From the NCBI GenBank assembly GCA_050015075.1, contig JBEKCB010000002.1, positions 96,001 through 160,000 on the forward strand: a stretch of 64,000 bases of DNA. Direction: 5' to 3'. Positions 1-64,000 of this stretch are shown piece after piece (position 1 is the first letter of the stretch; the number at the start of each line of letters is the position of its first letter). The notes under the pieces are model-generated. The model was given only the letters and a program-made list of their open reading frames with translations. It was not told the origin of the DNA and ran no database searches. This stretch comes from Candidatus Brocadiia bacterium. Its GTDB lineage: Bacteria > Planctomycetota > Brocadiia > CAIUPP01. A program made the translations under genes and the position numbers.

Positions 1-817
1 CGACAACGCCCAGGCCAACCAGGCCGCGATGGATGCGGCCGTGGATGCGGACATCGCGGCCGTGGCCGCCGGCGCCGCGGCCATGGATGCGGCCCAGGCG
101 AACGTGGATGCGGGCAACGCCGCGGTCGAGAACGCGAAAGTGCAGCTTTCCTTCTGCACGATCCGCTCGCCCATGGACGGACGCGCCGGCAGCCGTACGG
201 TGGACGTGGGCAATATCATCAAGGCGGTGGACATGCAGCCGATGGTGATCGTCAACCAGGTCCATCCGATCTACGTCGGCTTCTCCATCCCCGAGCAGCA
301 ACTGCCGCTGCTCAAGAAGTACCTCAATGACCGGGAGAAGATGAAGGTCGAGGCGATCATCCCCGGCGACCCGGGCCTGCCCGCGACGGGTGAACTGACT
401 TTCATTGACAACGCCATTGACGCCGCGACGGGAACGATCCTGCTGAAGGGCACGTTCCCGAACGACGACCGCCGTCTGTGGCCGGGCCAGTACGTGGACG
501 TGGTGCTGACGCTCAGCCAGCAGCCGAACGCCCTGGTCATCCCCAGCGTGGCGGTGCAGACCGGCCAGCAAGGGCAGTACGTGTTCGTGCTAAAGAGCGA
601 CCAGACGGTCGAGGCGCGCCCCGTCACGACCGGACGGCCGGTGGATGACTCGATCGTGATCGAAAAGGGACTCCAGCCGAATGAACGGGTGGTGACCGAC
701 GGCCAGTTCCGCCTGGTGGACGGCGCGCGCGTGGAGGTCGTCCAGCCGGCGGCGGAACCGGGAGCCGGCGCCGTCGGAGCGACGACCGGCTCCGCCGAGG
801 CGAAAACCGCCGAATGA
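1..817 (+). CDS. RND efflux membrane-fusion (periplasmic adaptor) subunit, MdtA-like; 5' end outside window
   Basis: Motifs TIRSPMDGRAG..VDVGN, IDNAIDAATGTILLKGTFPN..LWPGQYV, VVTDGQFRL; overlaps start of RND permease. Confidence 0.9.
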   Translation, partial: DNAQANQAAMDAAVDADIAAVAAGAAAMDAAQANVDAGNAAVENAKVQLSFCTIRSPMDGRAGSRTVDVGNIIKAVDMQPMVIVNQVHPIYVGFSIPEQQLPLLKKYLNDREKMKVEAIIPGDPGLPATGELTFIDNAIDAATGTILLKGTFPNDDRRLWPGQYVDVVLTLSQQPNALVIPSVAVQTGQQGQYVFVLKSDQTVEARPVTTGRPVDDSIVIEKGLQPNERVVTDGQFRLVDGARVEVVQPAAEPGAGAVGATTGSAEAKTAE

Positions 818-3800
818 ACCTACCGGAATTTTCCATCCGCCGGCCGGTCACGACCACGCTGATGATGGTGGCGATCCTGCTCTTCGGCATCCTCGGCTTT
901 CGGCTGCTGCCGGTGAGCGACCTGCCCAACGTGGATTTCCCGATCATCCTCGTCTCCGCCGCGCTGCCCGGCGCAAACCCGGAGACGATGGCCTCCGCGG
1001 TGGCGACGCCGCTGGAGAAGCAGTTCGCCACGATCGCGGGCATTGACTCGATGACCTCGACCAGCGGCATCGGGGTGACGCAGATCACGCTCCAGTTCAG
1101 CCTCAGCCGCAACCTGGACGCCGCCGCGCAGGACGTGCAGGCGGCGATCAGCGCCGTCCAGCGGCAGCTCCCGCAGAACATGCCCGCGCCGCCCTCGTAC
1201 CAGAAGGTCAACCCGGCCGACCAGCCGATCCTGTTCATTGCGCTCACCTCGCCGGACCTGCCGCTCTACGAACTCGACGAATTCGGCGAGACGCTCATGG
1301 CGCAGCGCATCTCCGAGGTGAGCGGCGTGGCGCAGGTGATCGTCTACGGCGCGCAGAAGTACGCCGTGCGCGTCCAGCTCGACCCGACCGAGCTGGCGCA
1401 CCGCGGGATCGGGATTGACGACGTGGCCGGCGCGGTGCAGAACGCGAACGTGAACCTGCCCACCGGCACGCTCTACGGCGAGGAGAAGGCGTACACCGTT
1501 CAGGCCAACGGCCAGCTCATGACCGCCGAGCCGTACCTGCCCACCATCGTCGCTTATCGCAACGGCCATCCCGTGCGCCTGCGCGAGATCGGCACGGCCA
1601 TCAACAGCGTCGAGAACGACAAGACCGCGGCGTGGTACATCAACCAGCGCTCGGTCATCCTCGCGATCCAACGCCAGCCGGGCACGAACACGGTGCAGGT
1701 GGCGCAGGACGTCCTGGCGCTGCTGCCGAGCTTCGGGCCCTCGCTGCCGGAGTCCGTCAAGCTGCACCTGCTCTACGACCGGTCCGTCTCGGTCCGCGCG
1801 GCGGTGCACGACGTGGAATTCACGCTCATCATCACGCTCGCGCTCGTGGTGATGGTGATTTTTCTCTTCCTGCGCAGCCTCTGGGCGACCGCGATCCCGA
1901 GCCTGGCGCTGCCGATGTCCGTCATCGGCACCTTCGCGGTCATGTATCTGCTCGACTACAGCCTAGACAACCTCTCGCTCATGGCGCTGGTGCTGGCGGT
2001 CGGGTTCGTGGTGGACGACGCGATCGTCATGCTCGAGAACATCGTCCGGCACGTGGAGATGGGCGAGAGCGTTTTCGAAGCGTCGCTGAACGGGTCGCGC
2101 GAGATCGGCTTCACCATCATCTCGATGACGCTCTCGCTGGCGGCGGTGTTCATCCCGGTGCTGTTCATGGGCGGCATCGTCGGGCGGCTGGTCCACGAGT
2201 TCGCCGTGACCATCGGCGTGGCGATCCTGATCTCCGGCTTCGTCTCGCTGACGCTCACGCCGATGCTGTGCAGCCGGTTCCTGCGCCCGCCGGCCGAGGC
2301 GCATCACGACGGCGTCTACGCGGCCTCCAAAGGCGCATTCAATGCCATGGTCCGGCTTTACGACGCCACGCTGACCTGGTCGCTGCGCCACCGGGCGACC
2401 ATGATGGGCATCACGCTCCTGACGCTGGTCGGGACCGGCCTGCTGTTCGTGGTCGTGCCGAAGGGGTTCATCGGCAGCGAGGACTACGGGCTGCTCATGT
2501 GCTGGACCGAGGCGGCGGAAGGGATTTCGTTCAAGGCGATGGCGGAGCACCAGCAGCAGGTGGCGGAGGTCATCGCGAAGGACCCGAACGTCGAGTCGTT
2601 CATGTCCACCGCCGGCCGCATCGGCACCCTCGGCTCGGACAACACCGGCATCGTGTTCATGCGGCTCAAGCCGAGGTCGGAGCGCGCGCTGTCGGCGGAC
2701 GAGCTCGTTGGGGAACTCCGCACGAAGCTCGAGAAGATCCCCGGCATCATCTGCCGCCCGCAGAACCCGCCGCCGATCCAGATCGGCGGGCGGCTGACGC
2801 AGGGCCAGTACCAGTTCACGCTGCAGTCCGGCGACGCGAAGCAGCTTTACCGCTTCGCGCCGGAGCTGGAGGCCAAGGTCCGCGCGCTGCCGGGATTCCA
2901 GGATGTCACGAGCGACCTGCGGCTGAAGAACCCGCAGATCAACGTCGAGATTGACCGCGACAAGGCCTCGGCGCTGGGCGTCTCGGCGGCGCAGATCGAG
3001 CTGGCGCTGTACGACGCGTACGGCACGCGGCAGATTTCGACGATCTACGCGCCCGGCAACACATACCAGGTCATCATGGAATTGCTGCCGGAGTACCAGT
3101 TGCGGCCGCAGTCGCTCTCGATGCTGTACGTGCAGTCCACCAGCGGCAAGCTGGTGCCGCTGAACGCGGTGGCGCGGCTGGAATCGGGCTTCGGGCCGCT
3201 GAGCGTCAACCATTCCGGCCAGTTGCCCTCGGTCACGATCTCGTTCAACCTCACGCCCGGCGTGGCGCTCGGCGATGCGGAAAATGCGGTCTCCGCCACC
3301 GTGCGCGACCTTCATCTGCCCGCTTCCATCACACCGAGTTTCCAGGGCGAGGCGCAGGCGTTTCAATCCTCGCTCTCCGGCTTGCTGTTCCTGCTGGTCA
3401 TGGCCGTCCTGGTCATCTACATGGTCCTGGGCGTCTTGTACGAGAGCTTCATCCATCCGCTGACCATCCTCTCGGGCCTGCCGAGCGCGGGGGTCGGCGC
3501 GCTGCTGACGCTGCTGATCTTCCGCGTGCCGCTGGGCCTGTACGCCTTCGTCGGGATCATCATGCTCGTCGGCCTGGTGAAGAAGAACGGCATCATGATG
3601 ATTGACTTCGCCCTCGAGGCGCAGCGCCGCGAAGGCAGGAGCGCGCTCGACGCGATCCACGAGGCATGCCTCATCCGGTTCCGGCCGATCATGATGACCA
3701 CGATGGCCGCGCTGATGGCCGCGATCCCGATCGCAATCGGCGCAGGGACCGGCGGCGGCGCGCGCCGGCCGCTCGGCCTGGCCGTCGTCGGCGGCCTGGT

Positions 3801-3924
3801 CTTCTCGCAACTTCTGACGCTGTACATCACGCCGGTGTTCTTCCTCTACATGGAGTCGTTCCGGAACTGGCTCGCAGGCGGCAGCCGGCAAAAGGCTGCG
3901 GCGACGATGGACAATGGACGATAG
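814..3924 (+). CDS. RND efflux permease (AcrB/MdtB/MdtC family)
   Basis: 1036 aa; FSIRRPVTTTL, GFVVDDAIVMLENI, GLVKKNGIMMIDFA, RFRPIMMTT. Confidence 0.95.
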   Translation: MNLPEFSIRRPVTTTLMMVAILLFGILGFRLLPVSDLPNVDFPIILVSAALPGANPETMASAVATPLEKQFATIAGIDSMTSTSGIGVTQITLQFSLSRNLDAAAQDVQAAISAVQRQLPQNMPAPPSYQKVNPADQPILFIALTSPDLPLYELDEFGETLMAQRISEVSGVAQVIVYGAQKYAVRVQLDPTELAHRGIGIDDVAGAVQNANVNLPTGTLYGEEKAYTVQANGQLMTAEPYLPTIVAYRNGHPVRLREIGTAINSVENDKTAAWYINQRSVILAIQRQPGTNTVQVAQDVLALLPSFGPSLPESVKLHLLYDRSVSVRAAVHDVEFTLIITLALVVMVIFLFLRSLWATAIPSLALPMSVIGTFAVMYLLDYSLDNLSLMALVLAVGFVVDDAIVMLENIVRHVEMGESVFEASLNGSREIGFTIISMTLSLAAVFIPVLFMGGIVGRLVHEFAVTIGVAILISGFVSLTLTPMLCSRFLRPPAEAHHDGVYAASKGAFNAMVRLYDATLTWSLRHRATMMGITLLTLVGTGLLFVVVPKGFIGSEDYGLLMCWTEAAEGISFKAMAEHQQQVAEVIAKDPNVESFMSTAGRIGTLGSDNTGIVFMRLKPRSERALSADELVGELRTKLEKIPGIICRPQNPPPIQIGGRLTQGQYQFTLQSGDAKQLYRFAPELEAKVRALPGFQDVTSDLRLKNPQINVEIDRDKASALGVSAAQIELALYDAYGTRQISTIYAPGNTYQVIMELLPEYQLRPQSLSMLYVQSTSGKLVPLNAVARLESGFGPLSVNHSGQLPSVTISFNLTPGVALGDAENAVSATVRDLHLPASITPSFQGEAQAFQSSLSGLLFLLVMAVLVIYMVLGVLYESFIHPLTILSGLPSAGVGALLTLLIFRVPLGLYAFVGIIMLVGLVKKNGIMMIDFALEAQRREGRSALDAIHEACLIRFRPIMMTTMAALMAAIPIAIGAGTGGGARRPLGLAVVGGLVFSQLLTLYITPVFFLYMESFRNWLAGGSRQKAAATMDNGR

Positions 3925-4002
3925 ACGATGGAGAGTAAGCTGGAGTCCAGCGTCCATCGTCCCTGGTCCAGCGTCCATCGTCACCCGTCCATCGTGTCCA
4001 TC
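3903..4002. repeat. Periodic (~7-bp GACGATG / CATCGTC) imperfect palindromic repeat overlapping the RND stop codon
   Basis: GACGATGGACAATGGACGATAGACGATGG followed by inverted CGTCCATCGTC units. Confidence 0.7.
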
Positions 4003-4020
4003 CTCCACTGAAAACCGACA

Positions 4021-6291
<2,271 letters not shown>

Positions 6292-6363
6292 GGCGCGTTC
6301 CTTGACCGCAACGGCGCGATGTGATTCAATGCAACTCCATTTGAATTCAGGAGGTCGCCGAAC

Positions 6364-7782
<1,419 letters not shown>

Positions 7783-7805
7783 CAGGGCGCTCCGAGAACG
7801 GCCTC

Positions 7806-7834
7806 TTGCAAATCCTCCGCGATGCGGATATATT
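7806..7834 (+). promoter_or_regulatory. Putative sigma70 promoter of tRNA-Arg
   Basis: TTGCAA-17 bp-TATATT about 55 bp upstream of the tRNA. Confidence 0.5.
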
Positions 7835-7889
7835 CTAGCGGAGAGGCGTGCATCGCCGGCGGTCGTTTCCGGCCTCGATATCCAGACTC

Positions 7890-7966
7890 GCGCCCATAGC
7901 TCAATTGGATAGAGTAACGGCCTACGAAGCCGAAGGTTGGAGGTTCAAGTCCTCCTGGGCGCGCCA
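7890..7966 (+). tRNA. tRNA-Arg(ACG)
   Basis: 77 nt cloverleaf: GCGCCCA/TGGGCGC acceptor stem, D-loop AGCTCAATTGGATAGAG, anticodon loop CT-ACG-AA, T-loop GGTTCAAGTCC, encoded CCA. Confidence 0.97.
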
Positions 7967-8234
7967 TCATCAACCAGCGCTCCGCTCGTTCAGCGGAGCG
8001 CTTTCATTTCCAGGAGGACTTGAAGCGAGCGAACGGCGCGACTAGCAGGAGCGCATCCCGGCCCGCTTCCGCGGGACGGGATAGTGAGCGAGGTGGGGCC
8101 GCGCAGGTCGTCCCGCGAAGCGGGCGACCGTAGTGGCCAAGTCCTCATGGGCGCGCCATCATCCACCAGCGCTCCGCTCGTTCAGCGGAGCGCTTTCATT
8201 TCCAGGAGGACTTGAAGCGAGCGAACGGCGCGAC
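7946..8234 (+). repeat. tRNA-linked direct repeat: 97-bp block (tRNA 3' end + hairpin + inverted tRNA arm) at 7946-8042 and 8138-8234, period 192 bp
   Basis: The two copies differ at 2 positions; each contains CCAGGAGGACTTGAA, the reverse complement of tRNA TTCAAGTCCTCCTGG. Confidence 0.92.
7976..8009 (+). terminator. Intrinsic terminator-like hairpin after the tRNA (repeated at ~8168-8201 and ~9782-9816)
   Basis: AGCGCTCCGCT-CGTTC-AGCGGAGCGCT (11-bp stem) followed by TTCATTT. Confidence 0.75.
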
Positions 8235-8274
8235 GGTCGCGGGCGCGAACGGCTGCCCGGGCCGGGTCACAGCG

Positions 8275-9522
8275 TCACTGAAAATCATCCGCCAGGCGTC
8301 GCACGAGTTTTGTCCAGCGTGCCAGACGGCTGAGGTCGCCCTCCAGCGTCTCAATGTCCTTCAGATGGATAATGAGGTGGCAACCCTTCGCGGCTTCCAA
8401 TCCCTCTCGAAGTATGCGCCGGATTTTCGCCTCGTTCCACCCGCAGCAGACCATCGCGGAGGGATTGGGCCGCCAGGAAATCACATAGTCCGCGCCGATC
8501 TGCTCCGCGCAGCGCCGCAGGTCCGCTGTGGGCGCGGCGGCGATGATGCGCAGGTTGGGAATCTTTCGAAGTATGGAGATCTTGTTGGTGAGGTTCTCGC
8601 AGCAGCCATAGGCGATGAGCCCGAACTTCTCCAGGATCGGCAACTGATACTGCAGCAGAAACTCATCGTGCATGGCCGGCGAAATCAAAGTGAATTCCTG
8701 CGCCGCGCAATAGCCCCAGAGCTGCTTGCGGAGGCGCGGGCCGGAGTTGGCCTTCGGCCATTCAAGCTCTTCGGCGTAGGGCATCGCCTGGTTCGAGTGT
8801 GAATTCAGGCTGAGGTCGCCGGCCTTCTCCGCCTCTTCCTGGTTAGTGAGAATGCCGTCGCGCATGAAGGCCAGCAGCGCGTGCAGTTCCCGGGGCGACT
8901 CGGACATGTCGAGCATGATCTGTTCAAGCCCGCGCAGCCGGGCCAGTAATGTTGAGATGTCCGCCAGGAACCCCAGGCAGGCGGGGCTGCGATCTGCGTT
9001 CACGGCCAGGATATCGCCCACGACATCGCGCAACCGCTGGACGTTCTCGGCGGTGGCTGCCTCGTCAATCCGATGATGCGGCACTTGCAGCTTCGACAGG
9101 TCCGACCACTTTTTCAACGGCGGGTCTATCCGGAACGCGCCGCCGTCCTCGCCGGGCTTGATGAACTCGATGCGAGGCCCCCAAAGGTCCTCCCAGCCGC
9201 CTCCGATCCGCGCCGCCGCCTGGGTTATCCACGGTTCGCAGATGGAATCGTCCCCGACCTCGTGCTGGAACAGCGCCATGCGGAGCGTTCGTTCATGGGT
9301 GCGCAGGAACGGGTCGCTGCAGCGCATCCGGTCGTCGCCGAAGACTTCGCGGCACCATACGTTCCACATCCCGAAGTTGGCCAGGATCAGCGGCCGGGTC
9401 CGCTGGAGGCTGTTCTTGCGGCTCCAAAGCTTGCGACGTTCGTTCTGAATCGGCAATGCCGCGATGTCGGCATACCGTCGGGCCAGGTCACGAACGACTT
9501 CCCGCTCGCTCGAAATGCTCAT
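8275..9522 (-). CDS. Uroporphyrinogen-decarboxylase/methyltransferase-like TIM-barrel hypothetical protein (cargo within the tRNA-linked unit)
   Basis: ATG MSISSERE; motifs LRGLEQIMLDM..P..LHALLAF, AQEFTLISPAMHDEFLLQYQ, AYGCCENL typical of URO-D-like proteins. Confidence 0.7.
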   Translation of the reverse strand: MSISSEREVVRDLARRYADIAALPIQNERRKLWSRKNSLQRTRPLILANFGMWNVWCREVFGDDRMRCSDPFLRTHERTLRMALFQHEVGDDSICEPWITQAAARIGGGWEDLWGPRIEFIKPGEDGGAFRIDPPLKKWSDLSKLQVPHHRIDEAATAENVQRLRDVVGDILAVNADRSPACLGFLADISTLLARLRGLEQIMLDMSESPRELHALLAFMRDGILTNQEEAEKAGDLSLNSHSNQAMPYAEELEWPKANSGPRLRKQLWGYCAAQEFTLISPAMHDEFLLQYQLPILEKFGLIAYGCCENLTNKISILRKIPNLRIIAAAPTADLRRCAEQIGADYVISWRPNPSAMVCCGWNEAKIRRILREGLEAAKGCHLIIHLKDIETLEGDLSRLARWTKLVRRLADDFQ

Positions 9523-9531
9523 GAAGTCCCC

Positions 9532-9559
9532 ATTGTAAGCCCGGGGCTGCAACTGTCAA
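9532..9559 (-). promoter_or_regulatory. Putative sigma70 promoter of the cargo gene
   Basis: TTGACA-16 bp-TACAAT on the minus strand, ending 10 bp upstream of the ATG (near-leaderless). Confidence 0.6.
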
Positions 9560-9695
9560 GCCGCAATTTGCCGGATGGTCGGCATCCACATGATGGCCCG
9601 ACGTCGAGCATCGGATTCTGACCCTCGGAATCCCGCAGGTCAAGGAAAACTCGCACGGCGAAAGAAGGCCTCTGCGCCGGCCGTCTGGACTGCGG

Positions 9696-9811
9696 TGAGA
9701 GCCGGGTGGCGCCGCGCAGGTCGTCCCGTGCAGCGGGGCGACCGTAGTGGCCAAGTCCTCCTGGGCGCGCCATCAGCAGCCAGCGCTCCGCTCGTTCAGC
9801 GGAGCGCTTTC
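9696..9811 (+). repeat. Third tRNA-linked repeat copy (right arm + tRNA 3' end ending in CCA at 9772 + hairpin)
   Basis: GCCGCGCAGGTCGTCCCG..GGGCGACCGTAGTGGCCAAGTCCTCCTGGGCGCGCCA matches ~8098-8158; the same hairpin follows. Confidence 0.9.
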
Positions 9812-9830
9812 GTTTTATGGAAGCCGCGGT

Positions 9831-10853
9831 TCATATCATCAGCACCGCCGACGCCTCGATGCGGCTCTCTTTGACCATCCGGAGCGCACGGTTGGCCTCG
9901 GAGAGCGGGAACTGCTCGGTGCGCGTTTCGATGCGCATCTCGCGGGCGAGCGCCAGCAGTTCGCGGCCGTCCTGCCGCGTGGCGTTCGCCACGCTCGTCA
10001 ACGTCTTCTCGTGGTACAGATCGCGGCGATAGTCGAGCGGCGGCGTCGCGCTCATGGCGATTCCGGCGAGTGTGGCCGTGCCGCCCTTCTCCAGCGCGCG
10101 CAGCATCTCGGGCACCAGCGCGCCGGCGGGCGCGAAGCTGATGGCGCGGTCGAGCTTGTGCGGCGGCTCCTCTTCGGCCCGGCCGACCCACGCCGCGCCG
10201 AGTTCCCGCGCCAGCTTCTGGTGCCGCTCCGCGCGGGTGAAGACATACACCTCGCATTTCCAGTGCCGCGCGATCTGGAGGACGATGTGCGCCGACGCGC
10301 CGAAGCCGTACAGGCCCAGACGGAGACCCTGAGCGTGAGTCGAAGGGCCGCCCGGCCGGATGCCGCACCGCCGCAGCGCGCGGTAGCCGACGATCCCCGC
10401 GCAGAGCAGCGGCGCGGCCTCGTGATCGCCGTAGCCTTCCGGGATCGGATACGCGAAATCCGCAGGGACGCACGCGAACTGCGCGTAGCCGCCGTCCGCG
10501 TCGAGGCCGGTGAATTTCGCGCGCTCGCAGAGATTTTCATTTCCCGTGTTACAGAACCTGCATACGCCGCAAGTCCAGCGCAGCCATGCGATGCCGACGC
10601 GGTCGCCCAGCTTGAATCCGGTCGCGCCGGGGCCGAGTTTCTCCACGACGCCGACGACCTGGTGGCCCGGCACGATCGGCAGCTTCGACGGCGTCAAGTC
10701 CCCTTCAGCGACGTGCAGGTCCGTGTGGCAGACGCCGCAGGCGCGCACGCGAACGAGCAGCTCGCCCGCCGCCGGCTCGGGCGCCGGCAGTTCCGCCGCC
10801 CGGAGCGGCGCGCTCTCGATCGGCGCGGGAGCGCGCAGTTGCATGGCGTTCAT
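9831..10853 (-). CDS. Zinc-dependent alcohol dehydrogenase family protein (AdhP-like)
   Basis: ACGVCHTDLH, VPGHQVVG, CGVCRFCNTGNENLC, APLLCAG, GLYGFGASAH. Confidence 0.92.
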   Translation of the reverse strand: MNAMQLRAPAPIESAPLRAAELPAPEPAAGELLVRVRACGVCHTDLHVAEGDLTPSKLPIVPGHQVVGVVEKLGPGATGFKLGDRVGIAWLRWTCGVCRFCNTGNENLCERAKFTGLDADGGYAQFACVPADFAYPIPEGYGDHEAAPLLCAGIVGYRALRRCGIRPGGPSTHAQGLRLGLYGFGASAHIVLQIARHWKCEVYVFTRAERHQKLARELGAAWVGRAEEEPPHKLDRAISFAPAGALVPEMLRALEKGGTATLAGIAMSATPPLDYRRDLYHEKTLTSVANATRQDGRELLALAREMRIETRTEQFPLSEANRALRMVKESRIEASAVLMI

Positions 10854-10865
10854 GGCAAGGTTTCC

Positions 10866-11022
10866 TCACCACCAAATTGCCAAGGCACAAAGAGACAACG
10901 GCTTCCACCACGGAATACACGGAGCACACCGAATGCCTTTCCTAAACAACTTCAGTGTCTTCCGTGTGTTCCGTGGTTGCAATATCAGTTGGCGTTCTTG
11001 GTGCCTTGGCGTCTTGGTGGTT
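10866..11022 (+). repeat. ~157-bp nested periodic palindromic element, copy 1 of 3
   Basis: Outer arms CACCACCAA..CCAAGGCACAAAG / CTTGGTGCCTTGGCGTCTTGGTGG; inner arms CCACGGAATACACGGAGCACAC / GTGTCTTCCGTGTGTTCCGTGG. Confidence 0.9.
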
Positions 11023-11036
11023 CATGAAGGGAGCGG

Positions 11037-12041
11037 TCAATCCCAGTATTGCTGCCGATGCTGCCGGAAGAACTCGACCGTGCGGCGGACGCCTTCGCGC
11101 AGCGGCGTGCGCGGCTCCCAGCCGAGCGCGCGGCGGATCTTCGTGATGTCCGCCCGGTAGTTGCCGATCTCGATCTTCGCCTTGTCGGAGGGAAACGGCT
11201 TGTCGGTGATCGTCCCTCGGCCGGCGATCTCGACGGCGATCTCCGCCGCCTCGCGCAGCGAAGTCGCCACGCCGCTGCCCACGTTGAACACCTGGCCGTT
11301 TGCCGCCTCACTGGCGGCAGCGAGGAGGAACGCCTCGACCACGTCGTCCACGTAATTGAAATCGCGCTGCTGCGCGCCGCCGCCGAAGAGCTGGATCTCC
11401 TGCCCGTCGAGCGCCCGGCGGATGAACCAGCTCAGCACGCCCTGCCGGCTGGTGCGCATGTGGTGGCGCGGGCCGAACGTGTTCGTCAGCCGCAGCGAGC
11501 ACGCGCGGATGCCGTACACGTTGTTGTACAGAATGTGGTACCACTCGCCGGCCATCTTGTTGATCCCGTTCACGTCGGTCGGCCGCTGCGGATGCTCCTC
11601 GTCCACCGGTAGCCGTTCGATCTTGCCGTACTGCCCGCGCGTGCCGGCGAAGAGCACCTTCACGCCCGGATTGTTCTTCTTGCACGCCTCCAGGAGCGAG
11701 AGCTGGCTGCGGCAGTTGATCTCGAGGTCGGTGTACGGGTCGTTCATCGAGTCAATATGGCTGACCTGGCCGGCGAGGTTGAAAATGAAATCCTGGCCGC
11801 GGACGAGGTGGTGCATCGAACTCTCGTCGCGCACGTCGGCTATATTGACGCGGACCTTGTCCTCGATGCCGGCGAGGTTGAACCGGTTGCCGCCGTACTG
11901 CGGGATCAGCGAATCCACCAGCGTCAACTCCGCGCAATGCCCCGCCAGCGCGTGGGCGAGATTGCTGCCGATGAACCCCAGCCCGCCGGTGACCAGGACC
12001 CGCTTGCCGTGGAACGCCGACACGTCGGCAACCATTCGCAT
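11037..12041 (-). CDS. NAD-dependent nucleotide-sugar epimerase/dehydratase (extended SDR)
   Basis: VLVTGGLGFIGSNL, FNLAGQVSH, LRLTNTFGP, RDFNYVDDVV, LGWEPRTPLREG; exact start uncertain (12035-12059). Confidence 0.9.
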   Translation of the reverse strand: MRMVADVSAFHGKRVLVTGGLGFIGSNLAHALAGHCAELTLVDSLIPQYGGNRFNLAGIEDKVRVNIADVRDESSMHHLVRGQDFIFNLAGQVSHIDSMNDPYTDLEINCRSQLSLLEACKKNNPGVKVLFAGTRGQYGKIERLPVDEEHPQRPTDVNGINKMAGEWYHILYNNVYGIRACSLRLTNTFGPRHHMRTSRQGVLSWFIRRALDGQEIQLFGGGAQQRDFNYVDDVVEAFLLAAASEAANGQVFNVGSGVATSLREAAEIAVEIAGRGTITDKPFPSDKAKIEIGNYRADITKIRRALGWEPRTPLREGVRRTVEFFRQHRQQYWD

Positions 12042-12192
12042 CTCCCTGCCAGACAGCATGTTAGAACAACTACGTCATAAGATGCGTCAAAGTGGCCTAT
12101 TGCGACAAATTGGATTCGTTTTTTCAAATCGCATTATGCGCGTCAACCCCTTTCCCGCCGGCACGTTGCGACTTCTTAACTACGCAGGCAGC

Positions 12193-12221
12193 AGTATACC
12201 ATAATATTTCTGACTTGTCAA
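12193..12221 (-). promoter_or_regulatory. Near-consensus sigma70 promoter upstream of the epimerase
   Basis: TTGACA-17 bp-TATACT on the minus strand. Confidence 0.65.
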
Positions 12222-12297
12222 GCGGCGCCATGCTTTTTTCGCACCGCCGCGGATGAACTCCGATATCGCAACTCGCATTGGATATGTCTTCGCCTTT

Positions 12298-14547
12298 TCA
12301 GTGTGTTTCCAGCGGGGCCAAGACCGGGTTTTTGGACCGCGTGCCGTTCAGCCGTATGACCAGGGTGCCTTCCGCATTGGTCGTCCGCATCTGTCCTTTG
12401 TGGACGGTAAAGGTGTACAGCGTCAAACCGTTGCCCCCGGACTGGGCGGAAACCGCCACATCGTAGCCGGTATTCGGCTGGAGTGAAAAAAGGTAGCAGG
12501 TGGTGTCGGCCTGGCCCAGCAAGTCGAAAGCCCTCGTCAGGGAATCCGTCCCGGCATCGGTATTGATGCAGAAAACGGCGGCCCGGCTGCCGGCGCCGCT
12601 GTCCACCACCGCGCCCACGGCGTTCTCGCCCTTGACGAGACGTGAGACGGGCGCGCCGGCCGTCACGCTGGGGAGCGCCGCGAGGACCGCCACGATCTGC
12701 TCTTCCTTGCCGGCGGCGAACATATTATTGATTGAGGCGGAAACTTGTTTCGCAAACCAGCCGGGCCCGACCGGGCCATTTTCATACGTGAGGTTTGCCG
12801 GGTAAAGGATTTTGGCATTCAGGGCGGCGCTCGCGCCTGTGACTTTAATCACCTGGTCCGCGGAATCAACGGTCGCCGCAAAGGCTTGATCGTAGTCCAG
12901 GTGCCACTTGGTCGGCCGGTTGGCGGCGGAAGTCTGGGACACCCGCAGTTCATCGCCCACGACAAAGATGTTCGGCGGCAAAAACACCAGGTGGCGATAC
13001 CAGCGATCGAGATGGATGGAGTCGGGATAGCACGCCGTGGCGTCGCCCACCAGGCAGGTGTACTCCGGCCGCCGGTCGGTCCTCAACAAATTCGCCTGAT
13101 ATCGCGGATCCCGCTGCTGGTGGGCGCCTTCGATGGTGAGCGTACTGTGGAGATTGCTCTCCAGTTGGCCATAGCACGGCGGGACGGCCAGATAATCGCC
13201 GTTGCAATAGATGTCGAAACTGTTGGCCTGGGCATGGACATGCAGATAGTTTTCCAACAGCGCCGTGTCCCCGCCCAGGACGGTTGTCCGGGCGCTGTGC
13301 CCTCCCACGGGCGAGCAGGTGAAGGCGCAGACCACGTCCGTTTTTTTCCAACCGGTCCGCATGATGCACAGTCCCTGATTGGCGAAACAACGGTACCCGG
13401 GCAGGTCGTCGGGCGGAGTGGGCGCCACGGCCGGGTCGTACCACAGAAAATTCCAGCCCACGCAGTGCAGCGCCGGCACTATCGAATCCTTGCTGACGGC
13501 CCAGTTGCTTTTGATGCTCCTGTTCCGGGTAAGGTAGCCGAGATCCAGGATCTCATCCTGGGCCGCCAGCCACTGGGCGTGACCGTCTTTCTGCTCATGG
13601 GCCAGCTTGCGCAGAAGCTGGCAGGAGGCGGAGCCGATCACGTTATACCGGCCGTCGCGAAACGAATCGTGGTGGTCAATGTAGGTATTGTCCGGCAGCC
13701 AGTTGTACATCCGGTAGGCAACGGCGTTTCGCGCCATGCCCGTCTGGAAGAGGTCCTCTCCGGTTATCCTTCTATTCACGTCGAACAGCACATAGGTCAG
13801 GGACATGGCATAGACCCAGTCCGCCGCTCCCTCCATCCAGGCGCCGTCCTGCCCGCAAATGTTCATGTCCTTTTTCAGGATGTCCAAAAAATAGTTGAGC
13901 CACTTGGGACCCGACTCGTTTTCATAATAGAGGGCGGCCGCGCCGACTCCCAGTCCGGTGATCGGCAGCCAATGGTCGTGGCAGAGGTAGATGCGGCCCC
14001 ACCAGTCCGTGGTCGTGCCCTTCACGCCGCGCTGGACAATGGCGGCAAGATGCCCGCTGAGCTGGCTCCGTTCCGCCGGCGTCAGGTCGTTGTAGAGCAT
14101 GTCGTAACCGCTGGCCAGCGCCATCGCATAGGCGCCGATGAAATGGTCGCCGCCGAAGCCCTCAGGATAGGCGCCGAAGGCCAGCAGCCATTTTTTCGCC
14201 GCCTGCAGGTAGGCCGTATCCCCGGTCAGATGGTACGTCAGCGCCATATCGAAGATGTAGGATGCGCCGTTTTCGCAGTAGATCTGCATGGTGTCAATGT
14301 TCGTGGACAAGGAAGCCGGCGGAATGGGATCGAAGCCGACGAATTTATCCGCGCATTTTTTCAGGTTGTCGAAATACGCCTTGTGCGTGGTGGCGGCGGC
14401 CTGCCTCAGTTTGGGGACATCCGCCAGGGTAAAATAGAGATACGGATGAGTTGGGTTCTCCTCGCTCGCCGCGTTCGCCTGCATTCCCCGAGACGGATAC
14501 GATAAAAGAGACAGCAGCGACAGGCAGAGCATCCATTGTTTTCTCAT
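12298..14547 (-). CDS. Secreted heparinase II/III-like (DUF4962-type) polysaccharide lyase-like protein
   Basis: Signal peptide MRKQWMLCLSLL; HPYLYFT..L, DGAWMEGAADW.Y, GLCIMRTGW, HVHAQANSF, HSTLTIEG. Confidence 0.65.
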   Translation of the reverse strand: MRKQWMLCLSLLSLLSYPSRGMQANAASEENPTHPYLYFTLADVPKLRQAAATTHKAYFDNLKKCADKFVGFDPIPPASLSTNIDTMQIYCENGASYIFDMALTYHLTGDTAYLQAAKKWLLAFGAYPEGFGGDHFIGAYAMALASGYDMLYNDLTPAERSQLSGHLAAIVQRGVKGTTTDWWGRIYLCHDHWLPITGLGVGAAALYYENESGPKWLNYFLDILKKDMNICGQDGAWMEGAADWVYAMSLTYVLFDVNRRITGEDLFQTGMARNAVAYRMYNWLPDNTYIDHHDSFRDGRYNVIGSASCQLLRKLAHEQKDGHAQWLAAQDEILDLGYLTRNRSIKSNWAVSKDSIVPALHCVGWNFLWYDPAVAPTPPDDLPGYRCFANQGLCIMRTGWKKTDVVCAFTCSPVGGHSARTTVLGGDTALLENYLHVHAQANSFDIYCNGDYLAVPPCYGQLESNLHSTLTIEGAHQQRDPRYQANLLRTDRRPEYTCLVGDATACYPDSIHLDRWYRHLVFLPPNIFVVGDELRVSQTSAANRPTKWHLDYDQAFAATVDSADQVIKVTGASAALNAKILYPANLTYENGPVGPGWFAKQVSASINNMFAAGKEEQIVAVLAALPSVTAGAPVSRLVKGENAVGAVVDSGAGSRAAVFCINTDAGTDSLTRAFDLLGQADTTCYLFSLQPNTGYDVAVSAQSGGNGLTLYTFTVHKGQMRTTNAEGTLVIRLNGTRSKNPVLAPLETH

Positions 14548-14612
14548 ATCCTCTCCCATTCATTCACTGCTCGACATTTTTCAAATACGACGAGGACGAT
14601 GCGCAAGTTCCG

Positions 14613-15314
14613 TCACTTCGACTTTGGGCGTTCGATGTTCGGCGTTCGATGTTCGCCGTGCGCTTCCGCCGCGAGTTTCTCGATCCACTCGACCCAGGCT
14701 TCGAGCCCTTCTCCGGTGCGGGCAGAGAGGGTGAAGGTGACGAGGTTCGGGTTGGCGATGCCCATGTCGCGGCGCGCGGCGTCGAGGGAGAAATCGGTGT
14801 GCGGCAGGAGGTCCATTTTCGTCACGACGGCGGCGCCGGCGGCGCGGAAAATGTACGGGTATTTCGACGGCTTGTCGTCGCCCTCGGCGACGCTGAGGAG
14901 GACCACTTTCCGGCTTTCGCCCAGATCGTAATCGGCCGGGCAGACGAGGTTGCCGACGTTCTCGATAAACAGGACGTCCATCTCCTTGAGCGGCAGTTCG
15001 TCGGCGACGGTCTGGATCATGGCGGCGTCGAGGTGGCAGCCGCCCTGCGTGTTGATCTGGACGGCCGGCACGCCGAGGCGCGCGATGCGCTCGGCGTCGC
15101 GCGAGGTCTCCAGGTCGCCCTCGATCACGCCGGGCCGCACGGCCTTGCGCTCGCGCAGGAGGAGCAACGTCTTCTCCAGCAGCGTCGTCTTGCCGCAGCC
15201 GGGCGAGCCGATGAGGTTGAGGACGAGCAGCCGATGCTCGGCGAACCGCTTCCGGTTCATCGCGGCGATGCGGTCGTTGGCGTCGAGGACGTTCTGAAAA
15301 ACCTTGATTTCCAT
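14613..15314 (-). CDS. hypB: Hydrogenase nickel incorporation GTPase HypB
   Basis: NLIGSPGCGKTTLLE, IEGDLET, QINTQGGCHLDA, IENVGNLVCPA, EGDDKPSKYP, TKMDL. Confidence 0.95.
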   Translation of the reverse strand: MEIKVFQNVLDANDRIAAMNRKRFAEHRLLVLNLIGSPGCGKTTLLEKTLLLLRERKAVRPGVIEGDLETSRDAERIARLGVPAVQINTQGGCHLDAAMIQTVADELPLKEMDVLFIENVGNLVCPADYDLGESRKVVLLSVAEGDDKPSKYPYIFRAAGAAVVTKMDLLPHTDFSLDAARRDMGIANPNLVTFTLSARTGEGLEAWVEWIEKLAAEAHGEHRTPNIERPKSK

Positions 15315-15351
15315 CTTGCGGACCTCGAAAGGAAAAACGGAACGAAGTTTT

Positions 15352-15546
15352 TGACCGCGAAAACGCGAAAGCGCGAAAAAAGGAAGAGCTACGACGAACT
15401 TTGACCACGGAACACGAAAAGAAAGATTAAACCACAGATGAACACAGATACGCACGGATACGAACTATCTTAACTGTGTTCATCCGTGTCCATCTGTGGT
15501 TCCAAATCCGTTTTCCGTCTTTCGCGCTTTCGCGTTTTCGCGGTCA
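15352..15546. repeat. Nested periodic palindrome between hypA and hypB
   Basis: Outer TGACCGCGAAAACGCGAAAGCGCGAAA / TTTCGCGCTTTCGCGTTTTCGCGGTCA; inner AACCACAGATGAACACAGAT.. / ..ATCCGTGTCCATCTGTGGTT. Confidence 0.85.
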
Positions 15547-15902
15547 GATTCTTCGTTTTCGTCTTCCATCTCGAACGAATCCACCGTCAAGTCATCGCCG
15601 CCGTCGAGGCGGATGTCTCGGGCCTGGCAGGCGGGGCATTCCATCTGGCCGGGCGCGAAATCCCACTCGTGGCGGCAGTTTCGGCAGAGGCCGCGCGCGG
15701 GGACGTTGCGGATGACGATTTTCATCCCTTCAGCGCGCGTGCCTTTGGAGCAGACCTCGAGGGCGAACTCCAGCGATTCGGCCATGACGCCGGAGAGCGC
15801 GCCGATGCTCAGCCGCGCCGAGCGGATCGCGCCCCGGCCGTGGCCGCGCGCCTGCTCCTCGATGATCCGCAGCACCTCCTGCGCGATCCCGATCTCATGC
15901 AC
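15480..15902 (-). CDS. hypA: Hydrogenase maturation nickel metallochaperone HypA (C-terminus runs into the repeat)
   Basis: MHE start, GALSGV..ESLEF, CRNC and CPAC zinc motifs, GGDDL. Confidence 0.93.
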   Translation of the reverse strand: MHEIGIAQEVLRIIEEQARGHGRGAIRSARLSIGALSGVMAESLEFALEVCSKGTRAEGMKIVIRNVPARGLCRNCRHEWDFAPGQMECPACQARDIRLDGGDDLTVDSFEMEDENEESDRENAKARKTENGFGTTDGHG

Positions 15903-15939
15903 GGTTGCTCCACCCGTTCGTCAGCCGTAGGCCTTTCTT

Positions 15940-16088
15940 AACCACCAAGACACCAAGAACGTCAACTCATATTGCAACCACGGAACACACGGAAGACACT
16001 GAAACTGTTTAGAAAAGTCATTCGGTGTGCTCCGTGTATTCCGTGATGGAAGGCGTTGTCTCTTTGTGTCTTCGTGCCTTGGTGGTGA
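15940..16088 (-). repeat. Nested periodic palindromic element, copy 2 of 3 (inverted orientation)
   Basis: Reverse complement aligns with 10866-11022 and 44451-44607. Confidence 0.9.
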
Positions 16089-16103
16089 ATGAAAAACCCG
16101 TTC

Positions 16104-16637
16104 TCAACGCGAATGCGCCGGTTTGCGGTCGGCGCGGACGCACAGGATCTTGCCGAAATAGAGCCGGTGGAAATCGCCGTTGGCGTACGCGGTGTTGCGG
16201 ATCGAGCGGTCCAGGCGGTCCGGCGGCACGTCGTTCGTCATCATCGTGCGGCACTCGTAGGCGATGATGCTCTCGGCGATGATCGGCGTCTTGACGTGCA
16301 GCGCCGGCGCCGCGGTCATCTTCGCCTCGGCGAATTTGTCGTGCGTCCGGCCGGAGACGCTGCCGCACAGGTCCACGGCGCGCTTCATCTTCGGCGGCAT
16401 GACATTCACGGTGAAGTCGCCGTCCTCCTCGAGCAGCTCATACGTGTAGCGGCTGGGCCGGACGAGGACGATGAAAATCGGCTGGCTCCAGATGGAGCCG
16501 ATCGAGCCCCAGCCGATCGCCATGGCGTTGGGTTTGTCCCGGCGCCCCTGCGCGACGAGGAGCAGGCCGGCGCTCGCCATCGGCTCGAGCGTTTCCTTCA
16601 GGAGGGAGTCGTAGTGAACCTGGACTTTGTCGGACAT
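16104..16637 (-). CDS. Flavin reductase-like family protein
   Basis: NAMAIGWG, VRPSRYTYELLE, FTVNV, CGSVSGRTHDK, DFHRLYFGKI. Confidence 0.85.
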   Translation of the reverse strand: MSDKVQVHYDSLLKETLEPMASAGLLLVAQGRRDKPNAMAIGWGSIGSIWSQPIFIVLVRPSRYTYELLEEDGDFTVNVMPPKMKRAVDLCGSVSGRTHDKFAEAKMTAAPALHVKTPIIAESIIAYECRTMMTNDVPPDRLDRSIRNTAYANGDFHRLYFGKILCVRADRKPAHSR

Positions 16638-16682
16638 GGCCTTGCCTCCAAGAAGCTCGATCCCCGCAAACGTCAACGGGCC

Positions 16683-18527
16683 TCAGCGGCCCACAATGAA
16701 TATGTGGATGTCGTTCCAGAACGCGACCAGGAGCAGCCCAACGATCAGCGCGAGGCCGACGTAGCTGGCCATGGAGCGCACCTTCTCGCTGACGGCCCTG
16801 CCGCGGACTTTTTCGATCACGGCGAACATGAGATGCCCGCCGTCAAGCACGGGCACCGGCAGCAGGTTCATGACGGCGAGGTTGATGTTGAGCACGCCGA
16901 GGATGTAGAGGAAGTAGCCCATCCCGGTCCGCGCGGCGGCATAGGTCATGTAGCCGATGGCGACGACGCTGTTCATGTTCGCCAGCGAGACGTCGCCGAC
17001 GAGCAGGCTTCGCAGCGAGGCATAAACGCGGACTGTCCATTGGAAAGCTTTGCGCGCGCCCAGGCGGAACGAGCGCGCCAAGCCGGCCTTGATGGTCGTC
17101 TGGGCCGGCTTAAACGGCACCCCGATGAGCCAGCGTTTCTGCGGGGTGATGCTGGACTTCAGCTCCTTTCCTTCGCGGAGCCACGCCAGCGTGACGGGCT
17201 GACCTTTCGCGTCGAGCAGGACCTTCGCCAGCCCCTCGATGTCTTTGACCTGGATGCCGTTCGCCGAGACGACCTGGTCGCCCGGCTGCAGGTCGAGGCG
17301 TGCGGCGGGATAGCCCGGCTCCGTCCGGTCCACGACCATGTCGGGCTCGAAGGCGACGGAGGCTTCGAGCGCGTCTTTCGACATCGGCGGGAGTTGGAGG
17401 TCAACCTCCGCGTTGCCGCGCCGGACGACGGCCGGGACGGGCTTATCCGCCGTTTCCAGGCCTCGCGCGACTTCGCCGTACGAGCGCGTCGGCCGGCCGG
17501 CGATCGAGACGAGGATGTCGCCGGGTTTCACGCCGGCCTTTTCGGCCTCGGAGGCCGGGCAGACGGCGGCGACGTGGTTCGAGGAGAAGACGATGCCCAG
17601 CCAGCGCGGATCACCGACCTGCTCGGGCTCGACGCTGACGGACTGTTCGGCGGATTCGGCCCCGCGCCGGTAGAAAACGCGCACCGGCTTGCCGGCGCAA
17701 TCGCCGACGGCCATCTCGAACTCATCCGGCGTGGCGATGCGGGTCGGCTCGCGGGCGCCGGCAACCTGGACGGCGGTGATCGTGTCGCCCGGCTTCAGCC
17801 CGGCCTGGAAAATGCGGTCCATGTCCGCATTCTCCTCATCCTTGCTCTTGCGCGCCTTCGGGACTTCGGCCAGCACCAGCGTATCCGGCGCCATGATGCC
17901 GGCGCTGGGCAGGCCGCGCGACTTGTTGTATTCCGGGTAAACGACCACGTCGAACCGCCGGCCGTCGCGGTTGACGCTCAGGCGCACCCCTTCGCCGCGG
18001 GTCGTCAGCGTCACGGTGGCGCTGAGATCCTCGAAATCAATCGGCGGGCTGACACCGCGGATGGCCTCGATGACGTCGCCGCGCTTCAGGCCGACGTTCC
18101 ACGCGGGCGAGCCGGGCTGCACGCCGCCTACGATCGCCGGCTGCACGGGCACGCCGATCTGGTACGCGATCATGAACGCGAGGAACCCGAAGACGAGGTT
18201 CATGAAGACGCCGGCGACGAAGACGATCGAGCGCTGGCCGACGCTCTTGGAATAGAATTCGCCCGGCGCGGGCGGCTTGTCCGGCGACGGTTCCTCGCCG
18301 GCCATTTTGACGTAGCCGCCGATCGGGCAGATGCCGAGCCGGTACTCCGTCTCGCCCCATTTCTTCTTCAGCGACGGGCCGAACCCGAGCGAGAAGACGT
18401 CCACGCGAACGCCGATCCACTTGCACGCCAGGAAGTGGCCGAGTTCATGGACGAAGATCAGGATGCCGAAACCGATGGCGGCTTCGACAATCCCTTTTGC
18501 CATGGCGAAGAAGCTGTCAGGGGACAA
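16683..18527 (-). CDS. rseP: RIP (site-2) metalloprotease RseP with multiple PDZ domains
   Basis: HELGH, FSLGFGP, PIGGYVKMAGE, AGVFMN, NLAVMNLLPVPVLDGGH; repeated PA..GL..GD PDZ motifs. Confidence 0.92.
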   Translation of the reverse strand: MSPDSFFAMAKGIVEAAIGFGILIFVHELGHFLACKWIGVRVDVFSLGFGPSLKKKWGETEYRLGICPIGGYVKMAGEEPSPDKPPAPGEFYSKSVGQRSIVFVAGVFMNLVFGFLAFMIAYQIGVPVQPAIVGGVQPGSPAWNVGLKRGDVIEAIRGVSPPIDFEDLSATVTLTTRGEGVRLSVNRDGRRFDVVVYPEYNKSRGLPSAGIMAPDTLVLAEVPKARKSKDEENADMDRIFQAGLKPGDTITAVQVAGAREPTRIATPDEFEMAVGDCAGKPVRVFYRRGAESAEQSVSVEPEQVGDPRWLGIVFSSNHVAAVCPASEAEKAGVKPGDILVSIAGRPTRSYGEVARGLETADKPVPAVVRRGNAEVDLQLPPMSKDALEASVAFEPDMVVDRTEPGYPAARLDLQPGDQVVSANGIQVKDIEGLAKVLLDAKGQPVTLAWLREGKELKSSITPQKRWLIGVPFKPAQTTIKAGLARSFRLGARKAFQWTVRVYASLRSLLVGDVSLANMNSVVAIGYMTYAAARTGMGYFLYILGVLNINLAVMNLLPVPVLDGGHLMFAVIEKVRGRAVSEKVRSMASYVGLALIVGLLLVAFWNDIHIFIVGR

Positions 18528-18726
18528 TTCGAGCTTTCCGAAAAAAGGGAGAACCGCGTATGACCCGCCGATTTCTTAGTATAGAGGGCCGGCCCGGCCG
18601 AAGTCAATCCAGCGGCGTCGCGGGTGGTTTCGACAGGATAACAGGATAGACAGGATGGCTGCGAAACGGCCGACTATAACGGCTTGGCTCACGAGATCGC
18701 GACGGCGGGACGATCTGCGATTTTTC

Positions 18727-18755
18727 TTGACGCGGGCGGATTCGCGCGATAGACT
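18727..18755 (+). promoter_or_regulatory. Putative sigma70 promoter ~250 bp upstream of a small Cys-rich ORF
   Basis: TTGACG-17 bp-TAGACT. Confidence 0.55.
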
Positions 18756-19004
18756 TGTTTTAACGACCTTTTGAGGTGTTGCATGCTCTGGGCAGCACGG
18801 CAGACATACAACAGGCGACGGTTTTCCGGCCATTCCATCTCTCCCCGATTGCTTCACGGTTTTCAAGCGGCGCATCACTGTCAGGCCCGTTCCGTCGGCG
18901 CTGGGGCCGGCTCTTCTCCGCCCGCCGAAGCGGCGGAGCTGCGAAGAGCGGGCGCGGCGGAGCGGCGCGGTATCCGGGTGGCGTTTCTTCGGAAAGGAGC
19001 GCGT

Positions 19005-19283
19005 ATGCATCTGAGCGCAAAGCCGGTCCGGAAGTGCCATGGCTGTGGATTGAACCTGGGGGACCATTGCGGCGTGTTCGAGAGCCCGCGATTGATGTGG
19101 GAACGGCACGCCGCGTGTCCGGGGTATAAGAACCAAAAAATGCTCGCCGAGTACCTGGCCGCCGAGGCCGGGAGGCAGGCCGACCTGAGGAAGGAGAAAC
19201 GCAGGCTCCTCGCGAAAATGCAACACGGCGTGCCGCACCAGGCGGGCGACCAGCACGTCATTATCGCCGCCGTCCGCCGCTAG
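19005..19283 (+). CDS. Small Cys-rich hypothetical protein (92 aa)
   Basis: RBS AAAGGAG then ATG; CHGC..C..C motif, basic C-terminus. Confidence 0.7.
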   Translation: MHLSAKPVRKCHGCGLNLGDHCGVFESPRLMWERHAACPGYKNQKMLAEYLAAEAGRQADLRKEKRRLLAKMQHGVPHQAGDQHVIIAAVRR

Positions 19284-19287
19284 GTTC

Positions 19288-19336
19288 GCAGTGTGCCCGT
19301 AAGGGCATACGAAGCAGCGCCTGACGGCGCCACTAC
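19288..19336 (-). repeat. GTAG-type REP doublet (49 bp), copy 1 of 5
   Basis: Reverse complement GTAGTG-GCGCC-GTCA-GGCGC..TGCCC-TTAC-GGGCA-CACTGC (one end degenerate). Confidence 0.85.
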
Positions 19337-19478
19337 AAGCGAACGCCCCGGACCGAGCCGCATCGGTCCGGGGCGCGTGTTTCTGCGCGACGAATCGCAG
19401 GTTCCGCTCGCGTCTCCGCCGTTTTCCCGTTATGATAATCTCCGTTCCCGCCGAGGCGGGAGTTCTGCGGAGACCGGC

Positions 19479-22013
19479 ATGGATTCCGAGCCGAGCGTCC
19501 TGGAGGAGCTGAAGTCGGGCTCGCGACGCAATCTCTGGCCGCTGCTCATCCTCGCCGCGATGGCCGTCCTCTTCTTCGCGCGGTTCCTCCGCTCCGACAC
19601 CATCTTCCTGATGCGCGACCTCTTCCAGAAGCATTACCCGCTCCACATCTACTCCAGCGAAATCCTCCGGCGCGGCGCCCTGCCGCTGTGGAACCCGTAC
19701 ACCGGCTGCGGCGAGCCGTTCCTGGCGAACATCGAAGGCGCGGTGCTGTATCCGCCGAACCTGCTGTACCTGCTCCTGCCGGTGACGCTGGCGACGGCGG
19801 CGCTGGTGATCTTCCACACGTGGCTTACCGCCGCGGCCGGCTACGCGCTCTGCCGCGTGTGGCGGGTGTCGCGGCTCGGGTCGCTGCTGGCCGCGACGAT
19901 GCTGAGCTTCAACACGTACTGGCTGACGCGCATCGAGTTTCTGCCGTCGCACGCGGCGATGGCGTGGTTCCCGCTGGTGCTGCTGCTGTACGCGCTCTGG
20001 GCGCGGTCGCGGCGCGCGCGGTGGATCGCGCTGGCCGGGCTGGCGCTGGGCATGCAGATGCTGGCGGGGCATCCGGAGAGCGTGCTGTTCCCGCTCGGCG
20101 CGATCGCGCTGTACGCGGTCATGCTCGGCCTCTGGGAAGCGCGCGAGCGGAAGCGCTGGCGCGCGCTCCTACCGCCGGTCGCCGCGTTCGCGGCCATGTG
20201 CGCGCTGGCGATTCTTCTCGCGATGGCGCAGATTCTTCCCACGTGGGAACTGGTGCGCGCGTCGTCGGTCCACAGCGGCGTGGTGGATCCGGAGGTCGGC
20301 AAGGCCTCCGTGAATCCGGGAATGCTGGCCACGCTGCTCATGCCGTTCCTGTATGGCGTGCCGGGATATTTCGGCCGGTACTGGGCGCCTTCGTGCTCGG
20401 AGTACTGGGCCGGCAGTTTCTACGTCGGCGCCGCGGCCATCGTCGTGCTCGTCGGCGCGCTGCTGATGCGGGTGGCAGAGTGGACGGGCGCGCCGGAGCG
20501 GGCGGATCGCCCGCCGGCATGGCTGCGCGTCCGAACGCCCTTCCTGCTGGCGCTGCTCGCCGGCTCGACGCTTTACGCGATGGGCCGCTACACGCCGTTC
20601 TTCCGGGCCTGCTGGCTCGCGCTGCCGTTCCTCCAGAAATTGCGGTGGCCGAGCAAGAGCATGATCGGCGCGGTGTTCGCCCTGAGCCTCCTCGCCGGGC
20701 TGGCGCTGGATTATCTTTCCGAGACGCCGGAACGGACCGGCCGCGACGGCCGCCGCGTGCAGCGGATGCTGGCGCAATGGTGGATGTTCTCGCTGTTCGT
20801 CCTCGGCGCGGCGTTCGTCGCCGTATGCCTGACCGACGGCGGCCGCGTGGGCCGGCTGGTCCTGGAGAAATACTTCAACCTTGCGTCGCTCCCGTCGTAC
20901 CAAGTCCATCGCATCCCGTGGACCGCGCTGGGCCGCGACGCCGCGAAGCTCACGCTGCTGGCGCTCGTCGCGCCGGTGCTGGTGCTGCTCTGGTCGTCGC
21001 GCAGCCGCCTGCGTACCGCCGCCGGATGCCTGCTCGTCGGCCTCGTTTATGCGGACCTCTTCGTCACCGGCTGGACGCTCGTCCCGGCGGGAAGCGCCGA
21101 CTTGCTGGTCCGTCGCGCGGCGGAGGTCTCGGCGCAGGACGAACTGGGCCCCACTCGCATCTTCAAGGTCAGAGCGGAGACTGCCGGACTCTGCACGTAC
21201 GGCGAGACGGATGAGAATATCTTTCGATGGGCGCGCGAGGGGCTGGTCATGAGCTGGCCAATCGCCGACCGCGTCTTCGCCGTGAACGCGGAGGGCAATT
21301 TCAAGCTGCCCGGCGCGGTCAGCCTGCGGCTGTACTGCGACGACTCGAAAAAGCCGGGCGACGCGCAGTTGCGGCTGCTGCGCATGTCGAACACGGACCG
21401 CGTGGTTGGTTACTCGAACGCGGGAAGCCCGGCCGAAAGCATCAGCCTTCTCGACTACTATGCGACGGGCAGCGCCCTGGAGCCGGAGAGCATCGCGCCG
21501 GTGGCCGACACCATGCCGCGGGCGTACGTCGTCGGCGGGCCGTGGATGCCGGCGGCGGAGCGGAGCCCCTTCGACGCGATGGCGGACGGCGATTTCAATT
21601 TCCGCGAGGCCGCCCTGCTCGATCCCTCCGGCCCGTGGGCGAAGGAATTTTCCGATCTCAAGCCCGGCCGCGTCCAGCAGAAGGTGACGCGGGTCGCCTA
21701 CGCCGCGGACAACAACTCGCTGGCGATTGAACTCTGGAGCGGACGCGAGGCGCTGCTGGTGGTGACCGACGCGTGGTATCCCGGCTGGCGAGCGACGGTC
21801 AACGTCCGCGCCGCGCCCATCGCCGAAGTCAACGCCTTCCAGCGCGGCGTCCGCGTCCCGGCGGGAAACTCCAGCGTCGTCATGCGCTATGACCCATGGA
21901 CGCTCCGCATCGGGATCCTCGTGAGCCTGGCGGCGCTGGTCGCCGTCGCAGCGTGGCTGGCCCTCAACCGTTCGCGGCCTGGACCGTCCGCGACAGCCCC
22001 GCAGGACGCGTAA
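19479..22013 (+). CDS. YfhO-family GT-C membrane glycosyltransferase
   Basis: G.LPLWNPY..CG.PFLAN....LYP.N, LAGHPE, AQILPT, MPRAYV, LVVTDAWYPGW.ATV, V.VP.G...V.MRY.P. Confidence 0.85.
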   Translation: MDSEPSVLEELKSGSRRNLWPLLILAAMAVLFFARFLRSDTIFLMRDLFQKHYPLHIYSSEILRRGALPLWNPYTGCGEPFLANIEGAVLYPPNLLYLLLPVTLATAALVIFHTWLTAAAGYALCRVWRVSRLGSLLAATMLSFNTYWLTRIEFLPSHAAMAWFPLVLLLYALWARSRRARWIALAGLALGMQMLAGHPESVLFPLGAIALYAVMLGLWEARERKRWRALLPPVAAFAAMCALAILLAMAQILPTWELVRASSVHSGVVDPEVGKASVNPGMLATLLMPFLYGVPGYFGRYWAPSCSEYWAGSFYVGAAAIVVLVGALLMRVAEWTGAPERADRPPAWLRVRTPFLLALLAGSTLYAMGRYTPFFRACWLALPFLQKLRWPSKSMIGAVFALSLLAGLALDYLSETPERTGRDGRRVQRMLAQWWMFSLFVLGAAFVAVCLTDGGRVGRLVLEKYFNLASLPSYQVHRIPWTALGRDAAKLTLLALVAPVLVLLWSSRSRLRTAAGCLLVGLVYADLFVTGWTLVPAGSADLLVRRAAEVSAQDELGPTRIFKVRAETAGLCTYGETDENIFRWAREGLVMSWPIADRVFAVNAEGNFKLPGAVSLRLYCDDSKKPGDAQLRLLRMSNTDRVVGYSNAGSPAESISLLDYYATGSALEPESIAPVADTMPRAYVVGGPWMPAAERSPFDAMADGDFNFREAALLDPSGPWAKEFSDLKPGRVQQKVTRVAYAADNNSLAIELWSGREALLVVTDAWYPGWRATVNVRAAPIAEVNAFQRGVRVPAGNSSVVMRYDPWTLRIGILVSLAALVAVAAWLALNRSRPGPSATAPQDA

Positions 22014-22078
22014 GCCCGGCGAAAACAGGCCACGAATTCACGCCCTTTTCACGCAGGAACCTAAGCTATTTTCTAAAT

Positions 22079-22094
22079 TGTTCCACGTGAAACA
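22079..22094. promoter_or_regulatory. parS centromere-like site (ParB binding)
   Basis: TGTTCCACGTGAAACA, an exact match to the TGTTNCACGTGAAACA parS consensus; intergenic. Confidence 0.85.
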
Positions 22095-22114
22095 ATCAGA
22101 CTTATCCTGACACT

Positions 22115-22157
22115 CATGCCGCTTTCATGCCGCCTCCATGCCGCCGCAATGGCGCCG
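22115..22157 (+). repeat. 11-bp-period direct repeats (CATGCCGC core) next to parS
   Basis: CATGCCGC at 22115, 22126 and 22137; degenerate AATGGCGC at 22148. Confidence 0.7.
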
Positions 22158-22467
22158 CGACGAGCCGGAATGATGTCGAATAGGCCATGCATGCCGATAA
22201 CATGCTCTTTTTCCTGACGCCGTCGCGCGCAGGACGCTGATCGAACGTCCGGCTCGATAAACCCATCTGAAAAAACGAACCCAATCGCGTGCGTACCCCA
22301 GGCGACCCGCCCGCTTCCCACTCTCGCAGCTTGTGAAGGCGGAGGAAACATGTCCCCGGCACTTCGGCTGCCCCCTTTTCGGTGTCAACTTCTCAGGTTA
22401 TGATATTGCCGCGCGATAGACAAAGTTTCCCGCCGCTGACGTTATATGTATGGATTGGAGAGGGTCC

Positions 22468-22980
22468 ATGGAACGAGGCGGAGAGCAGGACTGGCCGACG
22501 TGGCTGAACCGGCACGGGCCGGCGCTCGTGCTCTTCGCAAGGCAGTGGGCGCCGGCGCAGTCCGACGCGGAGGATATCGTGCAGGACGCGTTCATCAGGT
22601 TTTGGCGCGCGAGGGGTTCAACGAACCCGGAGACGGCGTATCTCTTCGCCTGCGTGCGAACCTCCGCGCTGGACTGGCTTCGTTCGCGGACCCGGCGCGC
22701 GCGGCGCGAGAAGGATGCCGCCGGCCTCAAGCCGGTCTTCGCTGAGCCGGTCTTCGAGCGTTTCCCCGAGGACCAGGAATGGCGCGCAGCCGTCGAACGG
22801 AAGTTATCCGTGTTGCCCTCCGAACAACGCGAGGTCCTGGTCTTGAAACTTTGGGGCAGCCTGACATTCCGCGAGATCGGCCAGGCGCTGAATATTCCGC
22901 AGGACACGGCCGCTTCGCGCTATCGGTACGCGCTCGATTTCCTGAGGCGGAATTTGGAGGAGGTCCGGCCCCATGGATGA
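22468..22980 (+). CDS. ECF sigma factor (sigma70 family)
   Basis: AEDIVQDAFIRFW (region 2), LPSEQREVLVLKLWGSLTFREIGQALNIPQDTAASRYRYAL (region 4). Confidence 0.9.
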   Translation: MERGGEQDWPTWLNRHGPALVLFARQWAPAQSDAEDIVQDAFIRFWRARGSTNPETAYLFACVRTSALDWLRSRTRRARREKDAAGLKPVFAEPVFERFPEDQEWRAAVERKLSVLPSEQREVLVLKLWGSLTFREIGQALNIPQDTAASRYRYALDFLRRNLEEVRPHG

Positions 22981-23395
22981 TCGAATGGACGAATTCGAAG
23001 AACGGTTGCGCTCACTGCGGCCGGTCGCGCCGGCGCCGGACCTCGAGCGCAGGGTTTCGGCCGGTCTCGCCGGCGAATCGGCAGACGCGAAATCGCGGGT
23101 CGGCACATGGGTCGTCGTCGCGGCCGGGCTCATGGCCGCAATGCTGGCGATCTGCATTGCCCTGGCGCATCTTGGCGGACCGGCCGCCGCGCCCCGGCCG
23201 CTTCAGCCGGTGAAAACGGTGGCGCTGATACCCCACCACGATTTCACGGCGGACGATCCGCCGACCCGCGCGGTCTACGGCGCCGCCATGATGCGGTCGC
23301 CCGAAACGCTGGATGCGCTGATGGATAAGCACGCCCGGAGCTTGATGCCGCCGGACCGAGACCCGTCAGCCTGGAGAAATACAGTCCTGCAGTGA
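22973..23395 (+). CDS. Putative anti-sigma factor (single TM)
   Basis: Overlaps the sigma stop; FEERLRSLRP N-terminus and one hydrophobic helix. Confidence 0.7.
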   Translation: MDDRMDEFEERLRSLRPVAPAPDLERRVSAGLAGESADAKSRVGTWVVVAAGLMAAMLAICIALAHLGGPAAAPRPLQPVKTVALIPHHDFTADDPPTRAVYGAAMMRSPETLDALMDKHARSLMPPDRDPSAWRNTVLQ

Positions 23396-23487
23396 AGCTT
23401 GCGCATACGGCGGGCTGCAGACCGCCGGGTGCGGCATGGGTCAGTGAGACATTACAGCGTTTTCTTTTCCTGATGGAGGGCAGTGTC

Positions 23488-24633
23488 ATGAAGCGACTGG
23501 TGATGATTTGCTTGCTGTTGGCGGCCACGGCCATGCCGGTTTCGGTTGCCGCGGCGCAGACCGACTGGAGAGGGCCGAAGGAACTCGGCGACAACGCGGC
23601 GCTCAAGTATTGGCTGGCGTTCGGGACGCTGACCACTCTGCCCGAGGCCGATTACAAGCTCGTCAGGAACTGGAACGGGGCCGGCCCGGACCCGGCGGCC
23701 GCACACATGGTCGAGTGGTGCGAGACCAGCCTCAAGCTCTTGCATGAAGCGGTCAACTGCAAATGGTGCAATTGGGGCCTGGTCAATGAGGGGCCCGGCA
23801 CTGAGATGCCGCATTTAGCCAAGATGCGCGAGCTTGCCTGGCGTGCCTGCTTCAGGGCCAGATACCGCGCCGCGACCGGAGACGGCAACGGCGCGGTCGA
23901 GGATATTCTGGCCGTCTTCGCGCTTTCGAGACACTGCAACGCCGACTCTTCGATGATCGCTTATATCGTACGTCTTTTTAACCAGCGCATCGCTACGAAG
24001 GGCGCCGCGGATACGCTCAAACGCTTGAATCCCGAGCAGCTCAGGAAGCTCGCCGAGGGGCTTGACTCGCTGCCGCAATGCTGCAGCCTGCGGGACGCTT
24101 TCCTCGACGAGTCCGAAAACGAGTACGGCTGGTGGGCGGATCATATCAAGCGCGGCGGCATCAAGGCAGCCGAGGAGTTCCGAAGGTCCGATGATCGGGA
24201 GAATGAGGCGGGCAAGGCGGACTCGAAGGAGCCGATTACGGAGGAGGACGTCGCGCGCTACATCCACGACCTGGAGGTCGCGCAGCGCTGCTGGGCGCTC
24301 GTTGCCGACATGGCCGCGCTGCCGCCGGCGGAATTCGCGGCCCGGAGCCAGGCGCTTGAGGAGAAAATGAAGAAGGAGTGCACGACGCTTCCCGAGCTCT
24401 TCAACCACCCGGTATCGGAATTCCGCAACAACGGGGCGCGCGCCGATGCCTCGTTCGCCATGCTCAAGGCGGCGATCGCCGTCGTCCTCAACGGTCCGGA
24501 CAGCCTGAAGTCCATCCAGGACCCGTTCGGCGCCGGCCCCTTCGAATACACCGCCGTCGGAACAGGCTTCCAGTTGAAGTCGAAGTTCGTCTTTCAGGGG
24601 AAGCCCGTGGAACTGACTGTGCCCGGAACGTAA
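23488..24633 (+). CDS. Secreted helical hypothetical protein
   Basis: RBS GGAGGG, signal peptide MKRLVMICLLLAA; NAALKYWLAF, PHLAKMRELA, DPFGAGPFEY. Confidence 0.75.
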   Translation: MKRLVMICLLLAATAMPVSVAAAQTDWRGPKELGDNAALKYWLAFGTLTTLPEADYKLVRNWNGAGPDPAAAHMVEWCETSLKLLHEAVNCKWCNWGLVNEGPGTEMPHLAKMRELAWRACFRARYRAATGDGNGAVEDILAVFALSRHCNADSSMIAYIVRLFNQRIATKGAADTLKRLNPEQLRKLAEGLDSLPQCCSLRDAFLDESENEYGWWADHIKRGGIKAAEEFRRSDDRENEAGKADSKEPITEEDVARYIHDLEVAQRCWALVADMAALPPAEFAARSQALEEKMKKECTTLPELFNHPVSEFRNNGARADASFAMLKAAIAVVLNGPDSLKSIQDPFGAGPFEYTAVGTGFQLKSKFVFQGKPVELTVPGT

Positions 24634-24687
24634 CCACGAGGAGCTCAGCCAAGCAGCGCCCGCACTTCGGCGTCGGCCAGAGAAATT

Positions 24688-24732
24688 GGACAGGCCCCGT
24701 TACCCGAGACAGCCCTTCGGAAACGGGGCCTG
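24688..24732. repeat. 45-bp palindromic repeat, left boundary of the low-GC cassette
   Basis: GGACAGGCCCCGTTACCCGAGACAGCCCTTCGGAAACGGGGCCTG; 11-bp arms CAGGCCCCGTT/AACGGGGCCTG. Confidence 0.9.
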
Positions 24733-24804
24733 CCACCATTTTCCGCCAGCAGCCCCCGCAATGCCGGAGCTGCCACCCACTCACGCTCTCAGGACACTTT
24801 CCGC

Positions 24805-24844
24805 TTGACATTTTCCTCGCCCCTGACTAAACTTCCTGTATAAT
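24805..24844 (+). promoter_or_regulatory. Putative sigma70 promoter of the cassette
   Basis: TTGACA-17 bp-TAAACT, plus TATAAT at 24839-24844; RBS GGAGG before ATG 24872. Confidence 0.6.
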
Positions 24845-24871
24845 CTCAAGGATGCTGCCAACGGAGGCACC

Positions 24872-25702
24872 ATGACCATAGCTATCTCCCTCAAAGTTAA
24901 CGACGGCGTCATCCTCGCCGCCGATAGTGCCACGAGTATCCCCGCTCCCGGCGGCCAAATTATTAACGTCTACAACAACGCCAACAAGATATTCAATCTC
25001 AAGAAGGGCCATCCAGTTGGAGCCGTTGCTTGGGGTCTAGGGAGTATCGGGCAAGCCTCAATCACCACCCTGGCAAAGGATTTTCGTTATGAGCTTACCA
25101 GTGGGTCCCTCAGCTCGCTAATCTCGGAAGGGTATACAGTAGAGAGAATTGCAACAGAATTCCTCGCCTTCCTCAAGAAGAAGCACGACGAGCAGCCCCC
25201 TGAATGGCGTCAGAACTCACCGCCCCTCGGACTCTATGTCGTCGGATACTCCTCCAACAAGGACTATGCCGAAGAATGGCAAATCCAGATCGCCGCTGAC
25301 AAAGCCACTGGCCCTACCCGTATCCGCAAACCCGACGAAATGGGCGTAACATGGGGAGGTGATGGCCGTACCCTTTACCGCCTGCTCCTGGGATATGACA
25401 TTCAGCTTCCCGCTCAACTCGTCGTCGCCGGCATCGCAAGTGAACAGGTCAACAAGGTTATGCCAGTTATCGCAAAGGCCATCACCTGGCCTTTCGTCTT
25501 TCCCGCCATGCCCATCCAAGACGCCATCGACCTGGCTGAATTCTTGGTTTACGCCACAGCGCAGTGCGCAAGGTTTGGGCCGGGTGCCCCTATCGTCGGC
25601 GGTCCCATCGAGATAGCTGCGATCACAAAACACGAGGGCTTCAAATGGGTCCGTAGGAAGCACTACTTTGGTCACGATCTCAATCCACCCCCACCCGTCT
25701 AG
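24872..25702 (+). CDS. Proteasome-beta/Ntn-hydrolase-like hypothetical protein
   Basis: Starts M-TIAISLKVNDGVILAADS (Thr1, Asp17), ANKIF Lys, C-terminal VGGPIEIAAIT; visibly lower GC than flanks. Confidence 0.6.
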   Translation: MTIAISLKVNDGVILAADSATSIPAPGGQIINVYNNANKIFNLKKGHPVGAVAWGLGSIGQASITTLAKDFRYELTSGSLSSLISEGYTVERIATEFLAFLKKKHDEQPPEWRQNSPPLGLYVVGYSSNKDYAEEWQIQIAADKATGPTRIRKPDEMGVTWGGDGRTLYRLLLGYDIQLPAQLVVAGIASEQVNKVMPVIAKAITWPFVFPAMPIQDAIDLAEFLVYATAQCARFGPGAPIVGGPIEIAAITKHEGFKWVRRKHYFGHDLNPPPPV

Positions 25703-25716
25703 AGGGAGAGACCGCA

Positions 25717-25950
25717 GTGGAGTCTTATTCTCTTACATACAATTCAAGAGACGTGCTTACCATCCTAAAGCTCAACGACTATGGCAATCTTAACGAAATA
25801 GTCAGCACATACTCTGCCAACTTCGCTCCTGCCTACTTCGACGAAGATACTGAGTGCCTGCGCATCATTCAAGATAGACAATCGGACTCCACTATCTCTC
25901 TCGATGAGTTCCTAACTACTCTCCGAACCGATGGCATCCTGGCACATTGA
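25717..25950 (+). CDS. Putative antitoxin (RelB-like C-terminus)
   Basis: 77 aa acidic ORF overlapping the toxin start; ED..L..I.DR....TISLDEFL..L...G pattern. Confidence 0.6.
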   Translation: MESYSLTYNSRDVLTILKLNDYGNLNEIVSTYSANFAPAYFDEDTECLRIIQDRQSDSTISLDEFLTTLRTDGILAH

Positions 25951-26212
25951 GCTATCCAACCGGGTCAAGCGTGATTTCCACTCCATTGACCCGCAATACG
26001 TTCCACGGATACTCGATGCGATTACGGCATTGGCCCAGGAGCCCCGCCCAGCCGCTTCCGCTAAACTCGCAGGCCATCCCAACGCGAGACGCCTCCGGGT
26101 CGGTTCCTTCCGTGTTCTCTACACTATCGACGTATCTGCAGCGCGCATTGTCATCCTACAAGTAGGATCTCGCAGTAATATCTACACAAACTGGCAGCAC
26201 AAACCTGCTTGA
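25931..26212 (+). CDS. RelE/ParE family type II toxin
   Basis: 93 aa; RILDAITALAQEPRP..SAKLAG..RRLRVGSFRVLYTID..IVILQVGSRSNIY. Confidence 0.88.
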   Translation: MASWHIELSNRVKRDFHSIDPQYVPRILDAITALAQEPRPAASAKLAGHPNARRLRVGSFRVLYTIDVSAARIVILQVGSRSNIYTNWQHKPA

Positions 26213-26245
26213 CCGACCCTCCGTGAACACTTGCGGGAAAGATAG

Positions 26246-26290
26246 GGACAGGCCCCGTTACCCGAGATAGCCTTTCGGAAACGGGGCCTG
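26246..26290. repeat. 45-bp palindromic repeat, right boundary of the low-GC cassette
   Basis: GGACAGGCCCCGTTACCCGAGATAGCCTTTCGGAAACGGGGCCTG; 43/45 identical to 24688-24732, same orientation. Confidence 0.9.
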
Positions 26291-26360
26291 GCCCTGTTTC
26301 CGTATTTCCGCTTCATCCAGTGATGTTCGCACTTTACGCAGATTCGTCTTTCAGGCATCG

Positions 26361-27008
26361 TCAGTGAGGATGAGTCCAATGGCGGTCTATTCCGCTCGGC
26401 ACCATATAGATGATTGGGAATAGGACATAGAGAACGAGGCTGATGGCGGGGTTGACCAACGCCAGGAGCACCGCACAAATGTTCAACAGTACTCCCATCA
26501 GAATCCGCCGCTTTCCCTTGCGCACGAGTTCCGGTTCGAGATTGTCGCCCACGAGACGGCGGCCGCTTGTGGCATACGCCCATTGCCAATAGAGTGTGAG
26601 CCCCAGCGCCATCATATTGCAACCGTAGACCATTGCCGCGATTCGATGTCGCGGATAATCTCCCAGGAGATCTGTCGAAAACGGCATAAACACCACAATG
26701 AGGAGGAATAGCAGATTAATCCAAAGAAAGTAGCGGTCCGTGCGCTTGAGAAAATGGGAGTAGCCGTGATGGGCGGCCCAGAAAAAACCAAGAGTCACAA
26801 AGCTCATCGCAAAAGTCAGAAATTTCGGCCACAGGTCCAGCAGGGTTTGCGCCAAAACCCCTTGATTGACCAGCGGCTCGGGGAGTTTAGGGATCTTTAC
26901 ATCCAGGACCAGAAGGGTCATCGCAAATGCGAAAATGCCATCGCTCAGCGCCTCGATCCGCTGCTTGCCGAGCCCTTCGACGTTTTCCGTATGGCTTGAA
27001 GGAATCAT
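26361..27008 (-). CDS. TMEM175/DUF1211 family potassium channel
   Basis: RIEALSDGIFAFAMTLLVLD, WAAHH, NLLFLL..VFMPFST. Confidence 0.88.
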   Translation of the reverse strand: MIPSSHTENVEGLGKQRIEALSDGIFAFAMTLLVLDVKIPKLPEPLVNQGVLAQTLLDLWPKFLTFAMSFVTLGFFWAAHHGYSHFLKRTDRYFLWINLLFLLIVVFMPFSTDLLGDYPRHRIAAMVYGCNMMALGLTLYWQWAYATSGRRLVGDNLEPELVRKGKRRILMGVLLNICAVLLALVNPAISLVLYVLFPIIYMVPSGIDRHWTHPH

Positions 27009-27041
27009 GCGTTCTCCGGTTTCTTTACGGTCTCCTTCGAG

Positions 27042-27495
27042 TCAGATGACGCGCAGGACGATCTTGCCGCGCGCGTGGCCTGTCCGGCTCGTCTCCTGTG
27101 CGCGGCGCGCTTCCGAAAGCGTCAGGACCGTCTCGACGAATACCTTGACCCGAAGTCGTGAACCACGGCTCATGCCCGGCCAGTTCGGTGACGTTGTCGG
27201 CCTTCTCCGTCCGCGGGTCGCTATTCCTGATCCACTCGCGACGCGCATCCGATCGCAGCCATTGACGCAGATGAGCCGCGCTGTCGAATTTCAGGGTGAT
27301 GACGTAATCAAAGTTCGCCGGATCGCGCGGCCGCAGGATGCTGACGCCGTGGTGTCCCGGGAATTGAGCGACCGCCTGAGAGATGCCCTGCAGCCACTCC
27401 TCGAACGCCTTCTGACAACCCGCTCTGACGCGGCGGGAAATGACCGCGGTCACTGGAATTTGCGATTCCTCGATGGTGGAACTCTTGGAATCCAT
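27042..27495 (-). pseudogene. Fusion scar: N-terminal ABM-monooxygenase-like gene fragment joined to the C-terminal remnant of an MDR-family oxidoreductase
   Basis: VTAVISRRVRAG..AFEEW..FPGH.GV..FDS...L.QWL.S..R..W breaks at ~27160; another frame gives KVFVETVLTLSEARRAQE..GHARGKIVLRV*. Confidence 0.6.
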
Positions 27496-27793
27496 TGGTC
27501 CTCTTTTTGCCCTGCCTCAACGAAAAACCTTCCCGTTTCCATTACAGCGCACATTTCCGAGCGAGTCAAGATGCGCGCGGCCGAAAAAATCGCTCATGGG
27601 TATTGACATGGGGTGTGCGGTGAATTACGGTGGACGTGGGGATAAGCGCGCTGGGGTGCGCCCGTGACGCAGCAAAGCAGCATGGACATCCTGATTTTCC
27701 ACGTGCCACACGCCATCGAGGGCCGGTTCGTGAAGGGGTTCGTCGGCGGGCACGGCGGATGAAGCCGCAGGTCATTGTAAAGGGGCGGGAGCC

Positions 27794-28525
27794 GTGGAAA
27801 AACTGAAAGGGAAGGTCGCCGTAATCACCGGCGGCAGCAGCGGCATCGGCCTGGCGACCGCAAAGCGTTTCGTCGCGGAGGGCGCATTTGTCTTCATCAT
27901 CGGCCGGCGCCAGGCCGAACTCGACGCGGCCGTGAAACAGATCGGCTCCAACGCCGCCGGCGTTCAGGGCGATGTCGCCAACCTGGCCGATCTGGACGGG
28001 CTGTACTCGGCGGTGAAGCGGCAGAAGGGGCGAATTGACATCCTTTTCGCCAACGCCGGCGTCGTTGAATTCGTCCCGCTCGGTTCGATCACCGAAGAGC
28101 ACTTCGACAGGCTCTTCAACATCAATGTCCGAGGCGTGCTTTTCACCGTGCAGAAAGCCCTGCCGCTGTTCACCGACGGCGGCTCCATTATCCTGACGAG
28201 TTCGGGCGTGAGCATCAAGGGCTTTGCCGCCGCCAGCGTTTACAGCGCGACGAAGGCGGCGGTCCGCTCCTTCGCGCGATGCTGGACGACCGACCTGAAA
28301 CAGCGGCGAATCCGCGTGAACGTCATCAGTCCGGGGCCGATCGAAACGCCGATGTTCGCCGAAGTGCCCCAGGAAGAGAAGGCGCGGCTTTCCTCCACGG
28401 TCCCCATGGGCCGCCTGGGCAAGCCGGACGAGATCGCCAGCGCCGCCGTTTTCCTCGCGTCGGACGAGAGCAGTTACGTCACCGGCATCGAACTGTTCGT
28501 GGACGGAGGCGTGGCGCAGGTCTGA
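27794..28525 (+). CDS. Short-chain dehydrogenase/reductase
   Basis: [37 protein letters not shown]. Confidence 0.95.
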
Positions 28526-28579
28526 CGATTTCATGATCAAAGACCGCAAGCGCAAAGCGGCGCCTCGAGGGAGGAATGC

Positions 28580-29071
28580 ATGGCGATTGCAAAGATCGAG
28601 ATCCAACGGTTCAGCGTGACATCTTCCAGGCCGTTTCGCGAGGTACTGGGGGCGCTTGAGGCGGCTTTGGGCCATCCCGACCCGAAGGTGTTTCGCGAGA
28701 ACGTCGCCGCAGCGGAGACGTTCGCCGAACTGGAAAAGGTCGTCCATGAGGTCCTCGGATCGTCCGGATTGATGGAGTTCGCGCGGTTTGACTTTGGCGT
28801 GGTCCTGCGCAAGCGAATGGAAGCTGCGCCACAAACTGTGCGGCTCGTCCTGGGCAACCCGCTCATCATGACCCGGATGGTCATGCACGTGCCGGATGCG
28901 GGCTCATACGTGCCGGTGACGGTTCTGATTGACGAGCGCCAGGACGGAGTCCATCTCTCTTACGACAAGACGGCGAGTTTTCTTGCCCCGTATGGAAACT
29001 CCGAAGCGCTGAAAGTGGCCCGAGACCTGGATGCGAAGATTGAGGCGCTGCTGGCGGACGCTGCGCGGTAA
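28580..29071 (+). CDS. DUF302 domain protein
   Basis: LVLGNPLI...M......AGSYVPVTVLIDE..DGV.LSYD. Confidence 0.75.
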   Translation: MAIAKIEIQRFSVTSSRPFREVLGALEAALGHPDPKVFRENVAAAETFAELEKVVHEVLGSSGLMEFARFDFGVVLRKRMEAAPQTVRLVLGNPLIMTRMVMHVPDAGSYVPVTVLIDERQDGVHLSYDKTASFLAPYGNSEALKVARDLDAKIEALLADAAR

Positions 29072-29112
29072 TGCGGCGCGCGCCCAGTCTGCCTTGTCAG
29101 AAGGGAGGCCGA

Positions 29113-29427
29113 ATGAGTGCGACGAAGTGGACCTATGTATTGGACGATGCCGCGTTACAGGAAGGCCGCATGGCGCCGGCGTTTCCGCTGGGAGTGAACG
29201 TCGTTCTGGCGCGGGTCGGCGGCGTGGCCTACGCCGTTTCCGGCAAGTGCGCGCACATGGCGTGCCCGCTGTTCATGGGGAAACTGGCGGGCCACACGCT
29301 CACCTGCCCGTGCCACGACTGGCGGTTCGATGTCCGCACCGGCAAGTTCCTCGATGCGCCCGAGCTGGGCGTTGCCGTTTATCCGGTGAAGTCCGACGCC
29401 GGCAAACTGTTCGTCAACCTCGGCTGA
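29113..29427 (+). CDS. Rieske [2Fe-2S] ferredoxin
   Basis: CAH..CPL and TCPCHDWRFD; RBS GGGAGG. Confidence 0.9.
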   Translation: MSATKWTYVLDDAALQEGRMAPAFPLGVNVVLARVGGVAYAVSGKCAHMACPLFMGKLAGHTLTCPCHDWRFDVRTGKFLDAPELGVAVYPVKSDAGKLFVNLG

Positions 29428-29439
29428 AAGGAGGCGGTC

Positions 29440-29694
29440 ATGAAGAAAGTCAGCATGTATACGCTCTCGACTTGTCCCTGGTGCCGCAAGACGAAGAAGT
29501 TCTTCGCCGACCACAAGGTCCCGTTCGATTTCGTGGACTACGATCTCGCCGACCCGGCGACGCAGAAAAAGATTACGCAAGAGCTCGACGCCGCAGGCGC
29601 CACCGGCTTCCCGTTCGTCAGGATTGGCGACGAAGTCATCGTGGGCTGGCAGCCGGAACGCTATTCGGCCGCGCTGGGCATTGGAGGCGCTTGA
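29440..29694 (+). CDS. Glutaredoxin/NrdH-like redoxin
   Basis: YTLSTCPWCRKTK, GFPFV.IG..VIVGW; RBS AAGGAGG. Confidence 0.9.
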   Translation: MKKVSMYTLSTCPWCRKTKKFFADHKVPFDFVDYDLADPATQKKITQELDAAGATGFPFVRIGDEVIVGWQPERYSAALGIGGA

Positions 29695-30030
29695 ATGAAT
29701 ACTGAATCGAGGAAGAAGGCGCTGCACTATTTCTATGAGAAGGTCGTCGAGCCGCTGGGTTTCAAGTTCACCCCCGACGCGGAGCTGATGGAGTTCCTGC
29801 TCGAGCAGGAGGTGATCCTGGAAGGCAAGCACGGCATTCCCTTCTGCCCCTGCCAGCCGCTGCGGCGCGACCGCGCGCGCGACATGCAGATCGTCTGCCC
29901 GTGCATTCCTTTCCACCGGAAGCATTTCGACGCGATCAAACGCTGCTGGTGCGGGCTGTTCGTTCACCAGGACGTCACGGACCCGGACACACTGCCGCAA
30001 CTGCCGCCGAAGGAGGTGGGCCTTGAGTGA
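29695..30030 (+). CDS. Ferredoxin:thioredoxin reductase catalytic-subunit-like protein
   Basis: FCPC, VCPC..H and CWCGLF triad characteristic of the FTR catalytic chain. Confidence 0.88.
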   Translation: MNTESRKKALHYFYEKVVEPLGFKFTPDAELMEFLLEQEVILEGKHGIPFCPCQPLRRDRARDMQIVCPCIPFHRKHFDAIKRCWCGLFVHQDVTDPDTLPQLPPKEVGLE

Positions 30031-30418
30031 TCAATTCATTCGGGCGATCAGCGCCGCCGAAGTCGCGCCCGGCGGGATGAAGGCGGTCGAGCTTGATGGG
30101 AAGGAGATCGTCGTCTGCAACTGCGCCGGAAAGTATTACGCCGTCCAGCGGCGATGCGGCCACATGAATGCGCCGCTCGACATGGGAACGCTCGACGGAA
30201 CGTACCTGACCTGCGCCATGCACTGCGCGCAATTTGACGTCACCACCGGTGAAGCGCTTTCCGGCCCGGTTCCGGAGGATTTCGCAGGCGAAGTCCCGCC
30301 GCCCCTGATGGGCCAATTCTTTCAGAACGTCGGCATGCTGATGGCGCACGTCCGCACGGAATCCATCCGCACCTATCCAACGAGGATGGAAGCCGGCTGG
30401 GTCCTGATCGCTCCGTAA
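30023..30418 (+). CDS. Second Rieske [2Fe-2S] ferredoxin
   Basis: RCGHMNAPL, TCAMHCAQFDV.TG; TTG start overlapping the FTR stop. Confidence 0.85.
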   Translation: MSDQFIRAISAAEVAPGGMKAVELDGKEIVVCNCAGKYYAVQRRCGHMNAPLDMGTLDGTYLTCAMHCAQFDVTTGEALSGPVPEDFAGEVPPPLMGQFFQNVGMLMAHVRTESIRTYPTRMEAGWVLIAP

Positions 30419-30451
30419 GGAAGCTGATCATGATGCTGCGGGGACACCAGA

Positions 30452-33105
<2,654 letters not shown>

Positions 33106-33118
33106 TGTGCATGCCCAC

Positions 33119-33173
33119 AAATACAAGTGAATCTTATTTAGGACAATGTAGCCGCTCGGGTGGGCCGTGTCAA
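33119..33173 (-). promoter_or_regulatory. perR-katG promoter with AT-rich imperfect palindrome (possible Per/Fur box)
   Basis: TTGACA-17 bp-TACATT (33173-33145), followed by AAATAAGATTCACTTGTATTT. Confidence 0.55.
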
Positions 33174-33584
33174 GATGTTGCGCCGAAAGAAACGGCATCT
33201 GCGCCCGCCTGGGCAGAAGCGGCGTGAGGCTTTTGTGCAAAACGATTTGCCCGCGCGCGGCCCTTGCGCTTTTATGAGGCAGGCCTCGCGACAGCCGTCC
33301 AGCGATCTTGTCTCGTGGCTTCTTATAGAACACATGCTGTCCAGATGTGCGACACATGGGCAGAGGCGATGCCTCCGCCGAGGTTGCGATTGTGCGATTT
33401 TGGAAACAGCGATAGTACGCCAAGCCCCGCAACCTCAATCAAACTCAAGAGTTCCGCCCGCCACGCACCCGCGCTGACGGCCGAGTCGGCCCTTCTCTTC
33501 CGGGCAATGGCACGTGGGTTGCTTTCGTTCATGCCGGAGCGATAGGCAATCGGTGCGATCCTGCGTATGCCAAGTGAGAAAGCC

Positions 33585-34028
33585 ATGAAACGGTACGGAA
33601 TCGCAGTGGCCCTGGCGGCCTGTCTTGTGTCGAGTTGGACCTGCGGCGCGTCGGAACCCAGTCAGCCGCCCGCGCCGTTGTGTCCTCCAACTGCGAGTGA
33701 GGTTATAAGCGGCACGCCTGCATCGGAAACGGCGCCGTTCGATCCGGCTTTCAGTGCTTCCCAGGACCGCGCCATCTGCCGCGAGTTGAACGCGATATCG
33801 GCCGCGACTCATCCATTTGAGAATCGCTTGTCGCCGCCGGAAAACTACAGTATCCCGGTGGACAGGGGCGCATCGCCGGCTATCGGCGTGCCGATAGGCC
33901 TCGGCAAGAATTGGACAGTGCGGCCGTGGATCAACTTTGCGTTGTCCACAGATGGCAGTCAGAACGGCGACACGGTCAAGTCGCTGGGTAAGGCAATGTA
34001 CGGAATGTCCCTGAGCTGGTCCTTCTGA
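33585..34028 (+). CDS. Secreted hypothetical protein, C-terminal beta-strand ending in Phe
   Basis: Signal-like MKRYGIAVALAACL; ends YGMSLSWSF. Confidence 0.55.
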   Translation: MKRYGIAVALAACLVSSWTCGASEPSQPPAPLCPPTASEVISGTPASETAPFDPAFSASQDRAICRELNAISAATHPFENRLSPPENYSIPVDRGASPAIGVPIGLGKNWTVRPWINFALSTDGSQNGDTVKSLGKAMYGMSLSWSF

Positions 34029-34058
34029 CCGGGGCTCGCGTTCTCTAATCCCCAAGTA

Positions 34059-34194
34059 TAGCAGCCCGTCCAAAAAGTGTGGCCGCTCGTAGTGTGCCCG
34101 TCAGGGCATACCAAGTAGCGCCTGACGGCGCCACTACAAGCGAGCCACTAGCCAAGGCGTGGCGTGTGCGCCACACTTTTTCTACAGACTGATA
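34059..34194. mobile_element. MITE-like element with 25-bp imperfect terminal inverted repeats enclosing a REP doublet
   Basis: TAGCAGCCCGTCCAAAAAGTGTGGC ... GCCACACTTTTTCTACAGACTGATA (20/25 complementary), TA at both ends. Confidence 0.6.
34089..34137 (-). repeat. GTAG-type REP doublet, copy 2 of 5
   Basis: GTAGTGTGCCCGTCAGGGCA..GCGCCTGACGGCGCCACTAC. Confidence 0.88.
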
Positions 34195-34238
34195 GAGGAT
34201 GCGAACTTTGAAATGAGGATGCTTCCGGCCTCAGATAA

Positions 34239-35498
34239 TCATGCCCTTTTTCCCAGGATCGCTCCGGCTTCGAAATAGGCCGCCTGGGGGAACATGTCGA
34301 ACAGGGCCAGGCGGCGGAGGTCGTAGGTCCGGCCGACTTGCAGGCGGGCGAGGTCGCGGGCCAGCGTGGCGGGGTTGCACGAGAGCAGGATGATCGTCTG
34401 CGGGGCCAGGCGCACTAGGGCATCGAGCGTCTCCGCCTGGCAGCCCGTCCTCGGCGGGTCGAGAAGGACCGCTGCCCTGTTCAGGTCCGGCGCCGATTTC
34501 AGCGCGGGTTCCAGGTAGTCCTCCACGGCGCCTCCGACGAACTTGCACCTTTGAAGCCCGCCTTCGCCCATTCGGCTTCGCTCAGGGCTTCGGCGGGCAA
34601 GCGCGCCTTCGCGCGCGTTCTCTTCGGCGCAGCGGACTGAGGCGGGATCGCTCTCGATCCCGATCACCTCTCCGGCGGTGAATTCCGCCAGGCACAGCGC
34701 GAAGACGCCGCAGCCGCAGTAACCATCCACGAGCGTTTCCACGGCCAGGCCGCGATAGGCATCGCGCAGCCAGCCCGCGAGACGGTCCAGCACCGGCGCG
34801 TTGACCTGGAAGAATCCGCCGGCCGGAACGCGCAGCGGCCGGTCGAGCACTTTTTCGGTGAGGAGCGTCTCCGGCGGAATGCGGAAGGCCAGCACCTCGC
34901 CCGACGACGAACGCCGCAGGACGAGTTTGTCGGTTTCCGGCCCGCGCGAGGGCCATCGCGCCGCCTCGCCGGAGGCGCGCAGCGCGGCGAGTTTCGCGTT
35001 CAGCTCCGGCCGCGCGATCGGGCAACTCTCGATCGGCAGAATGGAGCGGTTATCCCGCCGCGTGTATCCCCAGGCCGATCCCGGCGCGCCGGACGGGACG
35101 GGCTTCAGGGAGATCTTGTTGCGATAGCCGTAGGCCTCCGGCGCGGGCCGCGCCTCGTCCAGGGGCGGCAACTGGAGGATGCCGCCGATGCGCTCGAGCA
35201 GGCCGCGGAGTTGCGCGGACTTGAGGCGGACCTGCTCGTCGGCGGCCAGGTGCTGATAGCAGCATCCGCCGCAGTCGCCATAGTACGGACAGCGCGGCTC
35301 GGCGCGGTTCGGGCCGGGTTCGAGCACCTCGGCGATGGTCCCGCGCGCGAAACGGCGATGCCGCGTCGCCAACCGCACGAGCAGCCGGTCGCCGACCGCC
35401 GAGAAGGGCACGAAGACGGCGCGCCCGTCGGCCAGCCGGCCGACGCCGTCGCCGCCGTATGCCACGTCGTGAATCTCGACTTCCACCGGATGGTCCAT
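34239..35498 (-). CDS. TRAM-domain RNA m5U methyltransferase (RlmD/TrmA family)
   Basis: GGDGVGR..FVPF, CPYYGDCGGC Fe-S motif, YGYRNK, FFQVN, DGYCGCG, LDPPRTG, SCNPATLARD, DMFPQ. Confidence 0.9.
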   Translation of the reverse strand: MDHPVEVEIHDVAYGGDGVGRLADGRAVFVPFSAVGDRLLVRLATRHRRFARGTIAEVLEPGPNRAEPRCPYYGDCGGCCYQHLAADEQVRLKSAQLRGLLERIGGILQLPPLDEARPAPEAYGYRNKISLKPVPSGAPGSAWGYTRRDNRSILPIESCPIARPELNAKLAALRASGEAARWPSRGPETDKLVLRRSSSGEVLAFRIPPETLLTEKVLDRPLRVPAGGFFQVNAPVLDRLAGWLRDAYRGLAVETLVDGYCGCGVFALCLAEFTAGEVIGIESDPASVRCAEENAREGALARRSPERSRMGEGGLQRCKFVGGAVEDYLEPALKSAPDLNRAAVLLDPPRTGCQAETLDALVRLAPQTIILLSCNPATLARDLARLQVGRTYDLRRLALFDMFPQAAYFEAGAILGKRA

Positions 35499-35644
35499 GC
35501 CGCTATCCTATCGCGGCCGGGCGGCGCTGTCACGCGCTCCCGGCATTTTCATGCGCGGAGCGGTTGACTTTTGCGCAGGACGTGATACTCTTATCTCAGC
35601 GAACCGGCGCGCGGCCAGGGCGCTCCGGAAAGAGGAAGTTTGCC

Positions 35645-36529
35645 GTGTTGTTCATTCCATACCGCGTGGATGTTCCGATCCGCCGATTGCCCATCGCGAA
35701 TTTCGTACTCCTTGCGCTCCTGCTCGGATGCTACCTGGTCGAACGTGGCCAAATTCGGGACAACATTGACAGCCTCGTGCCGTTCGTGCTGGCGAAGGGG
35801 AACCCGCTCGGCCTGATCGGCTACATCTTTATCCACGGCGGCGTCCTGCACTTGGCCGGGAACATGCTGTTCCTGTGGGTTTTCGGCAACGCGGTGTGCG
35901 TGAAAGTGGGGAACTGGGCGTACGCGTTCATCTTTCTGGCGCTCGGCGCGGTGGCGGGGATCGCGCATCTTTCGCTGAACGGCGGCCCGGCGATCGGCGC
36001 GAGCGGGGCGATCAACGGCATCGTGGGCATGTTCCTGGTGTGGTTCCCGACGAACCACATCAGCCTCTTCTACGTCTGGTTCATCCGCATGGGCACCTTC
36101 CGGATCCGGAGCTACTGGCTGATTCTGCTCTGGCTGGTGTTCGACGTTCTCGGCGCGCTTCTCGGGTGGAGCGGCGTGGCCTACTGGGCGCACGTGGGCG
36201 GATTCGCGGCGGGGTTCGGGCTGGCGGTTCTCCTGATCGAGCTGGGCTGGATCCGGATGGCGTCGGACGAAACATCGCTGCTGCAAGCGCTCGGGCCGCG
36301 CAGGGACCCCGATGACGAACTCGGGCCGGTGACGCCGAGGCTGGCGCCGGCGGCGGTTGCGCCTCCGACCGGGTCCTGGGCGCTGTCGCTGGCGCCGCCG
36401 GCGGAATACTTCGTGTCGTTCCCCTGCGCGTGCGGCGTGGAGCTTCGCGCGCCGCGCAAGCGCGCGGGGCAGGCTTTCACTTGCTCCAGGTGCTCGGCGC
36501 AGATGAAGGTTCCGCGGGAGGAAGATTAG
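35645..36529 (+). CDS. Rhomboid intramembrane serine protease with C-terminal zinc-ribbon
   Basis: FIHGGVLHLAGNMLFLWVFG, IGASGAI, AYWAHVGGF; C-terminal CAC..CSRC. Confidence 0.88.
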   Translation: MLFIPYRVDVPIRRLPIANFVLLALLLGCYLVERGQIRDNIDSLVPFVLAKGNPLGLIGYIFIHGGVLHLAGNMLFLWVFGNAVCVKVGNWAYAFIFLALGAVAGIAHLSLNGGPAIGASGAINGIVGMFLVWFPTNHISLFYVWFIRMGTFRIRSYWLILLWLVFDVLGALLGWSGVAYWAHVGGFAAGFGLAVLLIELGWIRMASDETSLLQALGPRRDPDDELGPVTPRLAPAAVAPPTGSWALSLAPPAEYFVSFPCACGVELRAPRKRAGQAFTCSRCSAQMKVPREED

Positions 36530-36623
36530 GTGATTGGGTGATTGGGACATTAGGTGATTAGGAGATTGGGAAAAGCGCGACGCCCAATGTCCTAATCTCC
36601 CAATTTCCCAATCTCCCAATCAC
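36524..36623. repeat. 8-bp-period palindromic repeat between convergent genes (likely bidirectional terminator)
   Basis: (GGWGATTR)n arm facing (CCCAATCT)n arm. Confidence 0.8.
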
Positions 36624-38506
36624 TTGCTTTCCGGCAGATCGAAGGGCGACACCCAGTCGCCGAGGCGCTCCTGCGTCTCCAGCAGGCGGCGGCGCTGCTC
36701 ATGGAGGATATCCATCAGCGCCGGCGGCGTCTCGAGCACCTCGGTGTGGTAGAACTTCTCGACGCGTTCGAGCTTCGACAGGTTCTCCTTCACGCGCAGG
36801 CTGAACTGGCGGACGTAGTCCTCCTTCGCGTACTCCTTGCCGAGGACCTGGCGGAAGAGGCGCTGGAGGTCGGCGAACTGCGGGATCAGCCCGGTGGCGG
36901 TGCGGACCGCGCCGGCCTCGCCATGCACGCGCAGCTCCATCCACTTGACCCAGACGGCCTTGTCGCGGACGGCGTTGACGAACTTGCCGGCCTGGTCGCG
37001 CAGGAAGTAGTTCACGCCGAAGACCAGCGGCGGCTTCTTCAGGCGGCGGCCGAATTCCAGGTTGTTCGCGATGTATTTGCCCAGCGGGATGGCGACGAAG
37101 TCCTGGATGCTCATGATATTGATTTCCGGAACGCCTTCCTTGCCGACGGTGGCGAAGGTGGTCTCGGTCTCGAGCCAGGCGCCGTAGGCGCAGATGCCGT
37201 GCGCCCAGTCGAAGCCCTGCTGCACCGGCATGTAGGCGCGCGCGTCGCGGCCGCCGTACATGATGGCATGGACGACCACGCCGGAGGGATTGTCGAGCTG
37301 CGGGTCGGCATTCTCCAGGGCGTGGAGCGAGATGGCGTAGCGCGCGTTCTTGTGGGCCGGCGGGATCGGGCTGCCCTGGGCGTCGGTCTTGCCGGCGTGC
37401 CAGGCGCCGGTGAAATTCTCGCCCGCCTTGGGCAGCTCGCAGCCCATGCCGAGCCAGTACGGCCGGCCGTCGGCGACGAGGACGTTGGAGAAGACGACTT
37501 CGCCCGGGTTGGTCAGCGCGCGATAGATCGCCGGATCGTCCACCGGGTTCACATTCTGAACGATGCCGAAGATGCCGCGCTCGGCGTTGACGGCGCGCGC
37601 CTCGGCGTTGATGTTGCGCAGGTACGCGATGTCGTCGCCGAGGATCGTCTCGCCCTGGAGCATGGCGGTGGAAGTTTTCCCGCAGGCGCTCGGGAAGGCG
37701 CCGCTGATGTACGTCTTGCGCCCGTTCGGGCCGTGGACGCCCATCAGGAACATGTGCTCGGCCAGCCAGCCTTCGCGGTCGGCCTTGCGGATGGTCAGGC
37801 GCAGCGCCAGCTTCTTCAGGCCGATCGAGTTGCCGGCGTACTGCGTGTTGACGGTGTAGATCATATCGGTCGTGTAATCAATGTAAATCCGCTTGTGGTC
37901 CGCGTCCACGCTGACTTTCCGCTCGTCCATCGGCCCGGAGGAGTGCAGGATGCAGAAGAACTCGCCCTCGCCGTGCGTCCGCAGGAACTGATCGTAGGCG
38001 GGCCGGTAGAGCAGGTCCTCGCTGTGCGCCACGTAGAAGGAGTCGGTGAACTGCGCGCACGGTATGCTGAAGACCGACCCGGTCGGCCCCAGCGACAGCA
38101 GGCGGACGATCATCGTCCGCCCCTTCATGCTGCCCTTGAGGAGCCCGCGGATTTCGGCGAGGCCTTCCTCGCGGCCGATCTGCTTGAGCGCCTTGCCGAG
38201 GAAGCCGGACTTCGGGACGAGGTACTTGGTCACTTCGCGGTCGCGGCCCTGGTCGCTGGGGCCGTCGAAGTGGACGGTGTGGCCGGGGATTTTCAGCGGC
38301 TTCTCTTCGCCGATGGCGAGGGCCTGTTCGCGGATGAAGCGGACCTCCTCCTCGGAATCGGCGCAGACGAAGACCGACTCCGGCTCGCAGAGCGTGATGG
38401 CGTCGGCGAGCAACTCGTTCAGCTTCGAGTTCTGCAGGCGCACCAGCTTGCCGTAGTTGTCGTCGCGCAGCTTGCTCTGGAGAATCGAGCGTACCGTCCG
38501 TTTCAT
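36620..38506 (-). CDS. pckG: Phosphoenolpyruvate carboxykinase (GTP)
   Basis: YAGNSIGLKKLALR, GWLAEHM, GAFPSACGKTSTAM, LGDDIA, HKNARY, YGGR, FGVNYF. Confidence 0.93.
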   Translation of the reverse strand: MKRTVRSILQSKLRDDNYGKLVRLQNSKLNELLADAITLCEPESVFVCADSEEEVRFIREQALAIGEEKPLKIPGHTVHFDGPSDQGRDREVTKYLVPKSGFLGKALKQIGREEGLAEIRGLLKGSMKGRTMIVRLLSLGPTGSVFSIPCAQFTDSFYVAHSEDLLYRPAYDQFLRTHGEGEFFCILHSSGPMDERKVSVDADHKRIYIDYTTDMIYTVNTQYAGNSIGLKKLALRLTIRKADREGWLAEHMFLMGVHGPNGRKTYISGAFPSACGKTSTAMLQGETILGDDIAYLRNINAEARAVNAERGIFGIVQNVNPVDDPAIYRALTNPGEVVFSNVLVADGRPYWLGMGCELPKAGENFTGAWHAGKTDAQGSPIPPAHKNARYAISLHALENADPQLDNPSGVVVHAIMYGGRDARAYMPVQQGFDWAHGICAYGAWLETETTFATVGKEGVPEINIMSIQDFVAIPLGKYIANNLEFGRRLKKPPLVFGVNYFLRDQAGKFVNAVRDKAVWVKWMELRVHGEAGAVRTATGLIPQFADLQRLFRQVLGKEYAKEDYVRQFSLRVKENLSKLERVEKFYHTEVLETPPALMDILHEQRRRLLETQERLGDWVSPFDLPESK

Positions 38507-38751
38507 CGTCCTCGCCTTTCGTCGCGCGCTGTCCGCGCCGGCGGTGCGGAAAAAGTGTAGAGTTTCCCCGCCCGTTGCCGTTGCAATGTGCTGGAAATTA
38601 CGGAAGCCGGTTTGAACGCAGGAGTTTACGTTTTTCCGGGCGGCATGTCAATATCTTTCGCGCCGAAATCCGCTGCTTGCCCTGCGCGCGCAAATCCCTT
38701 ATCATGGTCCGCCGGCGGCCGAACCAGCGTTCTTCAGCCGGGAGCGACGAA

Positions 38752-40056
38752 ATGGCTTATCCGAAAATGCCGGATTTCCATCGGTGGGCCGACGCCATCG
38801 CGCGCTATGCGGAACTCCAGCACGAACACGGCGCCCGCGGTGTTGCGCCGGTCCTCGCCGAGGCGGAAGCGGGACTGAAGGCGTCGCTCGCAAAACTCAA
38901 GCGACTCCGGCCGGACCCGGCGCTCGCGCGGCGCGAGCCGAACGACCTGCAGCTCATCCGCCGCCTCCGCCCGTCCGGCCCGCGCAGGCTGCGGTGCCGG
39001 CTCGACCGGGAAACCTATCGCGAGAAACTCCAGGGCGCGCTGCTGGCTCGCATGGCCGGCTGCACGCTCGGCGCGCCGGTCGAGGGCTGGCCCGTCGCGA
39101 AGATGGAGGACCTGGCCAGGGAAAACGGCGAGCCGTTCCCGCCGGTGGATTACTGGACGCGCGTCCCGGCGCCCTTCGAGAAGCGATACGCGATGAGCCC
39201 GCGCGAGGCGTACACGCGCCGAAAGATGAACGGCGTTCCGGTGGATGACGATATCGCGTACACGCTGCTCGGGCTGCTGATCGTCGAGGATTTCGGGCCG
39301 GACTTCACCATCGCCGACGTCGGCCGGGCGTGGCTGAAGTACCTGCCGTACGCCTGCACCGCGGAGGAAGCGGCGCTGGCGAATCTCCGGAACGGAATCG
39401 CGGCCGAGCGCGCAGCGGAGAAGCAGAACCCGTTCTGCGAATGGATCGGCGCCGACATCCGCGCCGATCCCTGGGGCTACCTGGCGCCGGGCTGGCCGGA
39501 GAAAGCCGCCGAGATGGCCTGGCGCGACGCGTACCTCAGCCATCGCCGAAACGGCATCTACGGCGAGATGTTCTTCGCCGCCGCGATTTCGGCGGCCTTC
39601 AGCGCGGACCATCCGGTCGAGGCGCTGGAGATCGGCCTGACGGAGATCCCGCGCCGCTGCGCCCTCGCGCGCGAGGTCCGCTGGGCGCTGAAGAAGGCGC
39701 CTGTCATCCGCGATTACCGCCAGGCGCGCGAGGCGGTGGACCGGCGGTACAAGGGAATGCATCCCGTGCACACCATCAACAACGCCGTGCTGACGATCTG
39801 GGGCCTTTCCATCGGCGGCGCCGACGTGACGCGGGTGATCGGGGAGACCGTCGCGATGGGGTATGACAACGACTGCACCGCCGCGACCGCCGGCAGCATC
39901 GTCGGCGCGGTCGCCGGCCGCAAAGGCGTGCCGGGCCATTGGCATCGAAATTACCGCAACACCGTTCTTTCGTACCTCAACGGCAAGCCGAAGTTCCGAA
40001 TCAGCGACCTGGTGGCCCGGTTCACGCGGCAGGCCGAACGCGTCGCGGCAAGCTGA
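38752..40056 (+). CDS. ADP-ribosylglycohydrolase family protein
   Basis: GCTLGAPVEG, VDDDIAYT, WIGADIRAD.WG..APG, SHRRNGIYG, GYDNDCTAATAGS. Confidence 0.88.
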   Translation: MAYPKMPDFHRWADAIARYAELQHEHGARGVAPVLAEAEAGLKASLAKLKRLRPDPALARREPNDLQLIRRLRPSGPRRLRCRLDRETYREKLQGALLARMAGCTLGAPVEGWPVAKMEDLARENGEPFPPVDYWTRVPAPFEKRYAMSPREAYTRRKMNGVPVDDDIAYTLLGLLIVEDFGPDFTIADVGRAWLKYLPYACTAEEAALANLRNGIAAERAAEKQNPFCEWIGADIRADPWGYLAPGWPEKAAEMAWRDAYLSHRRNGIYGEMFFAAAISAAFSADHPVEALEIGLTEIPRRCALAREVRWALKKAPVIRDYRQAREAVDRRYKGMHPVHTINNAVLTIWGLSIGGADVTRVIGETVAMGYDNDCTAATAGSIVGAVAGRKGVPGHWHRNYRNTVLSYLNGKPKFRISDLVARFTRQAERVAAS

Positions 40057-40071
40057 CAGGAAGGCAAGGGA

Positions 40072-40482
40072 GTGGCAAGGTTCAAACCGCTGTTCGTCGC
40101 CGCCGGCGTCCTGCTGCTCATCGCGGTCGGCCTCGGCGCCTATGACGTGGTGGGAGAATCCATCATCGAGGCGCGGGCGGAGGTCACCCGCACGAACCTG
40201 AGTTCGATCGGGCGAAAAATCGCCGAGTTCCGCGCGACCCAGGGCCGTTTTCCGCGGGGCGCCGAAGAGCTGGCACTGCAGCCGGATATGCTCGTGGACA
40301 CTCTGTCAGGCCGGAATTTCGTCTGGGCGCAGGCGCCGCCGGACGGAACGCGGCGCGTGCCCGTGGTCTGGCAGCCGGCGCCTTACCGCACCGGTCCCTG
40401 GCCCTTCGGCGAGATGGCGCAGATCACGCTGTTCAGCGACAACGTGATCGGCGACCGCCAGCCTGAGAACGCGGCGCGATAG
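40072..40482 (+). CDS. Hypothetical protein with N-terminal TM helix (pseudopilin-like)
   Basis: Hydrophobic N-terminus then ARAEVTRTNLSSIG..I..F....G.FP. Confidence 0.55.
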   Translation: MARFKPLFVAAGVLLLIAVGLGAYDVVGESIIEARAEVTRTNLSSIGRKIAEFRATQGRFPRGAEELALQPDMLVDTLSGRNFVWAQAPPDGTRRVPVVWQPAPYRTGPWPFGEMAQITLFSDNVIGDRQPENAAR

Positions 40483-40537
40483 CGTGGAAGCGAATATCCA
40501 TCGCGGTGGGAACGGCTGAACTTGCAAGGCGGGCGAG

Positions 40538-41287
40538 ATGAACTGCATCGTGGTGATGCCGACGTACAACGAGCGGCCGAATATCGAGGCGATCGTCCCC
40601 GCGGTGCTCGCGAACGGACCGGACTGGCGCGTGCTGATCGTGGATGACGGCTCGCCGGACGGCACGGGCGAAGCGGCGGACGCGCTGGCGGCTGATGACC
40701 CGCGCGTGAACGTGCTGCACCGCGCCGGCAAGCTCGGGCTGGGCACGGCGTATCGCGACGGGCTCAGCCGAGCCCTGGCGCTGGGGTGCGACTACGCCTG
40801 CACCATGGACAGCGATTTCTCGCACGACCCGAAGGCGCTGCCGAAACTGCGCGAACTCGCCCAGGCGCGCGGCGCGGCGCACGGCTCGCGCTATGTCCCC
40901 GGCGGCGCCACCGTCGGCTGGAGCTTCGGCCGCAGGGTCAACAGCGCCTGCGCGAATTTCCTCACGCGGCTCTTCCTGGGCGTCAAGCTGCGCGACTGCA
41001 CCAGCGGGTTCCGATGCTATCGCCGAGACGTCCTCGAAAAGTTGCAGCCGGCCACGCTGACGGCGCGGGGATACGCCGTGCTCGAGGAACTGCTCCTGCG
41101 CTGCCGCATCCTGGGCGTGACGCCCGCGGAGCACCCGATCATTTTCTCGGAGCGCCGGGCGGGCCGGTCGAAGATCAACATCGGCGAATCGTTCAGCGCG
41201 CTGCGGATGCTCATGAAGCTCCGCCTGCAGGGCTGGCGGCCGGCGGAGGCGGCAACCGGCGGTTCAAACCCCGGCAAAGCTCCTTGA
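40538..41287 (+). CDS. Polyprenol monophosphomannose synthase-like GT2
   Basis: MPTYNERPNI, VDDGSPDGTG, KLGLGTAY, MDSDFSHDP, DCTSGFRCY. Confidence 0.92.
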   Translation: MNCIVVMPTYNERPNIEAIVPAVLANGPDWRVLIVDDGSPDGTGEAADALAADDPRVNVLHRAGKLGLGTAYRDGLSRALALGCDYACTMDSDFSHDPKALPKLRELAQARGAAHGSRYVPGGATVGWSFGRRVNSACANFLTRLFLGVKLRDCTSGFRCYRRDVLEKLQPATLTARGYAVLEELLLRCRILGVTPAEHPIIFSERRAGRSKINIGESFSALRMLMKLRLQGWRPAEAATGGSNPGKAP

Positions 41288-42554
41288 GCCGGTCCACTTC
41301 GCGCTCGCCCAGGAGCGCCACCGGGAACGCCGACTTGTTGTGGCAGAGCGGCTCGTCCATGTCCACCCACCGGCGGCACAGCTCGCCGTCCGGCGTTCCG
41401 GGAATCGGCGAGAAGTCCGCCAGCATCAGCCGCACGCCCAGGCCGTGCGCGAACCGCATCGAGCCTTCCAGTTCCTGCGTGTCCGCCCGCGGATGACCGA
41501 GGATCAGGTACGCGGTGATCTCGCTCGGCTCGGCGCCCGCTTCGCGCAAATGCTCCACGGCGCGGGCGAGGTCATCGGGCGCGACCTTGCCGGCCGAATT
41601 CCCATCCGTCCCGCGCTGCCATGCATCGGACAGGCTCTCGAACCCCAGGTAGAACGTCCGAACGCCCGCGCGCACCATCAGGCGGGCGATGTCGCGCGTG
41701 AGCAGCCGCGCGTGCAGCGCGTTGGGCGTGTGGAAATTCATCGTGATTTTCTGCGAGGCGATCCGATCGAGGAACGGTAGCAGCGCGGCCTCCGGCCGAT
41801 AGAGCAGCGCGTCGTCATAAAACGCCACGTCCCGCGCGCCCAGCCGGCGCAGCAGGTCCATCTCCGCCAGGGCGACCTCGAGCGGCCTGGGCGCGAACTG
41901 CAGAGAGAGCCGCGACGCCGCGCAGTACGTGCAGCGGAACGGGCAGCCGTCGCTCAGCTTCAGGACGCCCGTCTCAAGATGCTCGTACGCCTCCCAGAAC
42001 GCGGGCGCATTCAGGTCCAGCGCAAGGCCGAGCGCGCGCCACAGCGGCTCCAGTTCCGCGCCGGCGACGACGAGGTCCGTGCCGAGGTTTCGCGCGTGCT
42101 GCGGGCAGAGCGTGGCGTAGACGCCGCCGAGGACGATGCGCGTCGCCGGAGAAATCCGCCGAAGGTCCTCGATGACCTCCGCGACGCCCGGATACCAGTA
42201 CGTCATGCCGGTCTGGACGAGCGCGGCGTCGAACGGCGGCTGCCCGGCGAGGAACTCGCGGAAGCGCTCGCGCCCGGCGAATCCGAACCGGTGGTAGCGG
42301 CGCGGGAGCGCGCCGAAGGCGGCGGGCTTCGCGGCCGGCGCCCGGCGGATGCGGCGGCGTCCCCAGCGGTCCGGCGAATCCTCCGCGTCGCGCGGCGCCG
42401 GCGCGCACAGCGGGTCGAGGTAATCGAACAGCCGCAGCTCCGCCTGCCCGCGCAGATAGCCGGCCACCCGCAGCAGCCCATACGGCCGCAGCCAGAAGTC
42501 ATGGGCGGCGAAATCGTAGATCGGCGGGTTGACCAGCAGAATACGCGGTTCCAT
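41211..42554 (-). CDS. B12-binding-domain radical SAM protein
   Basis: LLVNPPIYDF..W..PYGLL, MTYWYPG, LGGVYATL, GCPFRCTYCA, FYDDAL, LGFES. Confidence 0.88.
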   Translation of the reverse strand: MEPRILLVNPPIYDFAAHDFWLRPYGLLRVAGYLRGQAELRLFDYLDPLCAPAPRDAEDSPDRWGRRRIRRAPAAKPAAFGALPRRYHRFGFAGRERFREFLAGQPPFDAALVQTGMTYWYPGVAEVIEDLRRISPATRIVLGGVYATLCPQHARNLGTDLVVAGAELEPLWRALGLALDLNAPAFWEAYEHLETGVLKLSDGCPFRCTYCAASRLSLQFAPRPLEVALAEMDLLRRLGARDVAFYDDALLYRPEAALLPFLDRIASQKITMNFHTPNALHARLLTRDIARLMVRAGVRTFYLGFESLSDAWQRGTDGNSAGKVAPDDLARAVEHLREAGAEPSEITAYLILGHPRADTQELEGSMRFAHGLGVRLMLADFSPIPGTPDGELCRRWVDMDEPLCHNKSAFPVALLGEREVDRLKELCRGLNRRLPPPPAASPAGGAS

Positions 42555-42701
42555 CCGACTTCTCTCTCCCATCGCGCCGGAATGATTCTATTGATCCGCC
42601 GGAAAAAAGTCTCTCATTTCGAGCCAGTGCAGGGGCTTGACTTGCGGGCCAAGCCTATGTACGATACCTGCAACGATACGGTTCTGATCGGAGGAGCCCA
42701 T

Positions 42702-43232
42702 ATGCGCTCACGCACAAGGCGATGGTCGCTGGTCGCTCTCATGCTTGTCCTGGCGTGCGGCTCCGCGTCGTACGCCGCGCTGACCGAGAAGAATTGCCTC
42801 GACGGCATCAATGACATGGTCGCGGTCCTGCGCTATTACCACCGGTTCGCGACGGATGCGCAGTATAACCTGGACCTCTGCCGCGCGGCCAAAGCGCTGA
42901 CGCAGAAACAGCTCACCGTGGAAAAGGCCCTGCTCGACGAAGCGAAGCGCAAGGGACAGACGGAACAGGCCGCTTACTTTCAGAGCCGCGTGACCCGGCT
43001 GGAGCACCAACTGGGGCGCCTGGCCGAGTTCAAGTATGAAGAGACGTACGGCAAGCGCATGAGCGATTCGCATGCGGCCATCACGAAGCTCGAAGTGAAC
43101 CTCGTCGCGCACGTCCAGGAATACGAATCGCTCTTCGGCAAGAAGGCCCACGCGCAGACTTCGTTCGATGAGGAAATGGCCAAGTACCGTCCGCACCGCG
43201 AGAACATGGCCTACTACCTCGTCCTCGACTGA
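42702..43232 (+). CDS. Secreted helical hypothetical protein
   Basis: RBS GGAGGAG, signal peptide MRSRTRRWSLVALMLVLACGSASYA; coiled-coil character. Confidence 0.7.
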   Translation: MRSRTRRWSLVALMLVLACGSASYAALTEKNCLDGINDMVAVLRYYHRFATDAQYNLDLCRAAKALTQKQLTVEKALLDEAKRKGQTEQAAYFQSRVTRLEHQLGRLAEFKYEETYGKRMSDSHAAITKLEVNLVAHVQEYESLFGKKAHAQTSFDEEMAKYRPHRENMAYYLVLD

Positions 43233-43234
43233 AA

Positions 43235-44440
43235 GTGGCCGCGCGCGATTCCACCCGCCGGACGCTCGCCTGCCGCCTGACGCCCGTCGGCGAAGGCGGC
43301 ATCAGCCTGATTGAACTCTCCGGCCCCGACTCCGTCGCCATCCTCGACCGCCTGTTCCAGAACCCGCGCGGAGTGCGCGTGGCGCAAATGGAGCCGGGCC
43401 GGCTGCTCTACGGCCGTCTCGTCCGCGACGGCGTTCCGCTCGACGAAGTGCTGCTCGAATGCGTTCAGACCGGACAACGCGGCGTCTTCGTCATCAACTG
43501 CCACGGCGGCGCGCTCGCCTCGCAGCGAACGATGGCCGCGCTCACCGCCGCAGGCGCGCGGGCGGCGCGGGAGAAGGAATTCCTCGCCCGGCAGCGGCGG
43601 CTCGGGCTGCTGGACCGAATCCAGGAAGAAGCCGCGCAGCGAATCCCGCGCGCCCTCACGCTCCGTGCGGCGCAAATGCTGGTCGCCCAGCACGAAGGCG
43701 CGCTCGCGGCGGTGCGCGGCGAACTGCTCCGGCGGGCGGATTTGCGGCCGCCCGACTGGCCCTGGATCGAGGAACGGCTACTGCGACTCCTCGCGACGGC
43801 GGCTTTCGGGCGCGGCATGGTCCGGCCGCCCCGCCTCGTCATCGCCGGCCGGCCGAACGTCGGCAAGTCCACGCTGGCGAACGCCCTGCTCCGCTTCGAC
43901 CGCATGCTGGTCCACCCGGAACCGGGCACCACGCGCGACACGATCGAAGAAGGCCTTTCGCTGCGCGGCCTGCCCTTCACGCTCGTGGACACCGCCGGAC
44001 TCCGCGAGGCCGAAAGCGAAATCGAGCGCGAGGGCGTCCGCAGGGGCGCGCAGGCGCTCCGGCGCGCGGACATCGCCCTGCTGGTCTTCGACGCCTCCGC
44101 CCCGCTCCAGGAAGAGGACCGCCGCATCCTGGCGCGCGGCGGAACGCGGATGCGCCTGCCGGTGCTCAACAAGAGCGATCTGCCCGCCGCGGTCCCGGCC
44201 GGGCTGATCGAGGAAAAAACCGGCTGCCGGCCCGTGGTCGTATCCGCCGCGAGCGGCGCCGGCCTCGGCGAGCTGGAAGAGCGGATCGTCGCGGCCGCTT
44301 ATCCGCAGATGCCCGCGCAGGGCGAAGCGGTGCTCTTCACCCTCCGCCAGGAACGCCTCGTCAGGACCGCGCTCCAGGCCGCCGCCCGCAAGGACCGAGC
44401 GCGGCTCGCGGCGGCGATGGATGAGCTGTTCACGGATTGA
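43235..44440 (+). CDS. mnmE: MnmE/TrmE-like GTPase, short form lacking the C-terminal FCIGK motif
   Basis: TPVGEGGISLI.LSG, INCHGG, GRPNVGKS, PGTTRD, DTAG, NKSD, VSA. Confidence 0.7.
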   Translation: MAARDSTRRTLACRLTPVGEGGISLIELSGPDSVAILDRLFQNPRGVRVAQMEPGRLLYGRLVRDGVPLDEVLLECVQTGQRGVFVINCHGGALASQRTMAALTAAGARAAREKEFLARQRRLGLLDRIQEEAAQRIPRALTLRAAQMLVAQHEGALAAVRGELLRRADLRPPDWPWIEERLLRLLATAAFGRGMVRPPRLVIAGRPNVGKSTLANALLRFDRMLVHPEPGTTRDTIEEGLSLRGLPFTLVDTAGLREAESEIEREGVRRGAQALRRADIALLVFDASAPLQEEDRRILARGGTRMRLPVLNKSDLPAAVPAGLIEEKTGCRPVVVSAASGAGLGELEERIVAAAYPQMPAQGEAVLFTLRQERLVRTALQAAARKDRARLAAAMDELFTD

Positions 44441-44450
44441 ACACTCCTTC

Positions 44451-44607
44451 TCACCACCAAGGCGCCAAGACACCAAGAGACAACAGCTTCCACGACGGAA
44501 TACACGGAGCACACCGAATGGCTTTCCTGAACAGCTTCAGTGTCTTCCGTGTGTTCCGTGGTTGCAATATCCGTCGCCGTTCTTGGTGTCTTGGCGCCTT
44601 GGTGGTT
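44451..44607 (+). repeat. Nested periodic palindromic element, copy 3 of 3
   Basis: Aligns end to end with 10866-11022; lies between convergent genes. Confidence 0.9.
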
Positions 44608-44623
44608 AATGGGGGACGACAGA

Positions 44624-46384
44624 TTACTCGCTTCGTTCCAGCAGCGTCGCGTTCTTCGTGGATTTCTCCTCCGCCGGCGACAGGTTCTCGAACTCCTTGC
44701 AGCGGACGGCGTACTTCGCCTCGGCCAGCACTTGCGGCAGCGCGCGCGAGTAGACGATCCGGTAACGCGCGGGCCGCCTGGCGACCGACGCCGGCTCGCG
44801 GTGGATATAGTAAAGCTCGGCCGCTATGCCCGTGTAAGCGCCCGTCTCTTTGTCCTCGGTGCCGGTCAGCTCGATGCACTCGCCGGGCGGCACGATCGCG
44901 TCCACCTTTCGGCCGAAGATCGGCCGGGACTGGTCCACCGCGCGGAAACTGTCGAGCGTTCCCACCATCGTCAGCGCGGCGACCGCCACGCCGCACATCA
45001 GCGGCGCGAGCGCCGGCCGATTCCGCAGCGTTCGGCGGAGGAGCAGCGCTCCGAAAATGATCAGCGAGCCGGTCAGCACAAGCCACGGCGGCACGGCGCG
45101 CCACATCTCCGGAGCGATCGGGCCGTCGAGCCGGAGCAGGCGGGCCGCCGCGTTCAAGAACTCCGGCGGCGCGTTCAGGGCGAGTCTCAGGCATCCCGCG
45201 AAAAGCGCCGCGGCGCCTTCCAGGAGCATCGCGACGGCGAAAGCCCCGAACAGAGCGCGCTTGAACTTGCGCGCCCATCCCGGCAAATCCTCGAGCAGCG
45301 CCTGGGCCAGCGCCACGCTGGCGAACGGCGCCACCGGCATCAGGTAGTACGTCCGCCGCGAGCCGGAGAGCGTGAAGAACAGAAAAATCGCCGCGTAGCA
45401 GAAGAACGGGAAGAGCCGCCGGCGGTCCGCTTCCTGGTCGAACATCCACAGCGCGTAGCCGCCGCGCTTCGCGGCGCGCGCGCGGACGCGGACGACCCAC
45501 AGGCCGATCGCCGCCGGCAGGAACACCGACCACGGCGTGAGCAGCTCGAACTGGTTCCAGAGGTAAAAATAGAAGGGCTCGCGATGGTCCGACGGACTGA
45601 CCGCGCGGCCCACCGACTCGCGCCACAAGCACTCCACCGGGTGCCAGCCGCCCTGCCGCGCGTGCGCGATCAGGAACGGCGGGGCGAGCGTCGCCGCGAA
45701 TACGGCGATTCCGAGCAGCACGGGAATCGGCCGCAGCCACCGGAAGCCGCGGACGAGCAGGCACCAGAGGAACGCGGCGAAGCACGGCGCCGCAAATCCC
45801 GAAAGCCCCTTCATCAGCGACGAAAGCCCCATGACCAGCCCGATGAGCGGGAAGATGAACCAGCGCGGTTTCTCGCCCGCCTCCAGCACCAGCAGCAGCG
45901 CCGCGGCGATGCCCAGCACCGTCTGCGCGTCGGCGCTCGCCTCGCGGCTGAAGTACAAAATGCGGAACATCGTCGCGTAGATGAACGCCGCCAGCGCCGC
46001 CGTCGCCGGCGAGCCGGCCGTCCGCCGCCCGATCACGTAGATCAGCAGCACCGTCAGCACGAAGCTGATCACGCTCGGCAAGCGCAGCGTGAACTCGCTC
46101 ATGGAGCCGGTGAGCTTCGAAGCCAGCAGGATCAGCCAGTAGCTCCCGAACGGCTTGTCGTCGTACGGGCGCCCGCCGATGGTCATGGAGAACAGGTTGT
46201 GCGAGGAAGCCATTTCGCGGCTGACCATCGCCCAGCGGCCTTCGGAGCCTTGCAGCGGGAAGTCGAGCTGCCAGAAGGCGAACACCAGGCCCAGCAGCAG
46301 CGCGGCGGCGAGGACGGCGCGCGCGTTGAACGGCGCGGGAGATTCGTCGGCCCGGCCGTCGAGCGGCGCAACAGGTTCAGCCAT
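44624..46384 (-). CDS. ArnT/PMT-family (GT-C) membrane glycosyltransferase
   Basis: SEGRWAMVSREM, YDDKP..YW, LRLPS, LMKG, HREPFYFYL, SRRTYYLMP. Confidence 0.85.
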   Translation of the reverse strand: MAEPVAPLDGRADESPAPFNARAVLAAALLLGLVFAFWQLDFPLQGSEGRWAMVSREMASSHNLFSMTIGGRPYDDKPFGSYWLILLASKLTGSMSEFTLRLPSVISFVLTVLLIYVIGRRTAGSPATAALAAFIYATMFRILYFSREASADAQTVLGIAAALLLVLEAGEKPRWFIFPLIGLVMGLSSLMKGLSGFAAPCFAAFLWCLLVRGFRWLRPIPVLLGIAVFAATLAPPFLIAHARQGGWHPVECLWRESVGRAVSPSDHREPFYFYLWNQFELLTPWSVFLPAAIGLWVVRVRARAAKRGGYALWMFDQEADRRRLFPFFCYAAIFLFFTLSGSRRTYYLMPVAPFASVALAQALLEDLPGWARKFKRALFGAFAVAMLLEGAAALFAGCLRLALNAPPEFLNAAARLLRLDGPIAPEMWRAVPPWLVLTGSLIIFGALLLRRTLRNRPALAPLMCGVAVAALTMVGTLDSFRAVDQSRPIFGRKVDAIVPPGECIELTGTEDKETGAYTGIAAELYYIHREPASVARRPARYRIVYSRALPQVLAEAKYAVRCKEFENLSPAEEKSTKNATLLERSE

Positions 46385-46545
46385 CGGCGCGGTGGCCCTT
46401 TCGCGGTTTCAAGCCGCCCTCGCGGCGGCTCAACTCCTGGCGCTTTTAGCACCTGCCCCGGAGAAAATCAAGGAGCGGAGGAATCGCTTGACGCGAATGG
46501 CCCCAGGCGTCAGAATACGATATTCGATGCCTGACCGTCCCGTTT

Positions 46546-46594
46546 GTAGTGGCGCCGTCAGGCGCTGCTCCGTATGCCCTTACGGGCACACTAC
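46546..46594 (+). repeat. GTAG-type REP doublet, copy 3 of 5
   Basis: GTAGTGGCGCCGTCAGGCGC..TGCCCTTACGGGCACACTAC. Confidence 0.9.
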
Positions 46595-46644
46595 GAGCAG
46601 GGAATTCCGGCCGAGATAGTGCAACGCCTTTGCGGAGGCGCGCG

Positions 46645-47733
46645 ATGTTGCAACTTGTCCTGTCTTTCGACACGGAAGACTACGTAACGCCCGAGGCGGT
46701 GGACGCCAAGAAATTCTGGGCGGAGGAGCTTTCCGCGCGCGGCCTGCGCGGGTCCTTCCAGTGCGTGGCGGAGGTCATCCGCGTCCTGCGGCGCCGCCAT
46801 CGCGAGGACGTGATCGAGGCGCTGGGGCGGCACGAGATCGGCTACCACACCAACCTGCATTCCGCGCCTCCGGTCCCGCCGCCGGCGCTCGAGGGAATCG
46901 GGCTGGCCGAGGGCATCGAGTGGGTGTTGCAGCACGAGGCGGCCGGCTGGGCGCTGGTGATGGAGACCTTCCGGCGGGTCCCGGTCAGCTACTGTCCGCC
47001 GGGCAATTCCTGGACTCCGCACGTATTACTGGCGCTCGCCGCCGCCGGAGTCAAGGTCTGGTGCGCTTCCGTGCCCGCGAAAAACCTGGGGCCCGCGTGG
47101 TACTGCGGGCTGCTGGCCATCAACTATGATCTCGCCTTCGACTCCTTCATGGGCGAGGACGCCGCCGAGGAGGAGCGCTTCAAGCGGGCGTTCGAGGACA
47201 CCCTGGCGCGAAAAGCGCAGGACGGCGTGATGGTGGTCTATACGCATCCGTCCCGGCTGGTGGCGGCGCAGTTCTGGGACACGCCGCTCTACAAAGGGGC
47301 GCATCCGCAGCCGGTGCCGCCCGCGCCGCTTCGCTCGCCCGCGCATATCCAGGTCTTGAAGGAGCGATTCCGGCGGCTGCTCGACTGGATCCGGGATAGG
47401 CGCGACGTGGAGTTCGCCGACTTCGCCACGGTCTACGCCGACCGGTCAGCGCACCGGCGGGACCTGCAATGCCTGCTCGACGAAAATAAATTGAAGCCCG
47501 GCGAAGCGGGCAAGCTGCCGCTGAGGGAGCCGGGCAGCGACTGTCCCTACGTTCAGGTTCTGAACGAATTCCGCTACGACTGGCCCCTCTATCCGGAAGG
47601 GTTCACCGGCGACAAGCTCCGCGCAATGGCGCGCGGGTTGGCCTGGAGCTATGCGGAGGCAAAACGCCGCACTTTTTGTGAAGAAAAGGAAAAGCCTCTC
47701 GCAAAGGCGCAAAGAGCGCCAAGAACAACATAA
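46645..47733 (+). CDS. Polysaccharide-deacetylase-like (NodB-fold) hypothetical protein
   Basis: LSFDTEDY, HEIGYHTNLHS, SYCPPG.SW, YTHP. Confidence 0.6.
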   Translation: MLQLVLSFDTEDYVTPEAVDAKKFWAEELSARGLRGSFQCVAEVIRVLRRRHREDVIEALGRHEIGYHTNLHSAPPVPPPALEGIGLAEGIEWVLQHEAAGWALVMETFRRVPVSYCPPGNSWTPHVLLALAAAGVKVWCASVPAKNLGPAWYCGLLAINYDLAFDSFMGEDAAEEERFKRAFEDTLARKAQDGVMVVYTHPSRLVAAQFWDTPLYKGAHPQPVPPAPLRSPAHIQVLKERFRRLLDWIRDRRDVEFADFATVYADRSAHRRDLQCLLDENKLKPGEAGKLPLREPGSDCPYVQVLNEFRYDWPLYPEGFTGDKLRAMARGLAWSYAEAKRRTFCEEKEKPLAKAQRAPRTT

Positions 47734-47778
47734 TCAGGTTGTTTTTCGTTCTTTGCGCTCTTGGCGTCTTGGCGAGAG
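47696..47778. repeat. 9-bp-period palindromic repeat
   Basis: CTCTCGCAAAGGCGCAAAGAGCGCCAAGAAC / GTTCTTTGCGCTCTTGGCGTCTTGGCGAGAG. Confidence 0.85.
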
Positions 47779-47814
47779 AATTCCTTTTGCGATTTATGAG
47801 AGAAGCTAAGGACC

Positions 47815-48891
47815 ATGCAACTCGATAAGTACCTCCAAGACCTGGAAGACCGCATTGACGAGGGCGTTGAGGACGAGCTTCTCGCGAGCTGGAAGGAGTT
47901 CACCGACAACCGCTTTCAGGGCGAGGTCTTTGTCCCGGCGCGCAGGAAAGCGGCGCCTGCGAAAGTCGCCTGGCCGAAGGTCCTGATTAATGATGCACTT
48001 GAGGACTACGACCTCATGGCGCTGGCGCAATTCGGCGACTGCTCGCAAATGCTGGAGAAGGCCGCCGGCTCCGTCATGATGGTCCGGTCCGACTACGGGA
48101 CCAGCATCCTGCCGAGCCTTTTCGGCGTCCGGCTGTTCATCATGGAGCGCGACCTGGACACGCTGCCGACCTCCATGCCGCTGCAGGATTTGGACGCCAT
48201 CCGGCGTCTCGTCGGCCGCGGCGTGCCGGAGCTTCGCCAGAGCCTCGGCGCCAAGGCGCTCGAGATGGGCAGGCGGCTCGCGGCGATCAAGGAGCGCTAC
48301 CCCAAAATCGGCAAGTACGTCCAGATCTATCACCCCGACCTGCAGGGCGCCATGGATGTCTGCGAGGTCATCTGGGGCAGCCGGCTTTTTATGGACGTCG
48401 CCGACTATCCCGACCTCGTCAAGAGCTTCCTCGACCTGATCTGCCGGACCTATATCAGCTTCCTGAGCGAGTGGCGCCGCATCGTCCCCTCGGCGACGGA
48501 CGGCTACGGTTTCCACTGGGGCCTGATGCACAAGGGCCGGATCATGCTGCGGACCGACTCGGCCATGAACTTCTCGCCCGGGATGTTCGACGAGTTCATC
48601 CGCCCCTACGAGCAGCGGCTCTTCGACGCCTTCGGCGGCGGCGCGGTCCATTTCTGCGGGCACGGCGACCATTACATCGAGAGCATGTCCGCCATGCGCG
48701 GCCTCAACGCCATCGCCATGAGCCAGCCGGAACTCAACGACATGGAGACGATCTACCGGAACACGATTGACAAAGGGATCAAGCTCATCAGCTTCGACCC
48801 CGGCTGGGCGGCCAAAGCGCTGGCTTCGGGCCGGAAACTGCGCGGACAGGTGCAGTGCTCGTCGGCGCCGACGCTCCTTAAGGATAAGTAG
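47815..48891 (+). CDS. URO-D/methyltransferase-like hypothetical protein
   Basis: DYGT.ILPSLFG, PDLQG.MD, P..V..FLD.I, SPGMFDEFIRPY, HFCG.G. Confidence 0.7.
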   Translation: MQLDKYLQDLEDRIDEGVEDELLASWKEFTDNRFQGEVFVPARRKAAPAKVAWPKVLINDALEDYDLMALAQFGDCSQMLEKAAGSVMMVRSDYGTSILPSLFGVRLFIMERDLDTLPTSMPLQDLDAIRRLVGRGVPELRQSLGAKALEMGRRLAAIKERYPKIGKYVQIYHPDLQGAMDVCEVIWGSRLFMDVADYPDLVKSFLDLICRTYISFLSEWRRIVPSATDGYGFHWGLMHKGRIMLRTDSAMNFSPGMFDEFIRPYEQRLFDAFGGGAVHFCGHGDHYIESMSAMRGLNAIAMSQPELNDMETIYRNTIDKGIKLISFDPGWAAKALASGRKLRGQVQCSSAPTLLKDK

Positions 48892-48902
48892 GAAGATCGA
48901 AA

Positions 48903-49898
48903 ATGAATCTTACTAAGATTCCGTTCGCATCAGCAATGTCCGTTGTTCTTGTGCTGGCAGGTTGCACCCACGAAACTGCGGTTGTCACGGGTTCCCAAGC
49001 TACCTCCATGACAGAGGTAAGCGGCAGCGCGGCGGATAGCTGGCCCAAACTACAAGACTTGGACCTTAATGATCGGAACTTATATTCAAGTTACTCCTTC
49101 AGGCTTCGGAAACCCCAGCCTGTCGAACCGAATGAATCGCAGCATCACAAAATTGCTCTTCCAGGGTATATATGGGCGTCAAACACGAGTCCCCAGGTTG
49201 TGTATGCAACTTATGGCGAGAAGGTGCCTGTCTTTGGCGTCTGGAACCGACATTTCTGGGTGTGTAATGGTTCGCTTCGAACGCTGACGCTGGCAGACGA
49301 TATTGGTTTTCATCTCACAGTGAAGTTTTCTATCTCTGAAAAGATTCCCAAGCATGGTATATTTACAACAGATTTCACCTGGAGGTTGCTGGGAGAATCT
49401 CCGTCAGAAGTTAACATTGATGTACCAGGTATGTTTCGCTGCCTTGTCGAGGGGGGTACGAAATCGCGGGAAGGGAATATGTTCACGGCGCGGGCGGTCA
49501 AAGGACCGAACAGAGACGTTATATTCACTGCGGTCTGCGAAGTTGGAGCAAAGGGCGGATACCCCTTCCACAGCGTTTCCTTCACTTACAAGGATGCAAA
49601 GTCAAAAGATCCTGAGTGCTACTTGCTCATGGACGAAATAGAGGTAAACAAAGCCAAGGGAGAATATTCCATGAATGACGTTGAGAGAAAGCTGCGGGAT
49701 GGCGGTTTTATAATTCGGCATATTCCCAACGCGACTGAAAATGAGCACGAAAATGAAATGGCCAGAAAAGAGATTGAGAATCTGATTGGTGAAGCAGCAT
49801 ATGCCGGCGACTCCGGTGATATTGATGCAGGAACGCTAACGACAATCAAGCGAGCCTTTTCGCGCGGGGGAATCCCTGGTGATTTCGGAAATGATTAA
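48903..49898 (+). CDS. Low-GC hypothetical lipoprotein
   Basis: Lipobox VLAGC; 331 aa open frame with AT-rich codon usage. Confidence 0.65.
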   Translation: MNLTKIPFASAMSVVLVLAGCTHETAVVTGSQATSMTEVSGSAADSWPKLQDLDLNDRNLYSSYSFRLRKPQPVEPNESQHHKIALPGYIWASNTSPQVVYATYGEKVPVFGVWNRHFWVCNGSLRTLTLADDIGFHLTVKFSISEKIPKHGIFTTDFTWRLLGESPSEVNIDVPGMFRCLVEGGTKSREGNMFTARAVKGPNRDVIFTAVCEVGAKGGYPFHSVSFTYKDAKSKDPECYLLMDEIEVNKAKGEYSMNDVERKLRDGGFIIRHIPNATENEHENEMARKEIENLIGEAAYAGDSGDIDAGTLTTIKRAFSRGGIPGDFGND

Positions 49899-50036
49899 TG
49901 GCGAAAGCCCCCACTTTTCCAAGAGTTCGCAGGAACGCGCCTGATGAACCGTTGACGGGAAAATGTGGAGCTGTTAACAAACAGCGACCAAGGGCGCAAT
50001 TTTAGGGAGCTTTGGAGATGTTGAAAAATGCTCCTT

Positions 50037-50126
50037 GTCATTCCCGCGAAGGCGGGAATCCAGACTGCTCCTTCGGCGGGCAAGGCGCGCGCCGAAACGC
50101 TGGATTCCCGCTTGCGCGGGAATGAC
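50037..50126. repeat. dRS3/CGTC-type REP pair
   Basis: GTCATTCCCGCGAAGGCGGGAATCCAG ... CTGGATTCCCGCTTGCGCGGGAATGAC. Confidence 0.88.
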
Positions 50127-50193
50127 TGAATGGCTATCCCCTATTATAAAATGGGATATACCGAATGAGAAGCTCGTTGCCGGGTGGCTACCA

Positions 50194-50466
50194 ATGCGTT
50201 GGCGGATAATTTACATCTCGGTCATCGTGTGTGTCGTACTCGCATCAATGCTCGTAGCTCTAGGCATTGTGCGTTTTGCCTTGGTCTTATGGACTTATTT
50301 TCACGGTTCTCAAAGTGGCGCTGCTTTTACGTCAGGCTTTTCGCTCGCTTACTCGGGGCTCGGTTTGGTTGCAACCGCCTGCTTTATGTATGCCTTCTTT
50401 CTTCTAATATATCCTTGGCTGAAAGGTCGAAGGCTCAAATCGGGGACGCGGACAAAAGAAAAATAA
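50194..50466 (+). CDS. Small low-GC two-TM membrane protein
   Basis: Two hydrophobic segments with basic termini; start uncertain. Confidence 0.5.
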   Translation: MRWRIIYISVIVCVVLASMLVALGIVRFALVLWTYFHGSQSGAAFTSGFSLAYSGLGLVATACFMYAFFLLIYPWLKGRRLKSGTRTKEK

Positions 50467-50663
50467 CCTGATATGATGCCTGGGTTTGATGAGGACGGAC
50501 CCCATCTTCCCGGAAAAAGGACAACTCGCAACTCTCAGCCATAAGGGAATACAATCTGGGCGCCACAAATGTGCCGTCCCTGCTATTAGAAGGATATTGA
50601 GTTACGCGTCTAACGAACTATTGACGGGAAAGAACCGCTTTTCATTTTCTACGGGAGATTCGG

Positions 50664-52697
50664 ATGCAGTACGCTATGCTTGGAAAGACCGGCCTGCGCG
50701 TTTCGCGCCTCGGCTTCGGCTGCATGCGCTTCCCGATGCGCGGGGAGCGCGTGGACCGCGAGCTGACCATTCCCCTGCTCCGCCGCGCCGTCGAGCTCGG
50801 CGTCAACTACTTCGACTCGGCGGTGGGCTATTGCAACCAGGAGAGCCAGCGCGTCATCGGCGAGGCGTTCGAGGGGATGCGCGACCGCGTGATCCTCTCC
50901 ACCAAGAACCCGTTCTACAACAAGAAGGACGAGAAAACCTGGTGGACGAACCTGGAGAATTCGCTGGAGCGCCTCCGCACCAACCACATTGACGTCTATC
51001 ACTTCCACGGGCTGAACTGGAAGGCGTTCCAGGAGCACGTGGACGGGCCCGACGGGCAGCTCCGGTGGATGCAGCGCGCGAAGGACGACGGGCGAATCCG
51101 CCACATCAGCTTCAGTTTCCACGATACGGCGGAGAACCTGAAGAAGCTCGCCGCCACGGGCTATTTCGAGTCCGTCACGCTCCAGTACAACCTCCTCGAC
51201 CGCTCGAACGAGCCGGCGTTCGAGTTCGTGGCCGACAAGTGCGGGATGGGCATTGTGGTCATGGGACCGGTCGGCGGCGGCCGGCTCGGCGGAGAGTCCG
51301 AGGAAATCCGCCGGATGATCCCGGGCGCGCGGAGCGTGCCGGAGGTCGCCCTGCGCTTCGTCCTGTCGAACCCGCACGTCACCGTCGCGCTCTCGGGCAT
51401 GTCCGACCTGCGCCAGCTCGAGGAGAACGTCCCGGTCGCGTCGCACAGGACGGCGCTCTCGGCCGGCGAGAAGCGCCGCGTCCTCTCGACGATGGGCCGG
51501 TTCAAGAAGCTCGCGGAGCTCTACTGCACCGGCTGCCGCTACTGCATGCCCTGCCCTTACGGCGTGGACATCCCCGGCAACTTCTCAGCGCTGAACCTGC
51601 AGCGGGTGTACGGTCTCAAGGAAGAGGCGCGGCGGGCCTACGCGCGCCTGTCCAGCCAGGGCCGGTACTGCATGGCGTGCGGCGCCTGCAAGTCCAAGTG
51701 CCCGCAGAAGATTGACATCGTCCGGCAACTGAAGGAGGGCGTGCGCACGCTCGACGAGGCTTACGGGCATCTCTTCGCGCGCATTCTGCCCACGGACCTG
51801 GTGAAACTGCGCGCCGGTTCCCGCAAATGGTCGGCGACCCTCGCGGGGAAACTCGACTTGCTCAACATGAGCGATAACCCGGCCGAGGCCGCGGTGTCCT
51901 TCAAGGATTCCGACGCCGTCCGCATCGTTCCGTCCGAGAGCGCGGCTGAGCTCGATTCCTTCAAGCGCAAGGTCGTCCGGCTGGAAATCGCATGCAGCGG
52001 CGGCCCGTTCTCAGGCCTTGTGGACACCGGCGCAACGGTCAAGTCGGGCAGCACGGTGGACCTGATCGGCAGGAGTTTTCACGTCGCCTTTGCGGCGCCG
52101 GCCGGCAAATCGGGCGCGCGGGCCGCGCAGCGCGGCGTGCCGATCCGGCTGGGCCTGCGGGAGCAGTTGTCGAAGGGAGCGAGCCGCATCCTCGACCACA
52201 ACAGCGCCGTCTGCCGGTTCGCTCACGACGACAAGGCGCTCTATTTTTCGGCCGCGGTGAAGAGCGATCTCCATGCGCCGGCCTCGAAGGACCGGCGGCC
52301 CGGCCAGACCGACCGCGTGACGCTCTGGATTGACGCCCGCCCGTCCGACCAGGCCGGCCGGCCCGGGCGCAGCAACAAGTTCTACGAAATCGGCTTCCTC
52401 GCGCCGGGTGACGACGCGGCGCCTTCGGTGCGGGTTTTCCAACCCTGGGGCGCGCCCGAGGACCTGGCCACCTGCAAGTCCCGCCGCATCCCGGGCGGAT
52501 ACGCCATCGAAGCCGTCCTGCCCTGGGCGCGGTTCGAGATCCCGAAGGCGAAGCGAAAACGGCTTGCCATCCAGGTCAGCCTGATCGGCCACAACCGTCT
52601 CGGCAAGCCGGCCGCCGAACTCCACTGGACCGGCGGCGACGCGGCGCATAAGCTGGAGCGGTACGGGCATCTCTTCATGTCAACTGGCGAACGTTAA
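50664..52697 (+). CDS. Aldo/keto reductase with 4Fe-4S dicluster and a C-terminal DOMON/CBM9-like extension
   Basis: LGKTGLRVSRLGFGCMR, GVNYFDSA..Y, LSTK, SFSFH, CTGCRYCMPCP, CMACGACKSKCPQ; C-terminal D..ALYF...V, GY.IEAVLPW. Confidence 0.85.
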   Translation: MQYAMLGKTGLRVSRLGFGCMRFPMRGERVDRELTIPLLRRAVELGVNYFDSAVGYCNQESQRVIGEAFEGMRDRVILSTKNPFYNKKDEKTWWTNLENSLERLRTNHIDVYHFHGLNWKAFQEHVDGPDGQLRWMQRAKDDGRIRHISFSFHDTAENLKKLAATGYFESVTLQYNLLDRSNEPAFEFVADKCGMGIVVMGPVGGGRLGGESEEIRRMIPGARSVPEVALRFVLSNPHVTVALSGMSDLRQLEENVPVASHRTALSAGEKRRVLSTMGRFKKLAELYCTGCRYCMPCPYGVDIPGNFSALNLQRVYGLKEEARRAYARLSSQGRYCMACGACKSKCPQKIDIVRQLKEGVRTLDEAYGHLFARILPTDLVKLRAGSRKWSATLAGKLDLLNMSDNPAEAAVSFKDSDAVRIVPSESAAELDSFKRKVVRLEIACSGGPFSGLVDTGATVKSGSTVDLIGRSFHVAFAAPAGKSGARAAQRGVPIRLGLREQLSKGASRILDHNSAVCRFAHDDKALYFSAAVKSDLHAPASKDRRPGQTDRVTLWIDARPSDQAGRPGRSNKFYEIGFLAPGDDAAPSVRVFQPWGAPEDLATCKSRRIPGGYAIEAVLPWARFEIPKAKRKRLAIQVSLIGHNRLGKPAAELHWTGGDAAHKLERYGHLFMSTGER

Positions 52698-52734
52698 AGG
52701 CCTGTGGCGACCGGCTGGTCCGGGAGAGGAAATC

Positions 52735-53295
52735 ATGAAGACGAAGCTCGGCGCCCTCAACTGCCTCTATCCGCTGCCCACCGTGCTCGCGGGCGCCAAC
52801 GTGGGAGGCAAGCCCAATTTCATCACCATGGCCCACGTCGGGATCATGGATCTGGGCTCCGTTTCCATGGGCATGAGCAAGGGCCACCACACCAACGCCG
52901 GCATCAAGGCGAACAAGACGTTCAGCATCAACATCCCGTCCGTCGCCCTCGTGAAGGAGACGGACTACTGCGGACTCGTCTCCGGGCGCGACGCCGATAA
53001 GGCAAAGCTCTTTGACGTTTTCTACGGCGCGCTTCGGACCGCGCCGATGATCCGGCAGTGTCCGATCTGCATGGAATGCCGGCTGATCCAGATCGTAGAT
53101 TTTCCGAAGCACGACGTCTTCGTGGGCGAGGTGGTGGAGACCTGGGCGGATGAGGCGGTCCTGACCGCCGGCAAGGTGGACCTGGCCAAAGTGCAGCCGT
53201 TCCTCTTCGACATGCCCAGCGGAGGATACTGGAAGCTCGGCGAGCGCTTCGCCGGGGCGTGGCAGGCGGGAAAAGAACTCAAGGAGAAGCCATGA
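52735..53295 (+). CDS. Flavin reductase family (flavoredoxin-like)
   Basis: LYPLPTVL, KPNFIT, FSINIPS, DYCGLVSG, APMI..CPI.MEC, FVGEV. Confidence 0.88.
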   Translation: MKTKLGALNCLYPLPTVLAGANVGGKPNFITMAHVGIMDLGSVSMGMSKGHHTNAGIKANKTFSINIPSVALVKETDYCGLVSGRDADKAKLFDVFYGALRTAPMIRQCPICMECRLIQIVDFPKHDVFVGEVVETWADEAVLTAGKVDLAKVQPFLFDMPSGGYWKLGERFAGAWQAGKELKEKP

Positions 53296-53792
53296 AAACC
53301 ATATTGGCGCGCCGAAGCATTCGCCGGTACACGTCCGAACCGGTCGAGGACAAACTGGTTCACGACCTGCTGGAAGCGGCGATGGCCGCGCCTTCGGCGG
53401 GAGACGAGCGCCCATGGGAGTTCATCGTCCTGCGCGACCGAGCGGCGCTCGACGCGATTCCGGCCATTCATCCGTACGCGCAGATGGCTAGGGAAGCGCA
53501 GGTGGCCATCGTGGTCTGCGGCGACCTGGAGAAGCAGAAGTACGAGGGGTTCTGGGTCCAGGATTGCTCGGCCGCCACGGAGAACCTGCTCCTCGCCGTC
53601 ACCGACGCGGGGCTGGGCGCGGTCTGGTGCGGGATCTACCCGCTGGATGAGCGCGTTGAGGCGTTTCGAAAGCTCCTGGGAACGCCGCCCCATATCGTGC
53701 CCTTCGCGCTCGTCCCGATCGGCCGGCCGGCGGAAAAGAAAGGGCCGGCCCGGCGATACGACGCTGCGCGCGTGCATCAGGATAAATGGTAG
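53292..53792 (+). CDS. Nitroreductase family protein
   Basis: RRSIRRY, AAMAAPSA...PWEF, QDCSAATENLLLA..GLGAVW. Confidence 0.92.
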   Translation: MKTILARRSIRRYTSEPVEDKLVHDLLEAAMAAPSAGDERPWEFIVLRDRAALDAIPAIHPYAQMAREAQVAIVVCGDLEKQKYEGFWVQDCSAATENLLLAVTDAGLGAVWCGIYPLDERVEAFRKLLGTPPHIVPFALVPIGRPAEKKGPARRYDAARVHQDKW

Positions 53793-54063
53793 AAGGTTGT
53801 TCGAGACGGGCGGCCGCCGAAGAATTGCTTGACGCGGGTGAGGTCAGTGCTCACAATATGAGTTGCACGTCTGCAGCTTGACGACATGGGCCACCGCTCG
53901 CGGCCTTTGCGCCGTGAGAAGGAACCTATGCAGAAAGGAGGAGGCCCGATACAGGATGAACAGATCCGCAGGAGACGGTCCACACGAGAACGCGGCAAGC
54001 AGGGACGATAAAGCATAGGTGTCATTGGAACTGTCGGCGTGTGAACGCCGAACTGGAGGAGAG

Positions 54064-55293
54064 ATGAAGAGCACAAATCGCGTGATCGGCGCCGCATTGG
54101 CGGCACTGGTCCTGGCCGGCGCGCCCCGCATCTTCGCGCAGGATTGGCCTCAGTGGCGCGGCCCTGACCGGAACGACAAGGTGACAGGGTTCACCGCGCC
54201 CCAGACATGGCCGAAGGAGCTGACGCTGAAGTGGAAAGCGACGGTCGGCCCGGGCGACGCAACGCCGGCGCTGGTGGGCGACAAGCTTTACGTCTTTTCG
54301 CGACAGGGCGGCGATGAAGTCACCACCTGTTTCGCCGTCGCCACCGGAAAGCCGCTGTGGGAGAACAAGTACGCGGCGAAAGCGGTGACCGGACCGGCCG
54401 CCCGGCATCCGGGCCCCAGAGGCTCGCCCGCGGTCGCGGAGGGAAAGGTCGTCACGCTCGGCGCGGATGGGACCCTCTCCTGCCTGGACGCCGCGTCCGG
54501 CAAAGAGTTATGGCGCAAGGACGAGTTCCCCGGCGTCGTGCCCAAATTCTTCACGGGCATGTCGCCCGTCATCGTGGATGGAATGGCCATCGCGTATCTG
54601 GGCGGCCCGGGCAATGGCGCGATCATGGCGCTCGACGCGACCTCCGGCGACGTGAAGTGGAAGTGGGATGGCGCGGGCCCGGACTATGGGTCGCCGGTCG
54701 TGATGACGGCATGCGGCGTGAAGCAGCTCGTGACGCTGACCGAGAAAAGCCTGGTCGGGATCGCGCTGTCCGATGGGAAACTCCTGTGGCAGGTCCCGTT
54801 CCCGATCCAGGGAATGGCCTACAACGCCGCCACGCCGATCGTGGACGGCGACATGGTGATCTACACCGGCCAGAACCGCGGCACCAAAGCCGTGAAAATC
54901 GAAAAGCAGGGTGACGTCTTTACCGCCAAAGAGGTTTGGAGCAACCCGGACGTCAGCGTGCAGTTCAACACGCCCGTGCTCAACGGCGGCCTGCTCTTCG
55001 GCCTGTCCGACAAGGGCACGTTCTTCTGCCTGGACGCCAAGACCGGCAAGACGGACTGGGTTGACACGACCAAGCGCGGCGGGAACTTCGCGGCCATTCT
55101 CGACGCCGGCTCGGTGATCCTCGCCCTGCCCAGCACCTCCGAACTGATTGCCTTCAAGCCCAGCGACAAGGGTTACGACGAACTCGCGAAGATCAAGGTC
55201 GCCGAGACGCCGACCTACGCGCATCCGGTGATCGCGGGGAACAGGATTTTCGTGAAGGACCAGGACACGGTGGCGATGTTGACGATCGAGTGA
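54064..55293 (+). CDS. Secreted PQQ-like beta-propeller repeat protein
   Basis: Signal peptide, DWPQWRGP.R, repeated LDA.TGK.LW units, AHPVIAG.RIFVKD. Confidence 0.88.
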   Translation: MKSTNRVIGAALAALVLAGAPRIFAQDWPQWRGPDRNDKVTGFTAPQTWPKELTLKWKATVGPGDATPALVGDKLYVFSRQGGDEVTTCFAVATGKPLWENKYAAKAVTGPAARHPGPRGSPAVAEGKVVTLGADGTLSCLDAASGKELWRKDEFPGVVPKFFTGMSPVIVDGMAIAYLGGPGNGAIMALDATSGDVKWKWDGAGPDYGSPVVMTACGVKQLVTLTEKSLVGIALSDGKLLWQVPFPIQGMAYNAATPIVDGDMVIYTGQNRGTKAVKIEKQGDVFTAKEVWSNPDVSVQFNTPVLNGGLLFGLSDKGTFFCLDAKTGKTDWVDTTKRGGNFAAILDAGSVILALPSTSELIAFKPSDKGYDELAKIKVAETPTYAHPVIAGNRIFVKDQDTVAMLTIE

Positions 55294-55379
55294 GAAGCCG
55301 TGTTCGATATGCCCGAGCCTGTCCGATGGGAACGGCACGCCCTTCAAACGGACGTGCCGTCCCTTTTTCAGGAGAGACC

Positions 55380-56708
55380 ATGCCCGCCCGATCGGATGCC
55401 GCGAATGCGGGCGGCAGTCGGCGGCTGCGCCGGCTGACGGTAACGCCGCTGCTGGCGGCTGCGCTGTTCTCCGGCGCGGCCATGGGCGCCGCGAACTCCA
55501 ATGACGCCGGCTCGTTCAAGGATAACTGGCCGCGGTTTCGAGGCCCGGACGGGACGGGCGTCGTGAAGTCGGGCGACTGGCCGACGAAATGGGACGCCGA
55601 GACCGGCGAGAACGTCCTCTGGAAGACGGCGGTCCCGCTGCCGGGCAACAGCTCGCCGTTGCTCTGGGGCAACCGGGTTTTCCTCACCGGCGCGGACGCG
55701 GACCGGCAGGAAGTGCTGTGCTTCGAGCGCAGCTCCGGAAAGCTGCTCTGGAGGACGGCGGCGGCGGCGCCGCGGGGCGACGCCGCGCATGGCGACATCA
55801 AGGTCCTGCCGGAGACCGGCTATGCCTCGCCGACGCCCGCGACGGACGGCAGGCGGGTCTATGCGACATACGCCGGCAGCGACATCGCGGCAGTGGACTT
55901 CAACGGCAAGGTCGTCTGGTCGCGGAACCTGGGCAAGCCGGAAAGCCCGTACGGGCGCGCGAGTTCCCTGCTCGTCTATAAGGATAAGGTGATCGTCCAG
56001 TTCGACCGCGGCGCGGAGCCGGCGGACGGCCTGTCCGCCCTCCTGGCGCTGGACGCGAAGACCGGGAAGACCGTATGGAGCGCGCCGCGGCCCGTGCGAA
56101 GCTGCTGGTGCACGCCCATTCTGGTCCCCGTCGGAGAACGCATCGAGGTGGTGGCCAACGGCAGTCCATGGATCATGGCCTGCGACCCGGAGACCGGCAG
56201 GGAGTTGTGGCGCTGCGCCGGCATGGCGGACGACGTGGCGTGCTCGCCCACGTTCGCGGCGGGGCTGATCTTCGTCACGAACGAGAACGCGAAGGTGCTC
56301 GCGATCCGCCCCGGCGGCGCGGGCGACGTGACGCGAACGAACGTCGCATGGAGCGCCGAGGACGGCATGTCCGACGCGGCAAGCCCAGTCGCCGACGACA
56401 AGTTCTTCCTCCAGGCGACCACCGGCGGCCGGGTTACGTGCTACGGCGTCAGGAGCGGCAAGCTGCTCTGGGACCAACTGCTCGGCTGCGCGTTCTACGC
56501 TTCGCCGACCCTCGCCGGCAACCGGGTCTATCTGCCGGGCGGCGACGGCAAAGTCTACATTCTCGAACTCGCGGATAAACCCGATCTCGTGGCGGCGTGC
56601 AACCTGGGCGAGCCGCTGCTCGCGACGCCGGCCTTCGGAGACGGCTGCATTTACTTCCGAGGCAAGACGAGCCTGTTCTGCGTCGGCTCGAGTACAAAGA
56701 CGCGATGA
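55380..56708 (+). CDS. Second PQQ-like beta-propeller repeat protein
   Basis: NWPRFRGPDG.G, ENVLWKT..P..G.SSP, ASPTPATDG, ATPA. Confidence 0.85.
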   Translation: MPARSDAANAGGSRRLRRLTVTPLLAAALFSGAAMGAANSNDAGSFKDNWPRFRGPDGTGVVKSGDWPTKWDAETGENVLWKTAVPLPGNSSPLLWGNRVFLTGADADRQEVLCFERSSGKLLWRTAAAAPRGDAAHGDIKVLPETGYASPTPATDGRRVYATYAGSDIAAVDFNGKVVWSRNLGKPESPYGRASSLLVYKDKVIVQFDRGAEPADGLSALLALDAKTGKTVWSAPRPVRSCWCTPILVPVGERIEVVANGSPWIMACDPETGRELWRCAGMADDVACSPTFAAGLIFVTNENAKVLAIRPGGAGDVTRTNVAWSAEDGMSDAASPVADDKFFLQATTGGRVTCYGVRSGKLLWDQLLGCAFYASPTLAGNRVYLPGGDGKVYILELADKPDLVAACNLGEPLLATPAFGDGCIYFRGKTSLFCVGSSTKTR

Positions 56709-56743
56709 CGAATCCCGGCATGGTTCCTGTGAAAGGCGCTTAG

Positions 56744-58126
56744 ATGAAACCGAAATCAACGCGAAGCGCGCGGACGGCGGCTCATGGCGATACGTCCTGG
56801 TTGGTCCACGACCGCTTCGGCCTGTTCATCCACTGGGGCCTGTACGCCCTGCCCGCGCGGCACGAGTGGGTGCGCCACAACGAGCAGATTCCCCATGAGG
56901 AGTACGAGAAGTACTTCAAGCGCTTCGACCCGGACCTGTACGATCCGAAGCTCTGGGCGCAGACGGCCTCGCAGGCGGGGATGAAATACTTCGTCGTTAC
57001 CACCAAGCACCACGAGGGCTTCTGCCTCTGGGACAGCAAGCTGACCGACTACAAGGCCCCAAACACGCCCGCCGGAAGGGACCTGCTGCGGCCGATGGTC
57101 GAGGCGTTCCGGCGGGAAAATCTCCGGGTCGGGTTTTACCATTCGCTGATTGACTGGCACCATCCGCAGTATGTCCTCGACCCGCATATCGGTCCCTACC
57201 GCGCGCATGCGGACCGCGAGAAGATGAACCGGGGCCGCGATCAGAGGAAGTACGCCGCCTATCTGCACGGGCAAGTCAGGGAGCTGCTCACGCAGTTCGG
57301 CAAGGTGGACGTCATGTGGTTCGACTTCAGCTACCCCAAGCCCGACGGCAGCGGCAAAGGGCGCGAGGACTGGCAGAGCGAAAAACTCGTCCAACTGGTG
57401 CGAAAGCTCCAGCCCAGGGTCGTCCTGAACGATCGCCTCGACCTGCCCGCGGCCTGGGACATCAAGACCGCCGAGCAGACCCAGCCGCGCGGATGGCTGA
57501 CGGTCGCCGGCAAGCGGGTGACGTGGGAAGCCTGCCAGACCTTCTCCGGCTCCTGGGGCTACCACCGCGACGAGAGTTCATGGCGCAGCACGGACGAGTT
57601 GATCCGCACGGTGATTGACTGCGTGAGCAAAGGCGGCAACCTGCTCCTGAACGTCGGCCCCACCGCTCGCGGGGAATTCGACGAGCGGGCGATGGATCGC
57701 CTGCAGGGCATCGGCCAATGGATGAAGCGCCACAGCCGCAGCATCTACGGCTGCACCCAAGCGCCCGAGGAATTCGTTTGTCCGAAGAATTGCTCGCTCA
57801 CTTACAATCCGGAGAAGAAGCGCCTTTACGTACACGTGCTGGCGTGGCCCTACAAGCACCTGCATCTCATCGGAAAGGCCTATGTCGAGCGCGTGGAGTA
57901 CGCCCAGTTGCTCAACGATGCCAGCGAGATTCGGACCGGCCTGGACAGTTGGCATGCCACCCAGATCGGCGAGGCCGACGAAACGCCCGTGCTCAATCCC
58001 GCCGACACGGCGGACGCCGACGGCCGCAAGGGACAGATCGGCTCGACCCATTACGCGCTCGTGCTCAACCTGCCGGCGCAGAAGCCGAATGTGGCCGTGC
58101 CGGTGATCGAACTGTTCCTGAAATAG
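56744..58126 (+). CDS. Alpha-L-fucosidase (GH29)
   Basis: RFGLFIHWGLYA, AGMKYFVVTTKHHEGFCLWDS, MWFD, SKGGNLLLNVGP. Confidence 0.93.
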   Translation: MKPKSTRSARTAAHGDTSWLVHDRFGLFIHWGLYALPARHEWVRHNEQIPHEEYEKYFKRFDPDLYDPKLWAQTASQAGMKYFVVTTKHHEGFCLWDSKLTDYKAPNTPAGRDLLRPMVEAFRRENLRVGFYHSLIDWHHPQYVLDPHIGPYRAHADREKMNRGRDQRKYAAYLHGQVRELLTQFGKVDVMWFDFSYPKPDGSGKGREDWQSEKLVQLVRKLQPRVVLNDRLDLPAAWDIKTAEQTQPRGWLTVAGKRVTWEACQTFSGSWGYHRDESSWRSTDELIRTVIDCVSKGGNLLLNVGPTARGEFDERAMDRLQGIGQWMKRHSRSIYGCTQAPEEFVCPKNCSLTYNPEKKRLYVHVLAWPYKHLHLIGKAYVERVEYAQLLNDASEIRTGLDSWHATQIGEADETPVLNPADTADADGRKGQIGSTHYALVLNLPAQKPNVAVPVIELFLK

Positions 58127-58241
58127 GCCAGCGGCGGGCGCGGCCGCCGGAACACTGCTTGACGGGGGCGGCCTGAGTCGTAAGAATAGGACGCGTGCTG
58201 CCGGACCGTTGTGCTGTTCCCTCGAACGCAAATGAAGAGCC

Positions 58242-58862
58242 ATGGAGGCCAGGATGAAGGAACCGAAGAAGTCCACTAAAGGCGCCGCCGCTGTCGGCGG
58301 CAACCGTGTTGCGAAAGCCGAGAGCGCCAAAGCGCCCGCGGTTGAGGTTCGGCGAGAGCCTCCGGCAACGGAAACGCGCCCCGCCGCCGCGCCGATCGCG
58401 AGCGCGCAAGCGCCGGACGCGGCAACGCAGGGAGTCCTGGCGGAATTGGCGGCGCTTCGCCGGATGCTGGAGCGGCTCTCCGCGCCGCCGCCGACGGCCG
58501 ATGCGGCGCTGGAGAGCGGCGTGGATTCCATGCGGCGGTTGCTGACCGAGCTGCTCGAATCGCGCATGGATCCGGTCATCGCGGAGGTCGCGGCCATTCG
58601 CTCCCTGGCCGCCTCCGAAACGAAGGGAAAGGTCCGCTCCGTCGTGGACCGCCTCGACCTGCTCCTGAACGACATGGGAGCAGTCCGGTTCGAGGCGCAG
58701 CGGCTGGATTACTTCGACCCGCTCATCCACCAGGCGCTTGCGGAGCGGCAGGACGCAAATGCGCCCGACCGCGTGGTGCTGGAGACGGTCGTCCCGGGCT
58801 ATCGCACCTGCCGCGGCCGGGTGGTCGCCAAGGCCGGCGTGGCCATCAACCGGAGGGCTTGA
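58242..58862 (+). CDS. GrpE-like nucleotide exchange factor (divergent)
   Basis: FDPLIHQAL, VLETVVPGY..GRVV.KA.V after a coiled coil. Confidence 0.7.
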   Translation: MEARMKEPKKSTKGAAAVGGNRVAKAESAKAPAVEVRREPPATETRPAAAPIASAQAPDAATQGVLAELAALRRMLERLSAPPPTADAALESGVDSMRRLLTELLESRMDPVIAEVAAIRSLAASETKGKVRSVVDRLDLLLNDMGAVRFEAQRLDYFDPLIHQALAERQDANAPDRVVLETVVPGYRTCRGRVVAKAGVAINRRA

Positions 58863-58866
58863 CGCG

Positions 58867-60444
58867 GTGCGGCTGGGGATTGACTACGGCACGACGAACA
58901 CGGTGGTGGTGTGCAGCGACCGCGGCCGCTATCCGGTGGTGCTCCACATGACGGAGACGGCGATCGGCCCCGTTGCGCGGGAGGTGTTCCCGTCGGCGGT
59001 CGTCTACGACCGGCAAACCGGCCGGCTGATTTTCGGCGCCGACGTGGAGCGATGCCTTTGCCGGCCCGGCGCGGAGGAGCAGTACGCGCTCATCGAATCG
59101 CCCAAGCGGCTGATGCGCGACTACGCCGAGGGCCTGCGGTTCCGCCGCGACATCCGGCCCGAGGGGTTCGACGCGATGACGATCGTCGGCGAGTTCGCGC
59201 AGGCGCTGCGCGAATCGGTCCTCCGTTCGGGCCTCTTTCCGGAGAACGAGCCGCTCGAGACGGTCATCACCTGGCCGACCAACGCGAACGGCGCGCAGCG
59301 CTACGTGACGCGGCAGTGCTTCAAGAAGGCCGGCTTCGACGTGCTGGACGCGCTCAACGAGCCGAGCGCGGCGGCCATCGAGTTCGCGGACCGGATGAAC
59401 CGGGGCAACCGCATCCTCGCGCGGCGGTTCACGGCGTCGGCGGCCATCTTCGACCTCGGCGGCGGCACGTTCGACGCCGCGCTCGTCCAGATCGCCGAGG
59501 GCAATTTCCGCGTCGTGGCCTCCGGCGGCGTCGAGCGGCTGGGCGGAGACGATTTCGACGAGATCCTCGCGCGGCGCTTTGCGCGAGAATTCGGCACGAC
59601 GCTCGAGGAGCTGCCGCCCTTCCCGCGGTCCCTGCTGCTGATGCGGGCCCGGCAGATCAAGGAGAACATCAGCTCCGGCGCCGGCCGCTGGCTGACCCTG
59701 TCGGCGGAAGACGCCGGGTTGAGCGGCGGGATCGCGCGGGTGCCCGTGGCGGAATATTTTGCGGACCTCTCCGTGCTGCTGGAGCCGGCCCTGGAGAAAC
59801 TGCACGGGCTCATCAACGGCGAAGCGGCGCGCCAGGCCGGGATCACGACGGAGACTCTCGTCGGCATCTACCTCGTCGGCGGCTCGTCCAAGCTGCCGCT
59901 CGTTCCCCACATGATCGCGCGCCGGTTCCCGGGCGTGCGATTGATCGTCAGCGACAAGCCGTTCAGCTCCACGGCCACCGGGGCGGCGATCCATGGCGCG
60001 GAGTCCGTCCGGTTGCAGGATATTCTCTCGCGCAATTTCGGCGTCATGCGCCTGGCGGACTACGGGCGGCGGGAATACTTCGCGCCGGTTTTCAAAGCCG
60101 GCATGCCGCTCCCGCAGCGCGGCGCGGCCGCGCTCCGCTCGCAGGTGCGCTATGCGCCCCGCCACAACATCGGCCACTTGCGCTACCTGGAATGCGCCGG
60201 GCTGGACTCGGCCGGGCGGCCGTCGGAGGGCGTCCGGGCGTGGTCGGAACTGCTTTTCCCGTACGACCCGGCGATCCCGATCGCCCAGCACCTTGAGCCG
60301 GGCATGGTCCGCGACCGGGAGGATCTGCACGACAAGTGGGTCTGCGAGACCTATTCCTGCGATTCCGACGGCGTCATCACCGTCTCCATCCAGCGCTTGT
60401 GCGACGACCAGTCGCGCACCTATGAGGTCTTCCAGAGCCAGTGA
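58867..60444 (+). CDS. Atypical Hsp70-family protein
   Basis: LGIDYGTTNT, LNEPSAAAI, FDLGGGTFD, LGGDDFD, LVGGSSKLP, GAAI; short C-terminal domain. Confidence 0.85.
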   Translation: MRLGIDYGTTNTVVVCSDRGRYPVVLHMTETAIGPVAREVFPSAVVYDRQTGRLIFGADVERCLCRPGAEEQYALIESPKRLMRDYAEGLRFRRDIRPEGFDAMTIVGEFAQALRESVLRSGLFPENEPLETVITWPTNANGAQRYVTRQCFKKAGFDVLDALNEPSAAAIEFADRMNRGNRILARRFTASAAIFDLGGGTFDAALVQIAEGNFRVVASGGVERLGGDDFDEILARRFAREFGTTLEELPPFPRSLLLMRARQIKENISSGAGRWLTLSAEDAGLSGGIARVPVAEYFADLSVLLEPALEKLHGLINGEAARQAGITTETLVGIYLVGGSSKLPLVPHMIARRFPGVRLIVSDKPFSSTATGAAIHGAESVRLQDILSRNFGVMRLADYGRREYFAPVFKAGMPLPQRGAAALRSQVRYAPRHNIGHLRYLECAGLDSAGRPSEGVRAWSELLFPYDPAIPIAQHLEPGMVRDREDLHDKWVCETYSCDSDGVITVSIQRLCDDQSRTYEVFQSQ

Positions 60445-60491
60445 GGCTGCGGCCGTCAGTTTCTGATGCCGGCCATTTAAGGAGGCGACAC

Positions 60492-61943
60492 GTGGGACAG
60501 ACATGCAGGAACTACATCGGCGGCAAGTGGGTGGCGTCTGCGTCGAAGGAGGTCAACAAGCTGACGAACCCGGCGACCGGGGAATCGCTGGGCGAGGTGG
60601 CGATGTCCACGGCCGACGAGGTCCGCTCGGCGATCGGCGCGGCTCACAAGGCGTTTCCGGAGTGGCGCCGCGTTCCGCCGCTGACCCGCGCGCGCTACCT
60701 GCTGCGGCTGCGCGACAAGCTGGAGGAGGAGTTCGACGATTTCGCCGCCGTGGTCACGCGCGAGCACGGCAAGGCGATTGACGAATCGCGCGGCGAGGTC
60801 CGGCGCGCTATCGAGATGCTCGAGGTGGCCGCGGGAATTCCCTCCCTGATGCAGGGCTACAACTCTGAGGACATCGCGCCGGGCATTGACGAGTACGCCA
60901 TCTGGCAGCCGCTCGGCGTGTTCGCCTGTCTCGCGCCCTTCAACTTTCCGGCCATGGTGCCGTTCTGGTTCTTCCCCTTCGCCATCGCCACCGGCAACAC
61001 CTACGTGGTCAAACCGTCTCCTATCGTGCCGCTCACCATGCAGAAAGCCTTCGAGCTCATTGAGGATATTGACCTCCCGCCCGGCGTCCTGAACCTGGTG
61101 AACGGCGGCCCGGACGCCGCGAACGTCCTCATGGGCAGCCGCGAGGTCATCGGCATATCGTTCGTCGGCTCCTCCGCGATCGCCCGCATCGTCTACAAGA
61201 CCGCCGCCGCGGCGGGGCAGCGCGTCCAGGCGCAGGGCGGCGCGAAGAATTTCCTGACCGTCATGCCCGACGCGAACCTCGACAAGGCGATCCCCAACAT
61301 CATGACCTCTGTCTACGGCTGCACCGGCCAGCGCTGCCTCTCCGGCAGCGTGGTGCTCGCCGTCGGGGACACTTACGCCGAGCTGAAGCGGCGCATGGTC
61401 GAGGCGGCGTCGCGGCTCAAGGTGGGCAACGGGATGGACGAAAGCATCGAGATGGGCCCGCTCACGACGCCCGCCAAGAAGAAGAGCGTCCTGGACTGGA
61501 TCGCCGTCGGCGAGTCGGAAGGCGCGAAGCTGGTCCTCGACGGCCGGAAACTGAAGGTCGCCGGCCTGCCCGATAGCTGCTTCATCGGCCCCTCCATTTT
61601 CGATGAGGTGAAGCCGAACATGAAGATCGCGCAGGAGGAGATTTTCGGCCCGGTCGCCGCGCTGGTCCGCGTCAAGAACCTGGAGGAGGCGATGGCCACG
61701 GTGAACGCCAGCCGTTACGGCAACGCCTCGACGATTTACACCAGCTCCGGCGGCGCGGCGCGGGAATACCGCTACGGCGTGAACTGCGGCAACATCGGCG
61801 TCAACGTCGGCATCGTCGCGCCGATGGCGTTCTTCCCCTTCGGCGGGCGCAAGGAGTCGTTCTTCGGTGATCTCCATGGCCAGGGAAAGGACTCCATCCA
61901 GTTCTTCACCGATCGGAAAGTGGTCATCGAGAGGTGGATGTAG
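60492..61943 (+). CDS. mmsA: CoA-acylating (methyl)malonate-semialdehyde dehydrogenase
   Basis: PLGV...PFNFPAMVP.W, ISFVGS, RVQAQGGAKN, GCTGQRC, EEIFGPV, F.FGG.K.SFFGDLH..G; RBS AAGGAGG. Confidence 0.88.
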   Translation: MGQTCRNYIGGKWVASASKEVNKLTNPATGESLGEVAMSTADEVRSAIGAAHKAFPEWRRVPPLTRARYLLRLRDKLEEEFDDFAAVVTREHGKAIDESRGEVRRAIEMLEVAAGIPSLMQGYNSEDIAPGIDEYAIWQPLGVFACLAPFNFPAMVPFWFFPFAIATGNTYVVKPSPIVPLTMQKAFELIEDIDLPPGVLNLVNGGPDAANVLMGSREVIGISFVGSSAIARIVYKTAAAAGQRVQAQGGAKNFLTVMPDANLDKAIPNIMTSVYGCTGQRCLSGSVVLAVGDTYAELKRRMVEAASRLKVGNGMDESIEMGPLTTPAKKKSVLDWIAVGESEGAKLVLDGRKLKVAGLPDSCFIGPSIFDEVKPNMKIAQEEIFGPVAALVRVKNLEEAMATVNASRYGNASTIYTSSGGAAREYRYGVNCGNIGVNVGIVAPMAFFPFGGRKESFFGDLHGQGKDSIQFFTDRKVVIERWM

Positions 61944-61960
61944 GTGGAGCTGAACCGCTT

Positions 61961-62009
61961 GTAGTGGCGCCGTCAGGCGCTGCGTCGTACGCCCTGACGG
62001 GCACACTAC
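61961..62009 (+). repeat. GTAG-type REP doublet, copy 4 of 5
   Basis: GTAGTGGCGCCGTCAGGCGC..CGCCCTGACGGGCACACTAC. Confidence 0.9.
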
Positions 62010-62086
62010 GAGCAGCCAGAGCGCGCAGCGTACTGCGCGCGACATGACGCTGGCTGAAATGATGTTTTTGGGAGTAGATCAGCAGG

Positions 62087-62470
62087 ATGGAGCTCAACAA
62101 GTTCGGCGTCATCCTGAAGTTCGCCCTGGACATGGAGGAGCGCGCCGCGGAGTTCTACGAGGCCGCGGGGAACGCGGCCCCGTCGCTCGAGCGCAAATCC
62201 GCCGGCCAGGAAGCCCGCAAGAACATCGCGCGCCTTCAGCGGATGCGCCGCGAGCTTGTCAACGAAATGCTCCTGGAGCCCATCACCGGCTTCGACTATC
62301 CGCTCCCGCCGCCGCCGCCGAAGCCGGGCGCGGACCCGGCGGAGATCGCCGGGCACGAGGAAGCCCTGCGGACATTCCGTCGGAATTTCTATCGGACGGC
62401 GGCCCAGAAAATCGAGATCGTATCGCCGGCGGTCAGCCAGGTGTTCAACAAAATGGCTGACGCGCCTTGA
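62087..62470 (+). CDS. Ferritin/rubrerythrin-like four-helix protein (degenerate)
   Basis: ILKFALDMEE....FYE, second half E......FY; 127 aa. Confidence 0.6.
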   Translation: MELNKFGVILKFALDMEERAAEFYEAAGNAAPSLERKSAGQEARKNIARLQRMRRELVNEMLLEPITGFDYPLPPPPPKPGADPAEIAGHEEALRTFRRNFYRTAAQKIEIVSPAVSQVFNKMADAP

Positions 62471-62476
62471 GCGCTT

Positions 62477-62525
62477 GTAGTGGCGCCGTCAGGCGCTACT
62501 TCGTATGCCCTTACGGGCACACTAC
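62477..62525 (+). repeat. GTAG-type REP doublet, copy 5 of 5
   Basis: GTAGTGGCGCCGTCAGGCGC..TGCCCTTACGGGCACACTAC. Confidence 0.9.
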
Positions 62526-62565
62526 GAGCGAACGGTTTTGCGCGAAGCTTGTTAGGAGAGAGGCC

Positions 62566-63729
62566 ATGGCAGCTTTGCCGCGATTCAACACGCCGCCGCA
62601 GGTGATCATCGGAGCCGGCGCAAGCGATCTCGTGGGCGAAGAGGCCAAGCGGCTGAAGGCCCGCCGGGTGCTGCTCGTCACCGAGCCGGGCATCGTTCGA
62701 ATGGGCGTGGCCGACCAGGTCCTCAGCTCGCTCTCCAAGGCGGGCGTCGCCGCCGCGACCTACGACAAAGTCCAGCCCGATCCCACCGACGCCAACGTCG
62801 CGGAAGGGCTGGAGATCTTCCGGCGCGAGGGCTGCTCCGTCGTCGTCGGTGTCGGCGGCGGAAGCCCGACAGACGCCGCCAAGTCCATCGCCGTCATGAG
62901 CGCCAATCCCGGCGCCATCGCCGACTACATGGGCTATCACAAAGTGCCGAACTCCGGCGCGCCCGTCATCGCCATCCCGACCACCGCCGGCACCGGCAGC
63001 GAAGTCACCAAGGTCGTCGTCATCGGCGACACGAAACGCGACATCAAGATGATGTGCCTCGACCTCCATTTCCTCGCCGCGGCCGCGCTGGTGGACTACA
63101 AGCTCACGATGTCCATGCCCAAGGCGCTGACGGCGAACGTGGGGCTCGACTCGCTCGTGCACGCCGTGGAGGCGTACATCTCGCGCAAGGCCCATCCGCT
63201 CACGGACGTGCTCGCGCTCGCCGCGATCCGGAAGATCAGCCGGAACATCCGCACCGCCTGGGCGGAGCCGGGCAACGAATCCGCGCGCGAGGCGATGATG
63301 CTGGGAGCAACGATGGGCGGCATGGCCTTCAGCAACTCCTCCGTAGCGCTCGTCCACGGCATGAGCCGTCCGCTGGGCGCGCTCTTCCACCTGCACCACG
63401 GCCTGAGCAATGCCGTCCTCATCCCGGCCGTCATGTCGTACAACGCGCCGGCGTGCGCCGCGCGGTTCGCCGACATCGCGCGCGCCATGGGATTGGACGT
63501 AACGGGCCTGGATGCCGCCGAAGCGGCGCAGCGCGCCGTCGCCGCTCTCGTAAAGCTCAATGCGGACCTGCAAGTGCCCCGCCTGCGCGACTGCAACATC
63601 CCGCGCGACGCCCTGGAGAAAGCCCTTCCCAAGATGGCCGCCGACGCCCTGGCCAGCGGCAGCCCCGCGAACAACCCGCGCGTGCCGACGGCTGAGGAGA
63701 TCGTCGAGCTATACCGTCAAGCCTACTGA
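62566..63729 (+). CDS. Iron-containing alcohol dehydrogenase
   Basis: GGGSPTDAAK, PTTAGTGSEVT, DSLVHAVEAY, LVHGMS, HHGLSNA, NNPR. Confidence 0.93.
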   Translation: MAALPRFNTPPQVIIGAGASDLVGEEAKRLKARRVLLVTEPGIVRMGVADQVLSSLSKAGVAAATYDKVQPDPTDANVAEGLEIFRREGCSVVVGVGGGSPTDAAKSIAVMSANPGAIADYMGYHKVPNSGAPVIAIPTTAGTGSEVTKVVVIGDTKRDIKMMCLDLHFLAAAALVDYKLTMSMPKALTANVGLDSLVHAVEAYISRKAHPLTDVLALAAIRKISRNIRTAWAEPGNESAREAMMLGATMGGMAFSNSSVALVHGMSRPLGALFHLHHGLSNAVLIPAVMSYNAPACAARFADIARAMGLDVTGLDAAEAAQRAVAALVKLNADLQVPRLRDCNIPRDALEKALPKMAADALASGSPANNPRVPTAEEIVELYRQAY

Positions 63730-63792
63730 CCGGCGGCCGGCGAGGGAACGGCCGCGGCAGAATGATGCGCGACCAGCGTGGAAGGACAGACA

Positions 63793-64000
63793 GTGTACAC
63801 CACTGGCGCAGACATCTACCTGGTCATCGCCGTCGCCTGCTGCGTCGCGGTGTATTTCATTTACCTTTTCTCGCTGCGATACCTTCCCAAAACGGCGCTC
63901 TTCGGAATCGAGTATCCACGCTGGCTCGTGAAAACCATCGGCCGAAGCGCCGCAGTGGTCTTTCGCCATCCATGGATTTGGGTGCCCGCCCTCGCGTTCT
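63793..64000 (+). CDS. Start of a membrane protein (3' end outside window)
   Basis: GAAGGA RBS, GTG, open hydrophobic frame YTTGADIYLVIAVACCVAVYFIYLF... Confidence 0.5.
   Translation, partial: MYTTGADIYLVIAVACCVAVYFIYLFSLRYLPKTALFGIEYPRWLVKTIGRSAAVVFRHPWIWVPALAF

Follow-up and report, generated by a model that had tools for sequence, protein, structure and literature searches.

Two tandem units behind a planctomycete tRNA-Arg(ACG) gene show the familiar footprint of insertion at a tRNA but encode no insertion enzyme

Integron cassettes are mostly promoterless, lie in one orientation and are read from a common promoter; their arrays, and the CALINs (attC clusters without an integrase), consist of stacked units with foldable imperfect palindromes of 60-140 nt, and attC sites carry R''/L''/L'/R' boxes of the form RYYYAAC ... 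GTTRRRY. At tRNA genes, CIMEs (cis-mobilizable elements) and tandem accretion were reportedly described for ICESt1-related elements by Pavlovic et al. in 2004. According to a later study, the T-loop and the anticodon loop are symmetric crossover sublocations of tRNA-targeting integrases (bioRxiv 10.1101/2020.11.02.365908), and mycobacteriophage Ms6 targets the T-loop of tRNA-Ala (PMC1762012). CIMEs, as defined for ICESt1-related elements (PMC5704250), arise by decay to elements with only attL and attR, followed by tandem accretion, and in the tycheposon islands of Prochlorococcus partial tRNAs lie between stacked, decayed elements (bioRxiv 10.1101/2020.12.28.424599). A further class, known as insertion with long target duplication, was established from restriction-modification genes whose repeats are not tRNA-derived; its authors set tRNA-like repeats aside as likely site-specific events (PMC2853133).

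The window analysed here, a stretch of 64,000 nt, comes from an uncultured peat-bog planctomycete (Planctomycetota, class Brocadiia), and the original prediction had described in it a repeat array behind tRNA-Arg. The array as first described is real: its order is A-L-X-R-A-L-gene-P-R-A (Table 1), and it forms two units in tandem, an empty one of 192 bp and one of 1.6 kb with a single gene, each ending in a copy of the tRNA tail. A repeat search returned a direct repeat whose three copies all open within the T-loop, at CAAGTCC; they lie at 7946-8042, 8138-8234 (98%) and 9752-9848 (76%), the likeness of the third stopping past the hairpin. Block A (64 nt), extending from the T-loop through CCA and the terminator hairpin, accounts for the part common to all three; its copies differ pairwise at 2, 3 and 5 positions per 64 nt, and each has substitutions of its own. 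The hairpin earlier described as following the tRNA is present, but it is the terminator hairpin and belongs to this repeated block. Left arm L (33 nt, two copies), absent after the third A, opens with 15 nt of the T-arm in perfect inverted orientation: 7944-7958 (T-loop, 3' T-stem and 3 nt of the acceptor) forms perfect inverted pairs with 8010-8024 and with 8202-8216.

Table 1. Features of the array and its flanks, in window coordinates
Feature	Position	Strand	Basis
Promoter-like site of the tRNA gene, TTGCAA-17-TATATT	7806..7834	+	sequence
tRNA-Arg(ACG), intact, CCA encoded	7890..7966	+	ARAGORN; Rfam tRNA 66 bits
Block A1: tRNA T-loop to CCA, terminator hairpin (7976-8002), TTTCATTT	7946..8009	+	
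Left arm L1; opens with 15 nt exactly reverse-complementary to 7944-7958	8010..8042	+	repeat search
Core X of empty unit 1, GC-rich hairpin CCCGGCCCGC/GCGGGACGGG	8043..8085	+	
Right arm R1, own hairpin, of non-tRNA origin	8086..8137	+	repeat search, alignment
Block A2, 2/64 differences from A1	8138..8201	+	
Left arm L2, 0/33 differences from L1	8202..8234	+	
Cargo gene, 415 aa + stop	8275..9522	-	
Promoter-like site TTGACA-16-TACAAT, just 5' of the cargo start	9532..9559	-	
P: dispersed promoter-plus-leader repeat, far end cut off where R2 begins	9557..9698	-	
Right arm R2	9699..9751	+	
Block A3: tRNA tail and terminator hairpin, no L after; abuts the ADH gene end	9752..9815	+	
Zinc alcohol dehydrogenase (ADH) gene, chromosomal flank of the array	9831..10853	-	

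The two copies of right arm R were matched by the repeat search over 8086-8124 and 9699-9737 at 87%, and over ~8086-8137 and 9699-9751 they show five mismatches and one indel. They diverge more (6/53) than the A+L copies (2/97; Fisher p 0.02), a gap that could be explained by an islet history or by a history of local rearrangement alike. We take R as foreign arm DNA and not as a decayed tRNA duplicate, because it bears no likeness to the 5' part of the tRNA on alignment, nor to anything else in the genome. In its order of blocks, R1-A2-L2 is laid out as an attP-like junction would be. Core X had no second match anywhere in the genome, and in an Rfam search at E up to 1 over 7000-11000 the tRNA was the sole match. 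R and A together were also considered as a tRNA-like small RNA, a candidate dropped for want of the 5' half of the T-stem.

The arms proved private to this place. The wider occurrence in the genome and its relatives for which the original prediction had proposed a search was not seen, L and R being confined to the array in this genome and to one genus, and among the 48 tRNA and tmRNA genes none but tRNA-Arg(ACG) has as much as 12 nt of its tail repeated in inverted orientation within 5 kb. Within 200 nt the inverted tail copy is 15 nt here, the next best 11 and the upstream controls at most 10; the copy behind tRNA-Arg(ACG) is not due to chance. Behind tRNA-Leu(UAA) there is an inverted match of 11 nt, rejected because it seems to fall within an ORF and has no similar layout. 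Of 132 class genomes one had the R-A junction; the L junction was found in a single further species of the genome reference collection, the layout of T-arm plus inverted arm in one of 401 sampled genomes of the phylum, and neither junction in viral contigs. When L+X+R (128 nt) was compared by BLAST with the 401 genomes, 81 of them had weak matches of 19-56 nt, none spanning an arm and none of the five loci fetched with a tRNA; the best, of 29 nt (G152), lies in DNA that reads as coding, and we take the matches as GC-rich chance similarity. Across the genome collection, the 132 class genomes, the viral contigs and the phylum sample, we found no carrier of the same arms with an integrase and, L in the one further species apart, no second carrier of the arms.

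That no integrase is encoded in or near the array was borne out. Reading the arms in six frames gave no recombinase, and so did not favour them as the severed end of an integrase gene, a candidate that was rejected; the contig of the window (C2) has no match to PF00589 or PF01797, and its sole PF00239 match (C2:226410) is outside the window. The only ORF of the units, the 415-aa gene, matched no mobility family, and the genes within ~8 kb of the array are ordinary. Elsewhere in the genome, tyrosine-integrase genes or fragments adjoin tRNA-Pro(CGG), tRNA-Cys and tRNA-Arg(CCT), serine-recombinase genes lie 1-1.5 kb behind tRNA-Ala, tRNA-Pro(UGG) and tRNA-Met, and two Y1 (HUH) transposase genes (Y1_Tnp) are on other contigs. 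Candidate tyrosine integrases lie at C23:2243, C17:45515 and C9:29389, and candidate serine recombinases at C14:74868, C40:29056 and C2:226410. Duplicated tails were also found for five more tRNAs (Arg-CCT, Cys, Leu-GAG, Leu-CAG and Pro-UGG); the Leu-GAG repeat, like block A, spans the tRNA terminator hairpin too, and the other tRNA islands of the genome have plain direct repeats.

The gene of unit 2 belongs to a widespread family that carries no annotation and weakly resembles URO-D. The predicted 415-codon gene is there, but its URO-D label comes from sub-threshold matches only: Pfam URO-D (PF01208) scored 13.6 bits (E 0.035) against a cut-off of 23.9, and 6 of 24 homologues gave weak URO-D matches (best E 0.0017), with no NCBIfam match to the gene and an empty PDB profile search. 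In a neighbouring Atlas cluster, 30% of members carry URO-D (score 0.97, TM 0.89), and we regard the tie as a lead to a distant relation, not as membership. As predicted, the gene points against the array and has its own promoter, with two promoter-like sites, the one just upstream of its start and another within P (TTGACC-17-CAGAAT, 9643-9615). P is a genus-specific dispersed repeat with ~30 copies in the genome, and because the gene is driven by this genus-typical repeat it looks at home, or derived from a close relative. Its GC3 of 0.80 is at the 26th percentile among 1866 long ORFs, and composition gave no signal of foreign origin. Among 91 homologue loci, an ADH/epimerase/DUF4962 neighbour was found only on a metagenome contig (L021) that is the same locus. 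No strain variant came out of a metagenome scan with the gene, in which one locus matched at 100% and the runner-up at ≤66%. RNA run X24 has coverage limited to 7700-7925 and is silent on expression of the units or the gene.

The locus exists in several states in close relatives, as expected for inserted DNA. In the sister species (contig G001:C29) the order is tRNA-A-L-gene-ADH, without unit 1, P, R and the second A; synteny of the gene there, with neither R nor another tRNA tail, counts in part against the original prediction by the terms which that prediction itself had set. Another contig of the sister bin (G001:C19) has different sequence directly behind the tRNA, and its continuation past the contig end was not found in that bin. 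In a third state, from peat-metagenome run X6, a related strain (8 differences per 178 nt, ~95%) has an A-type hairpin joined to the ADH end via 40 other letters, a putative empty-site junction seen in a single Logan contig of a single run, in which the hairpin side amounts to just 38 nt. The depth of this junction contig is 22.3, compared with 6.9-7.9 for unit 1 and the gene and 27.1 for the shared tRNA-hairpin contig, and the related strain appears to be without L, unit 1 and the gene altogether.

With little more than even confidence, we read the array as two integrase-less islets, satellites or remnants of a CIME-like kind, left by site-specific insertion at the T-loop, their attachment site presumably being the 64-nt block A, from the T-loop of tRNA-Arg(ACG) through CCA and the terminator. 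Ordinary site-specific integration explains most of the anatomy, because the repeat starts in the T-loop, a classic place of crossover. The islet reading is also supported by the variation of the locus among close relatives, by R as foreign arm DNA, by the other duplicated tRNA tails and the integrase genes beside tRNAs in the same genome, by the gene-ADH adjacency, which is not conserved (1 of 91 loci), and by the tandem decay and accretion described for CIMEs and tycheposon islands. A circular element with an R-A-L attachment site would have recombined with the chromosomal A at the T-loop, its own A copy restoring an intact tRNA and terminator and the original tail being displaced to the far end; the second mini-unit, L-X-R, could stem from a further integration or from duplication and internal deletion. 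The recombinase may be encoded elsewhere in the genome and act in trans, or may have been lost through deletion. What we infer is the circle, the type of enzyme, the succession of steps and whether the units are still mobile. Against the islet reading stand the lack of an integrase-bearing relative of the arms among the collections searched, a gene that is no compositional outlier and has a genus-typical promoter repeat, and the sister species with L and the gene but without R-A, a state that the islet model can reach only through a further deletion. Standard integrase models give the inverted arm no function; the 15-nt copy in L may be part of the site architecture of the element, but the islet model leaves it unexplained.

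The array shares with the products of T-loop tyrosine integrases the direct repeat from the T-loop through CCA and the rebuilt, intact tRNA, but it has no adjacent integrase, its repeat runs 43 nt past CCA through the terminator, and its candidate enzyme may also be of the serine class, serine recombinases likewise adjoining tRNAs here. In common with CIMEs it has attL and attR without integration or transfer genes, tandem units parted by an att copy, a tRNA 3' end as target, and direct repeats spanning the tRNA from the T-loop to its 3' end. It differs in the much smaller size of its units (192 bp and 1.6 kb), in its host phylum and in the inverted T-arm copy with which each unit begins, and its mobilisation is putative; neither a parent ICE or IME nor a matching integrase was found, and the collections searched gave no autonomous relative that uses this att site, as would be expected for a CIME. 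With tycheposons it shares successive integrations at one tRNA that push older elements inward, decayed elements and partial tRNAs among the cargo, but those form a large family with integrases and replication genes, whereas the array is a single locus with no autonomous member known. Its footprint is that commonly left by insertion at tRNA genes, though with no enzyme of its own for the step and in one genus only. Small integrase-less tRNA islets of this kind would let closely related strains gain and lose individual accessory genes that bring no mobility gene with them, and the array is a tidy case, with an intact tRNA and rebuilt terminator, an empty unit beside a loaded one and several site states in relatives. 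As it stands it adds an example, not a principle; the perfect inverted T-arm copy at the unit starts is its sole odd feature and, if needed for recombination, would be a new kind of site architecture.

A less probable, though by no means negligible, explanation is that no mobile element was involved and that the gene is resident in the tRNA-ADH interval, the extra A, L and R having arisen in place, with the terminator hairpins as sites of slippage or unequal crossing-over, a P repeat inserted and small deletions added. The restriction of the arms to one locus and one genus would fit this, as would the same position of the gene in the sister species without R-A, its ordinary composition, a promoter repeat native to the genus, and A+L copies with 2 of 97 positions different, as after a recent duplication. 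A variant of this explanation would be the recombinase-free insertion with long target duplication, which was itself inferred from genome comparisons and is like the array in having no mobility genes, direct repeats of >30 bp unique in the genome and, in a relative, apparent absence of the unit with one repeat copy; insertions between long, unique direct repeats and without mobility genes are described, although the same authors regarded tRNA-like repeats as likely products of site-specific recombination (PMC2853133). Duplication alone cannot make R and X, because neither has a source in the genome or in the sister contig. A resident gene also sits poorly with a repeat boundary in the T-loop for both R-A and the inverted copy in L, with a related strain apparently without L, unit 1 and the gene, and with an ADH adjacency that is not kept elsewhere.

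It is improbable, on our assessment, that the palindromic junction of tRNA tail, terminator hairpin and inverted T-arm copy is the dedicated recombination site of a very small, non-autonomous type of cassette, stacked at the tRNA end by a recombinase encoded elsewhere in the genome; if it were, single genes with their own promoters, and even empty 192-bp units, would be captured and exchanged among peat planctomycete strains of the genus. The slightly less credible integron-like version, in which the junction folds as single strand and an enzyme in trans stacks cassettes of conserved arms and interchangeable cores at tRNA ends, gains from two units with common arms and different cores, from the absence of a recombinase in cis and from the two Y1 (HUH) transposase genes elsewhere in the genome. 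The nested hairpins predicted at the junctions were likewise upheld, that of A1+L1 (-29.7 kcal/mol) having a z of -7.0, equalled by 0 of 200 shuffles, and that of A2+L2 a z of -4.6; the fold is, however, largely the intrinsic terminator of the tRNA itself, and X and R have hairpins too. The array resembles CALINs in its stacked units, the foldable palindromes between them and the lack of an integrase nearby, but it has two units at one locus in a single genus, and its gene has promoters of its own and points against the array. No attC core boxes (RYYYAAC ... GTTRRRY) were seen by eye in 7944-8042 or 8138-8234. The inverted arm behind only one of the 48 tRNA/tmRNA genes, the missing L at the last junction, the L without R in the sister species and the plain direct repeats at the other tRNA islands of the genome argue further against it. 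The general integron-like capture system of the original prediction is hence unsupported, with arms at one locus and R-A in 1 of 132 genomes of the class.

Two transposon classes were also considered. The 13-15-nt inverted ends recall a MITE or an IS-type transposon, but the flanks TTTCATTT and GCGCGCCA show no duplication and there is a single locus, and this class was rejected. Traits of an IS200/IS605-type PATE are present in the hairpins of X and R and the two Y1_Tnp genes, dispersed copies being absent; 64-nt flanking repeats are not expected of such a family. Finally, that the repeats were made by mis-joining of mixed-strain metagenome reads is extremely improbable, although the bin comprises 66 contigs at 3.8% contamination and the sister bin has two versions of the lysS-tRNA stretch. 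The locus is recorded in 23 listed DNA runs of peat metagenomes, the independent metagenome contig (L021, 147,659 nt) is identical over window positions 2278-13206, the whole array included, Logan contigs from other peat-metagenome runs cover 7974-8194 (X6) and 8168-9809 (X2, X4) with 0 differences, and the A copies each have distinct substitutions.

All of the array elements that the original prediction described behind tRNA-Arg(ACG), the single tRNA gene in the window, were found to be present, in the order A-L-X-R-A-L-gene-P-R-A. Block A repeats the tRNA sequence from the T-loop onward (CAAGTCC... up to CCA), followed by a terminator hairpin and TTTCATTT; its copies differ pairwise at 2, 3 and 5 positions per 64, and the hairpin of each scores as an intrinsic terminator. 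The two left arms (L) are identical, with nucleotides 1-15 the exact reverse complement of 7944-7958, and the right arms (R) differ from each other by five mismatches and one indel. Unit 1, the empty one, has the core X, and unit 2 carries the repeat P and a cargo gene oriented toward the tRNA. No L lies behind the third A, which adjoins the end of an alcohol dehydrogenase (ADH) gene. Compared with shuffles, single-strand folding gave z -7.0 for A1+L1 and z -4.6 for A2+L2, and was weaker in the A3 region (z -2.1).

Features of the array (window positions) and the complete set of serine-recombinase genes (genome contig:position; C2 is the array's contig)
Feature	Position	Strand	Remarks
tRNA-Arg(ACG)	7890-7966		from tRNA calls
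Block A, 64 nt	7946-8009, 8138-8201, 9752-9815		from repeat search
Left arm L, 33 nt	8010-8042, 8202-8234		after A1 and after A2
Right arm R	about 8086-8137, 9699-9751		before A2 and before A3
X	8043-8085		GC-rich hairpin
Cargo gene	8275-9522	minus	415 aa
P	about 9557-9698	minus	repeat with promoter
Promoter-like site	9559-9532	minus	11/12 consensus positions
Promoter-like site	9643-9615	minus	
Serine-recombinase gene	C14:74868		1-1.5 kb behind tRNA-Ala
Serine-recombinase gene	C40:29056		1-1.5 kb behind tRNA-Pro-UGG
Serine-recombinase gene	C2:226410		1-1.5 kb behind tRNA-Met

The array is real and not a product of chance. A second metagenome contig with the same locus (L021, 147,659 nt) matches window 2278-13206 at every position, and Logan contigs from other peat runs match with zero differences over 7974-8194 (X6) and 8168-9809 (X2 and X4). 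When the 66 contigs of the genome were searched, with their 46 tRNA and 2 tmRNA genes, tRNA-Arg(ACG) alone had a 12-mer of its tail present in inverted form within 5 kb, so that the inverted arms expected at other tRNAs did not materialise; its longest inverted tail copy within 200 nt is 15 nt, compared to 11 nt for the runner-up and at most 10 nt for upstream controls. All 16 differences between L021 and the window fall within 13207-14347, 14 of them packed in 190 nt (13207-13394) of the gene for a DUF4962 (heparinase-like) protein, and the other 11 kb are identical; this cluster has the look of a recombination tract of local extent, or else of a variable patch.

Neither L nor R has further copies in this genome. 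Apart from this genome, the species-level genome collection has an exact match to a 21-mer of the L junction in a single record, that of the sister species (G001), and the R-A junction (up to two mismatches) was present in one of 132 genomes of the class, the present one. Additional tRNA-tail copies were found in one of five genomes of the order, and a T-arm with an inverted arm spaced 35-65 nt in one of the 401 phylum genomes sampled; viral contigs searched for both junctions yielded neither. In four other genera tRNA-Arg(ACG) has its own terminator, lacks the inverted arm and has different neighbours.

The site varies among close relatives. In the sister species, contig G001:C29 runs from the lysS end through tRNA-Arg, A and 25 nt of L into the cargo gene (95% amino acid identity), and reaches ADH about 35 nt past the start of that gene; X, R, a second A and P are absent, and window 9533-9814 is unmatched there. 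In G001:C19 (L015), helicase, lysS and tRNA are followed by unrelated sequence until the contig end. Since there are two lysS-tRNA-Arg versions but one ADH gene, the bin probably combines two strains at the locus. Retention of the inverted T-arm copy in the sister species says little, because the two species are 94% identical overall. In run X6, a related-strain contig (depth 22.3; 8 differences per 178 nt of ADH) links 38 nt of A-type hairpin to window 9823, with 40 other letters in between. The depths of the shared tRNA-hairpin contig (27.1), unit 1 (7.5) and the gene (6.9-7.9) fit two strains, one without L, unit 1 and the gene, and on this single contig from a single run an empty site in the related strain is likely. 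An AT-richer insertion of ~150 nt (L015:2238-2385), between promoter and tRNA-Arg gene, has terminal inverted repeats CTAGTG...CACTAG and hairpins inside, and looks like a MITE.

This organism's tRNA genes are a major target for insertions. Five other tRNAs have a duplicated tail elsewhere in the genome; the repeated part begins at the anticodon arm for Arg-CCT, Cys, Leu-GAG (where it takes in the terminator hairpin too) and Leu-CAG, and at the T-arm for Pro-UGG. Of seven tyrosine-integrase matches, three adjoin tRNA genes and none is on the array's contig; the two Y1 transposase genes are on other contigs. Up to about 8 kb from the array, the neighbouring genes (RND efflux, UvrD-type helicase, LysS, ADH, epimerase, DUF4962 protein, HypB, HypA) are ordinary.

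We lean, if only modestly, toward decayed or satellite tandem units that lack a recombinase and stem from ordinary site-specific insertion at the tRNA, given the T-loop boundary, foreign right arm, rebuilt tRNA and terminator, variable occupancy and many tRNA islands. Integrase-less tRNA insertions as a general kind are well described: recombinase-less units stack in tandem as CIMEs (cis-mobilizable elements) through accretion (PMC5704250), and tycheposon islands include partial tRNAs (bioRxiv 10.1101/2020.12.28.424599), and the array resembles both. A literature search aimed at this general kind turned up no account of such sites with an inverted T-arm copy, and site-specific insertion leaves the perfect copy in L unexplained. 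A history of local events alone, or insertion by recombinase-free 'long target duplication' (PMC2853133), would suit arms unique to the genus, an R-A junction missing from the sister species and a native-looking cargo gene; we consider it rather unlikely. The integron-like hairpin system of the original prediction is very improbable. Given how narrowly the arms are distributed, the checks that the prediction proposed (inverted arms at further tRNAs, co-variation, different cargo) were negative where they could be applied.

The cargo reached threshold with no Pfam or NCBIfam family (URO-D, PF01208, E 0.035), and a profile search for a related solved structure found none; URO-D matches were weak and limited to 6 of 24 homologues, and in the Atlas the cargo falls among unnamed clusters, adjacent to one with URO-D in 30% of members. 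The family is widespread: relatives are encoded on 122 metagenome stretches, the best 80 at no more than 66% identity (this same locus excepted), and two paralogues in the genome share 35% and 30%. Among those best 80 of 122 loci, six have any tRNA, which adjoins the gene only in L021; an ADH, epimerase or DUF4962 neighbour was likewise limited to L021 (1 of 91 loci). With a GC3 of 0.80, the cargo ranks at the 26th percentile among 1866 long ORFs.

The cargo gene is wired like a native gene of the genus, because P is a genus-specific promoter repeat. About 30 dispersed BLAST copies of ~140 nt (e.g. L105-L124) occur across the genome, upstream of many genes, with matches confined to this genus in the comparison made. 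P reads as a sigma-70-type promoter (TTGACC/TTGACA-17-CAGAAT) and a conserved leader containing the palindrome GATTCTGAC...TCAGAATC; Rfam did not match the window copy. Eight of 20 downstream ORFs scanned are glycoside-hydrolase or polysaccharide-related, six belong to other families and six to none. The window copy is truncated exactly at the start of R, and other copies extend past this point, some into a further conserved stretch of ~150 nt. Outside the window, at C26:62040-62120, where ARAGORN gives no tRNA, an orphan tRNA-like 3' end (T-arm, acceptor strand, CCA) matching no full tRNA of the genome lies beside a P copy, with a promoter-like TTGCGG-18-TAAAAT ahead and a hairpin after.
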